From assembly GCA_951406725.2 (NCBI GenBank), contig OX597831.1:5642001-5706000 (forward strand): a stretch of 64,000 nucleotides of DNA, given 5' to 3'. The first letter of the stretch is position 1; each line of letters opens with the position of its first letter. This document shows, piece by piece, positions 1-64,000 of the stretch. Made by a program: the position numbers and the translations under genes. This stretch comes from Octopus vulgaris. Lineage: Eukaryota. The notes under the pieces were generated by a model. The model was given only the letters and a program-made list of their open reading frames with translations, was not told the origin of the DNA and made no database searches.

Positions 1-406
1 CACCATGGCACAGATTCTATAAAAAATTATGTGATGCAATGGTGTGTAAGATTACACAGTGCGTTCATACCACTGTATGTATAGGAAATACTGCTGTGGT
101 GTTAGGGAGCAGTATGTTTTGAAGAATGTAAACAGTAAACAAACCAGAGGAATTTAAAAATAGTAGATGTGAAACACACACCTACACACATACATACATG
201 TACATGTACAAATGCATACGTGCGTACGCCCATACTTGGACACCCACCCACCCACACCCACATGCATGCACACACACACACACACACACATGCGCACACA
301 AACAAGGCTGTTACTTAAATTCCTTCTCTGAATTTTTTAAATACCCTGATGAACAGCAGAAGTAATCAGAGAGATTGAGGGAGGGGCAACGAGGAAGGAG
401 CCGATC

Positions 407-408
<2 letters not shown>

Positions 409-465
<57 letters not shown>

Positions 466-518
466 AGTGCAAGAGAGTGTATGTATATATATAGTTGCAT
501 ATGTATATATGTGAGTAG

Positions 519-552
<34 letters not shown>

Positions 553-704
553 GTATATATATAGATGTGTGTATTTATGTATGTGTATAGATATATATTA
601 ACTTTATGTGTATATATGTACATGTAGGTATACACGTCTGTATGTGTATATATATATATATATATGTATGTATATGTATATATATATATATATGTATATG
701 TATG

Positions 705-735
<31 letters not shown>

Positions 736-904
736 GTATGTATGTATGTATATATATATATATATACATACATGCATGTATGTATATATATATATATATA
801 TACATACATGCATGTATGTATATATATATATATATATACATACATGCATGTATGTGTGTGTGTGTGTGCTTATATATGTATGTATATATATGCATGTATG
901 TATG

Positions 905-937
<33 letters not shown>

Positions 938-976
938 ACATGCATGTATGTATATATATGCATGTATGTATGTATG

Positions 977-1015
<39 letters not shown>

Positions 1016-1041
1016 CGGGAAGGTTTATGCCTGCATGTATG

Positions 1042-1080
<39 letters not shown>
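409..1080. repeat. Compound (GT)n/(TA)n/(TATG)n microsatellite
   Basis: Directly visible; explains the YI/CV-rich ORFs in all frames. Confidence 0.97.
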
Positions 1081-1081
<1 letters not shown>

Positions 1082-1184
1082 TGCTCAGGAGGGGAAGAGG
1101 TGGTGAGCCACAGTAAACAAGCGTATTTCCAAATCCTTTGATGTAGGTTTTTAAGAAAGAAACCAATGAAAATGATATCGTTAC

Positions 1185-1780
1185 TACCACCAACACACAC
1201 ATCCACTAATACTACTATTACCACCACTACTAATACTACTAGGACCACCACTGCTACCACTGACACTATTACTACTGTGAACACTAAATCTACTACTACC
1301 ACCACAACTACTGTCGTCACCACCACCACCACTGTTATTATTACTACTACTGCTGCCACTACAACTACAACCGCCACCACCACCACCCCTACTACTAATA
1401 ATACTATTACTACCACTACCACTACTAATACTAATACTATCACTACCACTGCTGCTGCTGTCACTGCAACTGTAAGAACTAACACAGCAACCACCACTAC
1501 CACCATTACTGCTGCTACTACAAGTACCACTATAACTACTAACTTAATACTACACCTACCACTACTACTACTACTAATAGTATCACCACAGCTGCTAACA
1601 ATACTACTATTATTAACATCACAATTACAATTACTGCAACTACTACCACGGCCACTACAACCCTCTCACCACTACAACAACTACTACCACCATTACTCTG
1701 CCTTTCATTGCTATGTACAGCACCACTGCTACAACTGCCATCACCACCCATACCAATGTACCATTTTGACTACCACTGGC
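1185..1780. repeat. Degenerate (ACT/ACC)n trinucleotide tract
   Basis: Directly visible; source of the poly-Thr and poly-Val ORFs. Confidence 0.9.
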
Positions 1781-1804
1781 ACAGAAAGACCTTTAAATAT
1801 CCAC

Positions 1805-2096
1805 CACTGCCCTGTGCCGCTCGTTGCCAGTGCCGCTGGACTGGCTCCTGTGCAGGTGGCACATAAAAAGCACCATTTGAGCATGGCCGTTGCCAGTACC
1901 ACCTGACTGGCCCTCGTGCCGGTGGCACGTAAAAGCACCCACTACACTCTCGGAGTGGTTGGCATTAGGAAGGGCATCCAGCTGTAGAAACTCTGCCAGA
2001 TCAAGACTGGAGTCTGGTGCAACCACCTGGTTCGCCAGACCTCAGACAAAATCGTCCAACCCATGCTAGCATGAAAAGCGGACGTTAAACGATGAT
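1805..2096 (+). mobile_element. 3' tail of RTE-clade LINE (5'-truncated copy)
   Basis: Matches the 3' UTR of the element at 18600-19430 (aaaagcacccactacactc...ggaagggcatccagctgtagaaa...catgctagcatg...cgttaaacgatgatg). Confidence 0.8.
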
Positions 2097-2111
2097 GCCC
2101 TCTTTCGTCCA

Positions 2112-2292
2112 TACAAAAGGATGCTGAAAAGTTCCTGGCTTTGGCTAAAAGAAAATACAGGAGGATCAGTTAATTCACGCACTTATTGCAGTGGTCCCTC
2201 AGTTTTTCTAAGCCCAGTAAAAGAACTCATCAGGTTTTGGACCCCCAACCAGGCCTTTCGAACATTTTTGCAACTTTTGAGTACCTCCTTGT
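2112..2292. mobile_element. Decayed Tc1/mariner-like MITE (related pieces 2331-2470, 22430-22605)
   Basis: Imperfect TIRs (acaaaaggatgctgaaaagtt...aacttttgagtacctccttgt); internal sequence shared among the three loci. Confidence 0.5.
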
Positions 2293-2484
2293 GTGTGTTT
2301 GTGTTTATATATATGTTATAAATATACTCATACAGAAGGGGATTCTGAAAAGCCCCTGGTTTTGGGTAAAAGGAATTACAGGAGGATCAGTTAATTATGA
2401 TTTTATTCAACATATTCCCCTCTCAAATTCAGACACTTATTACAGTGGCCCTTCAGTCCTGTAAAAGAACTCAAAGCTTCAAAT

Positions 2485-2870
2485 TTTACCACAAGGCCAG
2501 CAATTTTCGGGGAGGGGATAAATCGATTACATTGACCCTAGTATTTTTTTCTGGTACTTAATTTATCAACCTCAAAAGGATGAAAGGCAAAGCTGACCTC
2601 GGTGGAATTTGAACTCAGAACGTAGTGGCAGACAAAATACCTATTTCTTTACTGCCCACAAAGGGCTACACACAGAGGGGACAAACAAGGACAGACAAAC
2701 AGATTAAGTCGATTTATATCGACTCCAGCACATAACTGGTACTTATTTAATCGACCATGAAAGGATGAAAGGCAAAGTCGACCTCAGTGGAATTTGAACT
2801 CAGAACGTAGCGGCAGACAAAATACCACTAAGCATTTCCCCCGGTGCTAACAATTCTGCCAGCTCACCAA
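2485..2870 (-). mobile_element. tRNA-derived SINE family B, tandem two-unit copy
   Basis: Reverse complement of the array at 22681-23466. Confidence 0.85.
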
Positions 2871-3809
2871 CTTAAATGAAACTAGATAATGCCAGCATTT
2901 TACCAATGACTCTCTATATATATATTCTGTTAATCTGCATTACAATATATTTAATGTACCACTGCAGCTCCTTGACTGGTTTGTTACCAGATTTCTGTTG
3001 CAATGCACAGCCTTTGTTCCATGTAATTTTGAAAATAGTGATAATTTAGTAAAACGATTTTGCCAGCTTTACATAGGTTTTTAGAATATAAATTAGCATG
3101 AAATTTTAATGGAACCTCTAAATTAAGATCACTTTAACTCTTTTGTTACCATATTTCTGTTGAAATACACAGCCTTTGTTCCAAGTAATTTTGAAAATAA
3201 TGAAGAATTTAATAAAATGATTTTGCCATTATTAATCTTGAGCTTGGAACAGAAATTAGCCTGAAATTTGGATGGAAGATATTAACGCTTTTGTTATCAT
3301 ATTTCTGTTGAGATGCTCTGTGTTTTTTCTTTCAATTAATTTTGAATATAACAAAGAATTTAGTAAAATAGCTTAGTTACCATTAAGCTTGTGTCAGAAA
3401 CATATATTGTGACTAAAGTCTGGTGGAAGATTATAATTCAAGACTTTTGAAAACAAGACATTTGTGCTAAAGAGACCAACAGAAACGTTAGCATGCCGGG
3501 CCTAATGCTTAGCAGTATTTCGTCTGCCGTTACGTTCTGAGTTCAAATTCCACCGAGGTCGACTTTGCCTTCCATCCTTTCAGGGTCGATAAATTAAGTA
3601 CCAGTTACGCACTGGGGTTGATATAATCAACTTAATCCGTTTGTCCTCTCTGTGTTTAGCCCCTTGTGGGTTTCAGCTGGGTTGATATCAAAAGGGATCA
3701 TTTAGATTATTTTAACCCTTTTGTTAAACAATTTTGCCATTATTAAACTTGAGTTTGGAACTTAAATTAGCATGCAATCTTGACGGAAGGTATTAATATT
3801 GACTATTTA

Positions 3810-4346
3810 CATTATTTACATTTGACGGATATTTGTCCTCATCTTGTTTGTTATTAACACAATGTTTCGGCTGATATATCCTCCATCCTTCATCAGGTGT
3901 CTTGATGAAATTTCAAATCTGGGTTATAATTCCTAATGTATTTTTCAATGTTGTTATTATTATTATTATTATTATTCTGTGTTTGACTTTTACTTTACAT
4001 TTGTACAAGTCTCACCCAAAGACCCAAAGTTGGAAATTCATGGTGGTGTTATTATTATTATTATTATTATTCAGGTCACTGCTTGGAATCGAACTTGGAA
4101 TCTTGGGGTTAGTAGCCCACACTCTTAACCACTACGCCATATGCCCATGGTTAATTATAGAGTGAATTTTTAGGGCTTATAAATCTAATATTCTCCTATC
4201 CTTCCTTAATACCGGTTCCCATATGCTGTCCATATCTGCACTCAGTCTGCTTAAGAGATTCTTGTGTCCTAGCATATGTGCTGCTTCTTTTAATCTCCAT
4301 ACTTTCCAGTGGTGTTCTCGGTCTATTATTTTAACTTCATCCCACA
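3810..4346 (-). mobile_element. Penelope-like element 3' end: GIY-YIG C-terminus, tRNA-like cassette, (AAT)n and hammerhead motif
   Basis: ORF 4177-4395 contains VMWDEVKIIDREHHWKVWRLKEAAHM...LSR...IWEPVL, typical of the PLE endonuclease C-terminus; the downstream part recurs at 50523-50956. Confidence 0.75.
3856..3901 (-). ncRNA. Minimal type I hammerhead motif (slightly decayed)
   Basis: Minus strand GACAC-CTGATGA-A-GGATG..CAGCC-GAAA-CATT-GTGTT; stem I GACAC/GTGTT; paralogs at about 50.6 and 50.9 kb give stem II GGCTG and AACGT. Confidence 0.7.
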
Positions 4347-4349
4347 TTA

Positions 4350-4749
4350 CTCTTTTACTTGTTTCTGTCATTTGACTGTGGCCATGCTGGAGCACTGCCT
4401 TTAGTTGAGCAAATCGACCCCGGGACTTATTCTTTGGAAGCCTAGTACTTATTCTATAGGTCTCTTTTGGTGAACCACTAAGTTATGGGGACATAAACAC
4501 ACCAGCATCGGTTGTCAAGCGATGTTGGGGGGACAAACACAGACACACAAACATACACACACTTACATATATATATATACATACATATATACGGCGGGCT
4601 TCTTTCAGTTTCCATCTACCAAATCCACTCACAAGGATTTAGTCGGCCCGAGGCTATAGCAGAAGACACTTGCCCAAGGTGCCATGCAGTGGGACCGAAC
4701 CCAGAACCATGTGGTTTGTAAGCAAGCTACTTACCACACAGCCACTCCT
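4350..4749 (-). mobile_element. tRNA-derived SINE family A (CORE-like), near full length
   Basis: Reverse complement of 30307-30715; truncates the PLE ORF. Confidence 0.9.
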
Positions 4750-5026
4750 ATGTCTATTAACTGTATTAATACAGATCACTTTAAAAAAAAATGTTTGTAT
4801 CATAGAACCAGGAATGGTCTCAGGTGGGCTGCTAATAAAAAGGTTAAATACTTCATAAATATTGCTCTATCTCAGTTGGGCTTTCCTTTGAAAGATCTTG
4901 AACTCTGACACTGAGCACCCTATCCGTTTAACATTGGCTTCCCGAACCACTAAGTTATGGGGATATAAACACACCAGCATCGGTTGTCAAGCGATGTTGG
5001 GAGGACAAACACAGACACACAAACAT

Positions 5027-5058
<32 letters not shown>

Positions 5059-5381
5059 GATGGGCTTTGTTCAGTTTCCATCTACCAAATCCACTCACAA
5101 GGCTTTGGCCGGCCCGAGGCTATAGTAGAAGACACTTGCTCAAGGTACCATGTGGTTCGTAAGCATGCTACTTACCACACAGCCACTCCTATGTCTATTA
5201 ACTGTATTAATACAGATCACTTAAAAAAAAAATGTTTGTATCATAGAACCAGGAATGGTCTCAGGTGGGCTGCTAATAAAAAGGTTAAATACTTCATAAA
5301 TATTGCTCTATCTCAGTTGGGCTTTCCTTTGAAAGATCTTGAACTCTGACACTGAGCACCCTATCCGTTTAACATTGGCTT
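4472..5381. repeat. Local tandem duplication of about 440-470 bp (SINE part plus flank)
   Basis: 4749-4940 is repeated almost identically at 5190-5381, each preceded by the same SINE segment. Confidence 0.9.
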
Positions 5382-6964
5382 TTATCACATTAATATGATA
5401 TCTACTCCGGCTTCTTCCTCCTAGTCAGGTATTTTTTCTACTCTTTGATAAAAAGTTTCATCCGAAATATTAGATCTTCACTGCCTACACAATCCACCTA
5501 TTTGATACATCAATGCAGAATATTCTCTGGTTAACTTTAACAGGCCACAGGCACCGATTTCTTCAAAAATCTGCTGATTATATTATTTAATATTCCTCAC
5601 TTGCTCAGCTTGTCTTGCACACACATGGTAACTGATTCCAGTCAGTAAAGAATCATGTGTGAAAAGCTTTATCACTTTGAAAAATTCTGCTATGCAGCTT
5701 CTTAAATAGCTTCTGGAAGCAATATCAAGTTGGTGCATGATGGAATTCTAAACTTGTATATATTTGTTTCTTTTTTCACAACTTTGCATTTCTGTTTTTT
5801 CTTTCGTATTAAAATGTAGAATGTCTTCCTTCTCAAGCCACAACAACTTAGAGTTTCTATAGTAACATTGTGGGTAAGAGATAAATCTATACCCTTAAAC
5901 AATCCCTCGATCTCAGGCAGGAAACCTGGAATGATAAGTTATTTTTAACCCTTTTTTACCATATTTCTGCTGACATATAATGCCTCAGCTTCGATTAATT
6001 TTTGAAAATAATGGAGAAATCAGTAAAACAACTGTACATACTCTTTACTCTTTTACTTGTTTCAGTCATTTGACTGTGGCCATGCTGGAGCACCGCATTT
6101 AGTCGAACGAATCGACCCCAGGACTTTTTCTTTGTAAGCCTAGTACTTATTCTATCGGTCTCTTTTGCCGAACTGCTAAGTTATGGGGACGTAAACACAC
6201 CAGTATCGGTTGTCAAGCAATGTTGGGGGGACAAACACAGGCATACATACATACATATACATATATATGACGGGCTTCTTTCAGTTTCTGTTTACCAAAT
6301 CCACTCACAAGGCTTTGGTCGGCCCGAGGCTATAGACACTAGCCCAAGCATGCATACAAAAACACACATACTAACCACACAGACACACACACATATGCAA
6401 ACGCATGTACAGATAAGAATACACACCACCAAAAGACAGAATGGACTAAACAGAACAGGAGGAGACACATGGGATGGAGGGTTGCTGAAGAGGTCACAGA
6501 GTGTGTGACAAAATGACTGAAACAAGTAAAAGAGTAATGGTTATAATTTGAACCACTTAAAAGCAACAAACCTATGTCAAAGAACCATGGACAGTCTCAG
6601 ACAGATTGGTGTCAAAACAGTTGAGGCTGTTGTGATCTTTATTCATTTCCCAGACAAGCCAAGTGTCTTATTTGTTCCTTAAAGTTTTATGATTCATTCA
6701 CACTATTTCTTCGAGTGGCAGAATACCTCACATTTCTAAAAAGGATTGTGTAACATTCATGCCTCTCTACAAGTCATTAGTAAGGCATGTGAAACATGTC
6801 TACTTCTAGTGTAGCATCCCACATATGTAATACAATTAGTTGAAAAACTTCAATCAATTAAGAGTATCCAAGCAATTTTTAGTCAAAACCTCTAGGGGTG
6901 TTTAAAATATAAAAACGACGACTAAAAATAACTCAAATTCCATTTCTGTATATGCTGTTTATTC

Positions 6965-7193
6965 TTAACCCTTTCGTTACCAACCCTGCTGAAACCGGCT
7001 CTGGTTCTGTAGGAGAAATGTCCTGTTTTCAACAGTTTTGAATTAAAATCTTCCACCAAACCTTAGTCACAATTTATGTTTCTAACACTAGCTGAATGAT
7101 AACTAAGTTATTTTACTAAACTCTTTGTTATATTTAAAATAATTGAAAGAAACACAGAGCATCTCAAAATAAATATGGTAACGAATGGGTTAA
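6965..7193. mobile_element. piggyBac-type MITE
   Basis: TTAA|CCCTTTCGTTACC...GGTAACGAATGGG|TTAA; further copies at about 3282-3698 (SINE-interrupted) and 32807-33034. Confidence 0.8.
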
Positions 7194-8589
7194 ACAACAA
7201 AAAATTGCCAAACATCTAATGCAACTGTTTTACAAATGGGACACCGAGTATATGACTACACCCTCTTCTCAACTTACGACCATCTGCACTTATCTCTTTT
7301 ACTTGTTTCAATGATTTGACTGCAGCCATGCTGGAGCACTGCCTTTAGTCAAGCAAATAGATCCCAGGACTTATTCTTTGGAAGCCTAGTACTTATTCTA
7401 TCGGTCTCTTTTGCCGAACCACTAGGCTACATTATCCAAAGCATCCTTTCACTGTTAAGACCATTAGGTGTGATATAAATGAGATTTGGCAGCTATGTAT
7501 GATAGGTTGTACAACTTGGTTATTCCTCAGATGGATATAAAACTGTTGGACAGTGAAAAGAAGAGTCAAGTAACTTCACCAAGATATTATAAACAAAGAA
7601 ACATAAAGTCAAGTGAAAGATTTGCGATACAAATTTTTCAAACTCCATAGAATAATACTGTTTCGGCAAGTACAAGAGGAGGCAATTTCTGACATGTTTC
7701 TATTTTATTGGTCTTCCTCAGTAAACAAGAGACTTCAGTAATGATGAGAAAACCCCAAAATAATTACACAATGTATACCAATAGCTGCAACAAAGGCAAA
7801 ACCATTCTAAGAAATTACAGTCAGGGGACTCCATCCACTCGTTCTAGTTCGAGCGAACATGTTTAATGTGGGGCAGGATAAAAGAGTTAACTCGAGAAAT
7901 ATTGGAAAATTACATTCGTTTTTTTTTTTTTCGTTTTGTTTTCTTTACTAAGTAGAATTTAATGACCTTTAGGGATAATTTTAGTCTAGTGTTAGATGAG
8001 TGGAAGATCAAAGCAAAACCATTAAGCCCAGCCTTAACATAGAAATCTTTAGCAAATGGCAATTGCTTGGGATAAATTCTCTGAATGATTACAACAATTA
8101 AGGTTGCAGAGGAAGCTGGCAGTCTTATAATGACTTCTACATTAGAGGTGGTAGCAGTGGTATGTATATCATGATAGGATGACTTTGTATTGGATCTGTC
8201 CCTATTCCATCCACACTCCTTTATAGCTAGTCATTTCCTACTCCTTCTTCTCTATCCCAGTATTTGCTCCTCTATCCTTTATTACTGACATTCATAACTA
8301 TCCATGACTCCCAGTCCCTGAGAAGCATCCATCTTCATTCACTCATTGTTGACTTTCTTCATTCTCTCTCACCACACCACTCACTCTGTTTGTATCCAAC
8401 CTCTTTACCAACAAATATCATGTAGCTGTCTATGACTCTTTCTTCTCTCTGTGCATTCTCCCCTGTGTATGTTTCATCATTCTCTCTTCAGTGTACAGCA
8501 GAAGAAACTCTTCAGTTTTGCCAGAAGCAACACAATCTTTCTAGTGATGGTGGTGCCAGAATAAAAACGCACCCAGTAGACCCTGTGAA

Positions 8590-8725
8590 GCCAGACAGGC
8601 AGATAGACAGACAGACAGACAGACAGATAGTCAGATAGATAGACAGACAGTTAGATAGACAGACAGATAGTCAGATAGATAGATAGACAGACAGGCAAAC
8701 AGACAGACAGACAGATAGACAGATA
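8590..8725. repeat. (AGAC/AGAT)n microsatellite
   Basis: Directly visible. Confidence 0.95.
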
Positions 8726-9694
8726 TGTGTGTGTCTTTGTGCTTGATTTATCTCCACCACTGCTTGACAAGTGTTTACAGTAGTTCAGCAAAAGTGACCA
8801 ATAAAATAAGACCCAAACTTTAAGCGAAATAAGGAAATAAGTAACGAGTACCGGCTTAAGCCATTTGTTTGATTGAACTCTTCAAGGTGGCACCCTTATG
8901 ACCCGAGTGAAAGATAACAGATAAACACAACACACAAGAACAGATTTCATGGACAATCCTAAACCTGAGGAAGTTATCAACAATGTTGGTTGTCAGATAA
9001 AACTCCAGTGTGACACACAAAACATAATTTATTAGGAGACACAACAACAACAGAAATAAAAAAACAAAAAAAATCCTGTTAAAGGAGGAAATTTGGGCCT
9101 TTTCACTTTGGCAAAATGGCTACGTTTAACCCTTTGACTTTCAGGTTTTCCTGTCAAATGTAAAGCTCATTTATCCACGTTGTTCTAAATTAAGCATGCA
9201 TTATCTTATAGCTTCGAGAGTTCAATAAGTAATGTGATTGTTGTATTTTTAGAATGACATTGTAGGTTAGGTGCGAGAGGTCAGATCTCTCTGGTCTGAA
9301 CATAAAACAGATCAAATATTTGGGCTGGATATGGCCAGTTTAAATGCTAAAGGGTCAAACAGCCCACATTCTCTTCATTCATGGGAATTTCTCATGACAT
9401 CCATCAATGGCAGAGACTTAGGAGTAATTGGTGACAATGGCTCCAGCTGGAGCAACCCATATCAACAACACAGCGAACATGACCTACAGGGCTGAACTCT
9501 TTGACTGCTTAATACTTTCTGGCCCAGTCAGCTAAATGGTATTACTATCCTTCGTTTTCTAATTTACAAAGTACCACACAGATTACTGTTACTTTATGAG
9601 GTCACCACATACCAAACAAAACATTATGTGAACTGAAGCACCTCAAGGGGCATTGCGAAAATACAAAATAAAAGTTAAAAATTAAATAGTATGA

Positions 9695-9775
9695 CAGGCT
9701 TTGATTACTGGGATCAGGCCTTCATTACTGGGATCAGACCTTGATTACTGGGACCAGGCCTTGATTACTGGGCTC
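9695..9775. repeat. 20-bp minisatellite, 4 copies
   Basis: Unit caggccttgattactgggat. Confidence 0.85.
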
Positions 9776-10020
9776 AACTCAAAACACTCAAACTCTATTA
9801 AGTTGCCATAAATACCATATCATTTGGACAATGTGGAAAATATACCATCAACATTGTTTAGATTCTCAAATTGGGTTCACATGGCCCTTGAGGGTCCATA
9901 TAAGATTTTGCTGCAAAATATCATGTGCAATACATTTGTTATGTTTCCATAATGCACAAAATATTTGGTAAGATTTTCATACAATTCCTAATAATTGGGT
10001 GAAGACAGGTGCATAAAGAA

Positions 10021-10475
10021 GTGTGGATGGTACCTGTGGAAGGGGTAGACCCAGGAATATGTGGAGCAAAATGGTGAGAAAGGATCTTCAGAAGCTCGGC
10101 CTCACTGAGGAAAAGACAAGGGACCAGGAGATGTAGTGATTTGCTGTACTTGATAAGACATGTCCAGCTAAGTAAACTCATTGTCTTCCACACATACAGG
10201 CTTGTCCTTTCAGGTGCCGGTGCCATTTAAAAAGGCACCCATCCTGGTGCTGTGTTAAAGCACCCATGCCAGTACTGCAGTAACACACCTATGCCAGTGC
10301 CATATAAAAAGCACCCAGCACACTCTGAAAAGTGGTTGGCATTAGGAAGGGCATCCAGCTGTAGAAACCATGCCACAACAGACAAATGGAGTTTGGACAG
10401 CTCTCTGTTGGTCAGTTCCATGTCAAACCATCCAACTCGTGCCAGCATGGAGAGCAGACATTAAACGATGACGAT
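10021..10475 (+). mobile_element. RTE LINE 3' fragment, nested in a hAT-like MITE remnant
   Basis: Translates VDGTCGRGRPRNMWSKMVRKDLQKLGLTEEKTRD with stops, followed by the shared tail ending in GAT repeats. Confidence 0.8.
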
Positions 10476-10831
10476 ATAAAAATATAAAGGGACTGTTTTT
10501 AAAACTTCAAATGTCTATGGGGATCCAGCAGAGTAGAACAGGAATTAAAGGGGTCCACAGGGAACAAATATTGTTGAGGATCACAGGTTTAAATGATGTT
10601 AGCAACAAGTTCTAAAATCACCCAAGACTGGGGCCCTGTACAGTATGTCTGCTAGGTATCCTGTATGATGTGCTTTCAATTCGGCAAACTCACCATCTTT
10701 TCAACAAAGCTAGGAAGAAAAAGATCTTGTAACATCAGACTAAAAATTCCAGATAAACCACTGATAACTGATAACATTTTAGTCAGCATCAGCTTCCTAC
10801 TCAAGTGTGTTATAATGCCACAAAATATGGC

Positions 10832-11060
10832 TTAACCCTTTAATGTTTGCATTATTCTGCCAAAATTAATCCTTTTTTATCCACATTTATTTGAACTAAT
10901 CAGGCATTATCTTGGTGCTATGAGATTTTGATGAGGTAGCTGTTAATTTTTAAAATGATATTGTAGGGTTGGTGTGAGAGACCAGATCTGGCCAGTTTGA
11001 ACATAAAACAGGCAGAATACTTTTGGCTGGACATGGTTAGTTTAAATGCTAAAGGGTTAA
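10832..11060. mobile_element. Second piggyBac-type MITE family (related copy 9126-9358)
   Basis: TTAA|CCCTTTAA...TAAAGGG|TTAA ends. Confidence 0.7.
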
Positions 11061-11117
11061 ATGACTTCACCAGCTGATGAAGACGTGAGCCATTAGAGCC
11101 TAAAAGCAAGGTTTATA

Positions 11118-11420
11118 TCTATATATATAAAACTGAAGTTGTGTGGTGTCTGTCTCCTACGATTTAGATTCCTAACTACTCCCACATTTTGCAGTGCAGT
11201 TTAACCAAAAGCGGGTATCTTATAGTCGTGATTCATATCGAGCCCTTCTGGGTATTAGCGCGCGTCTATGATGAGTCTACGATTTAAAAAAAAATTTACC
11301 ATAATTTTTTTCCATTTTTAATGCATTTTTTTTGCTATTATATAAGGGAAGTAACTCTCTAAAAATGCTTATATATTTATTTCCCTTACAAACCCGAGCA
11401 ACGCCGGGCAATACTGCTAG
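11118..11420 (+). mobile_element. Non-autonomous Helitron
   Basis: A|TC start, subterminal hairpin cccgagcaacgccggg, CTAG|T end, no target-site duplication. Confidence 0.8.
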
Positions 11421-12164
11421 TTATTAATAAAAGAACAAAGCTTCCCACCACAGACAATACTTCAAAACTAAAGATGACAGATGATGTTTAACCCCCATTT
11501 AACATTGATCCAACAGAACCGTCACCAAAGGTAATGGGTCTTTCGTTTTTTTTAAGGTGGTGGAGAGTAATTTGAAATTTGAGAGACATTCAGCTGCTAT
11601 TTCTAGCAGGCTCAGTGATCGAGTACGAGCTCTCTCTCATTGGCTCAATGTCTATCTGGTAATGCAAAATTCTAAGTAATGTCCGTGAGAGGTGTGGCAT
11701 GTGTATGTGTACATGATGTCAGTGACAAGTGTGACCTCCTGCGTGATGCTAATTGACGTGTGTGTGTGAGTGTGTGTGTAAAGTCAAGGACAGACACGGT
11801 ATATGATAGCAGTCTTAGCAGTAATTATGGATAATAATGGTGATGATGATGACGTCAACAATAAGGATAGTGCTGAGTATACTGCACAAAGTTATAATGA
11901 CATGACAATAAAAAACACAAAACTGACATACAGACACACAGACAGACTGTAAATAAATGTTTTAAAAACAACAGAAATTTTTAAAAAATGTACTTTAACC
12001 CTTATAGGATTTGAACTCACAATCTCTGCAAATAAGCTATTATATTCCAGAGTGAGATGGTTGTTCTTCCTACAACAGACACCAACATACCACCACTAGC
12101 AGTAATAAGTACACTACTACCATCACCCCCAATAACAACACCTACACCACCATCGACAACACTA

Positions 12165-12583
12165 CCTATTTCTTTACTATCCACAAGGGGCTAAACACAG
12201 AGAGGACAAACAAGGACAGACAAATGGATTATGTCGATTATATCGACCCCAGTGTGTAACTGGTACTTAATTTATTGACCTCAAAAAAGTTGAAAGGCAA
12301 AGTCGACCTCGGCAGAATTTGAACTCCGAACGTAACGGCAGACGAAATACTTATTTCTTTACTACCCACAAGGGGCTAACACAGAGAGGACAAACAAAGA
12401 CAGATAAATGGATTAAGTCGATTATATCGACCCCAGTGCGTAACTGGTACTTAATTTATTGACCCCAAAAGGGTGAAAGGCAAAGTCGACCTCGGCAGAA
12501 TTTGAACTCAGAATGTAGCGGCAGACAAAATACCGCAAAGCATTTCGCCCGGCGTGCTAACGTTTCTGCCAGCTCGCCGCCTT
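12165..12583 (-). mobile_element. SINE family B, tandem two-unit copy
   Basis: Head plus two ~184-bp units. Confidence 0.9.
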
Positions 12584-13119
12584 ATCAACGACACTACCAC
12601 CACCACCACCACCACCAAAACCACAAATATTATCACCAACAACAACGAACCCACCCCCACTAACATTTCTATCACCAACCCCCATCGTGACCAAACCACA
12701 CCCATCACTACAAGACCACCACCACCACCACCACCATCATCATCACAGACCCAGATAAGAAGCAATCTTCGAGACTTAAAAACTAAGGTTGCCTTGTTGA
12801 TTATCAAACAAAGATGTCTTTCAAACACAGGAAAAGGTATTGAAGAGAATGAGTGGTGGTTGGAGGAGATGACTGATGGAAAGGGTAGGTTACTAGCGTA
12901 TTACTGGTACGTGAATGATTGCAGGAGGTGATTGATGGAATGCAGGTTTCAGACGGATTCCATGTTTTCTCCAACTGCAACAACAACAACAACAGAAACA
13001 AGAACAACAACAACAACAGCAGCAACAACAACGGTAACAACAACAACAACATGATTGATGTAATTAGTGTGGCATTAAGTAATTGTAGTATTTAACTAAG
13101 AGAGAAACAAGCACTTTAT

Positions 13120-13305
13120 TGGACGGAACTAATGGTGTGTCTGACGGAATTAGCAGAGTGTCTGACAGAACTGACAATATGTCTGACAGAATTGCTAGTT
13201 TGTCTGACAGAATGGGCATTGTGTTTGACAGAATTGACAGTTTATCTGACGTAATTGGAAATATGTCTATCAGAATTGGCAGTGTGTCTGATTGAATTGG
13301 CATTT
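13120..13305. repeat. ~21-bp degenerate minisatellite
   Basis: Unit close to tgtctgacagaattggcagtg, about 9 copies. Confidence 0.8.
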
Positions 13306-15654
13306 TGGTATGATGCAGAAAGGACCGGGTGCACTCTGATAAATGGTTGGTGTTAGAAAAAGGCATCCAGTCATAGAAACCATGCCAAAGCAGACATTGG
13401 AGTTCGGCACAGTCGTCTGGATTGCCAGCTGCAGTCAAACTGTCCAACCCATGCCAGCATGGAAAATGGATGTTAAACAGTGACAATGATGGTGATAATG
13501 ATGAGTTGTGATGTGCTCTTGTAATCCAGCTAGAAAGAATCTTGGTTGATTTCGAAATGGGAAGCTTGGTAAGTTGATCTTCTATTGTGAACAGATGTCC
13601 ACAGTGAGCTTGTCATGAAGGTAGTGCTGGTAAGGATGCTCCCCCAGCACCAGATTCACTTCCTTGACAGCAGCAGGGCATATTTCAGCTGATTCTGACT
13701 TGAAGAATTGAGTTTGTTGGAGAAAAGAAAAAAAAAATGTCTTTGTGAAGTAAGGAGAAATTTGCCCTGAAACACCTTTGCAACTATCAGACTAAAATAC
13801 TTCTAATACTGGCATCAGACTCCTGCAGCAGCAACAACACCATCATCATCATCATCATCATCATCATTATCCCCACAAGCAACAACAACAACTGCAATGA
13901 AAACCTAGTTTCATGTGAAATATAAATTTAAGAATAGAATATGAAACAGATACTTGAGTTAACAGATGATCTGAGAGATTTCTCAAACACCTCTTCAGGT
14001 TCTGAATTCAATTCGTCCTTCAGCAGTTTGGATTTGGTTTGTTTCTCTTTCCAAAGTTCAGTTCCATGGCACAGCCATATTGCAAACCAAAAGACTAATT
14101 CCTAACAAGTAACTAAATTACTCTGGCATGGAAGGAATAAACAGTGGTAGAATGAGACTAAAAATAACATAGAACTGTGGATGAGAGGTGGTGAGAGTAG
14201 ATACTTAAATAGAATATCAGTTACCATCAGTTCTACATTCTACTATAAGTTCACCACCAGATGAGACTAAAAACTAAAACAGACTAAAAGGGAAAAGGAA
14301 AGACAAATAAAACAAGGTATTATTGAGATGATAATCGGAGATAAAGAAATATTGTATGTGTGTGTATCTCGGTGATAAATTTACAAAATAAAAATTTAGA
14401 AAAAAAGAGAAAAAATATATACAATTTGGTTTGAGAATAGGACTGGAACTGAAATAATATCTTTTTAAAATCATTATCACCACCCATGACCATCACTACC
14501 AACACCCGCTTCCTCACAACCTCCAATGTTACCCATCATTGTCATCATCATCAACAACACCACTACCACCACTACCACAACCACGATTCATTAATTACCA
14601 CAGCCACAACCACCACCAACACCACCACCATTAATAACAACACTATCATCATCATCATCATCATCGGCGTCTGCGTCAAAAGGAGGTTTTATGTTGCTTG
14701 TTTCTTTGATATCAGTCCTAAAGCTGGACACAAAGTCTCCACACCATTATCACAACGCATTCAGACACTGGTGTAGAACTCGGCGGCAAACAATCAGCTA
14801 AGTAATTCTCATTTCTCATTTCGCTATTCCTCACACAACGCAGAACTAAAACAATCATTTCTTGTGATCTAAGTTACAAGCAATTACTGTCTTTTCACTT
14901 CCTGCAGAACTCGACCAGTTTCTCAACTGGGACCATATTTTCCGGCATACAAGTCAATGTAGTGCATAGTGTAAACCTGCAGCATAAACATTCAAACTGC
15001 ATTACTATATGTCCAAACCCTGCTGCATTTCATAGCAGACAATATTTACTGATAACACTGAATGTTGTGCAGTGGGTAGGTACAGGTTTAAAAGCGTTGC
15101 TGAAGGAGTAGATCCTTGTGTTACACCATTTAAGTTGTCATCATCATCATCGCCGCCACCATATTAGCACTAATTTTTCCATGCTTGCATGAGTCAGATA
15201 CAGTTTATTCAAGCAAATTTTCTACGACTGGATGCCCTTCCTGTCACCAACCCTCACCTGTTTCCAAATAAGATAATAACTTCCCCATGGACAGACAGGT
15301 CTTCATAGAAGATTGGAAATGAAGGACACTGCTTCCATGGAGCCTGGTGCAGCTGTCTGGTTCGCTAGTCCTCAGTCAAATCGTCCAACCCATGCTAGCA
15401 TGGAAAGCAGGCGTTAAACGATGATGATGATATATATATATAAATATATATATGTATATATATGTGTGTGTGTGTATGACAGATTTCTTTCAGTTTCTGC
15501 CTAACAAATCCACTTACAAGGCTTTGGTTGGCTCAATGCAATGGTAGAAAACACTCTCCAAAGGTGCCATGTAGTGGAACTGAACCCAGAACCATGTTAC
15601 AGGGAAGCAAACTTCTTACCACACAGCCACACACTCATATGTATGTATGTATGT

Positions 15655-15691
<37 letters not shown>

Positions 15692-15695
<4 letters not shown>

Positions 15696-16147
15696 GAGTG
15701 GACGAACATAAGAAGGGCCCTTTAGAAGGATCCTGCCTTTTAAGGGCCATAGTATACAGAGCCACCCTTACACCATCCAATGGCATTACTAGGCATTATA
15801 CAGGTATGACTGCTAATGCCTTCAAGAGAAGATACTCCCAACACATGCACTCGTTCAGATCCAGGGACAGAGAGAACACTACTTCCTTGTCTCGTTTTCT
15901 CTGGAGACCCTGTGACCTCTGAGATGAAACACCCAGCCTAAAGTGGATTATTTTCAACAGAGTGCCACCATATTCACCTGGCGCCCCCAACTACCAGCTC
16001 TGCCTCCACGAAAATCTGCATATCCTCCAACAACGCGCAGTATCCATCAACAAGAAATATGATTTATCTTATTGCTGTCACCAGAGGTATGCCCTTCTGG
16101 CAAATTTCAAACCTCTCACTACTGACAACCTGGATATACCAACTTAG
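15692..16147 (+). pseudogene. PLE GIY-YIG endonuclease remnant (Naiad-like)
   Basis: ORFs 15698-15922 and 15962-16147 are one frame split by a TGA: PLEGSCL..IVYRA..YTGMT..FKRRY..H..SF..TSLSRFLW..KW..PY..QLCLHE..INKK..CCH. Starts right at a (TA)n tract. Confidence 0.85.
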
Positions 16148-16339
16148 TCCCAAGTGCTTCTCTGCACCAAGGTCACCATCACCAACCAACCAACCCCATG
16201 AGAAGGACCACCAATTACTAATCCCCAACGCTTACCAATTCTCATTGCTTACCAATCCCCAATGCTTGTTATGCGCATGTATACTCATGCATGCATGCAC
16301 GAGTACGTATTTGCACATGCACACTAATATACAAGCTAC

Positions 16340-16950
16340 TTACCACGCAGTGGGAGTGAACCCAGAACCATGTGGTTAGGAAGCAAGCTTCTTACCACAG
16401 CAGCCTAAACTCACTTATGTATACACACACACACACATATATATAATGAGATTCTTTCAGTTTCCATCTACCAAATCCATTCACAAGGCTTTGGTTGGCC
16501 TGGGGCTGTAATAGAAAGTACTTGTCCAAGGTGCCATGCAGTGGGACTGAACCCAGAACCATGTGGTTAGGAAGCAAGCTTCTTACCACACAGCCCACAC
16601 TCACTCATGTATACACACACACACACATTCACAAACACACACACACCCTCATACACAAACACACACACACACATAATGGGCTTCTTTCAGTTTCCCTCTA
16701 CCAAATCCATTCACAAGGTTTTGTTGACCTGGGGCTGTAATAGAAAGTACTTGTCCAAGGTGCCATGCAGTGGGACTGAACCCAGAACCATGTGGTTAGG
16801 AAGCAAGCTTCTTACCACACAGCCCACACTCACATACACACACACACACATAATGGGCTTCTTTCAGTGTCCATCTACCAAATCCGCTCACAAGGCTTTG
16901 GATGGCCTGGGGCTACAGTAGAAAGCACAAGTGCAAGGTGCCACGCAGAG
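16340..16950 (-). mobile_element. Three tandem 5' halves of SINE family A
   Basis: Repeated gtgccatgcagtgggactgaacccagaaccatgtggttaggaagcaagcttcttaccac. Confidence 0.85.
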
Positions 16951-17514
16951 AGGCAGAAACACTGAAACTCAATACCTATTTCCTTATTACCCACAAAGGG
17001 CTAAACATAGAGGGCACAAACAAGGACAGACATAGGTATTATGTCGATTACATCGACCCCAGTGCGTAACTGTACTTAATTCATCGACCCCAAAAGGATG
17101 AAAGGCAAAGTCGACCTCGGCGGAATTTGAACTCAGAACGTAACGGCAGACGAAGTACCGCAAAGCATTTCGCCTGGCGTGCTAACGCTTCTGCTAGCTC
17201 GCCGCCTTAATACCCTGTAGCTGGGAAACTCAATACCCTGTAGCTGGGAAGCAAACTCTTTACCACAAAGTCACACCTTTATTTGTAATACATGTGTCTG
17301 TTCTAATTCAAACCATCTGCTTCGCACGTACACACCACTACGCTCACTCAGCACCAATGTCCAATCAGTATGTAAGTAAATACAGTTAACACACACTTCT
17401 TCTGACATATCTTAACCAAATACTCACGGCTGCACTACTATCAATTAGATAGCAGCCAGAATTTAGCCTTGTTTTTTTTGATAGTCTTTTTTTCATGTAT
17501 TTCATTCTCTCTAC

Positions 17515-17560
<46 letters not shown>

Positions 17561-17645
17561 ATTTGTTTAACTTGTGTCAAGTAAAATTACAAACTTTAAA
17601 TAAACATCATTAACTGAAAACGTCAATAAGGAATTAAACACAGTC

Positions 17646-18030
<385 letters not shown>

Positions 18031-18599
18031 AATTAGGTGCAAGTGTGGCTGTGTGGTAAGAAGTATGTTTCCCAACCATATGGTTCCAGATTCAGTCTTG
18101 TAGCACAGGTGTCTTCCACTATAGCGCCGGGACGACCAAAGACCTGTGAATGCATTTGGAAGACAGAAATGGACAGAAGCCCAACATGTAGGTGCAGGCG
18201 TGGTTGTTGTGGTAAGAAGCTTGTGTGCTAGCCACATCGTTCCAGGTTCAGTCCCACTAGGTGGCACCTTGGGCAGAGTATCTTCTACAATAGTCCCAGG
18301 CTGACCAAAGCGTTGTGATGGGATTTGGTAGATGGAAACTGAAAGAAGCCCATTGCATATATATATATATGGATATATATATATATATATAACTATATAT
18401 ATATATATTGATTATTCTGGGAATAGACACAATAAATGTGCTACTAATAATTCCATATGTTGAGAAATACCTCAAACATACTCAACAGACACAAGCCATG
18501 TATCATGATGAGCTAAAAATTGAAAGAGAGAGGAAGCACAAAAAGTTGAGAAGGTTAAAAATGGAAAACAAAAAAGTAAAAATTAATAAGTAGAAAAGC

Positions 18600-19426
18600 C
18601 TACATGTGTAGGCTCAAAAGAAATGAAGCTAGCATGATCCGCTGGATGTGTAATGTCAGTAGCCATGCACGACAGAGTGTAAGCGCCCTGAGAGAAATGT
18701 TGGGCATAAGAAGCATCAGATGCAGCGTGCAGGAGAGACGTTTGTGTTGGTATGGTCATGTACTACGGATGGATGAGGAGAGATGTGTGAAGAAGTGCCA
18801 CTCCCAAACTGTTGAAGGAATCCGGGGTAGAGGTAGACCCAGGAAGACATGGGATGAGGTGGTCAAGCATGACCTTCGTATGTTGGGCCTCACAGAGGCT
18901 ATGACGAAAAACCGAGACCTCTGGAGATATGCTGTGACTTCGAAGACCCAACAAATGAAGTGAGTTCATGGCTCGCAGGACGGCCTGCAGTGCTAACCTT
19001 GGATCGTAGAGTGACTCACTGTTCTTGAGGAGACCTATTGAGTCATGTATGTCAACACTAACATCAAAGTAAAAATCAAATGGAAATTGTAGCTAAGATA
19101 CCCATGCCGGTGAAATGTAAAAAGCATCATCCAAATGTAGCTGATGCTAGCGCCGCCTTGACTGGCGTCCGTGTCAGTGTCACATAAAAAGCACCAACCG
19201 ATCATGGCAGTTTGCCAGCCTCCTCTGGCCCCTGTGCCGGTGGCACATAAAAAGCACCCACTACACTCACGGAGTGGTTGGTGTTAGGAAGGGTATGCAG
19301 CTGTAGAAACACTGCCAGATCAGACTGGAGCCTGGCACAGACTCCTGGCTTCCCAGACCCCAGTCGAACCGTCCAAACCATGCTAGCATGGAAAACGGAC
19401 GTTAAACGATGATGATGATGATGGTG

Positions 19427-19430
<4 letters not shown>
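18600..19430 (+). mobile_element. 5'-truncated RTE-clade LINE: ORF C-terminus, 3' UTR and (GAT)n tail
   Basis: ORF 18604-18963 has RRLCWYGHVLRM...GRGRPRKTWDEVV...DL..LGL...RDLWR, diagnostic of RTE C-termini. Confidence 0.92.
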
Positions 19431-19481
<51 letters not shown>

Positions 19482-19829
19482 TACATACATACATACATAC
19501 ACTAACAAACTAACATGCACCACTAACTATCCAACCATCACTAGCCAAACGCAGCAAGTACATACACACACACAGAGACACACACACACACACGCAATAC
19601 AATCAGACAAGACAAACACACTTCTGCATTCATACATACACACGCATAACAGACAGAAACACACACACACACACATAAACACACAACACTAAATGAACCA
19701 TGCATGCACAAAAACTACTTCTCCAAGTTTCTCACGCACACACACACACACATACACGTACACACACATGTACACACGTACACACACGTCTGCCCTTGTA
19801 TTCATTAAAACACTTCATTTATGCAAATC

Positions 19830-20170
19830 ATCTCGGCCAACACAATGTATTCTACTCTGTTTCTTTTGAATATGTCTAAATGTCTTGTCAGTGGGAGATA
19901 AGGTGGGACAACCGTCCTCTTGTCTTCCAACAATCAGTCTTTTCCTCAATGGCATGTCAATCATGGAGAACTGGAGAACTCTTCATTCTAGAGATAATGT
20001 CATCTTCTGAGTCTGAATTGGTACCAACTGCCACCAAGTGATTGTTCTACCTTCCCAAGAAGTGGAGATAATTTCCAGAAACCAAGAATCTGTTTTGTAT
20101 GGTATTTAATATATCTATCTTCATCATAGTTGTTCCGATTCATGCTGCTGACCACTCTAGCTATTTTCCT
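19830..20170 (-). mobile_element. Highly decayed RTE-like LINE 3' fragment
   Basis: Frameshifted remnants KQILGFWK, FRLRR, ISRM, IVGRQ in the expected order. Confidence 0.35.
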
Positions 20171-20183
20171 TAACTCATTTTCG

Positions 20184-20227
<44 letters not shown>

Positions 20228-20323
20228 CGGGAAGATTTATGAAAATAAACAAAAGACGAAGGCAGGTGGAGTACAAACAAACAAATGTATTAGTATGGCG
20301 CTCAGGAATAGAAATAAAACAAG

Positions 20324-20361
20324 TCTTTTACGTTTCGAGCCTACGCTCTTCGACAGAAAGA
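20324..20361 (-). ncRNA. Minimal type I hammerhead motif (A6 to U variant)
   Basis: TCTTT-CTGTCGA-A-GAGC(GTAG)GCTC-GAAA-CGTA-AAAGA; perfect stems I and II, GUA site. Truncated family copy at 47048-47147. Confidence 0.7.
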
Positions 20362-20434
20362 TACACAGAAAAGAAACTAGGAGAGAAACAAGGAGAGAAA
20401 AAAATTGCGTGTAGGGGCTAACGATCCACCATGG

Positions 20435-20467
<33 letters not shown>

Positions 20468-20557
20468 AAGTTAATTCAAACATGAAAACACAACAACATG
20501 AGGACATGGAACAAGTATAGTATTATTGGATGCTCAGGAAAGAAGGAAAGAACGAGG

Positions 20558-20592
20558 GTTTAACGTTTCGAGTGGAGCTCTTCGTCAGAAAC
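20558..20592 (-). ncRNA. Minimal type I hammerhead motif
   Basis: GTTT-CTGACGA-A-GAG(CTCCA)CTC-GAAA-CGTT-AAAC; full core, palindromic AACGTT stem III. Confidence 0.8.
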
Positions 20593-20677
20593 ATAGGAAA
20601 AGGAAAGATCCAAAGAAGGGAAGACGGTGGAAAAAAAAAAATCACCAATGGTACACACGCGGTCACATTTTGAATAT

Positions 20678-20875
20678 ATATATAATTATAATTAATGGCT
20701 CTGAAGGAACAGCCCCGATGTGCTAGAAGTAGATGTCAAATGACTCTAAACTACTTCAATTTGCATGCCATTAGCACAGGTTGAATGTAAATTGAAGTGG
20801 TTTAGAGTCATTTGATATCTATTTCTAGCATATAGGCGCCATTTCTTCAGTGCCCTTAATTATAATTATATATAA
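20678..20875. repeat. Fold-back inverted repeat (~90-bp arms)
   Basis: caaatgactctaaactacttcaattt / aaattgaagtggtttagagtcatttg. Confidence 0.9.
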
Positions 20876-20988
20876 TTATACATTTATATATTGATTTCAC
20901 CTATATGGTTTTTTATTATATGCTGACCACTGATGAAAGCATCAAGTTGTTAACGATGTTATCCTTAATTATGTATACATATATACAT

Positions 20989-21020
<32 letters not shown>

Positions 21021-21170
21021 AATGTTTTGTACTAATGAGGATACATCAATTAGCATGTTGATGTGTTGAGTAAAGCACCAGCACAGTATGGGCTACCTGA
21101 TGTCATCTGCTGTTGGGATATATTTCCTTTGGATCTACTTCAGGAATTCTGCAGGGTTAGTTGAAATAAT

Positions 21171-21574
21171 AATCGATTAAGTAAGCAGAAGATGGAACTG
21201 GTATAACTCTTTGTTTTATACAGTGACCATTTCAACCCATCCTGCATCTGTCCTTTATGGGTGAGATGCTGTGCATCATACTGTGCTGCATCGATTTTGC
21301 AGTCTGGGTCACATCAGGTACATCCATACATAAAGCGGTGTATCACTTCATTTGAAGCAGGCAAATAGCAACATCACTGCCCAAAATCAAGATCTTTAGT
21401 GATACACCACTTTATGTATGAGTCTACCTGATGTGACCCAGACTGCAAGATTGATGCAACATGGCATGATGCACAGCGTTCCACCTATAAAGGACAGATG
21501 CATGAGGGGTCGAAATGATTATTGTACAAAATAAAGAGTTATACCAATTCCATCCTATGTTTACTTAATCGATT
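21171..21574. repeat. Fold-back inverted repeat (~177-bp arms, 50-bp spacer)
   Basis: Arms 21171-21347 and 21398-21574 are diverged reverse complements. Confidence 0.92.
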
Positions 21575-21575
21575 A

Positions 21576-21617
<42 letters not shown>

Positions 21618-21618
<1 letters not shown>

Positions 21619-21915
21619 GAGGCGCAATGGCCCAGTGGTTAGGGCAGCAGACTGACGGTCGGAGGATCGCGGTTTCGATTCCCAGACCGGGCGTTGTGTG
21701 TGTTTATTGAGCGAAAACACCTAAAGCACCACAAGGCTCCGGCAGGGGGTGGTGGTGACCCCTGCAGTACTCTTTCGCCGCAACTTTCTCTCACTCTTTC
21801 TTCTGTTGGCCTGCTCGCTTAACCAGCCGGGTGGTGTCATTTGAAGGCTAAAACAATGCAAAGCGCATTGTGACCAGCGATGTGTAGCAACATCTGATAG
21901 CTTGTCAGTCACGTG
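21618..21915 (+). mobile_element. tRNA-derived SINE family C
   Basis: A box TGGCCCAGTGG, B-box-like GTTTCGATTCC; the same head and body occur at four other loci. Confidence 0.88.
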
Positions 21916-22196
21916 ATATATATATATATATATATATAAGGGTAGAAATTGATATTAATCAATTAAAACCAGTGGCTTAGCATATTTAAAAATCCCAAAA
22001 TTAAAAGTTGTGTTACATACAAAATTAAGAGAATTAAGAGGAATGACCTCTAAAGTGGGTGATTTAATGTCTATTAGGTGTCCACTTTAGTGGTAATTTC
22101 TCTCAATTTTGTGCGTATATATATATATATATATGTTTAGCATATTAGGTGTCTACTTTAGTGGTCATTCCTCTAAATTTTGTATATATATATATA

Positions 22197-22408
22197 CAGG
22201 GTGACCCAAAAGTAGGTTGACAGTTATTCAACTATCTCTTTTGCATTCATATATTAGCAGTTTGTATCTTAATTATAAAAAAACATGAAACCATTATTCT
22301 GTGTTAATTTAGTTAACTGTATGATAGAAATTTAAATGTAATAAAATGTTTTAAAAGAAATTCAAGGTGCCTACATGATAACTGTAGACCTACTTTTAGG
22401 CCACCCTG
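22197..22408. mobile_element. Tc1/mariner-type MITE
   Basis: TA|CAGGGTGACCCAAAAGTAGGT...ACCTACTTTTAGGCCACCCTG|TA. Confidence 0.85.
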
Positions 22409-22642
22409 TATACACACACACACACACACACAAGGGGGTAAAAGAAAATACAGGCAGATCAGTCAATTAGGCTTTTATTCATCATATGTCTTTCAGATTC
22501 ATTCACTTAAGCAGTTTAGTTTTTCTAAGCCCTAAAAGAACATGAGCCTTCAACCAGGCAATTCACAATACCCTTAAAGCCAAAGACCTTTCAGCACCCC
22601 CTTATATATGTATATATATATATATATATGTATGTGTGTGCT

Positions 22643-22678
<36 letters not shown>

Positions 22679-22680
22679 AA

Positions 22681-23466
22681 AGGTGGCGAGCTGGCAGAAA
22701 CGTTAGCACGCCGGGCGAAATGTGTAGCCGTATTTCGTCTGCCGTTACGTTCTGAGTTCAAATTCCACCGAGGTCGACTTTGCCTTTCATCCTTTCGGGG
22801 TCGATAAATTAAGTACCAGTTACGCACTGGGATCAATGTAATCGACTTAATCCCTTTGTCTGTCCTTGTTTGTCCCCTCTGTGTTTAGCCCCTTGTGGGT
22901 AGTAAAGAAATAGGTATTTCGTCTGCCGTTACGTTCTGAGTTCAAATTCCACCGAGGTCGACTTTGCCTTTCATCCTTTCGGGGTCGATGAATTAAGTAC
23001 CAGTTACGCACTGGGATCAATGTAATCGACTTAATCCCTTTGTCTGTCCTTGTTTGTCCCCTCTGTGTTTAGCCCCTTGTGGGTAGTAAAGAAATAGGTA
23101 TTTCGTCTGCCGTTACGTTCTGAGTTCAAATTCCGCCGAGGTCGACTTTGCCTTCCATCCTTTCGGGGTCAATAAATTAAGTACCAGTTACGCACTGGGA
23201 TCAATGTAATCAACTTAATCCCTTTGTCTGTCCTCGTTTGTCCCCTCTGTGTTTAGCCCCTTGTGGGTAGTAAAGAAATAGGTATTTCGTCTGCCGTTAC
23301 GTTCTGAGTTCAAATTCCTCCAAGGTCGACTTTGCCTTTCATCCTTTCGGGGTCGATAAATTAAGTACCAGTTACGCACTGGGATCAATGTAATCGACTT
23401 AATCCCTTTGTCTGTCCTTGTTTGTCCCCTCTGTGTTTAGCCCCTTGTGGGTAGTAAAGAAATAGG
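22681..23466 (+). mobile_element. SINE family B (Meta-domain-like): one head plus four 184-bp units
   Basis: tatttcgtctgccg at 22731, 22915, 23099 and 23283; B box gagttcaaattcc; core gcctttcatcctttcggggtcgataaattaagtaccag resembles the Meta domain. Confidence 0.92.
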
Positions 23467-23927
23467 TATATATATATATAATGATACATATGTTTCGAGT
23501 GGTTATGTAATGAGTGGTTATGCAGTTCTCCACTTTCGTCAGTTGCTTCAGGCTTGAAATGACCGACAAAAGTGGATGACTGCATAACCTCTTGAAAAGT
23601 GCAGATCATTAAATGCATCTCAAAGTACCAATTATTGGTTTCTGTGATTGTTCAAATATTATGAGACTCATATTTCTGACAATCTGTTCTACCTTTTGCA
23701 TGGATAACATAATTACTAAGCAATATGGCAGAGGAGTGAAATGTCGATCTAAACATTGACTCTGAAATATCTGGTAATGCATTCTATTAAATGTAAGTGT
23801 GTGTGTGTTTGTGTGTGTATATACATGTACGCTCACACACATACACATATACATGCATATATATTTATACATACACATACATTTACATACACAAACACAC
23901 ATATACATACATACATACATACACATA

Positions 23928-24112
23928 CGAGGAAAACGTGGAGGGGGACAGGTAGAGGAGGAGATTGGGAGGGTTGGCTTGAGATGGGAGGACACCAAAA
24001 ACAGGGCAAGATGGCAAGATGGTGTGAGGGTGGTTGCTATGGCACTGAGATAGATCCGGCCAACCCTGTTAACAGAGATAAAACCCAGATTCAAAACACT
24101 GGATGATGATGA
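23928..24112 (+). mobile_element. 3' end of a second RTE-like LINE family
   Basis: QVEEEIGRVGLRWEDTKNRARWQDGV, then a short UTR and (GAT)n tail. Confidence 0.7.
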
Positions 24113-24574
24113 TACACACACACATACACACACAAATAGACACCCAAACAAGACCAGTCTGCAACAACAGAATTGATACCAGTGCTAGTGTCATGCAAAA
24201 AGCATGGGAGCAGGTGTTATATAAAAAGCACCAATACACTCTGTAAAGTGATTGGCATCAGGGACAGCATGCAGCCATAGAAACCACAACAGGTAATGGA
24301 GCCTGGTGCTGCCCCTGGCCTTACCAGCTTATGTCAAACTATGATCCAAAGGCCGCTGAGGAAGCTAGGGGTAGAGACAGCTTGTGAGGCTCATACAAGT
24401 CCCATACTATGATGAGGCCCTGGTTGCTGGTTTCAAACATAGATTTAGTTACATGTCTATCTCTCACCACACCATGAGAAAACGTCTTTCTAAAACTTAT
24501 GTGGATCACACCCCCAGGTTTTCTAAATGCTAAATCTTGCATAGGTGGGATCTTCCTTAGTTTAGTAAATTGGA

Positions 24575-24958
24575 TTGGAAGCACTCCGTCGGTTATGACA
24601 ACGAGGGTTCCGGTTGCTCCGAATCAATGGAACTGCCTGCTCGTGAAATTAATGTGTAAGTGGCTGAGCACTCCACAGACACGTGTACCCTTAACGTAGT
24701 TCTCGGGGATATTCAGCATGACACAGAGAGTGACAAGGCCGGCCCTTTGAAATACAGGTACAACAGAAACAGGAAGTAAGAGTGAGAGAAAGTTGTGGTG
24801 AAAGAGTACAGCAGGGATCACCACCATCCCCTGCCAGAGCCGCGTGGAGCTTTAGGTGTTTTCGCTCAATAAACACTCACAACGCCCGGTCTGGGAATCG
24901 AAACCGCAATCCTATGACCGCGAGTCCGCTGCCCTAACCACTGGGCCATTGCGCCTCC
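24575..24958 (-). mobile_element. SINE family C with a different tail
   Basis: Same head (anticodon arm gactcgcggtc, Arg-like); a fragment of the tail recurs at about 56931-56995. Confidence 0.85.
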
Positions 24959-26599
24959 ACAGTTTAGTAAATAAGCATATTTCAAACACATAAATATAGG
25001 AAAATTTTTAAGAGACATACTTTGTTTGTTTTTGTTGTGTTCCTAACATTTAGAAAATCTTAGCAAACAGATCTAAACCAGGCACACAGACAACCTGTTT
25101 GTGTAGAAATAATGCTATATGCCCACTGACATGTCGATGTAATACAAAAACTGTCATGAATGAGGTGGATGTAGTCTCAAAGAACCCCAGTAGAGTGACA
25201 AGTGTACAGAAGTATATGCGTGCAACAGAAGGCCCTTTTAACATGAAATACAACAACTAAAAGTCTTTGTTTAATATTCAGGAAAGATTTAATGTCACAG
25301 TATTGGCAAATATGAATATTGAAAGAAAATACTGCTCAATATAACATCAAGTGGAGTCTACAAGGAAAGAGTAATCCTCAACAGCAGTTGGAGGTTGCAG
25401 GCTGTGTTTAGCAGAGAAAAGAATCATGCTGAAGAACTCCCCCACCTAGGGGCATACACAAACTTTAAAATGTCTCTTTTTTTTTCTCTTCTTATACAAG
25501 GTATGCCGTAGGTATAAGGATTGGATCTTCTTGCGTTAGTAATTCTCTCAAAATAAACAAAGAATTTATATTATCCACCACACCCAGAATCTACATACAC
25601 ATTTACACAATCACACGTTCTAAAATTAACCCTTCCCTGCCCCACATCTCCCATGCACTTCTATCCACCCTACAATCAAATATCACGTAAAACTGGAGTT
25701 CACATCGTTCCAGGTTCAGTCCCACTGCATGGCTCCTTGAGCAAGTATCAGGCTGACCAAAGCCGTGTGAGAGGATTTGATAGATGGAAACTGAAAGAAG
25801 TCTGTTGAGTGTGTGGGTGTGTGTGTGTTTGCTTGTCTTTGTGTATGTGCTTGTCCCCCACCAACATTTGACAACAGGTGCTGGTTTGTTTATATCCCCA
25901 GAGCTTAGCAGTTTAACAAAACAGATTGATAGAACAAGTACCAAGCTAAACATTTTCAAAGGTCGATTTATTCAATAACTCCTTTAAGGCAGTGCCCCAG
26001 CATGGCCATAGCCCATGCTGAGGCACTGCAGTCCACAAGCAAAAGACGAAAGACTTGAAAGCTGATATGTAGGTCACTAGCTAAAAGAGACCCATTTTAT
26101 GTGGTGTGACAGAATGGTCAATTAAGGCTGACCTGTGGCTAAAGAACACCAGCTTCACATGTCAAAAATAAAAGACACTGTTACACCATTACCTTTCTGA
26201 ACACAAACAAAAGGTCTGCAAAACTGTCCCCTGAAAGTTGAAGGGGACTTCAATACCACAAACATACATCGCTGGGCATAAAGGCACCTGCCTCAATACT
26301 ATTTCCCTGATCAGCTCAGGGGGTCTTGCCTTGCATGTAACTCGGTAACATCACTGGTGTTGGTGCCACATCAAAAGCACACAGGATACTCTGTATAGTG
26401 GTCAGCATTAGGCCAAAGCAGATCATTAAGCTTGGTACAGTCCTCCGGTTGACCAGTTCTTGTCAAACCATTTAACCCATTCCAGCATGAAGAGTGGACA
26501 TTAAATAATAATGGTGATGATGACAATGGTATTGAACTTACACCTTCGGGGTTTGGGTGTGAAAGGCCACCAATAAATATGCAACACATGTATGTGCAT

Positions 26600-26613
26600 T
26601 GTGTATGGGTGTA

Positions 26614-26679
<66 letters not shown>

Positions 26680-26792
26680 TACACATATATATATATACAT
26701 ATACATATATACATGTACATATATATATACATATATACACATATATATACACATATACATATACACACACACACATATATATATACACATAT

Positions 26793-26839
<47 letters not shown>

Positions 26840-26940
26840 TACATATACACACATATATATATACACACACATATATATATATACATATACATATACACAC
26901 ATATATATACATATACACATATATATATACATACACACAC
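26600..26940. repeat. Compound (TG)n/(TA)n/(CA)n microsatellite
   Basis: Directly visible. Confidence 0.95.
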
Positions 26941-27023
26941 AATGCTTTATTGACTAAAAATAACTAAACTATATTCTATAACACTGTAACATACTTGAAT
27001 ACTAAGCTACAATCTTGCTACTA

Positions 27024-27055
<32 letters not shown>

Positions 27056-27443
27056 GTATTTGAAGGAGAGACAAACAGACAGACAGACAGACATAGTGAA
27101 GAAGTATTTAAGAGCAGATGGAAAACAGAAGTTTAAAGAGCTCATTGATCATGTATCTGAATCGCCCGACCCCCCCCCCTCCTAATCCCCACCCCCCTGG
27201 CCCATCTCCCCTCACCATTCCGCTGATGCTGATTGTGTCGATGGAATGAATGGTGGTGCTGAATACATCATTCATCTCAGATAGTTGCTGCAACAACAAC
27301 AGCAACAGCAACAACAACAACAACTGCAATGTCTGAAGCAACAACAAGAATGATAACTACAACATTCGCACAGATTTCGGCACAACAGTCCTGCTTGTGG
27401 AAATTCCTCCCCAAAAAAGTTTTACTCCATTAAACATCTCTGG

Positions 27444-27475
<32 letters not shown>

Positions 27476-28259
27476 ACAACACAGTGATGGGTTTGTCCTT
27501 CGTCTCTCGCTTTATGAAATATACTGTTTACTTTGTTAATTTACAGCCATTTACTACAACGCCGAGAGACTGACAGATGCACACACACATGCAAACACAC
27601 ACACACACATCACAAATAGCACACACACAGACACATACATCACAAATAACACACACACACACACACACACACATCACAAATAACACACACACACACACAT
27701 CACAAAAAACACACACACACACACATCACAAATAACACACACACACACACACATCACAAATAACTCACAGATATGATAAAGATTTATAAAGATTTTCTTT
27801 GCCTTTTTTTTTTACAAGATACGTGCACATTATCATCACCAACAGTAGCAACATCATCATTATAATCACCATCATCATCATCATCACCAGCATCATCATC
27901 ACCACCACCACCATCAGGCGGGTGTGAATGTGTGTGGTTTCTGTATTGTAGAATTCAGCATATCTATCTATTTATTTATTCTGCTGGTCATTGTCTTTCT
28001 GGTATGGAGCCATCATAGACAAGGTGGACATAGACAAGGGAAAGTTATGTCCAAATACGTCCCAACTGACAGTGCTAATGTCTTCCCAGAATGGAGAGAC
28101 TTCTAAATTGGTCCAGGAGAATTTCCTGGAAAACATAATTCAAGGAGAAATGTTTCCTTCCAGCTAGGGAGTTGATAAAAATCCAAAATTCCACAGAACA
28201 TCCAGAAGTGGCATAATAATAATAATAATAATAACAATAATAATAATAATAATAATAAT

Positions 28260-28790
28260 GATTGGAAGTGTTATCATGTACATTGTTTTGTCTTGGTATA
28301 AAAGATGGGCTACAGCAAATATTCTGCTCAATACCACAGATTTGCTTGTCAGTTGTTTGACCTTAACCAGTTGAGCATGTCCCTTAGTGGCTGACGATAT
28401 GTGCATCTCTGATCACGAGCAGAAGTAGTGGGGAAGCATCATAGACATGTGTTGAGAGGGATTCTTAGGGGCTTGAATAATTCACCTTTGGAAACATGGG
28501 TGTTTCGTTCAACGTCCTTAAACAACCCTTATTCGGGGACCTTTTGAGCGGGATGGGTTACTCGATCTGAAGAAAATTCTAACTGGGCTCCACCTGCAAG
28601 GTCATGTGCTGTTTATCTTGATATGAGATCACCATGTCGCGCACATATGGTTGTGATGCATGTGCCTGGTGTACCTTTATCAGACGGGTAGTCATGATGG
28701 GTATACTGGGCTTCGTATATTTTACCCCAGTGTCACTTTGATGGCATGCTCTGCTCGCTCACTCAATAATAATAATAATAATAATAATAA
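28260..28790 (+). mobile_element. Probable non-LTR retroelement 3' UTR inserted in (AAT)n
   Basis: About 505 bp of higher-GC sequence bounded on both sides by (AAT)n; no ORF. Confidence 0.45.
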
Positions 28791-29006
28791 TTATGGTTTC
28801 CAAATTTTGGTACAAAGCCAGCACTTTTGTGGAGGTGGGTAAGTCTACTACATTGATCCCAGCATTCAACTGGTACTTACTTTATTGACCATGCAAGGAT
28901 CAAAGCAAAGTTGATCTCAGTGGCATTTGAACTCAGAACGTAAAGACGGACAAAATGTCGCTGAGCATTTTGCCTGATGTGCTAACGATTCCGCTAGCTC
29001 ACCGCC

Positions 29007-29039
<33 letters not shown>

Positions 29040-29335
29040 TTAATGATGATAATAATAATAATAATAATAATAATAAATCTTTTCTACTCTAGGCACAAGG
29101 CCCGAAATTTTGGGGGAGGGAGCCAGTCAATTAGATCAACCCCTGTATGCAACTGGTACTTAATTCATTGATCCTGAAAGGATGAAAGACAAAGTCGACC
29201 TCAGCAGAATTTGGACTCAGAACACAAAGTCAGACAAAATATCGATAAGCATTTCGCCTGGCGTGCTAACGTTTCTTATTTCTTTATTGTCCACAAGGAG
29301 CTAAACATAGAGGGGACAAACAAGGCAAGACAGAT

Positions 29336-29688
29336 GAGGAGGAGGAGAGGAGGAGGAGAAGGAGAAAAGAAGAAGAAGAAGAAGAAGAAGAAGAAGAAGA
29401 AGAAGAAGAAGAAGAAGAAGAAGAAGAAGAAGAAGAAGAAGAAGAAGAAGAAGAAGAAGAAGAAGAAGATTTTAAATGCAAAATTTACTGACCTTTTGAA
29501 ATTCCCGTAGCCATAATTTTAATGTATTGTCCGGCTGCAATAATAATAATAATATAAATATTAATAATAATAATAAGAATAATAATAATAATAATAATAA
29601 TGAAAATAATAATAATAATAATAATAATGAAAATAATAATAATAATAATGAAAATAATAATAATAAAAATAATAATAATAATAATGAA

Positions 29689-29726
<38 letters not shown>

Positions 29727-29745
29727 AAATAATAATAATAACAAT
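29336..29745. repeat. (GAA)n and (AAT)n tracts
   Basis: Directly visible; source of the poly-K, poly-S, poly-N and poly-L ORFs. Confidence 0.97.
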
Positions 29746-30256
29746 AGAAGTTTAGTGGAATGAATTACATAGATATAATTATCAAGGACAAGAATGGAAA
29801 GTGAGATGCTTGCAGTTCATTGAGATGGTGATTAATGACACAATTTCTGTAAGATCCCAGATGTCTTGAGTTCTTCTAAACGGCAATACATCAGCGCCGA
29901 AAGGAGGCAGAGGAAATTATCAAAGAACAAGTGTCTTGGAACTGAGATAAGCAGGATGCAAGATGCGAAATTAAAAATAGAATCTTTAAGAAACGAAGCC
30001 CTGTTTCGGTCTCAATGGACTGCGGCCAAGCTGGAGCGCTGCGTCGATGGGTTTCGTTTTAGCTGAACAAATCGACCCCTGGAATGTATTCTATCGGTCT
30101 ATTTAGCCAAACTGGTACATTGCAGGAATGTAGACTAACCAACAATGGTTGTCAGGCGATAGGGAAGCAGACAAACACAAACACAGTCATACACACACAC
30201 ATGATGGGCATATAAAGACATACACACACATGTACAAGTGTACAAGTATGTGTGTG

Positions 30257-30294
<38 letters not shown>

Positions 30295-30306
30295 TATATA
30301 TATATA

Positions 30307-30715
30307 GGCGCAGGAGTGGCTGTGTGGTAAGTAGCTTGCTTACGAACCACATGGTTTCGGGTTCAGTCCCACTGCGCAGCACCTTGGGTAAGTGTCTTCT
30401 ACTATAGCCTTGGGCCGACCAAAGCCTTGTGAGTGGATTTGGTAGACGGAAACTGAAAGAAGCCCGTCGTATATATGTATATATATATATATGTGTATGT
30501 GCATGTTTGTGTGTCTGTGTTTGTGCCCCCCCAACATCGCTTGACAACCGATGCTGGTGTGTTTACGTCCCCATAACTTAGCAGTTCGGCAAAAAGAGAC
30601 CGATCGATTAAGTACTGGGCTTACAAAGAATAAGTCCTGGGGTCGATTTGTTCGACTAAAGGCGGTGCTCCAGCATGGCCGCAGTCACATGACTGGAACA
30701 CGTAAAAGAGTAAAG
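30307..30715 (+). mobile_element. SINE family A, full length (CORE-like)
   Basis: A box TGGCTGTGTGG, B-box-like GGTTCAGTCCC, CORE-like accttggg(c/t)aagtg, internal TA/TG tract. Other copies at about 6040, 18035, 25705, 33318, 35325, 46625, 50147, 55655 and 60120. Confidence 0.92.
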
Positions 30716-30733
30716 TGTATATACAAATTAAAA

Positions 30734-30799
30734 CTACGCTGATGAATTTGCAGATGTTTACATTTGTAAATATTAACAAACGAAACCATTGGCATGTAG
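30734..30799 (+). ncRNA. Type I hammerhead motif, extended stem II, U16.1 to C
   Basis: CTACG-CTGATGA-ATTTG..ATGTTTAC(ATTT)GTAAATAT..CAAAC-GAAA-CCA(T)TGG-CA-TGTAG. Confidence 0.65.
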
Positions 30800-31044
30800 G
30801 TAATCGTTTTTTTATTTCATATATTTTCATTTATCTTGCTCATTTTTACATTCCGGTGTTTGCTGAGATTTTTTCTTGACACCTATCTTTAGCATATTAG
30901 GAATCCACTTTGGTGGTCATTCCTCTTATATTTTGTATGTAATATAATTTTTAATCTTCAGATTTTTTAAATATGTTAAGCCTCTGGTTTTTTATTAATA
31001 TCAATTTCTACCCTCATTATCTAATTTCATATATATATATATAA

Positions 31045-31791
31045 TTGTTGTGTCTGGGAAGAGTCATACTGCCTTAATATCTAACACATGCACTGATTCA
31101 ATTTCCATTCATTAATTATTTATATTTTCTATTTTTTTTATTTTCTATTTTTCCCTTTCCAAAATTTTTGTTGGTTTCGCAACCTTGTCAATGGATGTTG
31201 ATTCTGTCCGTTATCAGAGCTGTGTTCCGATAATGGACAGAGCCAACATTCATTGACAAGGTTACAAAAGCAACGAAAATTTTGGAAAAGAGAAAATATA
31301 AATAAGAAATGAGTGGGAATTGAACCAGTGAGCATGTTAGATATTTTTTGTACCCTAGGCACAAGGCCAAAATTTTGGGGGAGGGGGCCAGTCGATTAGA
31401 TCGACCCCAGTATGCAGCTGGTACTTAATTTATCAACCTTGAAAAGATGAAAGACAAAGTCGACCTTGGCAGAATTTGAACTCAGAACAAAAAGACAGAC
31501 GAAATACCTATTTCTTTACTACCCACATGGGGCTAAACACAGAAGGGACAAACAAGGACAGACAAACGGATTAAGTCGATTATATCGACCCCAGTGCGTA
31601 ACTGGTACTTAATTTATCGACCACGAAAGGATGAAAGACAAAGTCGACCTCGGCAGAATTTGAACTCAGAACGTAACGGCAGATGAAATACTGCTAAGCA
31701 TTTCACCCAGTGTGCTAATGTTTCTGCCAGCTCATCGCCTGAGTGAGTATGTTAGATATTAAAGCAATATGATTCTGCCCAGACACAACAA
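31045..31791. repeat. Fold-back element with a hammerhead motif in each arm, interrupted by a family B SINE dimer (31346-31741)
   Basis: Inverted arms centred near 31222; 19-bp target-site duplication agtgag(c/t)atgttagatatt at 31327-31345 and 31742-31760. Confidence 0.88.
31249..31286 (+). ncRNA. Minimal hammerhead motif with U3-A8 core (inverted twin at 31158-31195)
   Basis: Consensus of the two arms: TCCA-TTGACAA-G-GTTGC(GAAA)GCAAC-GAAA-ATTT-TGGA. Confidence 0.65.
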
Positions 31792-32514
31792 AATTTGTTT
31801 CAACACACAAATTCACATAAAGAATCTTGCAAACCAGATACAAAAACACACGCACACACGATGGGATTCCACACAGTTTCCATTTATCAAATTCACTCAC
31901 AAAACATTGGTTGGCTTGGGGCTATTGTAGAAGATACTCGCCTAAGGTGCTGCACAGTGGGACTGAACCAGCAACAACAAGGTTGCAAAGCAGGCTTCTT
32001 AGCCACATGGCCAAGCCAAGCCTATATCTAATAAGCCATTTAGCTATTCAACCATCTGCCTAATGATTCATTCACCCCCACTGACCATCTGCTCACTCAC
32101 CGAACCATCAATCCAGCTCACCATCCATCAATATTTATGAAATCATCCAGTCATTCATCAGATGTCCATCAATATCTACCTGTGTGTGGTGGAGGGGGGG
32201 GGGGGCACCAAATGGTTCAGTATATATAAGAGCATTGTGGTTCACTTGAAGCACTGCAGGATAGCAGAATAATAAATGGAATGGGAAATGAGGAAAGCTT
32301 CTAAAAATGCAGAGAGGAAAGGTGAAGTAATTTTATGTATTTCAGGTGCAAAGGCCCACAGAAGAATATAGTCAAAGAAATGTGTCTATCTCTTCTCATT
32401 TATTAATTGACTTCTGTTTTGTGTATGAGAGGCGAAGACAGATGGTTGCCAGTAAAGATTCTAGTGAAATATTTTCACAGACCAAAACACAAGACCGTAA
32501 TATAAAGCACTGGC

Positions 32515-33135
32515 TGAACCGTTAGCAGCCGGGCGAAATGCTTAGTGGTATTTCGTCTGCTGTTACGTTCTGAGTTCAAATTCCGCCGAGGTTGACTTTA
32601 CCTTTCATCCTTTCAGGGTCGGTAAATTAAGTACCAGTTACACACTAGGGTCGATGTAATCGACTTGATACCTATGTCTGTCCTTGTTTGTCCCCTCTAT
32701 GTTTAGCCCCTTGTGGTTAATAAAGAAATAGGTATTTCATCTGCTGTTACGTTCTGAGTTCAAATTCCGCCGAGGTCGACTTTGCCTTTCATCCTTTCGG
32801 GGTTGATTAACCCTTTCGTTACTAACCCGGTTGAAACCAGCTCTGGCTTTGAATACAAATGTCTTATTTTCATAAAGTTTTCAATTAAAATCTTCCACCA
32901 ATCTTAGTCACAATTTATATTCCTAACACTAGCTGAAGGATAACTAAGTTATTTTACTAAATTCTTTGTTATATTTAAAGTAATTGGAAGAAACACAGAG
33001 CACCTCAAAATAAATACAGTAATGAAAGGATTAATTAAGTAACAGTTATGCACTGGGGTCGATGTAATCGAATTAATCCCTTTGTCTGCCCTTGTTAGTC
33101 CCCTCTATGTTTAGCCCCCTGTGGACAATAAAGAC
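32515..33135 (+). mobile_element. SINE family B dimer with nested piggyBac-type MITE (32807-33034)
   Basis: SINE body is split at TTAA and resumes after the MITE. Confidence 0.85.
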
Positions 33136-33199
33136 AAATATAAAGTACACTCACACCACACATTTTCTGCATTAGATATATTCAAACACATATACACAC

Positions 33200-33300
<101 letters not shown>

Positions 33301-34072
33301 TACATATGTATATGTATTCTTTTACTTGTTTCAGTCATTTGACTGTGGCCATGCTGGAGCACTGCCTTAAAGGGTTTTAGTTGAAGAAATCAACCCCAGT
33401 ACTTGTTCTTTGTAAGCCTAGTACATATTCTATTGGTCTCTTTTGCTGAACTGCTAGATCATGGAGACGTAAACACACCGACATCAGTTGTCAAGCCGTG
33501 AGGACAGGATTGGGAAGTAAGAGGTAGGCATAGTGTATGAAGGAGGAAATGTGAGGACGAGATGTTAGAGATGTAGACTGGTTTGTTGGGGCAGGGTGTG
33601 TGAAAAGCTTTCTTGTTACATGTGGGTAGAACACACAGATTGGGGGCTAACAGATAGCAACGATACAGTGAGACAGGGTGAGTGGGTGGAACACACAGTT
33701 TGGGGGCTAACAAATAGCAATGATACAGTAAGATAGGGCCACCTTTTCTGATCTTCTGCCCAACCCCCAACTGCTCTAATTACCTTCTGGTACCTTAAGG
33801 CTTTACTCTGATATTTCATTACTATCATCATTATCTTCCCTTCTTGCTCCATTCCATTCCAATTATTCCCACCTGCCCTTATCTAATGCAGTGTATTCAT
33901 ATATGCCCTGTTCAACAATGAACATGTTCCTGTTCCTTCTTTCATACTTTAATCTCTCAACATCTATTACAAAGCTGCCTCCGTCTCTACAACATTCACT
34001 CAGTCAAGGGGAAGTACTTTAGTTTTGTGGGTTACATGGAGACCTCATTAATGCTGAGACTATGAAAATAGC

Positions 34073-34580
34073 ACCCAGTACATTAGGAAGGGCACCCAGC
34101 CATAGGAGTTGGCTTTAGGAAGGGCATCTAGTCATAGGAGTTGATATTAGGAAGGGCACCTAGCCAAGGGATTGGCATTAGGAATGGCATCTAGCCATAG
34201 AGGTTGGCAGTTGAAAGGGCACCTAGCCATAGTGGTTGGCATTAGGAATGGGACCCAGCCATAAAGATTGGCATTAGGAAGGGCACCCAATCATAGCGGC
34301 TGGGATTAAGAAGGACACCCAGCCATAACAGTTGGCATTAACAAGGGCACCTAGCCACAGTGGTTGGCATTAGGAATGGGACCAAGCCATAAAAACTGGC
34401 ATTAGGAAGGGCACCCAACCATAGCGGTTGGCATTAGGAAGGGCACCTAGCCATAGGGGTTGGCATTAGGAAGGGCACCTGGCCATAGAAACCATGCTAG
34501 AGCTGAGACAGTGGAGCAACACAGGTTGTCTAATCTATGCCAGCATGGAAAGCAGACATAAAATAATGATGATGATGATG
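34073..34580 (+). repeat. ~30-bp minisatellite (about 14 copies) amplified inside an RTE tail
   Basis: Unit ggttggcattaggaagggcacctagccata is the RTE-tail core; the normal tail end and (GAT)n follow. Confidence 0.88.
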
Positions 34581-36204
34581 ATATATAATACCATCGTCAT
34601 AACCATCCTTCAATCAATATGTTAATCATCATCATCATCATCATTCTCACCACTACAGACAACATCAACATCAACATTTTCCCCTCACACAATCGAGAGT
34701 TTGCTAAAATCTTTAGAAACAGAGTTTGTTCAGTTTCTTTCGATTACATAAAAAGCCAACAGCTCTTGGAGTGTCTCGGTGAATAAAAAATAAATCAATA
34801 ACAACAGCAGCAACAACAACAACAACAATAATAATAACAATAATAATACTACTACTACTACTAATAATAATAATAATAATAATAATAATGTGATATCTTA
34901 CATAGCTTTACAGCTAAATAGTGGTAACAGTAGCAGTGGTGTAAAATATTCACTACCGCCCAGTATCACTTTACGGAGAATCACAAAAATAATGGTAATT
35001 TAAGCCCCGAGTTGCAGACCACACCTTACTTCAACTCTTCAGACATGAGCCTACAAACGAAGACGTCTATGTTGTTGTTACTAGAGCAGCTCATCCCATT
35101 ACACCCAAACATTGTAGGAAATGAAAAAGGAAAGAAAGGACAAAATGAATAATGGAATCCAGGATATACAAAGAAACAAAAAAAAGAAAGGAGAATCTGG
35201 AATGAATAAAGCTAGAATAGCTAATGTGTAATGCTTGCTGAAACTGGGTTTACTCGGGGTTAAACAACAGCCTTCGATAACCAACAATTAAGAGAAAGTT
35301 GTGTTATGTTTGTTTAAGAATCAGGCCGTGGTTGTGTGGTAAGAAGCTTGCTTTCCGATCTTGTGGTTCTGGGTTCAGTCCCACTGTGTGAGTGACTTCT
35401 ACTATAGCCTCTCTGTAGTGTCTTCTACTATAGCCTCGGGTCAATCAAAGCCTTGTCAGTGGATTTGGTAGACAGAAACTGAAAGGAGCCCATCATATAT
35501 GTGTGTGTGTCTATATGTGTGTGTGTGTATGTGTGTGTGTGTGCATGCGTATGTGTATATGTATATACGTGTGTGTATATGTATATATATATGTGTGTGT
35601 GAATGTGTGTGTATATATACATGTGTGTGTGTGTATAGGGGCAAGAGTGGCTATAGGCACAGAAGTGGCTGTGTGGTAAGTAGCTTGCTTACCAACTACA
35701 TGGTTCCTGGTTCAGTCCCACTGCGTGTCACCTAGGGCAAGTGTCTTCTACTATAGCCTCAGGCTGACCAAAGCCTTGTGAGTGGATTTGGTAGACGGAA
35801 ACTGAAAGAAACCTATCGCGTTGTGTGTGTGTGTATATATAATATATATTTATGTATCTGTGTTTGTCCCCCCACCATCGCTTGACTACTGATGTTGGTG
35901 TGTTTACGTCCCTGTAACTTAGTGATTTGGCAAACGTAAACCAGGGATCCACAATAGTGTTTTAAGGGCCCCTGAAAAGTTTTTGCTTTAGATGTATGTA
36001 CTGGTATGTATTGCAAGAAACAGCTAGATTTCTTTCTTTAACATTTTACACAGTTCAACCTATAAAAGCTAATGTGTGAAAAATAAAATAGAAATTTTGA
36101 AAGAAGCTTCTATAGAACTAGTTTTTTAAACATTGAATGGCTATGGGGGTCCACCGGGATAAAATAGTAATCAAATGGTTGAGAACCCCTGCTTTATAGG
36201 GTCG

Positions 36205-36670
36205 CCATTTCAAAGGCTTGTCTTCACAATTATACTCTTTTAGTCATCACTCAATATTCATGACCAAAGGTGAAGATAAGCATGGAAACCAAACTGAAGA
36301 TAGCAAGTATGGCTTTTTTAAAATTTTTACTAACTTCTCCTTTTCTGAAGATCAAATGCTGAAACTGGTGTATTACTTTATAACAGCACCTGCAATTCTC
36401 GCATCCACTTCAGCCTCCTGTGTCCCATTGCCTGTGGATGTAGCCTGAAGATTCTGAAACTGTTCCACTGTCCTCAGTGATGTTCCCCTAACACGCATGG
36501 TGCACTGGAAGGACTTTCTTGAGAGGACCAATGTCTTGGTCTTTGCAACACTCATTCTCATTCCTGCCTTACAGCACTCTGCTACAAACCCATTTAGTGC
36601 ACACAGGAAATTATCTTCTGACAAGCCAGATAGCACAGTGTTGTCTGCAACAACTATCAGCCAACAGATC
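36205..36670 (-). pseudogene. RTE-clade (Rex3/Expander-like) reverse transcriptase remnant
   Basis: VADNTVL (decayed FADD motif)...AGMRMSVAKTKTLVLSRK...VEQF...EVDARI, then FTFGHEY*VMTKR...QAFEM. Confidence 0.82.
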
Positions 36671-38569
36671 CAACACACACTGCACCATACAACACATAGA
36701 CCACCCCCTTCTTTTCATCACCTTCTTTGCTTCCATATTTTCAAATTTGATAAAGAGCCAATGTCTGAAACATTGATAAATTGTTTTCCTTTTCAACACT
36801 GACTTTACTTTTTTTTTTTTTTTTTTTTTTTTTGGTGGGGACGGATTTGGAATTTTATATTAATGAACTGACTCTAGTCCTAAAAGGGCATAACGAATGA
36901 ATCTGTGTATTAATCTGGGCATTTAATCCGATGTATATACAAATGACTAAGTTAACATTTCCGTTTTGATGCCCTGAACTTTGTTTTAAAGAAGCCCTAT
37001 AATGAAATATAGAACTGTTTGATCTCACATATGGAAAACATTCTACAGAATCAAAACATCTCTTCACATTGAAGAAAAAAAATAATAAAATATCTGAAAC
37101 AGGAAATAGACAAAAAAAAAAAGAATTCTTTTTAAAAAGTGATAAGTTTAAATTTTGTGTAAGTGATAATATGCAAATGTGTAACAGAATTGGTGAAGCT
37201 CAGACTAAAAGAAACTACAGCAGTTAATCATGGAAAGATTAGATGTTGTGTATTTCAGGCAGCTTTGAAAGAAATGATGCCAGGCTACTGAAGCAGAATT
37301 GGCAAGATTACCAACCAACATGTGGCTCCATCATATCACTTAACTAACCATGCAGTAATTTAAGAAACTCACATCCGCTCATATAATCCAGTCAAATCTC
37401 ACCTCAAACATATCTTCACAGATTTTTCAAAAATTCACATTAAAAAGAAAAAATAGAAAAAACTTCCCAAAAATGTTGATAACATGAGCCACTGAAATGA
37501 GAGTATGTGTCGGGCAAATCTCTTTACATAACCCAACCAAAACTATTTATACAACCCAGCCAAACAAGTTCATAGAACTCAACCAAACTTCTTTACATAA
37601 CCCAACCAAACTTATTTATACAACCCAGCCAAATTCTACTTGTATATCCCAGCCAAACCAGTTCAGATAACTCAGCAAAATTGTTTCACTGAGCCTGTAA
37701 AACCTGTCCCTTGATGTCTAAAATACTAGGCTTTTTGCATTTTGGATTGTATTCACATGGGTGAAATTGAATGCTTTTTTGTTTTTCTTTTTGGCTGTGG
37801 CGAGATACCCGTTTTATTGTTAACCTCACAATATCATATTAAGAAATCTGTAATACAGTAAACAACAATGAAATTTGAATTAATGTAGTCTGCAAGTCCA
37901 GCACCATAATCTCACGGATAATGTGCTTTGAATAACCAAGTCTTAAATCTCTCGGATTCCAGGATTTGAGATTTCGTGGTTAGGGAGCTTGCTTCCTAGC
38001 TACATGGTTCCGGGTTCAGTCCCACTGCGTGGCACTTTGGGTAGGTGTCTTCCACTATAGCCTCGAGCCGACCGGAGCTTTGTGATTGAATTCGGTAGGT
38101 GGAAGTTACTGCCGTGTGTGTTTGTGTGCGTATAGCTGCTCAGTGCCTCTCCGAAAGAGAGAGAGAGAAATTTTCATTTCTGTCTGATCATCATCATTGT
38201 TTAATGTCCGCTTTCCATGCTGGCATGGGTTGGACAGTTTGACATGGAGTTGGCAAGTAGGGAGCCGTCCAGACTCCAGCTGTCTGTTGAGACATGGTTT
38301 CTATGGCTGGATGCCCTTCCTGATGCCAACCCCTTATCAGAATATGCTGGGTGCTTTTTATGTGTCACTGGCATGGGTGCATTAACACAGCACCAACACA
38401 AGTGTTTTTTAAGTGGTACCAACAGGTATGCATTTAAGTGGCACCGGCACCTGAAACGACAAGTCTGTACGTGTAGAAGACAGAGATTTTACTTAGCCTA
38501 ACGAGTCTTATCAAATACAGCAAATCACCACATCTCCTGGTCAAAGCAGCTCCAGTATGATCATCATCA

Positions 38570-38960
38570 TCATCATCATCATCATCGTTTAACGTCCGTT
38601 CTCCATGCTAGCATGGGTTGGCCGGTTCGACCGGGGATCTGGGAAGCCAGAAGGCTGCACCAGGCTCCGGTCTTATCTGGCAGTGTTTCTACAGCTGGAT
38701 GCCCTTCCTAATGCCAACCACTCCGTGAGTGTAGTGGGTGCTTTTTACGTGCCAGGCGAGGCTTGCATCGGCCACGGTCGGATTGGTGCATTTTACGTGC
38801 AACTGGCACGGAAGCCAGTCGAGGCGGCGCTGGCTTCGGCCACGATTCAGATGGTGCTTTTTACGTGCCACCGACACGGAAGCCAGTCAGGGCGGCGCTG
38901 GCATTGGCCACGATTCGGATAGTGCTTTTTACGTACCTCCAGTCCAGGGGTCCTGGCATC
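38570..38960 (-). mobile_element. RTE 3' UTR copy with internal ~70-bp repeats (another tail at 38190-38530)
   Basis: Reverse complement of the 19110-19430 region with a (CAT)n end. Confidence 0.85.
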
Positions 38961-38968
38961 TGATAAAT

Positions 38969-39182
38969 ATCATTAACTACATATATTCAATATGTGTTTT
39001 GTGTATTTTCCGGTGGCTGCAATTGTGTGGTGCAGTATGCGTAGTCCCAAACTGCTGCATGTAAAACATCCTGACTCTGAGGCATTTTACACCCAGCACT
39101 TTGAAAGTATATATACTCCACCATGCTATTGCAGCCACCAGAAAATACACAAAGCGTATACATTAAGTATATGTAGTTAATA
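38969..39182. repeat. Fold-back inverted repeat (~95-bp arms)
   Basis: ttaactacatat...tgtgtattttccggtggctgcaat / attgcagccaccagaaaatacaca...atatgtagttaa. Confidence 0.85.
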
Positions 39183-39493
39183 ATAATAATAATAATAATA
39201 ATTACTATTATTGTTATTGTTGTTGTTGATGATGTCTCTGCTGTTTTGGTTGTAGCTAAGGAGTAGTTTCATATAATTCAATTTATTACATTATTACATA
39301 GAATTTCTTTTGTTTTGCAAATTTAAGATTCGAACAGGTAAACAAAGCTAAAAACAACTTAAAAAAAAAACATTTATCACTACACCCCACCCACCTCTTT
39401 TCCCTTTATCCTCCAGTGCCCTAATAAAATTTCCCACAGCCCACCAAAAGGGCAGTACAAGACACTCTGAAGAGCACTGATACAAGTTTAATT

Positions 39494-40384
39494 CAGTGGT
39501 TCTCCACCAGAGTCCACATGACCCATGGGGTCCACATAAGATGGCTCAGTGGTTAGAGCGTCAGGCTGACAATCACAAGGTAGTGAGTTCGATTCCTGAG
39601 CTGGGCTGTGTGTTATGTTCTTAAGCAAGACACTCTACTTCACGTTGCTCCAGTTCACTCAGCGGTAGAAATGAGCCGCGACGTCACTGGTGCCAAGCTG
39701 TATCAGCCTTTGCCTTTCCCTTGGATAATATCAATGGCGTGGAGATGAGAGGCTGGTATGCATGGGCGACTGCTGGTCTCCCATAAACAACCTCACCCAG
39801 ACATGTGCCTTGGAGGGTAACTTTCTAAGTGCAACCCCATGATCATAAAAGTGTGTGTGTGTGTGTGTGTGTGTATGAAGGTACATGGCTCAGTGACCAA
39901 AGCGTCGGGCTCACAATCATGAAGGAATGAGTTCAATTCCCCTACCGGGCTGCATGTTGTGTTCTTGAGCAAGGTACTTTATTTCAAATTGCTCCAGTTA
40001 ACTCAGCTGTAGAAACTGAGTTGCGACATCACTGGTGCCAAGCTGTATCAGCCCCTTTGCCTTTCCCTTGGATAATATCAATGGCATGGCAATGAGAGGC
40101 TGGTATGCATGGGCGACTGCTGGTCTTCCATAAACAACCTCACCTGGACTTGTCCCTCACAGGGGAACTTTCTAGGTGTAATCCCTTAGTCATTCATGAC
40201 TGAAGGGGTCTTAACTTCGACAATACATTAAATATTCTCACAGATTTTTAAATACAGTTTCTTACAACATTTAATTATATTAATGTAACAGGATTTTCTT
40301 AAACAACAAATGGCTATGAGGGACCATTCGAGTGAAATAGGGAACTAAGGGGTCCACAGGTAAAAAAATGGTTGAGACCCACTG
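39494..40384. mobile_element. hAT-like MITE carrying two tandem copies of SINE family D (39541-39846, 39878-40210)
   Basis: TIRs CAGTGGTTCTCCACC / GGTTGAGACCCACTG; SINE A box TGGCTCAGTGG, B box GTTCGATTCC, CORE-like ttgagcaag segment. Confidence 0.8.
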
Positions 40385-40473
40385 ATCTAATTGAAGTGAC
40401 AGTTAGCCATGGTGATGACAGGTGTATGTGAATAAGCTAAATAGATGACTGAACAAACAGCAACCTGTGTATT

Positions 40474-40890
40474 TCAATGCTGTGGCCATTCAAGTGTGAC
40501 GTTAATTTACTGAGTGATAGATACATCCTCTCTCTCTCTCTCTCTCCTGAGTGCTCACTCACACACATACACAACAATGCTATGATCATTCAACTATAAT
40601 GTTAATTGATTCTGAGTGACAGATACAAACTCTCTTTCTCACTCACACACACACACACTTATACATCAATTCTGTGTTCAATCAACTGTGATATTAAATC
40701 GATTCTGAGTGATAGATGAATCCTCTCTCTCTCTCTCTCTCTCTCTCACTCACTCATCAATGCTGTGTTCATTCAACTGTGATGTTAATTGACTCTGAGT
40801 GAAGTGATAGATACGTCCCCTCTCTCTCTCTTTTTCATATCAATACTGTGTTCATTCAACCGTGATGTTAATAATCGTTACGTGACAGAT
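40474..40890. repeat. Five ~85-100-bp units separated by variable (CT)n/(CA)n
   Basis: Unit caatgctgtgttcattcaactgtgatgttaattgattctgagtgatagata. Confidence 0.8.
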
Positions 40891-41711
40891 AATGTCCTGT
40901 CTCTCGTGCAGTGATATTCTTTATCATTCAGTGAATAAGAAACAAAATGGAAGTCCTCACATGAGTTCGATGTTTTGCCTTGTGACAGCGACTTAACTGC
41001 AATGAATAATGAATAATGAATAATGAAGATGGAGGCAGCTTAGAATGGTTGCTCAGCGATGATATTGATTTGTTTTGAGTAGACACACAGACAAGATTTA
41101 TAACAAAGCAAGTAAATTTTCTTAATTACCCCCTTAATTACTAGTAATTAAGGGATTTCCGTAACTCAGGATATTTCTCTGGCATTTATGCATCATGTAT
41201 GATACACATTCTCAATTCTTTTTCAATTGCCAGAAGAACTTCGGGTCAATCAAAGCCTTGTAAGTGGATGTGGTAGACAGAAACTGAAAGAAGCCCATCA
41301 TATGTGTGTGTGTGTATGTGTATATGTATATATGAGTGTGCATATGTATATATGTGTGTGTGTGTATATATATATACAAGTGTGTGAGCATATATATATA
41401 TGTATGTGTGTGTGTATAGGACTTGTAAAAAGAAGTCTCCATATGACTCAGATATTATGAAACAAGGGCAATCTAAAAGTCTAAAAACCAGCATGATGTT
41501 TGGACAAATTTGTGAAAATGCTGTGGACAGCAAAGGATTAATTCTTTGTTGTATTTAAGGAGAAATTTGTTGTGTGTCCTTGTAATGTTTTCTCTTTTAT
41601 TGCCCTTGTGGCAAATAATAAACAATAATAAATTATTGATTTTGCTGTTTAACTCATTGTCTGTCCTGTGTATTACATATGATGGGACATATTTCCTTGG
41701 CATCCATGTTA

Positions 41712-42004
41712 TGTTTGTTCCTTCTCGAGCCATGCCTAGCACATTAGGGCCGGTTTCCCGGTTTCCTTGGCATACAGGTTCCCCACCTGGACGAGACGCT
41801 GGTCCGTCACAGGTATGCTGCAAGATGCAGGAGGAAAGAGTGAGAGAAAGTTGTGGCGAAAGAGTCGGCAGAAGTTCGCCGTTACCTTCTGCCGGAACCA
41901 CGTGGAGCATAGGTGTTTCGCTCATAAACACACATATCGCCCGGGCTGAGATTCGAACCCACGACCCCTCAACCGCTGCTCTAACCACTAGGCCATGTGC
42001 CTCC
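41712..42004 (-). mobile_element. SINE family C variant with V-domain-like tail
   Basis: tRNA head with gttcgaatc; tail ctgtgacggaccagcgtctcgtccagg...ggaaaccggg. Confidence 0.8.
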
Positions 42005-42849
42005 ATTTTGGCATCCATGCATCATATATGATACACATTCCCTAATTTTTTTTCAACCACTAGAGTGTTATGGTTACCGCATGGAAAGGAAATAGTCCCC
42101 GCACGAAACCAAGTGAAACAAAACAGGTCTGGACAATAATAGTTATGTAGTGAGAAATATGGTAAAAATTTACAATAATGGCAGTACAGAGTTGTTACGA
42201 AATAATCGAGTCAATATCCAAATATTGGCCAAGGTAAAATAGTCACCAGAATCATGAGTCCAAGAAGTATAAATTGAAAATGTGAGTTCTTGATAACAGA
42301 GAGCTCAAAGTCAAAAATGGTTGTATTTCTTGCTCAAAAACGTCAGCAAAAGAGACCAATAGAATAAGTACTATGCTTACAAAGAATAAGTCCTGGGGTT
42401 GATTTGCTCAACTAAAGGCAGTGCTCCAGCATGGCCAAGTCAAATGACTGAAACAAGTAAAAGAGTAAAGAGGTCAAGATACTCTTATTTTAGTTAACTT
42501 TATTACTTTCCAGTTAGAAGTACCATAACCAGGAGTATCACAGAACAAGAGGGAACTTTACTGCTTGAGAGAGCTCTACTGCCCTTAACAGACAGGAGCA
42601 CCATACAACAGGAGGGAGTCCTTTGCTTCAGCTTTTCATAGTGAAGAGTACCATAGAGCTTGAGCAACATTTTACATTTCAGCTAACTCAGTAAATGCTG
42701 AGAGAAGAGAGTAACAGAACCAAAGATAACTGGTAACCCAGAAAACACTGACAGCTGCAATCAGTTTACATCCAAGTCACTGACATCGAGAAAGTCTTTA
42801 AGGAATCTCGTACACATTACAGCACTGCTTCTCCTAGCACCAAAGTATG

Positions 42850-43500
42850 GTCCTATATTGTCCCTACATTAAAACATAAGAGCCTTCTTCCTTGTCCCCA
42901 CATTAAAATACAAGGTTCTTCTACCTAGGCCCTACATTAAAACATGGGATTTTTCTTTCTTGCTCCTACAATAAAATATAAAGTCCTTCTATCTAGTCCC
43001 TAAATTAAAATATAAGGCTCTTCTACCCAGTCCCTAAATTAAAATATAAGGTCCTTCTACTGGGTCCCAACATTAAAATATAATGTCTTTCTAACTGTCC
43101 CTAGATTAAATTATAAGGCATTTCTATCTAGTCCCTAAATTAAAATATAAGGTCCTTCTACTTAGTCCCTACAATGAAATAAAGGTCCATCTACCTAGTC
43201 CCGACATGAAACTTTAGGGTCCTCCTAGATTGTTCCTGCAATAGAATATAAGGTTCTCCCTAATTCTTACACTAAACTGTGAAGACCCCCTAGCTAATCC
43301 CTAAATGAAAATATAAGGTTCTTCTACTTAATCCCTATACTAAAAAGTGGACTCCTCCTAGCCTGTTCCTTCACTAAAATATGGGGATCTCCTATCTTAT
43401 CCCTGTCCCTTCACTAAGATATAAGGTCTTCTAAACTTGTCCATACACTAAAATATTGGGTCCTTTTACCTTGTCCCTGCACCAAAAAATAGTCCTTTTA
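42850..43500. repeat. ~32-bp degenerate minisatellite (about 20 copies)
   Basis: Unit close to gtccctaaattaaaatataaggtccttctacta. Confidence 0.88.
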
Positions 43501-43829
43501 CCTTGTTAAACAAAAGAATAAAATATCTAACAAGCCTGACGTAATCTCTTAGTTTGGGGTTCAAATTTTGCCTCATCCAACTGATATTTCTCACTCTCTG
43601 GGTCTCACCAAAATAAAATACGTGTTACTGTTGTAGTGTCTGATGTTATGTTTGTTGTAACACAGCCCAACTATGATACAAATAGCAACCAACATGAGGA
43701 CAGAAAAAGCAATCTAGTTGGCTGATAACACCTACCAAGAACTGGTCAGGATTGTGATGACCCATTCACTTTTGATGCCAGTATGGAAATTGGATGTGCA
43801 AATGAAAAATAATAATGTTGTTGTCTTCT

Positions 43830-44329
43830 TCTTTTAATCAGGACTCACGCCATTAGCCACAAAGAATAATCTCTAATTCAAGCCTACTCTAAGCTACTAA
43901 GAATGTGTGTGCCAACTTAAGATCCACCCACCGCACGCTAAAGACTGGTGGTTGCACGGGCGCGAAAGCTACGTTGTTATCCTCATTCCGTAAACTGTGG
44001 CTTTTTAACGGGTTAAGAGCTAAACCATCCTGGGGTACATAAACCATCCTGGGGTACAGAGGATTCGCAATCTAGACTAGGGTCTGAAAGTTTACCACAC
44101 CTTAGTGGGTTACACCACGGTTCCTCTGCTTTGTGGCAGAAATAGGATGAAAGAGTGAGAGAAAGTTGTGGTGAAAGAGTACAGTGGGGTTCATCACCAC
44201 ACCCCACCGGAGCCTCGTGGAGCTTAGGTGTTTTTGCTCAATAAACACTCACAATGCCTGGTCTGGAAATCAAAACCGCGTTCTTATGACCGCAAGTCCG
44301 CTGCCCTAACCACTGGGCCATTGCACCTC
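43830..44329 (-). mobile_element. SINE family C with a long distinct tail
   Basis: Same head and body at 44145-44329; about 300 bp of unrelated tail. Confidence 0.75.
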
Positions 44330-44514
44330 CACTGATGTTGTTGTTGCAGTTATTGTTGTTACTCCCACAACACTGGGATTGACAATCGCTTTTATTGTTG
44401 TTGCTTAGACCTCGATCAGGCATCATTTAGCAGAGCTTTAGTCAAAGGTGTTGCTTACATGATCATCCTACCTGTATACAGGTGTTAGGTATCCCAGGAT
44501 ACCTTTACATGACA

Positions 44515-44925
44515 GCTGTGTTCACTATGTCAATAGTTCAATAAGCTAACATGACAACATAGTCACTCAATCAGTTGTTCAATACTCTACCTTGAGACAG
44601 CATTCACTAGGTCAGTAGTTCAATACTCTAACATGACACTGTGATCATTAGACCTCTAGTTCATACCTAAACAGAACAGGGTGTTCACTAGATCACTAGT
44701 TCAATACCCAAACACAATACTGTGTTCACTAGACCTCTAGTTATATACCCAAATATAAGTGTGTTCACTAGATTTCTAGTTCAATACCTTAACATGACAT
44801 TGTTTTCACTAGATCAGTAGTTCAATACAAAAACCAAAGGTACTGTTTACTAGGTCAGTAGTTCAATACTCTAACATGACACTGTGGTCATTAGACCTCT
44901 AGTTCAATACCCAAATATAAGTGTG
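44515..44925. repeat. ~36-bp degenerate minisatellite (about 11 copies)
   Basis: Unit close to gtgttcactagatcagtagttcaatactctaacatgaca. Confidence 0.85.
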
Positions 44926-45715
44926 CTGGTGGCACGTGAAAAAACATTGAGCATGGTCATTTTATGTGCAGGTGATGGACATAAATGGGTTTTGAGTGGG
45001 TGTATGAGAGAGACAAAGAGGGAGGAGTGATATAGGAGAAAGGAATAAAAAATAAGAGAGTGGTAAAAGGGTAAAAGTGAGAAAATAGAAATAATAAAGT
45101 TAATAAAATAAAATAAAAGTAAAGGTAATGAGAGATATATCATAAAAGGGTTTTGTGAGTGAGTATGGATGGGAGAGAGGAAAAAGGGAATAAAATAAAA
45201 TAAGATAGAGGTAACAGGGTAAGAATAAAAATAAAAATAAATAAAAGTAAAGGTAAGGATATAGCTATGTCAGTATTGTAAGGGGGTTAGAGGTCAAACA
45301 TTAAAGTTTCAGTAGAGTTGGGGTGGAAGGCCAATTTAGGTAAGGTTATAAGGACAATAATTTAGTGCAGGTATTTAAAAATTGTATTTCAAGCTTAATA
45401 GCAATAAAATGATATGAAATAAAGGATTAAGAATTGAAATTAATACACAAAATTAAAATTTAAAAAAACCCACAAAAACTAAAAATTAAAAGTTACTGAG
45501 TTGAAACTAGGTAGTTTCTAAGATACTTATATTGATGGAGAGGTAGGGGAAAAGAAGAGAGTCTACACACACACACACACACACACACATAGAGAGATAT
45601 GCAAAAATTTACATTCAGATGAATATGGTACCTAAGTTGAGGCACCAGAATTTAGTACGGTATTTCAAAATAAGGTGATTAAAATCAAAATAAGCAACAA
45701 GGATATCCAGAGCTA

Positions 45716-45803
45716 ATGCAGTACGATCGTTTCATGCAACTCCATTTAATTGAACAATGCTATCATTACATCAATTTAAATGCAGTGCAATCCTCAGCTG
45801 CAT
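45716..45803 (-). ncRNA. Type I hammerhead ribozyme with long stem II, core intact
   Basis: ATGCAG-CTGAGGA-TTGCACTGCATTTAAATTGA(loop)TCAATTAAATGGAGTTGCAT-GAAA-CGATCG-TA-CTGCAT; lies within inverted repeat 45676-46008. Confidence 0.82.
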
Positions 45804-46455
45804 AAAGACGTAGAATTTAATTAAATTAAAACAGATGGACACATTAGTATAATTTTAACTAAAATCTCCAAGACGGTAAGGAGATACACAAAGAACATGC
45901 TTAGGTAATTAATGTAATGACTGCACTGTTCAATTAAATGGAGTTGTTTGAAACGATCGTACTGCATTACCTCTGGATATCCTTGTTGCTTATTTTGATT
46001 TTAATTACATAGAGATATGTGTAAAATATATAGGGTAGCAAATATTTTTAGAAATTTCACTACCAGTGGCCTAGCATGTATAAAAAGTCAATATATATAT
46101 ATGTATATATATACATATATATACATACACACACATACATACACATATATATACACACACATATTTGTACATATATATATATATATATATACACATATTT
46201 GTACATATATATATATGCACATATATATACATATATACATACATATATGCACATATATATACATATACACAGACATATATATATATATATATATACACAT
46301 ACATATTTATACATATATGTGTATATATATATACACATATATACAAATATATATAAACACATTCTGGTGTAGGCTTTGACCTGGGTGGCTTTTGAGGTAT
46401 CGTCCCACCCATGTCAGCATGGAGCATAGATGTTAAATGATGATGATGATGATGA

Positions 46456-46512
<57 letters not shown>

Positions 46513-46590
46513 TTCATATTTCCTCATGTTGAACTGTCGCTACACCTTTTTTCATTTCATCTCTTGTTTTCTGTAAATTTGAACTATGCA

Positions 46591-46627
<37 letters not shown>

Positions 46628-47009
46628 CACAGGTGTGGCTCTGTGTGAAGTAGCTTGCTTACCAACCACATGGTTCCAGGTTCATTCCCACTGCATGGCA
46701 CTTTTGGCAAGTGTCTTCTACTATAGCCTTGGGCCGACCAAAGCCTTGTGAGTGGATTTGGTAGACAGAAACTGAAAGAAGCCTGCCATGTATATGTATA
46801 TATATATATCTATATATATATATATACATGCATGTGTGTGTTTATGTTTGTGTGTCTGTGTTTGTTCCCCAACATTGCTTGACAACTGATGGTGGTGTGT
46901 TTACGTCCCCATAACTTAGAGGTTTGGCAAAAGAGACCGATAGAATTTTTACACGCTAGGCCACTGGAAGTGAAAATTTCTATTAATTTTCATTTCCCGT
47001 TGATATGAT

Positions 47010-47048
<39 letters not shown>

Positions 47049-47159
47049 CGGGAAGCTTTATGAAAATAAACAAAAGACGAAGGCAGGTGGAAAACAAACG
47101 AACAATTGTATTAGTATGGCGCTCAGGAAATATAAATAAAACAAGTCTATATATATATG

Positions 47160-47207
<48 letters not shown>

Positions 47208-48917
47208 TACAGACAAACATAAACATCCTAGTACGAAGAAAATCCCTAATGATAGCCTGTTCTATATTGCAGGAGTGTAATTCACTGCGTATCAATGTTC
47301 AGTATGTGGACACTTGAAATATGTAATATATTCCACTTGATAAGACGTCTCAAATATTTCACTCAAACACACACACACACACACACACAAATGCACACAC
47401 ACCCTGACCACCACAACACACCCCTACCTAGAACAGCAACAACAAAAAATGTACAATAAACAAATAAACAATATATATATATGAATGATTTAAGAGAGGT
47501 GTGTGTGTATATGTAATATCATTATTGCCAGCATATATATAAACAGATGGGAGTGGTCCAATATTCACATGTATACCGCTAAGCACACAAATATGAGCTC
47601 ATACATACATGTCACACCTCGCCACACCAAACACACACACACATACAGAGTAGTGTAAAAGTTTCAAGCAGTGATGTTAATTGAGTTAGGAAATGTGTTA
47701 ACAAGTGGTTATTTCTTCCATTTGACAGCTTTACTTGATAAAATTGCCGTTCAGCTTATGACCAGGATATGGTTTCATTTGCTGGTTGAAGACACTTCAC
47801 CATATTCCTGCTACCAGCACAAATGACAACAGTAGGAATGCCACTGCATTTCCCCTAAAGTACAGGACTTTTCTCCCCTTCCCATTTCCGCTGTGTTTCT
47901 GCCTTGCAAACCAGTTACACACTGAAATGCGGTTGGTGTTAAGAGTTAAGAAGAGCATCCAGCCATAGAAAACGTGCTGAAGCTAACAGTAAAGCTTGGC
48001 ACAACCTTGCAGCTCACCACTGAATAAACTTAAGATACAAGGCCTTTTCGTTTTGTCTGTTGCCATTCTTTTTCTGTCTTGCAACCCACTTGAAAACCTC
48101 ACTAGTGATGATGGCTTGAAAAAAATAAATACCCAGAACACACCATAAGATGTTTGGGGGTTAGAAAGGGCATCAAGACATAGAAAAATATCAAAACTGA
48201 CTTGCAGTTTGCTGCTTTCTCATTTCTTTACTACCCATAAGGGGCTAAACATAGAGGGGACAAACAAGGACAGACAAAGGGATTAAGTCGATTACATCGA
48301 GTCCAGTGCGTAACTGGTACTTATTTAATCATGGAAAACGGGTATTAAATGATGACGACAACAACAATGATGATGATGATGATGATACAAAGAGGAGGAG
48401 GAGGAGGAGGAAGACTCAAGCGTTAAAAATGCTATCTTCATAGGGACACAGATTCAGATTTAAAGAAGAAAGATGAAACTAAGATGTAAAACAGACATCC
48501 ATGGCTATGTGATAAGAAATCTGCTTCCCAACCATATGGTTCCAGGTTCAGTCCCACTGGGGGGCACCTTGGGCAAGTGTCTTCTCTTATAGCACGAACC
48601 AATCAAAACCTTACAAACTGAGAGGAAAGAAGTGTGTGTGTGTGTGAGTGTCTCTTTGCCTTGACTTTGAGCGATAGCTGCAAATGATTGTTTACTGTCA
48701 TTAACGCAGTGTCCTTCATTTCCAGTCTGCCACGAAAAACATGTCTGGCCTCGGGGATAATATTCACCTGATATAGGAACAGGTGAGGGCTGGCAACAGG
48801 AAGGGCACCCAGCCGTAGAAAATCCACCTCAGCAAATTCTGTTCAATCCATGACAGCATGGGAAAGCGGATCTTAAAATGACGAAGATGACGATGATGAT
48901 AACATTGATGATGATGT

Positions 48918-48951
<34 letters not shown>

Positions 48952-49535
48952 ACATCAGTTCTTGGCAGTGTGCAATATGTGCATGCCTATATTCAACATC
49001 AGCTTTTGGGAATACACAATATACAATTCTGTGTGTATATATTCTGTATGGGCTTTTGGGAAAGTACATTTGCGTGTGTATAAATTTCACATCAGTTTTT
49101 GGCAGTGTACATAGAGCGTGTGTATATATTCTGCATAAGTTCTGCTTTACTCTGGCATTTGTGTTGTTTCTTGGGGTGTTTTAGTGTTCTGTCTGTTGTT
49201 TATGTTATCTTTTTGCGTGTAGAGGTGGTGGTGTGATTGAGTGCAGTCGGTGTTATGTGTGAGCTGGTGGTAGCAGTGGCAGCGGTGGTGGTGGTGGTGT
49301 GTAGGATGTTATTATTTTTAGTCGAATCTAAGGTGGAAAGCTGGTAGAGTCATTACTGTGTCAGACAAAAATGCTTAGCATTTCTCCCGGCTCTTTGCGT
49401 TCTGTTGAATTTGATTTTGCTCTGCATCCTTTTAGGGTCGATAAAATAAGGACCAATTTAACAAAAAGCAGCCAGTTCTTCTGTCGGTTCACAAACTTCC
49501 ACTTATCAATTAATGAAATGCAATTCTCGTATTGT

Positions 49536-49840
49536 GGAAGCGCAATGGTCCAGTGGTTAGGGCAGCGGGCTCGCGGTCGGAGTATCGTGATTTCGATTCC
49601 AAGACTGGGCGTTGTGTGTGTTTATTGAGCAAAAACACCTAAAGCTCCACGAGGCTTGGGCAGGGAGTGGTGGCGACCCCTGTTGTACTCTTACACCCCA
49701 ATTTTCTCCTCACTCTTTCTTCCTGTTTCTTGAGTAACGCTGCGATGGACTGGCGTCCCGTCCAGCTGGGGAGAACACATACGCCATAGAAACTGGGAAA
49801 CCAGGCCCATGAGCCTGGCCAAGCTTGAAAAAGGTGCATA
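49536..49840 (+). mobile_element. SINE family C with V-domain-like tail
   Basis: Same head; tail ctgcgatggactggcgtcccgtccag...gaaactggg. Confidence 0.85.
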
Positions 49841-50522
49841 AAATAAATAAATAAAATTCTCATATTAATTTCATCAGGTCGTCACTGGAGCAAATATCAC
49901 TGCAGGTCGGACCCAACATTAAAGTGTTGTCACCTTGGTATAAGTTCATTAAGGTTCTGTCCTCAGCCTCCTCCTATTCATTGTAACCCACCAAGCTGTA
50001 ATACCTCTCCAGGGTACTCAAGTTCTAGCTGAATCTAGCACAGAAATAACAGAAGTGATTCCAAACATGAAAGCAAAACTTGCAATCTAATAATACAGGT
50101 CTATATTTAAGAGATGAGGAATTATGTATATGATGTACATTATTTACAGGAGTGGCTGTGTGGTAAGTAGCTTGCTAACCAACCACATGGTTCCGGGTTC
50201 AGTCCCAGTGCTTGGCATCTTGGGCAAGTGTCTTCTGCTATAGCCCCAGGCCGACCAATGCCTTGTGAGTGGATTTGGTAGACGGAAACTGAAAGAAACC
50301 TGTCGTATATATGTATATATATATGTATATGTGTTTGTCCCCCTAGCATTGCTTGACAACCGATGCTGGTGTGTTTACGTCCCCGTCACTTAGCGGTTCC
50401 GCAAAAGAGACCGACAGAATAAGTACTGGGCTTACAAAGAATAAGTCCCGGGGTCGATTTGCTTGACTAAAGGTGGTGCTCCAGCATGGCTGCAGTCAAA
50501 TGACTGAAACAAGTAAAAGAGT

Positions 50523-50658
50523 ATTTACATTTGACGGATATTTGTCCTCATCTTGTTTGTTGTTAACACGTTTTGGCCCGTTTACTCTCCAGCCTTCATC
50601 AGGTGTCTTGGGGAAATTTCGAACCTGGGTTCTCATTCCTAAGGTATTTTTACGATGT

Positions 50659-50690
<32 letters not shown>

Positions 50691-50956
50691 CTACTATTAT
50701 TATTCAGGTCACTGCTTGGAATCAAACTCAGAATCTTGGGGTTAGTAGTCCATGCTCTTAGCCACTACACCATATGCCCCAAGATTCCGAGTTTGATTCC
50801 AGGCAGTGACCTGATTAATAATAATAATAATAATACCTTAGGAATGAGAACCCAGGTTTGAAATTTCCCCAAGACACCTGATGAAGGCTGGAGGGTAAAC
50901 AGACCAAAACGTTAACAACAAACAAGATGAGGACAAATATCCATCTAATGTAAATA
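50523..50956. mobile_element. Inverted dimer of the PLE terminus seen at 3810-4146
   Basis: Arms about 50523-50741 and 50777-50956; both carry gacacCTGATGAaggctg with GAAA decayed to AAAA. Confidence 0.85.
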
Positions 50957-50964
50957 ATTGAAAT

Positions 50965-51335
50965 CTAATGCCCTCAAAGAAAACTTAGCAAACATTAAAG
51001 TATTTGTAAGTCGTAAAGAAGATAGAGTTTTGCTACCATTAGGAAAAAGGCCTTGACCCCCAGTGTGCAGAAAAGGAGTAGATAGGAGTACCATACACTG
51101 TATCCAGTGTAAACTATGGACACACAGGAGGTACTGAAACAGGTGCTGAGCAGGCTGGCAGAGCAGACTTTGTATGTAGCAGATGCACAGCAGTAGAAAA
51201 CACTAAGGGTAAACAGGAAGTAGATTCTGTTACATGCTCAGGAGGGTCCCTACAAGTGGTCGATAGCTTTTGTTAGAAATGGGAGTGAGTGTTCTGAAAG
51301 TATAGTAGCCAGTATAAGAACTGTTTAGAAAATGT
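50965..51335 (+). pseudogene. Internal RTE LINE fragment including the Cys/His-rich insert after the RT core
   Basis: Frameshifted NLANIKVFVSRK...VCRKGV..IHCIQCKLWTHRR...FVCSRC...LQVVDSFC. Confidence 0.75.
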
Positions 51336-51338
51336 TGG

Positions 51339-51382
<44 letters not shown>

Positions 51383-52836
51383 TCATCATCATTTAGCGTC
51401 CGCTTTCCATGCTAGCATGGGTTGGACGGTTCAACTAGGGTCTGGGAAGCCAGAGGGCTGCACCAGGCCCAGTCTGATCTGGCAATGTTTCTATGGCTGG
51501 ATGCCCTTCCTAATGCCAACCACTCCGTGAGCATATATATATATATATATATATGCGTGATAGGCTTCTTTCCATTTCCATCTACCAAATTTTATTACAA
51601 GGCTTTGGTTCGCCTGAAACTATAGTAGAAAACTCTTGCTCAAGGTTCCTTGCACTGAGATTGAACTGAGAACCATGTGGTTTGAAAGCAAACTTCTTAC
51701 CACACAGCCATGCTTGAGCCTATATATTTGGTGTGTCAAGTGTATGTGTGCTGGAGTGTGAGATAGTTGGTATATGCAAGAGAGAGAGGGGGAGATAGAG
51801 CATGTGTGTGTGGGAGACAGAGCATGTGTGTGTGTGTGAAAGACAGACCATGTGTGTGCGTGTATATAACAAAGCCAGAAAAAGAGAAAAAAGTGTTTAT
51901 TTACGATTTGACTAGTTTTAAAGTGGAGCCTGGCTGTGTCTATATAAACCTATCATTTTATGACAACAATAATATTATTTTACACACAATCACAGTTTCT
52001 CAACAAACTCTGCCCACATGTTACACACAACAGGCTGAATCGGTAAACATTTATTTTCCCCCTCATTCAGCTTTAACATGACAGTAATCTCAACACTTTA
52101 GTATCAATCATCTAGTAGCACGACTACCATGTAGGAGCTACATTCAATACACCATGTGGGGGTTGCGTTTAATATTAAATGGGACTTAGTCTCAAATTCC
52201 ATGTGGGAGATACCATATTATACAGGGGTGTTATTCTCACCACAGCTTGTTGGGGTTGTACTCCATATGGCGTTAAGGAGTTGCACTCACTATACCTATT
52301 TCTTTACTACCCACAAGGGGCTAAACACAGAGGGGACAAACAAGGACAGACATAGGTATTAAGTCGATTACATCGACCCAAGTGCGTAACTGGTACTTAA
52401 TTTATCGACCCCGAAAGGATGAATGGCAAAGTCGACCTCGACAGAATTTGAACTCACAACGTAACGGCAGACGAAATACCGCTAAGCATTTCGCCCGGCG
52501 TGCTAACATTTCTGCCAGCTCACTATACCATCATCATCATTTAATGTCCATCTTCCATGATGGCACAGGTTGGATGGTCTGACAGGAGCTGGCAAGCCAG
52601 AGAGCTACACCAGGCACCAGTTGCCTGTTTTGGCATGGTTTCTATGGCTGGATCCCCTTCCTAATGCCATCCACATTACAGAGTTTACTGGGTGCTTTCG
52701 AAGTGGCACCAGCACAGGTGCTTTATATGTGGGCCCAGCAGGGTCACCAAGTACCTTGCAAAACACAGACTTCTAGGCTGAGAAAAGAAGTGGAACCAAG
52801 GGAGGTGGCTGTGAGCCAGGTGAGAGTTTAAAGCGG

Positions 52837-53083
52837 CAGTTCTCAACCGGGGTTCTCCAGAACCCTAGGGTTCCACAAACGGTTCCTAGGGGTTCCGCAA
52901 GAAGGAGTCAGATGAGCCAATGTTAATTTCATGATCATAATATTACTAATCATGCACAACATATTATTGGTTATTGCAATATTGTAACATAGGCAACATT
53001 CTATCCAACCTATTATGTCATAAAAAAAATCTGTACTTTATTGACACTATATGTATATATATGTGTGTGTGTGGGTGTGTGTG

Positions 53084-53136
<53 letters not shown>

Positions 53137-53267
53137 ATATTTACCATGTGACCTATGATGAAAAAAATATGAGAAAGATATGGTATATAATTTTTTTTGC
53201 AGGGGTTCCTTGAGACGTGTAATTTATTTTAAGGGTTACGCAAGGGTAAAAAGGTTGAGAAACACTG
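52837..53267. mobile_element. hAT-like MITE with internal (TA)n
   Basis: Ends gttctcaacc...ggttgagaaacactg; internal gggttcc repeats. Confidence 0.6.
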
Positions 53268-54359
53268 GGTTAAAGTATAATAGAGGGACAGAGATAGTTG
53301 TCTCGTATTATAGAGGGGAATATCTGGCTATCCTAATTAGACAGAGGAGAAGAGGAAAGGGAGAGAGAGTTAGAGGAAGATAGACAAATATTTAGAGAGA
53401 GAGAGAGAGAGAGAGGGGGGAAAGAAATGAATGGTGCTGGGGATGTATAGGGGCTAGTGGGGAGTTACTCTCACCATACAACAAAGAATATATAATGTGT
53501 GAAGCATCCAAGACGGTGAGCTGGCAAGAACGTTAGCACGTCGGGCAAAATGCTTAGCGGTATTTCATCTGTCTTTACATTCTGAGTTCAAATTCCGCCG
53601 AGGTCGACTTTGCCTTTCATCCTTTTGCGGTCAATAAATTAAGTACCAGTTGCGCACTGGGGTCGATCTAATCAACCCCCACCCCAAAAATATATTCTAC
53701 ATGTTTTATATTCAAACTGGCGATATCTAGCCTCTCACTCCTAACCTACAATGCCATTCTGAAAATAAGCATTCACATCATTGAAACCTCAAAGCTATAA
53801 GATAATGCATGATTAATTCAAAACAATTTGAGTGAAATATCAATGTAGAGTATCTCTACATTTAAAGGGCTTATTATGGGCAGAGTACATTTTTAACTTG
53901 GCTTTTAGATGTTTATTATGGGCTTGGTTGACACCAGTTAATCTAAGGCAATGATACAAAGTACTTGCCGAAGGTGCCATGCAGCAGTTATGAACCCAAA
54001 ACTAGGTGAACGTAAAGCACATTTTTTCAAGCTCATTGCCCTTCCTGGCCCATTCATAGATAAGAGCTAAATCTAAGCCATTATGCTTATCTAAAACAGA
54101 TATCAACAGCCTAGGTCTATCCTCAACTGTCTTAAGTACCGTTTTATCAGGCATATAAGTTGGTATGGTTTATAGTGTAAACATGTAGTGCAAACACTCA
54201 AACATCATCACAACCTTTGCAAATCCGGTTGTATTTCACATGCGATTTTGGGTCTTCCAAAATTGTCTAGGTGTGTGTATGAGTTGATCTACCATGTTTT
54301 AGCTGTAAATTTTGATCTGAAAATTTCAACTTGTATGTCAGAGAATACCATATCATCAC

Positions 54360-55100
54360 CATCATCATCATTTAACATCCATTGTCCATGCTGGCATGAG
54401 TTGGGCAGTTTGACCAGGGCTGGCAAGCTGGAAGGCTTCACCAGACTCCAGTCTGATTTGACATGCTTTTCCACAGCTGGGTGCCCTTCCTAACGCCAAC
54501 CACTCCAAGAGTGTAATGGGTGCTTTTATGTGCCGTTTCTGTGACACCAGTGTGCCACCAGCACAGGTGCCAGTTTGTGTGCCATGGCTTCGATTTTGCT
54601 TGGCTTGATGGGTCTTCTTCTCAAGCACGACATAATGCCAAAGGTCTTGGTCATTGCCTCCGTGAGCCCCAACACCCGAAAGGAACTCAGCCACTTTGCT
54701 TCCATGAGGCCCAACACTCAAAAGGAACTCAGCCACTTTTCTTCCATGAGGCCCAACACTCAAAAGGAACTCAGCCACTTTTCTTCCATGAGGCCCAACA
54801 CTCAAAAGGAACTCAGCCACTTTTCTTCCATGAGGCCCAACACTCAAAAGGAACTCAGCCACTTTGCTTCCATGAGGCCCAACACTCAAAAGGAACTCAG
54901 CCACTTTGCTTCCATGAGGCCCAACACTTCAAAAGGAACTCAGCCACTTTTCTTCCATGAGGCCCAACACTCAAAAGGAACTTAGCCACTTTTCTTCCAT
55001 GAGGCCCAACACTCAAAAGGAACTCAGCCACTTTGCTTCCATGAGGCCCAACACTCAAAAGGAACTCAGCCACTTTTCTTCCATGAGGCCCAACACTCAA
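54360..55100 (-). mobile_element. RTE 3' copy whose 5' junction is amplified as a 42-bp minisatellite (about 10.4 copies, 54664-55100)
   Basis: Frame RVLGLTEAMTK matches the 18604 ORF; unit gaggcccaacactcaaaaggaactcagccacttttcttccat. Confidence 0.88.
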
Positions 55101-55185
55101 CGCTCAAAAAGAATATAAATATACAAATATAAAATTGAATAAATAGAGTCAAGAATGAGTACATTTAGACAGTTTTTTAATAAAC

Positions 55186-55287
55186 ACTACTCATGTTTCA
55201 ATACAACATAGATCCACGGATATACAGGATTTAAATTAAGCAACGGTTTACCTGTATAATGGGATCCAGCTGTATCTCTACAGGGGA
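55186..55287 (-). ncRNA. Decayed hammerhead-like motif with very long stem II
   Basis: CTGTAGA-GATACAGC..GGATCC..TATACAGG(loop)CCTGTATA..GGATCT..GTTGTATT-GAAA-CATGAGTA; stem I is poor. Confidence 0.45.
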
Positions 55288-55611
55288 TATGTAATCGGTG
55301 TCCCTGTTAGTAAATCTTTGACTTTGATACTAACACTAAACCTAGACTTGGAAGTATACCGTAGTACTACTGGGTATTTGGTAATTCTAAGAGTGAACAA
55401 GCTCTGCCTTGTACTATTATTTGTTCTTAACTAAATACACTTTATATACAAATATATACAAATAACTCTCAGAGTGGTTGACGTTAGGAAGGGCATCCAG
55501 CTGTAGAAACTCTGCCAGATCAGTCAAAATCATCCAACCCATGCTAGCATGGAAAGTGGACGTTAAACGATGGTGATGATGATATATATATATATACATA
55601 TATATATATAC

Positions 55612-55648
<37 letters not shown>

Positions 55649-56089
55649 GGCTTTGGAGTGGCTGTGTGGTAAGTAGCTTGCTAACCAACCACATGGTCCC
55701 AGGTTCAGTCCCACTGCGTGGCATCTTGGGCAAGTGTCTTCTGCTATAGCCTCGGGCCGACCAAAGCCTTGTGAGTGGATTTGGTAGACGGAAACTGAAA
55801 AGAAGCCCGTCGTATATATGTATATATATATATATATATGCATGTGTGTGTTTGTGTGTCTGTGTTTGTCCCCCTAGCATTGCTTGACAACCGATGCTAG
55901 TGTGTTTACGTCCCCGTCACTTAGCGGTTCGGCAAAAGAGACCGATAGAATAAGTACTGGGCTTACAAAAGAATAAGTCCCGGGGTCGAGTTGCTCGATT
56001 AAAGGCGGTGCTCCAGCATGGCCACAGTCAAATGACTGAAACAAGTAAAAGAGTAAAGAGTATATATATATATATATATATATATATGA

Positions 56090-56487
56090 CACAGGTGCCA
56101 GCCTCGTCTGGCACCTGTGTCGGTGGCACATAAAAACACCATCCGAGCGTGGCCGTCTGCCAGCCTCGTCTGGCACCTGTGTCGGTGGCACATAAAAACA
56201 CCATCCGAGCGTGGCCGTCTGCCAGCCTCGTCTGGCACCTGTGTCGGTGGCACATAAAAACACCAACCGAGCGTGGCCGTTCGCCAGCCTCGTCTGGCAC
56301 CTGTGTCGGTGGCACATAAAATCACCCACTACACTCTCGGAGTGGTTGGCGTTAGGAAGGGCATCCATCTGTAGAAACACTGCCAGATCTGACTGGCCTG
56401 GTGCAGCCTTCGGGCTCCCCAGACCCCAGTTGAACCGTCCAACCCATGCTAGCATGGAAAGCGGACGTTAAACGACGATGATGATGA
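56090..56487 (+). mobile_element. RTE 3' UTR copy with four near-identical 62-bp units
   Basis: ccagcctcgtctggcacctgtgtcggtggcacataaaa at 56098, 56160, 56222 and 56284. Confidence 0.9.
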
Positions 56488-56544
56488 TATATATATATTT
56501 ATATATGAAGGATGTAGTGCACACATGATTTTTCGGTACATATT

Positions 56545-56726
56545 ATTGCTACATATTTATGCAGTCTTTTAGCAATCCTACAGACAAACAGTGGATGACA
56601 TTGTTCCTTAAAAGGGGAACTTGAGTTTGGGATTGCTACATATTTAGGCATTGTTTTAGCAATCCTACAGACAAACAGTGGATGACATTGTTCCTTAATA
56701 GGGGAACTTGAGTTTGGGATTAGCTA
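56545..56726. repeat. ~86-bp direct tandem duplication
   Basis: ttttagcaatcctacagacaaacagtggatgacattgttcctt...gagtttgggatt occurs twice. Confidence 0.85.
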
Positions 56727-56881
56727 AAAATAATAATTTCTTTCATTCTAGTGCTTTATCAACATGACTTTACAATTTTACAATTATTTTATCATAGTTG
56801 GGTTTAACTACCCTTTCTAGCATGTAAGGAGTCCGGCTGTAGGTCTTCTCTTTGTGTTGTGTATATATCTATATGCACTCT

Positions 56882-56935
<54 letters not shown>

Positions 56936-56992
56936 TTTCATGAGCAGGCTGTTCTTGATCGATCAGAACCTCGTCGTCGTAACACGTTGCTT

Positions 56993-57028
<36 letters not shown>

Positions 57029-58331
57029 GAAGCTTATCCTGACTTTGGTGCCCTGTATCTCACTAAATTGGATACTGGAGTAGATTGTGGAACCTACAAC
57101 TTAACCCTAGGTTGGTTGTGTGCCTCCCCTTTTCACACACACACACACAAACTCTGGTTCATAGGATTAAATCTGCTGATTAAAATATACAAAAAACAAA
57201 TGTCTGGTGAACCAGGAGAGCCTATGTAATCAAACAACCTACTAGAAATAGGAGTCAAATCCTACTCATATTACACTACCGTCTCATAAAAAGAAGAACA
57301 CACGAGAAAATGTAACCGTAGACATGCTGCGTCTGAAAAACAGATGGGAATGAGATAACAGTTGGAATGCCTGACAACAAAGGTCTCCTTAATGAGGAGT
57401 GATCTGGGACTAAACAACAAACAAGTATCTGCAGTGGATTGAAAATCAAAACCTTTGATGTACAAGTTCAGCATGCTACCGCCTACCACCAAGCCAGATA
57501 ATTAACCGACAAGTATCTCGATTTCAAATACCATACAACATAAATTCTTGATTAATGAATATTATCTCTGCCCCTAGGTGATGGGTCTTAATCACCAAAT
57601 GGTAAGCTTCACTTGAGAAGGGGAGACAATCAAGAATTCTCCAAAACTGACATGACGTTAAGGAGAAGGACAGCTTTATTGCCTGGAGATAAGAGGACAG
57701 TTGTGGACACATGTTTCTGACTCAATAGCCATGAGCTAAGGGAAATAACCCAAAGTGGCCAGTGGCATGTAACTGAATAACAGATGAAAAGAGGTGGGTC
57801 AGTTAGCATGCAACATAAATTCTTCAGTTATAGAAATTGTTGCCACCTTTAAAATACAAGTTCAGTATGTAATCTCCTGCCCTTCTTGACCAGGTCAACG
57901 GCTGAAAATGGAAGGATTTCCCAGCAGTGACAAGTACAAACGCATCTAATTTCTCAGAAGTAGTCGTTTACTAACGAGTTAGCTTATAACATGTTGCCTT
58001 AACATAAATGATGATGATGTTGATGATACATTATTAGATGTGATTACATTGTGGTTGGTCACATCTCACTGACCACTGGAATAACATAGTGAGTGCGTGT
58101 GTGAAGGGAAGGCAAATATTTGTGAAAACAGGTGTGGAGAGGTGTGTGTGTGAAGACAGGTGTATATCCGTTTGTGTATGTGTGTGTGAAGACTACATGT
58201 GAGTGTGTAAATGTGTGTGCACAAGCATGTGTATAATGACAGGTGTGAGCAGGGAGGGATTAAGACTGGCGAATGTCAGATGGCGGGAGTGGAGAGGACA
58301 AGGATGTGTGTGTGTGTGTGTGAAGACAAGG

Positions 58332-58368
<37 letters not shown>

Positions 58369-59039
58369 CAGGTGAGTGAGTGGTGAAGATTGATGAATGT
58401 CAGGAAGCCGGGTGGGGAGGGAATGAAGACAGAATGTATGTATGTGTGTATAAAGGTGAGTGTGTGGAGAAGAATGGCAAGTGTCAGTATAGGACAGGGG
58501 TGTAGGTGAAGATAGATATGCGAGGGTGTGTATATGTGTATATATATATCTGTATATATATATATATATATAATGGGAGAGCCGTGTGCATGTGTGTAGA
58601 ATTAGGTCATCAACTACAAAAATGCATTAAAATTTTTTTTTTATAAAATGTAATCTTTTTTTTATTTTTGCTTTTAATTTTGTTTTGGTTTTTTTTCTCT
58701 TTTTCTTTTTTCTTTTCTTTCCACTGAAAGAAGCAGATGTGGGACTTTATCGAAGCACAATGCTTTAATGAACAATTGTCACAGCGAATAATTGCTTCCA
58801 TTCACCCCCACCCCGCCCTCTCTTTTCATGTTTCTTGTCATTCCCATTGTTGTTGTTATTATTGTTGTTGCTGTCGCTGTCAGCATTATCATTGTTATTG
58901 CTGCTATCAATATTGTCATCATTATTGTCTTCTCCACCTACAGCCAAACTACACAACAGACCTCTCTCTCTCTCTGCCATTGACCAAACGCAAAGATCTT
59001 CAGCCAATCTAAATACACTATACAGACACACAGACATCT

Positions 59040-59830
59040 TCATCATCATCATTTAATGTCTGCTTTCTATGCTGGCATGTGTTGGACAGTTTGACAGGAG
59101 TTGGCTAGACAGAAGACTACACCAGGCTTCAGTGACTGTTTTTTTTTCTTTTTCCATGGTTTTTTACAGCTGGATGCCCTTCCTAACACCAACCACCCTG
59201 CAGAGTTGACAGAGTGCTTTTTACATGCCACCACCACAGCTGAGGTCAGTTTTGGCATGGTTTTTACAGCTAAATGCCCTTCCAAATGCCAACCACTTTG
59301 TAGTGTGGACTGGATGCTTTTTACATGCTACCACCACAGTCGAGGTCAGTTTTGGCATGGTTTTTACAGCTAAATGCCCTTCCAAATGCCAACCACTTTG
59401 TAGTGTGGACTGGATGCTTTTTACATGCTACCACCACAGCTGAGGTTAGTTTTGGCATGGTCTTTACAGCTAAATGCCCTTCCAAATGCCAACCACTTTG
59501 TAGTGTGGACTGGATGCTTTTTACATGCTACCACCACAGCTGAGGTTAGTTTTGGCATGGTCTTTACAGCTAAATGCCCTTCCAAATGCCAACCACTTTG
59601 TAGTGTGGACTGGATGCTTTTTTACATGCTACCACCACAGTTGAGGTTAGTTTTGGCATGGTCTTTACAGCTAAATGCCCTTCCAAATGCCAACCACTTT
59701 GTAGTGTGGACTGGATGCTTTTTACATGCTACCACCACAGTCGAGGTCAGTTTTGGCATGGTCTTTACAGCTGGATGCCATTCCAAATGCCAACCACTTT
59801 ACAGTGTATCCTGGGTGCTTTTCATGTGGC
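59040..59830 (-). repeat. 100-bp tandem array (about 6.5 copies) within an RTE tail
   Basis: tttggcatgg at 59251, 59351, 59451, 59551, 59652 and 59753. Confidence 0.92.
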
Positions 59831-60331
59831 ACCAACACCAGTAGGGTCACCAAGTAACTTCCAAGCCCAAAAAATCTTTTGAGAGGAGAGGGGACATTGG
59901 AGGAGGTGATCTTTTACCAGAGCATGACAGAGAGACAGAAACAGGTATTTTGCTGTAGCGGAGGTACATTGTTACCTGACGAGAGAGAGAGAAAGAGTAA
60001 TCAAGAATGAAGATAGACCAAAGGCATGTTACTGTAGAGAAGATTCATGGTTACCCAGCCAGAGAGAAAAGCAAACCCAGCCAGAGGCAAGAGAAAGAGA
60101 TATATAATTAAGATGTGTCTCTTTTTTACTCTTTTTACTTGTTTCAGTCATTTGACTGCGGCCATGCTGGAGCACCGCCTTTAGTCAAGCAAATCGACCC
60201 CCGGGACATATTCTTTGTAAGCCCAGTACTTATTCTATCGGTCTCTTTTGCCGAACTGCTAAGTGACGGGGACGTAAACACACCAGCATCGGTTGTCAAG
60301 CAATGCTAGGGGGACAAACACAGACACACAA

Positions 60332-60370
<39 letters not shown>

Positions 60371-60543
60371 CATATATACGACAGGCTTCTTTCAGTTTCC
60401 GTCTACCAAATCCACTCACAAGGCATTGGTCGGCCTGGGGCTATAGCAGAAGACACTCGCCCAAGATGCCACGCAGTGGGACTGAACCCGGAACCATGTG
60501 GTTGGTTAGCAAGCTACTTACCACACAGACACTCCTGCGCCTA

Positions 60544-60589
<46 letters not shown>

Positions 60590-61150
60590 AATGTATGTAT
60601 GTATGTATGTATGTATGTATAGGATGAGAGAGATGTACATGGTGCGTGTGTGGTAACAGTAGTTACTGTCTCCTTGCTCTGATAATGCCTGATAGTTGTA
60701 GGCAAGTGTCCCCATCATAGTAGTGGTGTCCTTTGTTTCCAAACTTCCAAAACATTTCGGGTCATGGGGAAATATTCTTTACTTGCAGACAGGTGAGGAT
60801 TGGCAACAGGAAGGGCATCCAGCCATAAAAAAAATTCTACCATCATAAAACTAGGCATTAAATCTATGGAGATGATGATATATAAATGTCAGGCAATCCT
60901 GAAGTCCCTTCAGCATCTCAATGATCTATGAAATTCTTATTTTTATTTTATTATAATTTTGTTTTTATATATATATATATATATATATATTTTTTTATAT
61001 AGTTTCATCTGTAGGGAAAAGTGACTCTACAATATGGCACCCTGCGGCAAAGAGTCCTTTCCATGTTCAAGTGTGAAGGAATGTGATAAGAATAAATACA
61101 CACAGCAACACTTTTGATACCGTGTTTGCCATTTTGCAGTGAATAGCTTT

Positions 61151-61238
<88 letters not shown>

Positions 61239-61423
61239 ATGCATATGTATGTGTGTATCTATGTATAAATGAACAAAATATGAACAGGTAGTCGCAATGC
61301 ATCATAGCAATATATAACGCATTTATATAACATGCTAAGAGAAAACGAAGGCATATAAATAGAAAAATTATTTCTAATCTCTCAACAAGAGACATTCAGT
61401 AACAGTACTCTAAAGTAAAAACT

Positions 61424-61862
61424 GTTTGCCAACATAATGTGGCAGTCCCAGTTGGGATGAATGTTACTGTTATTTAGCCCCAGGAAACATCGTCTCCAGC
61501 TGGCTATACAACACACAATCTGCATCCTTATATTTTTGAACAGGGGAGATTAGCACCCCTACTCAGCACAGAGCAGTATCTGTGGATTGCGATTACTAGG
61601 TTATTTCCCTTCCTCAGCACAGAATATCTGCTTGGCTGAGATAGTGCTGCCAAATTCCCATTTGAAAATATCTATAATTTTCAAAGTGACACACAGTTAT
61701 TGATCTAATAGATAGAAAAATTATTATTTCTAAATCTCTCAATGAGAGACATTCAAAAATATAAGGACACAGATTGTGTAGCCAGCTGGAGACGATGTTT
61801 CCTGGAGCTAAATAACAGTAACATTCGTCCCAACTGGGACTACCACATTATGTTGGCAAATA
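61424..61862. repeat. Inverted repeat (~115-bp arms) plus a ~40-bp direct repeat (about 61360 and 61712)
   Basis: tttgccaacataatgtgg...ccttatatttttgaa / ttcaaaaatataagg...ccacattatgttggcaaa. Confidence 0.88.
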
Positions 61863-62285
61863 ATCTTTACTTCAAAGACATATAAGTATATATAAATATA
61901 TAGCAAGAAAGCAGGTAAAATCTGGAATGTGAAAGTTCATGATTCCCTACAGATGGACACACTCTAGGATGAGGTAGATATGAATCTGGAAAGTTATTGA
62001 TTTGTCTTCGATAGGTAAGTAAAATCCATAGTTTCACTGGTGAAATACTCATAAGTTTTTCGCCAGTAAATCAACACTTCTCAAATTCTTTTCTATCTCA
62101 TCTTGAAATGCACCTGTCTCCACAGAGTCATTATGAGCTTTCACCACCCAGAATCCAGATTTATCCCCAGGCTTCTTGCTATATATATATCAATTATAAT
62201 AAAAGGGTAAAATCAATAATTTTACCAGGTGGTCAGTGAAGAAATAAAAACCGCACAGGTAAATTTTACAAAATATTTTATAATT

Positions 62286-62445
62286 ATATACATAATTATA
62301 ACAAGGGATCAGCTTTATGCCTCACCAAGCACTACAACAAATAGACACTAAAGCCCACACTACCACCTTAATAGGGATTTTAGTGTCTATTTCTTGTAGT
62401 GCGTGGTGAGATGTAAAGCCAATCCCTTGTTATAATTATGTATAT
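62286..62445. repeat. Fold-back inverted repeat (~70-bp arms)
   Basis: atacataattataacaagggat...aatagacactaaa / tttagtgtctatt...atcccttgttataattatgtat. Confidence 0.88.
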
Positions 62446-62903
62446 TATATGGAGTGAATGAGATGGTTAGATAATTAAGTGTAAACAAAAGAAAAGAAGA
62501 AAAAAAAAACAGAATTAAGAGATGGGGAGGATCGAAAAATACGAAAAGGGAGAATAAATAGGGAGGGCTCGGCAGACAAACAGACAGACAAGCATACAGA
62601 CTGCCATTGTATAAGGTCCATTTGTCCATGTTAATGCTTGGAAAGGTCTGTTGTGGTCTTTACATTCTCCTCTCATCTACAAGTGACACGATCCTGTGAT
62701 TTGATCTCACTTCCCCAGTATTCGTCAGCTGATAGCCTTGAACACCAGATAGTCTTTCAGTTTCTGCGGCTCATCTATCACTAAACATTCCACAGATCAG
62801 TCTTAACTCATTTTTTTTTTCTCTACCCTCCTCTCCCATGACTTCCACCTCTCAGTAACATTACACGGCTTCACACTCAAATTCATGCAGTCTGCCTCGG
62901 AAA

Positions 62904-63102
62904 TCTCTCTCTATATAAACGGCAGTTTGTCTGTGTGTGTTTCTGTGTGTCTGTTTGCTTGTACCCTCACCCTGACCACGGCTTTCAACCGATTCTGATG
63001 AAACTTGACACACACATTGGCTATTTTTTGGCTATAACTCTCTAAAAATGCTTTATAGTTATTTCCCTTACAAACCTGAGCAACGCCGGGCGATACTGCT
63101 AG
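62904..63102 (+). mobile_element. Non-autonomous Helitron
   Basis: A|TC start; 3' ~70 bp shared with 11118-11420, including the hairpin and CTAG|T. Confidence 0.75.
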
Positions 63103-63289
63103 TAGAGAATACAATTGTTGCTGTGGTTGTTATTATTTAGCTCAAGATAAGCTTTGACTGAGCGGCCCTTACGATCAAAGGCATTCCAGGTCAGACCCAT
63201 CCTACCTTTTTGTCTATTTAGGAGTACTTCCTTAACTTTTGCACTTTTTCTTCATTTACTGGTGACAGCGTATTTTTCGACAAGTCAAC

Positions 63290-63975
63290 ATAGCCTATCA
63301 TGCAATCACAGCCTATAGTGTAATCATAGCCTATAGTGTAAACATAACCTATAGTATGATCATAGCCTATAGTGTGATCAGACCCTATAATGCAATCATA
63401 ACCTATAATGTGATCATAGCCTATAGTGTAATCACAGCCTATGGTGTAATCATAGCCTATAGTGTAATCACAGCCTATGGTGTAATCACAGCCTATGGTG
63501 TAATCACAGCCTATGGTGTAATCATAGCCTATAGTGTAATCACAGCATATGGTGTAATCATAGCCTATAGTGTAAACATAACCTATAGTATGATCATAGC
63601 CTATAGTGTGATCAGAGCCTATAATGCAATCATAACCTATAGTGTGATCATAGCCTATAGTGTGATCAGAGCCTATAATGCAATCATAACCTATAATGCA
63701 ATCATATCCTATAGTGTAATCATAGCCTATAGTGTAATCACAGCCTATGGTGTAATCATAGCCTATAGTGTAATCACAGCCTATGGTGTAATCATAGCCT
63801 ATAGTGTAATCATAGCCTATAGTGTAATCACAGGCTATGGTGTAATCATAGCCTATAGTGTGATCACAGCCTATAGTGTAATCATAGCCTATAGTATAAT
63901 CATGGCCTATAGTGCAATCATAGTCTATAGTGTAAATATAGCCTATAGTGTAATCATGGCCTATAGTGTAAACAT
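63290..63975. repeat. 18-bp minisatellite (about 38 copies)
   Basis: Unit gcctatagtgtaatcata; the 6-aa periodic ORFs on both strands follow from the 18-bp period. Confidence 0.95.
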
Positions 63976-64000
63976 GTAGTGTAAACATTCAAACATCATC

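Follow-up and report, generated by a model that had tools for sequence, protein, structure and literature searches.

A tRNA-like block with Pol III promoter boxes in the pseudo-LTR of a Penelope-type element of Octopus vulgaris

In the 64,000-nt stretch of Octopus vulgaris DNA analysed here (contig OX597831.1, positions 5,642,001 to 5,706,000; called the window below), a tRNA-like block lies on the minus strand between the end of an endonuclease gene and a hammerhead motif, and this raises the question whether the block is a stray SINE or a part of a Penelope-like element (PLE), and by which polymerase the RNA of such an element was made. The locus itself is the decayed 3' end of a Penelope/Poseidon-type PLE, a dead fragment of a family that is abundant in octopus. 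From 4346 to 3804 on the minus strand, the C-terminus of the endonuclease is followed by a stop codon, the tRNA-like block, an (AAT)n run and the first codons of the ORF with a minimal hammerhead (Table 1). The terminal peptide is 51% identical (25/49, E 3e-15) to the C-terminus of an 847-aa protein with RT and endonuclease (P0007), a PLE match that confirms the preliminary description of this DNA in calling the locus a PLE terminus.

Table 1 Features of the two pseudo-LTR loci in the window (block positions are counted from the first nucleotide of the tRNA-like block, +1)
Feature	Position	Strand	Remarks
PLE ORF, 56 terminal codons and stop (C-terminal end of the GIY-YIG endonuclease)	4177..4346	-	Stop at 4179-4177; peptide 4346-4180
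Short 3' UTR	4153..4176	-	Missing in most short copies
5' boundary of most copies and small hairpin, positions -6/-7 to +5	4142..4152	-	Hairpin mutated in the window copy
tRNA-like block	4072..4146	-	A box at 4139-4129, anticodon-like arm at 4118-4106, B box at 4096-4085; acceptor stem and T stem disrupted
(AAT)n run	3953..4071	-	Interrupted by a private 66-nt insert, about 4043-3978
First ORF codons, the 3' half of the pseudo-LTR	3804..3930	-	Of the two end sites favoured in the family, the window copy stops at the first
Minimal type I hammerhead inside the ORF start	3856..3901	-	CTGATGA 3896-3890, GAAA 3868-3865, predicted cut after 3861
Pseudo-LTR without ORF, beginning exactly at block +1	50522..50779	-	Tail at about 50098-50149, past an inserted SINE
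Inverted, 5'-shortened arm of the same insertion, beginning near block +39	50777..50964	+	Head-to-head with the pseudo-LTR above

The window copy is 89% identical to the family consensus. It is 5'-truncated at 4346, where the tail of an unrelated SINE adjoins, and a 101-aa stop-to-stop frame at 4482-4177 is a chimera of this SINE tail and the PLE peptide. The start codon has been mutated to ATT (3930-3928), the hammerhead carries two lesions (one mismatch in stem II, and CA instead of CG in helix III), and the insert in the AAT run was found whole in this copy only, among the loci searched.

The family was collected by searching the 2.8-Gb genome with the window finding, which gave 6383 candidates, of which 40 were scored. 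The order of a unit is block, (AAT)n, ATG, hammerhead, an ORF of about 805 codons with RT and GIY-YIG domains, stop, 30 nt and the next block, in total about 2.6 kb. In copies of the ORF 5' end, the ATG stands about 23 nt past the AAT run, codons 10-25 encode the hammerhead, and the frame continues. Longer copies reach upstream into the RT (RVT_1, E 1e-6 to 3e-6, just under the cut-off) and the start of the GIY-YIG domain. Pfam gave no direct match for the 56-aa window peptide or for the endonuclease pieces of the family; a 569-aa open frame (copy L373) aligns at 39% with another protein, P0053, through the GIY-YIG region of the latter, which passes the Pfam cut-off. By eye, the translation of L373 is devoid of the Zn-finger-like linker between RT and endonuclease, unlike Neptune and Nematis. 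A pseudo-LTR that includes the first ORF codons, tandem and inverted arrangements and an optional tail are all present. On the basis of domain order, pseudo-LTR and hammerhead, the family can be assigned to the PLEs, and its layout is that of the Penelope/Poseidon type; its nearest named protein matches are uncharacterised proteins of sea urchin, lamprey, lizard and insect, and the closest named match of the window peptide is labelled Octopus vulgaris. The RVT_1 matches of the genome are dominated by LINEs of a young family (loci L518-L540), which has numerous open frames about 949 aa long.

Copies of the PLE are 82-93% identical to the consensus, most of them near 90%, and no intact ORF was found in this family, which is about 10% diverged. 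An exact 22-mer of the hammerhead occurs 6719 times in the genome, and with 37 of 132 segments carrying it exactly, the number of ribozyme-bearing segments can be estimated at about 24,000, which is likely a floor. A piece of the family is present in 9 of 40 evenly spaced 10-kb stretches of the genome. The arrangement is also shared, since contigs of three other organisms bridge the end of the ORF and the block.

The tRNA-like block retains an A box and a B box at tRNA spacing, both intact in the window copy and both matching the consensus of type 2 Pol III promoters. A pattern running from A box to B box has two matches in the window (4139, minus, and 39542, plus), compared with a mean of 0.0 in 200 dinucleotide resamples; the second match marks the start of a 347-nt tandem unit present in 1.9 copies (39541-40185, plus), which is another tRNA-headed repeat. 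ARAGORN and Rfam reported neither a tRNA nor a ribozyme at the PLE locus, a cloverleaf fold of the block was not obtained (z +1.74), and the block fails as a functional tRNA gene. The stems of the tRNA were thus lost while the boxes were kept. Conservation of the boxes across copies is uninformative in this respect, because the copies decay neutrally.

Several observations show that the block belongs to the pseudo-LTR as a constant component and is not an inserted SINE. When loci were anchored just upstream of the block, 29 of 30 run into it, some with internal deletions, and the remaining one breaks at +5; by eye, no target-site duplication was seen around the block itself. The block is also present in all 30 loci found with the whole window finding, a figure that is biased by the query. 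Starting from the block, 124 of 154 copies have the ATG and hammerhead part within 550 nt, and most of the other 30 have long AAT runs or later insertions. The claim that the tRNA block belongs to the family and is no one-off SINE insertion is therefore sustained by the upstream-anchored loci and the missing target-site duplication. No family without the tRNA block surfaced as a sister in the genome among the top matches of two protein searches, in which the 30 loci found with P0007 and the 28 new loci found with P0019 all belong to this PLE family. Likewise, the A/B-box pattern was found near the ends of none of 56 related ORFs from metagenome contigs, some of which have little flanking sequence; in these ORFs a hammerhead often lies about 50-110 nt past the stop. 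The absence of the pattern from the related ORFs and of a tRNA-less sister indicates that the block is an addition of this PLE lineage.

As to the origin of the block, its best match among 35 tRNA sequences of 10 types is Arg(TCG), with 46 of 74 positions, and the heads of three other SINEs in the window match it weakly (43-45/74). The anticodon-like loop (4116-4109, minus) is one change away from that of tRNA-Arg(TCT); its sequence, TACTAAC, agrees perfectly with a branch-point motif and lies 26 nt upstream of a CAG. Octopus tRNA-derived SINEs named OK, OR1 and OR2 were reportedly described by Ohshima and Okada in 1994, OR1 and OR2 being derived from Arg. These SINEs would resemble the present block in having a tRNA-derived head, in occurring in the same animal group and, given its best match, in the link to Arg.

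The hammerhead has the features listed for minimal type I ribozymes (PMC4209133), namely the core boxes, an extra base before helix II, a helix I of 4-5 bp and a palindromic 15.2-16.2 pair; ribozymes of this class are expected to cleave themselves as dimers or with the help of a protein. A descriptor of this form has one match in the window (3901, minus), as compared with a mean of 0.0 in 200 dinucleotide resamples, and is fitted by 73 of 156 family segments, 28 of the 156 having the CG pair together with a full stem. Minimum-energy folds do not yield the hammerhead, as expected for a form without helix III. The predicted cut lies after ATG+70, and an RNA ending at this site had been postulated in the preliminary description. 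The copies do not support this: of 165 with a hammerhead, 86 end at ATG+120-139 and 52 at ATG+155-174, which is 50-100 nt beyond the predicted cut, and the few shorter ones are mostly internal deletions. Neither do 5' ends pile up at the predicted cut. The hammerhead cut does not define the template of retrotransposition. A single copy (L215) has a 16-nt insert exactly at the predicted cut, which possibly derives from an RNA that was cut and religated.

The other end of the copies was surveyed with exact matches to the pattern at +57..+78, taken in order of position over the first 65 Mb of one contig (C1), which gave 92 matches at 90 loci out of 3778 matches genome-wide; both arms of inverted pairs were counted, and the upstream rates were derived from 28 upstream-anchored loci. 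Most copies begin in a narrow interval: 54 of the 92 start in -7..+10 and another 27 further in, 8 extend into the ORF, and the 3 that were scored at -40..-8 resemble, by eye, fold-back or chance extension. Per nucleotide, the end rate amounts to 12.1% at -7..-1 and 4.0% at +1..+10, compared with 0.67-0.87% inside and 0.61% and 0.21% upstream, and it becomes 9.9% and 5.9% in the two boundary intervals if 18 clean hairpin fold-backs are left out. Exact counts over the whole genome show the same step, with 1053 just upstream of the block and 3155 at +1..+22, or, after correction for decay, about 2,700 upstream and 11,000-14,000 at the start of the block. The boundary of the DNA copies is located 13-14 nt before the A box, the G at -6 being 13 nt before it; Pol III usually starts 10-20 nt upstream of an A box. 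RNase P-type cutting at +1 was rejected as the main cause of the boundary, as many copies retain -6..-1 and the acceptor stem is broken.

Pol III terminates at runs of four or more T, and the 2572-nt sense consensus of the family does not contain a single TTTT. Codon-preserving shuffles of the coding part lead to an expectation of 3.1 (P 0.015 and 0.019 in two runs), and a dinucleotide model gives P 0.074. Runs of A, C and G are near expectation, those of G being absent as well with 1.0 expected. Related sequences are richer in TTTT, with a median of 4.3 per kb among the 56 related ORFs, of which one has none, and with at least two in each of 30 LINE ORFs of the same genome (four groups), a comparison that sets the consensus of one family against single copies of others. 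Single copies of the octopus family have 0.39 TTTT per kb (98 segments; L373 has 3), and 3 of the 56 related ORFs, with an observed/expected ratio of 0.3 or less, are as depleted as these. The missing TTTT agrees with read-through of the ORF by Pol III and would lend modest support to it.

It is more probable than not, in our judgement, that Pol III made the retrotransposed RNA of this PLE family. The preliminary description had already inferred a Pol III promoter in the pseudo-LTR, and this appears to be the likeliest reading of promoter boxes that were kept, a sharp start boundary and a sense consensus free of TTTT. Transcription would start at the G at -6, with Pol III using the A and B boxes, and the transcript could traverse the ORF, the sense strand being free of TTTT. 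By analogy with Poseidon_Ac (PAc) of the green anole, the RT-endonuclease would then introduce a nick into AT-rich DNA and begin to reverse-transcribe within the ORF start, at about ATG+120-135 or +155-175. The two clusters of 3' ends in octopus fit this analogy, since reverse transcription of PAc is described to begin at two sites inside the ORF start, with uncut RNA as the main substrate (PMC11167929). If initiation takes place in the first pseudo-LTR, just about 250-300 nt would be copied up to the 5' end of the RNA, giving abundant short copies that look like SINEs, whereas initiation in a downstream tandem pseudo-LTR would give 5'-truncated copies with ORF sequence, such as that at 4346-3804. 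The boundary carries a small hairpin across -7..+5, with a stem of 5 bp and a loop of 2 nt; the end of the cDNA could fold back on it, and this would produce an inverted arm and head-to-head pairs. Protein may be made from the uncapped RNA itself or from Pol II read-through of a copy.

A bolder version of this proposal is that in an autonomous coding retrotransposon a Pol III promoter of the tRNA type took the place of the Pol II promoter and all Pol III terminators were purged from the 2.6-kb unit, so that an uncapped Pol III RNA serves both as message and as template and leaves tens of thousands of SINE-looking by-products; this we advance tentatively, as a possibility that is more doubtful than probable. 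A coding Pol III RNA of 2.6 kb, as proposed, would far exceed in length the SINEs or the TRIMp3 elements as described in PMC10886601, and this counts against Pol III. Cap-independent translation has been tied to self-cleaving ribozymes in RNA viruses and is cited for HDV-like ribozymes of retrotransposons (PMC13725137); compared with the systems presented there, the predicted cut in the octopus PLE lies after the ATG.

The boundary does not by itself name the polymerase, since rotifer PLEs that have putative Pol II motifs share such ends, their pseudo-LTRs having defined palindromic 5' ends (PMC3846280). A Pol II start at the boundary, as in Penelope of D. virilis, would solve the problem of translation. 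The block would in that case stem from the head of a tRNA or SINE that was captured, now forming part of the 5' UTR and perhaps kept as a short intron, and its Pol III boxes would be incidental. According to PMC8557442, the pseudo-LTR contains the start site, the internal promoter and an intron of the 5' UTR in both Penelope and Chlamys-3, the start site and internal promoter of Penelope being located where the octopus block stands. The branch-point-like motif 26 nt before the CAG would suit an intron, and 3 of 29 deletions across the block, collected genome-wide, fit a precise loss of +12..+64. However, the putative intron would be just 53 nt long and its donor weak, the remaining deletions form a mixed set of microhomology events, and there was no GT-AG joint among 15 inspected of 92 joints in RNA reads. 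Spliced copies were rejected, as no precise junction recurs. A Pol II start also gives no reason for the missing TTTT. Against it speak further the retention of the boxes despite the loss of the tRNA stems and the position of the boundary, whose spacing to the A box is that usual for Pol III. Altogether we consider it unlikely.

Still less likely, and in our opinion rather improbable, is that no promoter is involved at all and that long read-through RNAs served as templates on which reverse transcription stopped or folded back at the hairpin or at a tRNA-like fold. Self-priming of PLEs at palindromes is discussed in PMC3846280, and in octopus 18 of the 92 surveyed ends are clean hairpin fold-backs at -7; genome-wide, perfect fold-backs on the hairpin account for 866 strand matches, mostly two per locus, as compared with 484 read-through junctions at the boundary. 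But fold-back priming at the hairpin implies a template that reaches -6 or -7 and ends there, and the ends that are no fold-backs also cluster in -7..+10, at about ten times background. A hairpin of this size and a block without a stable fold are poor obstacles, and neither the boxes nor the missing TTTT would find an explanation.

RNA data were available from a related species, in the form of three runs from one study of which about 6% each was sampled. Read depth is in the hundreds over the pseudo-LTR and the ORF end and below 20 over the remaining ORF, with both directions equally represented, and 86-88% of the aligned reads continue into unlike sequence. No pile of read starts at the block was seen in these samples. 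The signal looks like passive transcription of scattered copies and speaks neither for nor against a short Pol III RNA.

The short copies, which outnumber those linked to the ORF by about 4-5 to 1, are the element's own solo or inverted pseudo-LTRs. A separate lineage of SINEs mobilised by the PLE, as had been suggested at first, should have left diagnostic variants, but in the block no non-CpG variant of note separates 88 short from 77 ORF-linked copies, and in the ORF-start part the same holds for 58 short and 59 ORF-linked copies. The CpG of the B box (C56) is decayed in 12 of 88 short and 28 of 77 ORF-linked copies, a difference that the choice of exact anchors can explain. Inverted pairs, rather than tandem arrays of units, dominate the loci seen. 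An independent tRNA-derived SINE family was rejected, the unit being the pseudo-LTR of a coding element, and so was membership of the non-LTR retrozyme or SM-alpha class. Schistosome SM-alpha is presented in PMC6765202 as a Pol III SINE that carries a hammerhead. An octopus counterpart, namely an independent Pol III SINE or retrozyme that is processed by its hammerhead, has master copies of its own and borrows the PLE protein, is very improbable, since variants are shared, copies neither begin nor end at the cut and tandem arrays do not prevail, even though short copies are in excess and an intact one has the boxes and the 3' end sites that secondary rounds would need. Secondary amplification from short copies is possible.

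To our knowledge, protein-coding retrotransposons are held to be Pol II transcripts, or Pol I co-transcripts in the case of R2, and Pol III is held to serve only short non-coding SINEs and TRIMs. If the Pol III reading is correct, a PLE with a tRNA-type promoter would break this division, and it would show how SINE-like repeats that combine a tRNA head with a hammerhead, as in SM-alpha, can arise directly from a coding element. For annotation, 'tRNA SINEs' of about 300 nt of such a kind in octopus genomes are pseudo-LTRs of Penelope elements. The sharp 5' boundary and the two 3' end sites can further be read as a genomic record of the PLE template, that is, a sense RNA, not cut by the ribozyme, on which copying began at internal sites and folded back at the 5' end. 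This record bears on the origin of head-to-head PLE insertions, a point that is left open in the account of PMC3846280.

Much of the anatomy is known from other Penelope/Poseidon elements. As presented in the respective sources, PAc (PMC11167929), Penelope of D. virilis (PMC8557442) and Pen2a of Adineta (PMC3846280) share with the octopus family a single ORF with RT and C-terminal GIY-YIG domains, a pseudo-LTR that holds the first codons and a minimal hammerhead, inverted pseudo-LTRs joined at palindromes, two 3' end sites separated by about 35-45 nt (the tail) and a hammerhead cut that is not used as template end. The octopus element differs from these accounts in that the block occupies the place of their Pol II-type promoter or intron, and in the absence of TTTT from the sense strand. 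Pol III promoters derived from small RNAs are found in the terminal repeats of the TRIMp3 elements Cassandra, Helenus and Ajax, where boxes were also kept and the RNA fold lost, and for which insertion of a SINE into the repeat is the proposed origin (PMC10886601). Unlike TRIMp3, which that source describes as non-autonomous LTR elements of 0.3-1.3 kb, the octopus promoter candidate lies in a PLE pseudo-LTR directly upstream of its own ORF. Schistosome SM-alpha and the non-LTR retrozymes of animals (PMC6765202, PMC4918200, PMC7229834, bioRxiv 10.64898/2026.07.22.740005) likewise consist of units of about 300 nt in which a tRNA-like sequence or Pol III promoter is combined with a type I hammerhead, and they are linked to PLE pseudo-LTRs. 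In these descriptions, however, they are non-coding tandem repeats that the ribozyme cuts into monomers, whereas the octopus unit is part of a coding element and occurs in dispersed inverted pairs with ends that ignore the cut. In the literature we found no PLE pseudo-LTR described as having a tRNA-like promoter; this search covered neither Repbase and Dfam nor subscription papers and supplements, and a database record may exist. New are the sharp start boundary of the copies, 13-14 nt before the A box, and the sense consensus free of TTTT.

A second locus in the window illustrates the short form. At 50.5-50.9 kb, where the order of tRNA block, (AAT)n and hammerhead had been noted to recur, pseudo-LTRs are indeed present, although their actual form is a head-to-head pair without ORF. 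At the end of this pseudo-LTR (50.1-51.0 kb) a SINE copy, 50147-50523, has been inserted within 9-nt repeats, splitting off the tail. It belongs to an abundant tRNA-headed SINE with a GT-rich middle, many other copies of which are located in the window, among them those at 4347-4757 (minus) and 6045-6353, the first of these being the one that abuts the truncated PLE.

Local tandem repeats were also encountered. One copy of the PLE (L589, G000:C2:16238300-16238950) contains five tandem 150-nt repeats, which extend over the end of the ORF and up to position +31 of the block. In the window, a near-perfect tandem duplication of about 250 nt at 4771-5198 includes the head and part of the body of a SINE, and at 22730-23469 a SINE-derived unit of 184 nt is present four times in tandem, the units being 97% alike.
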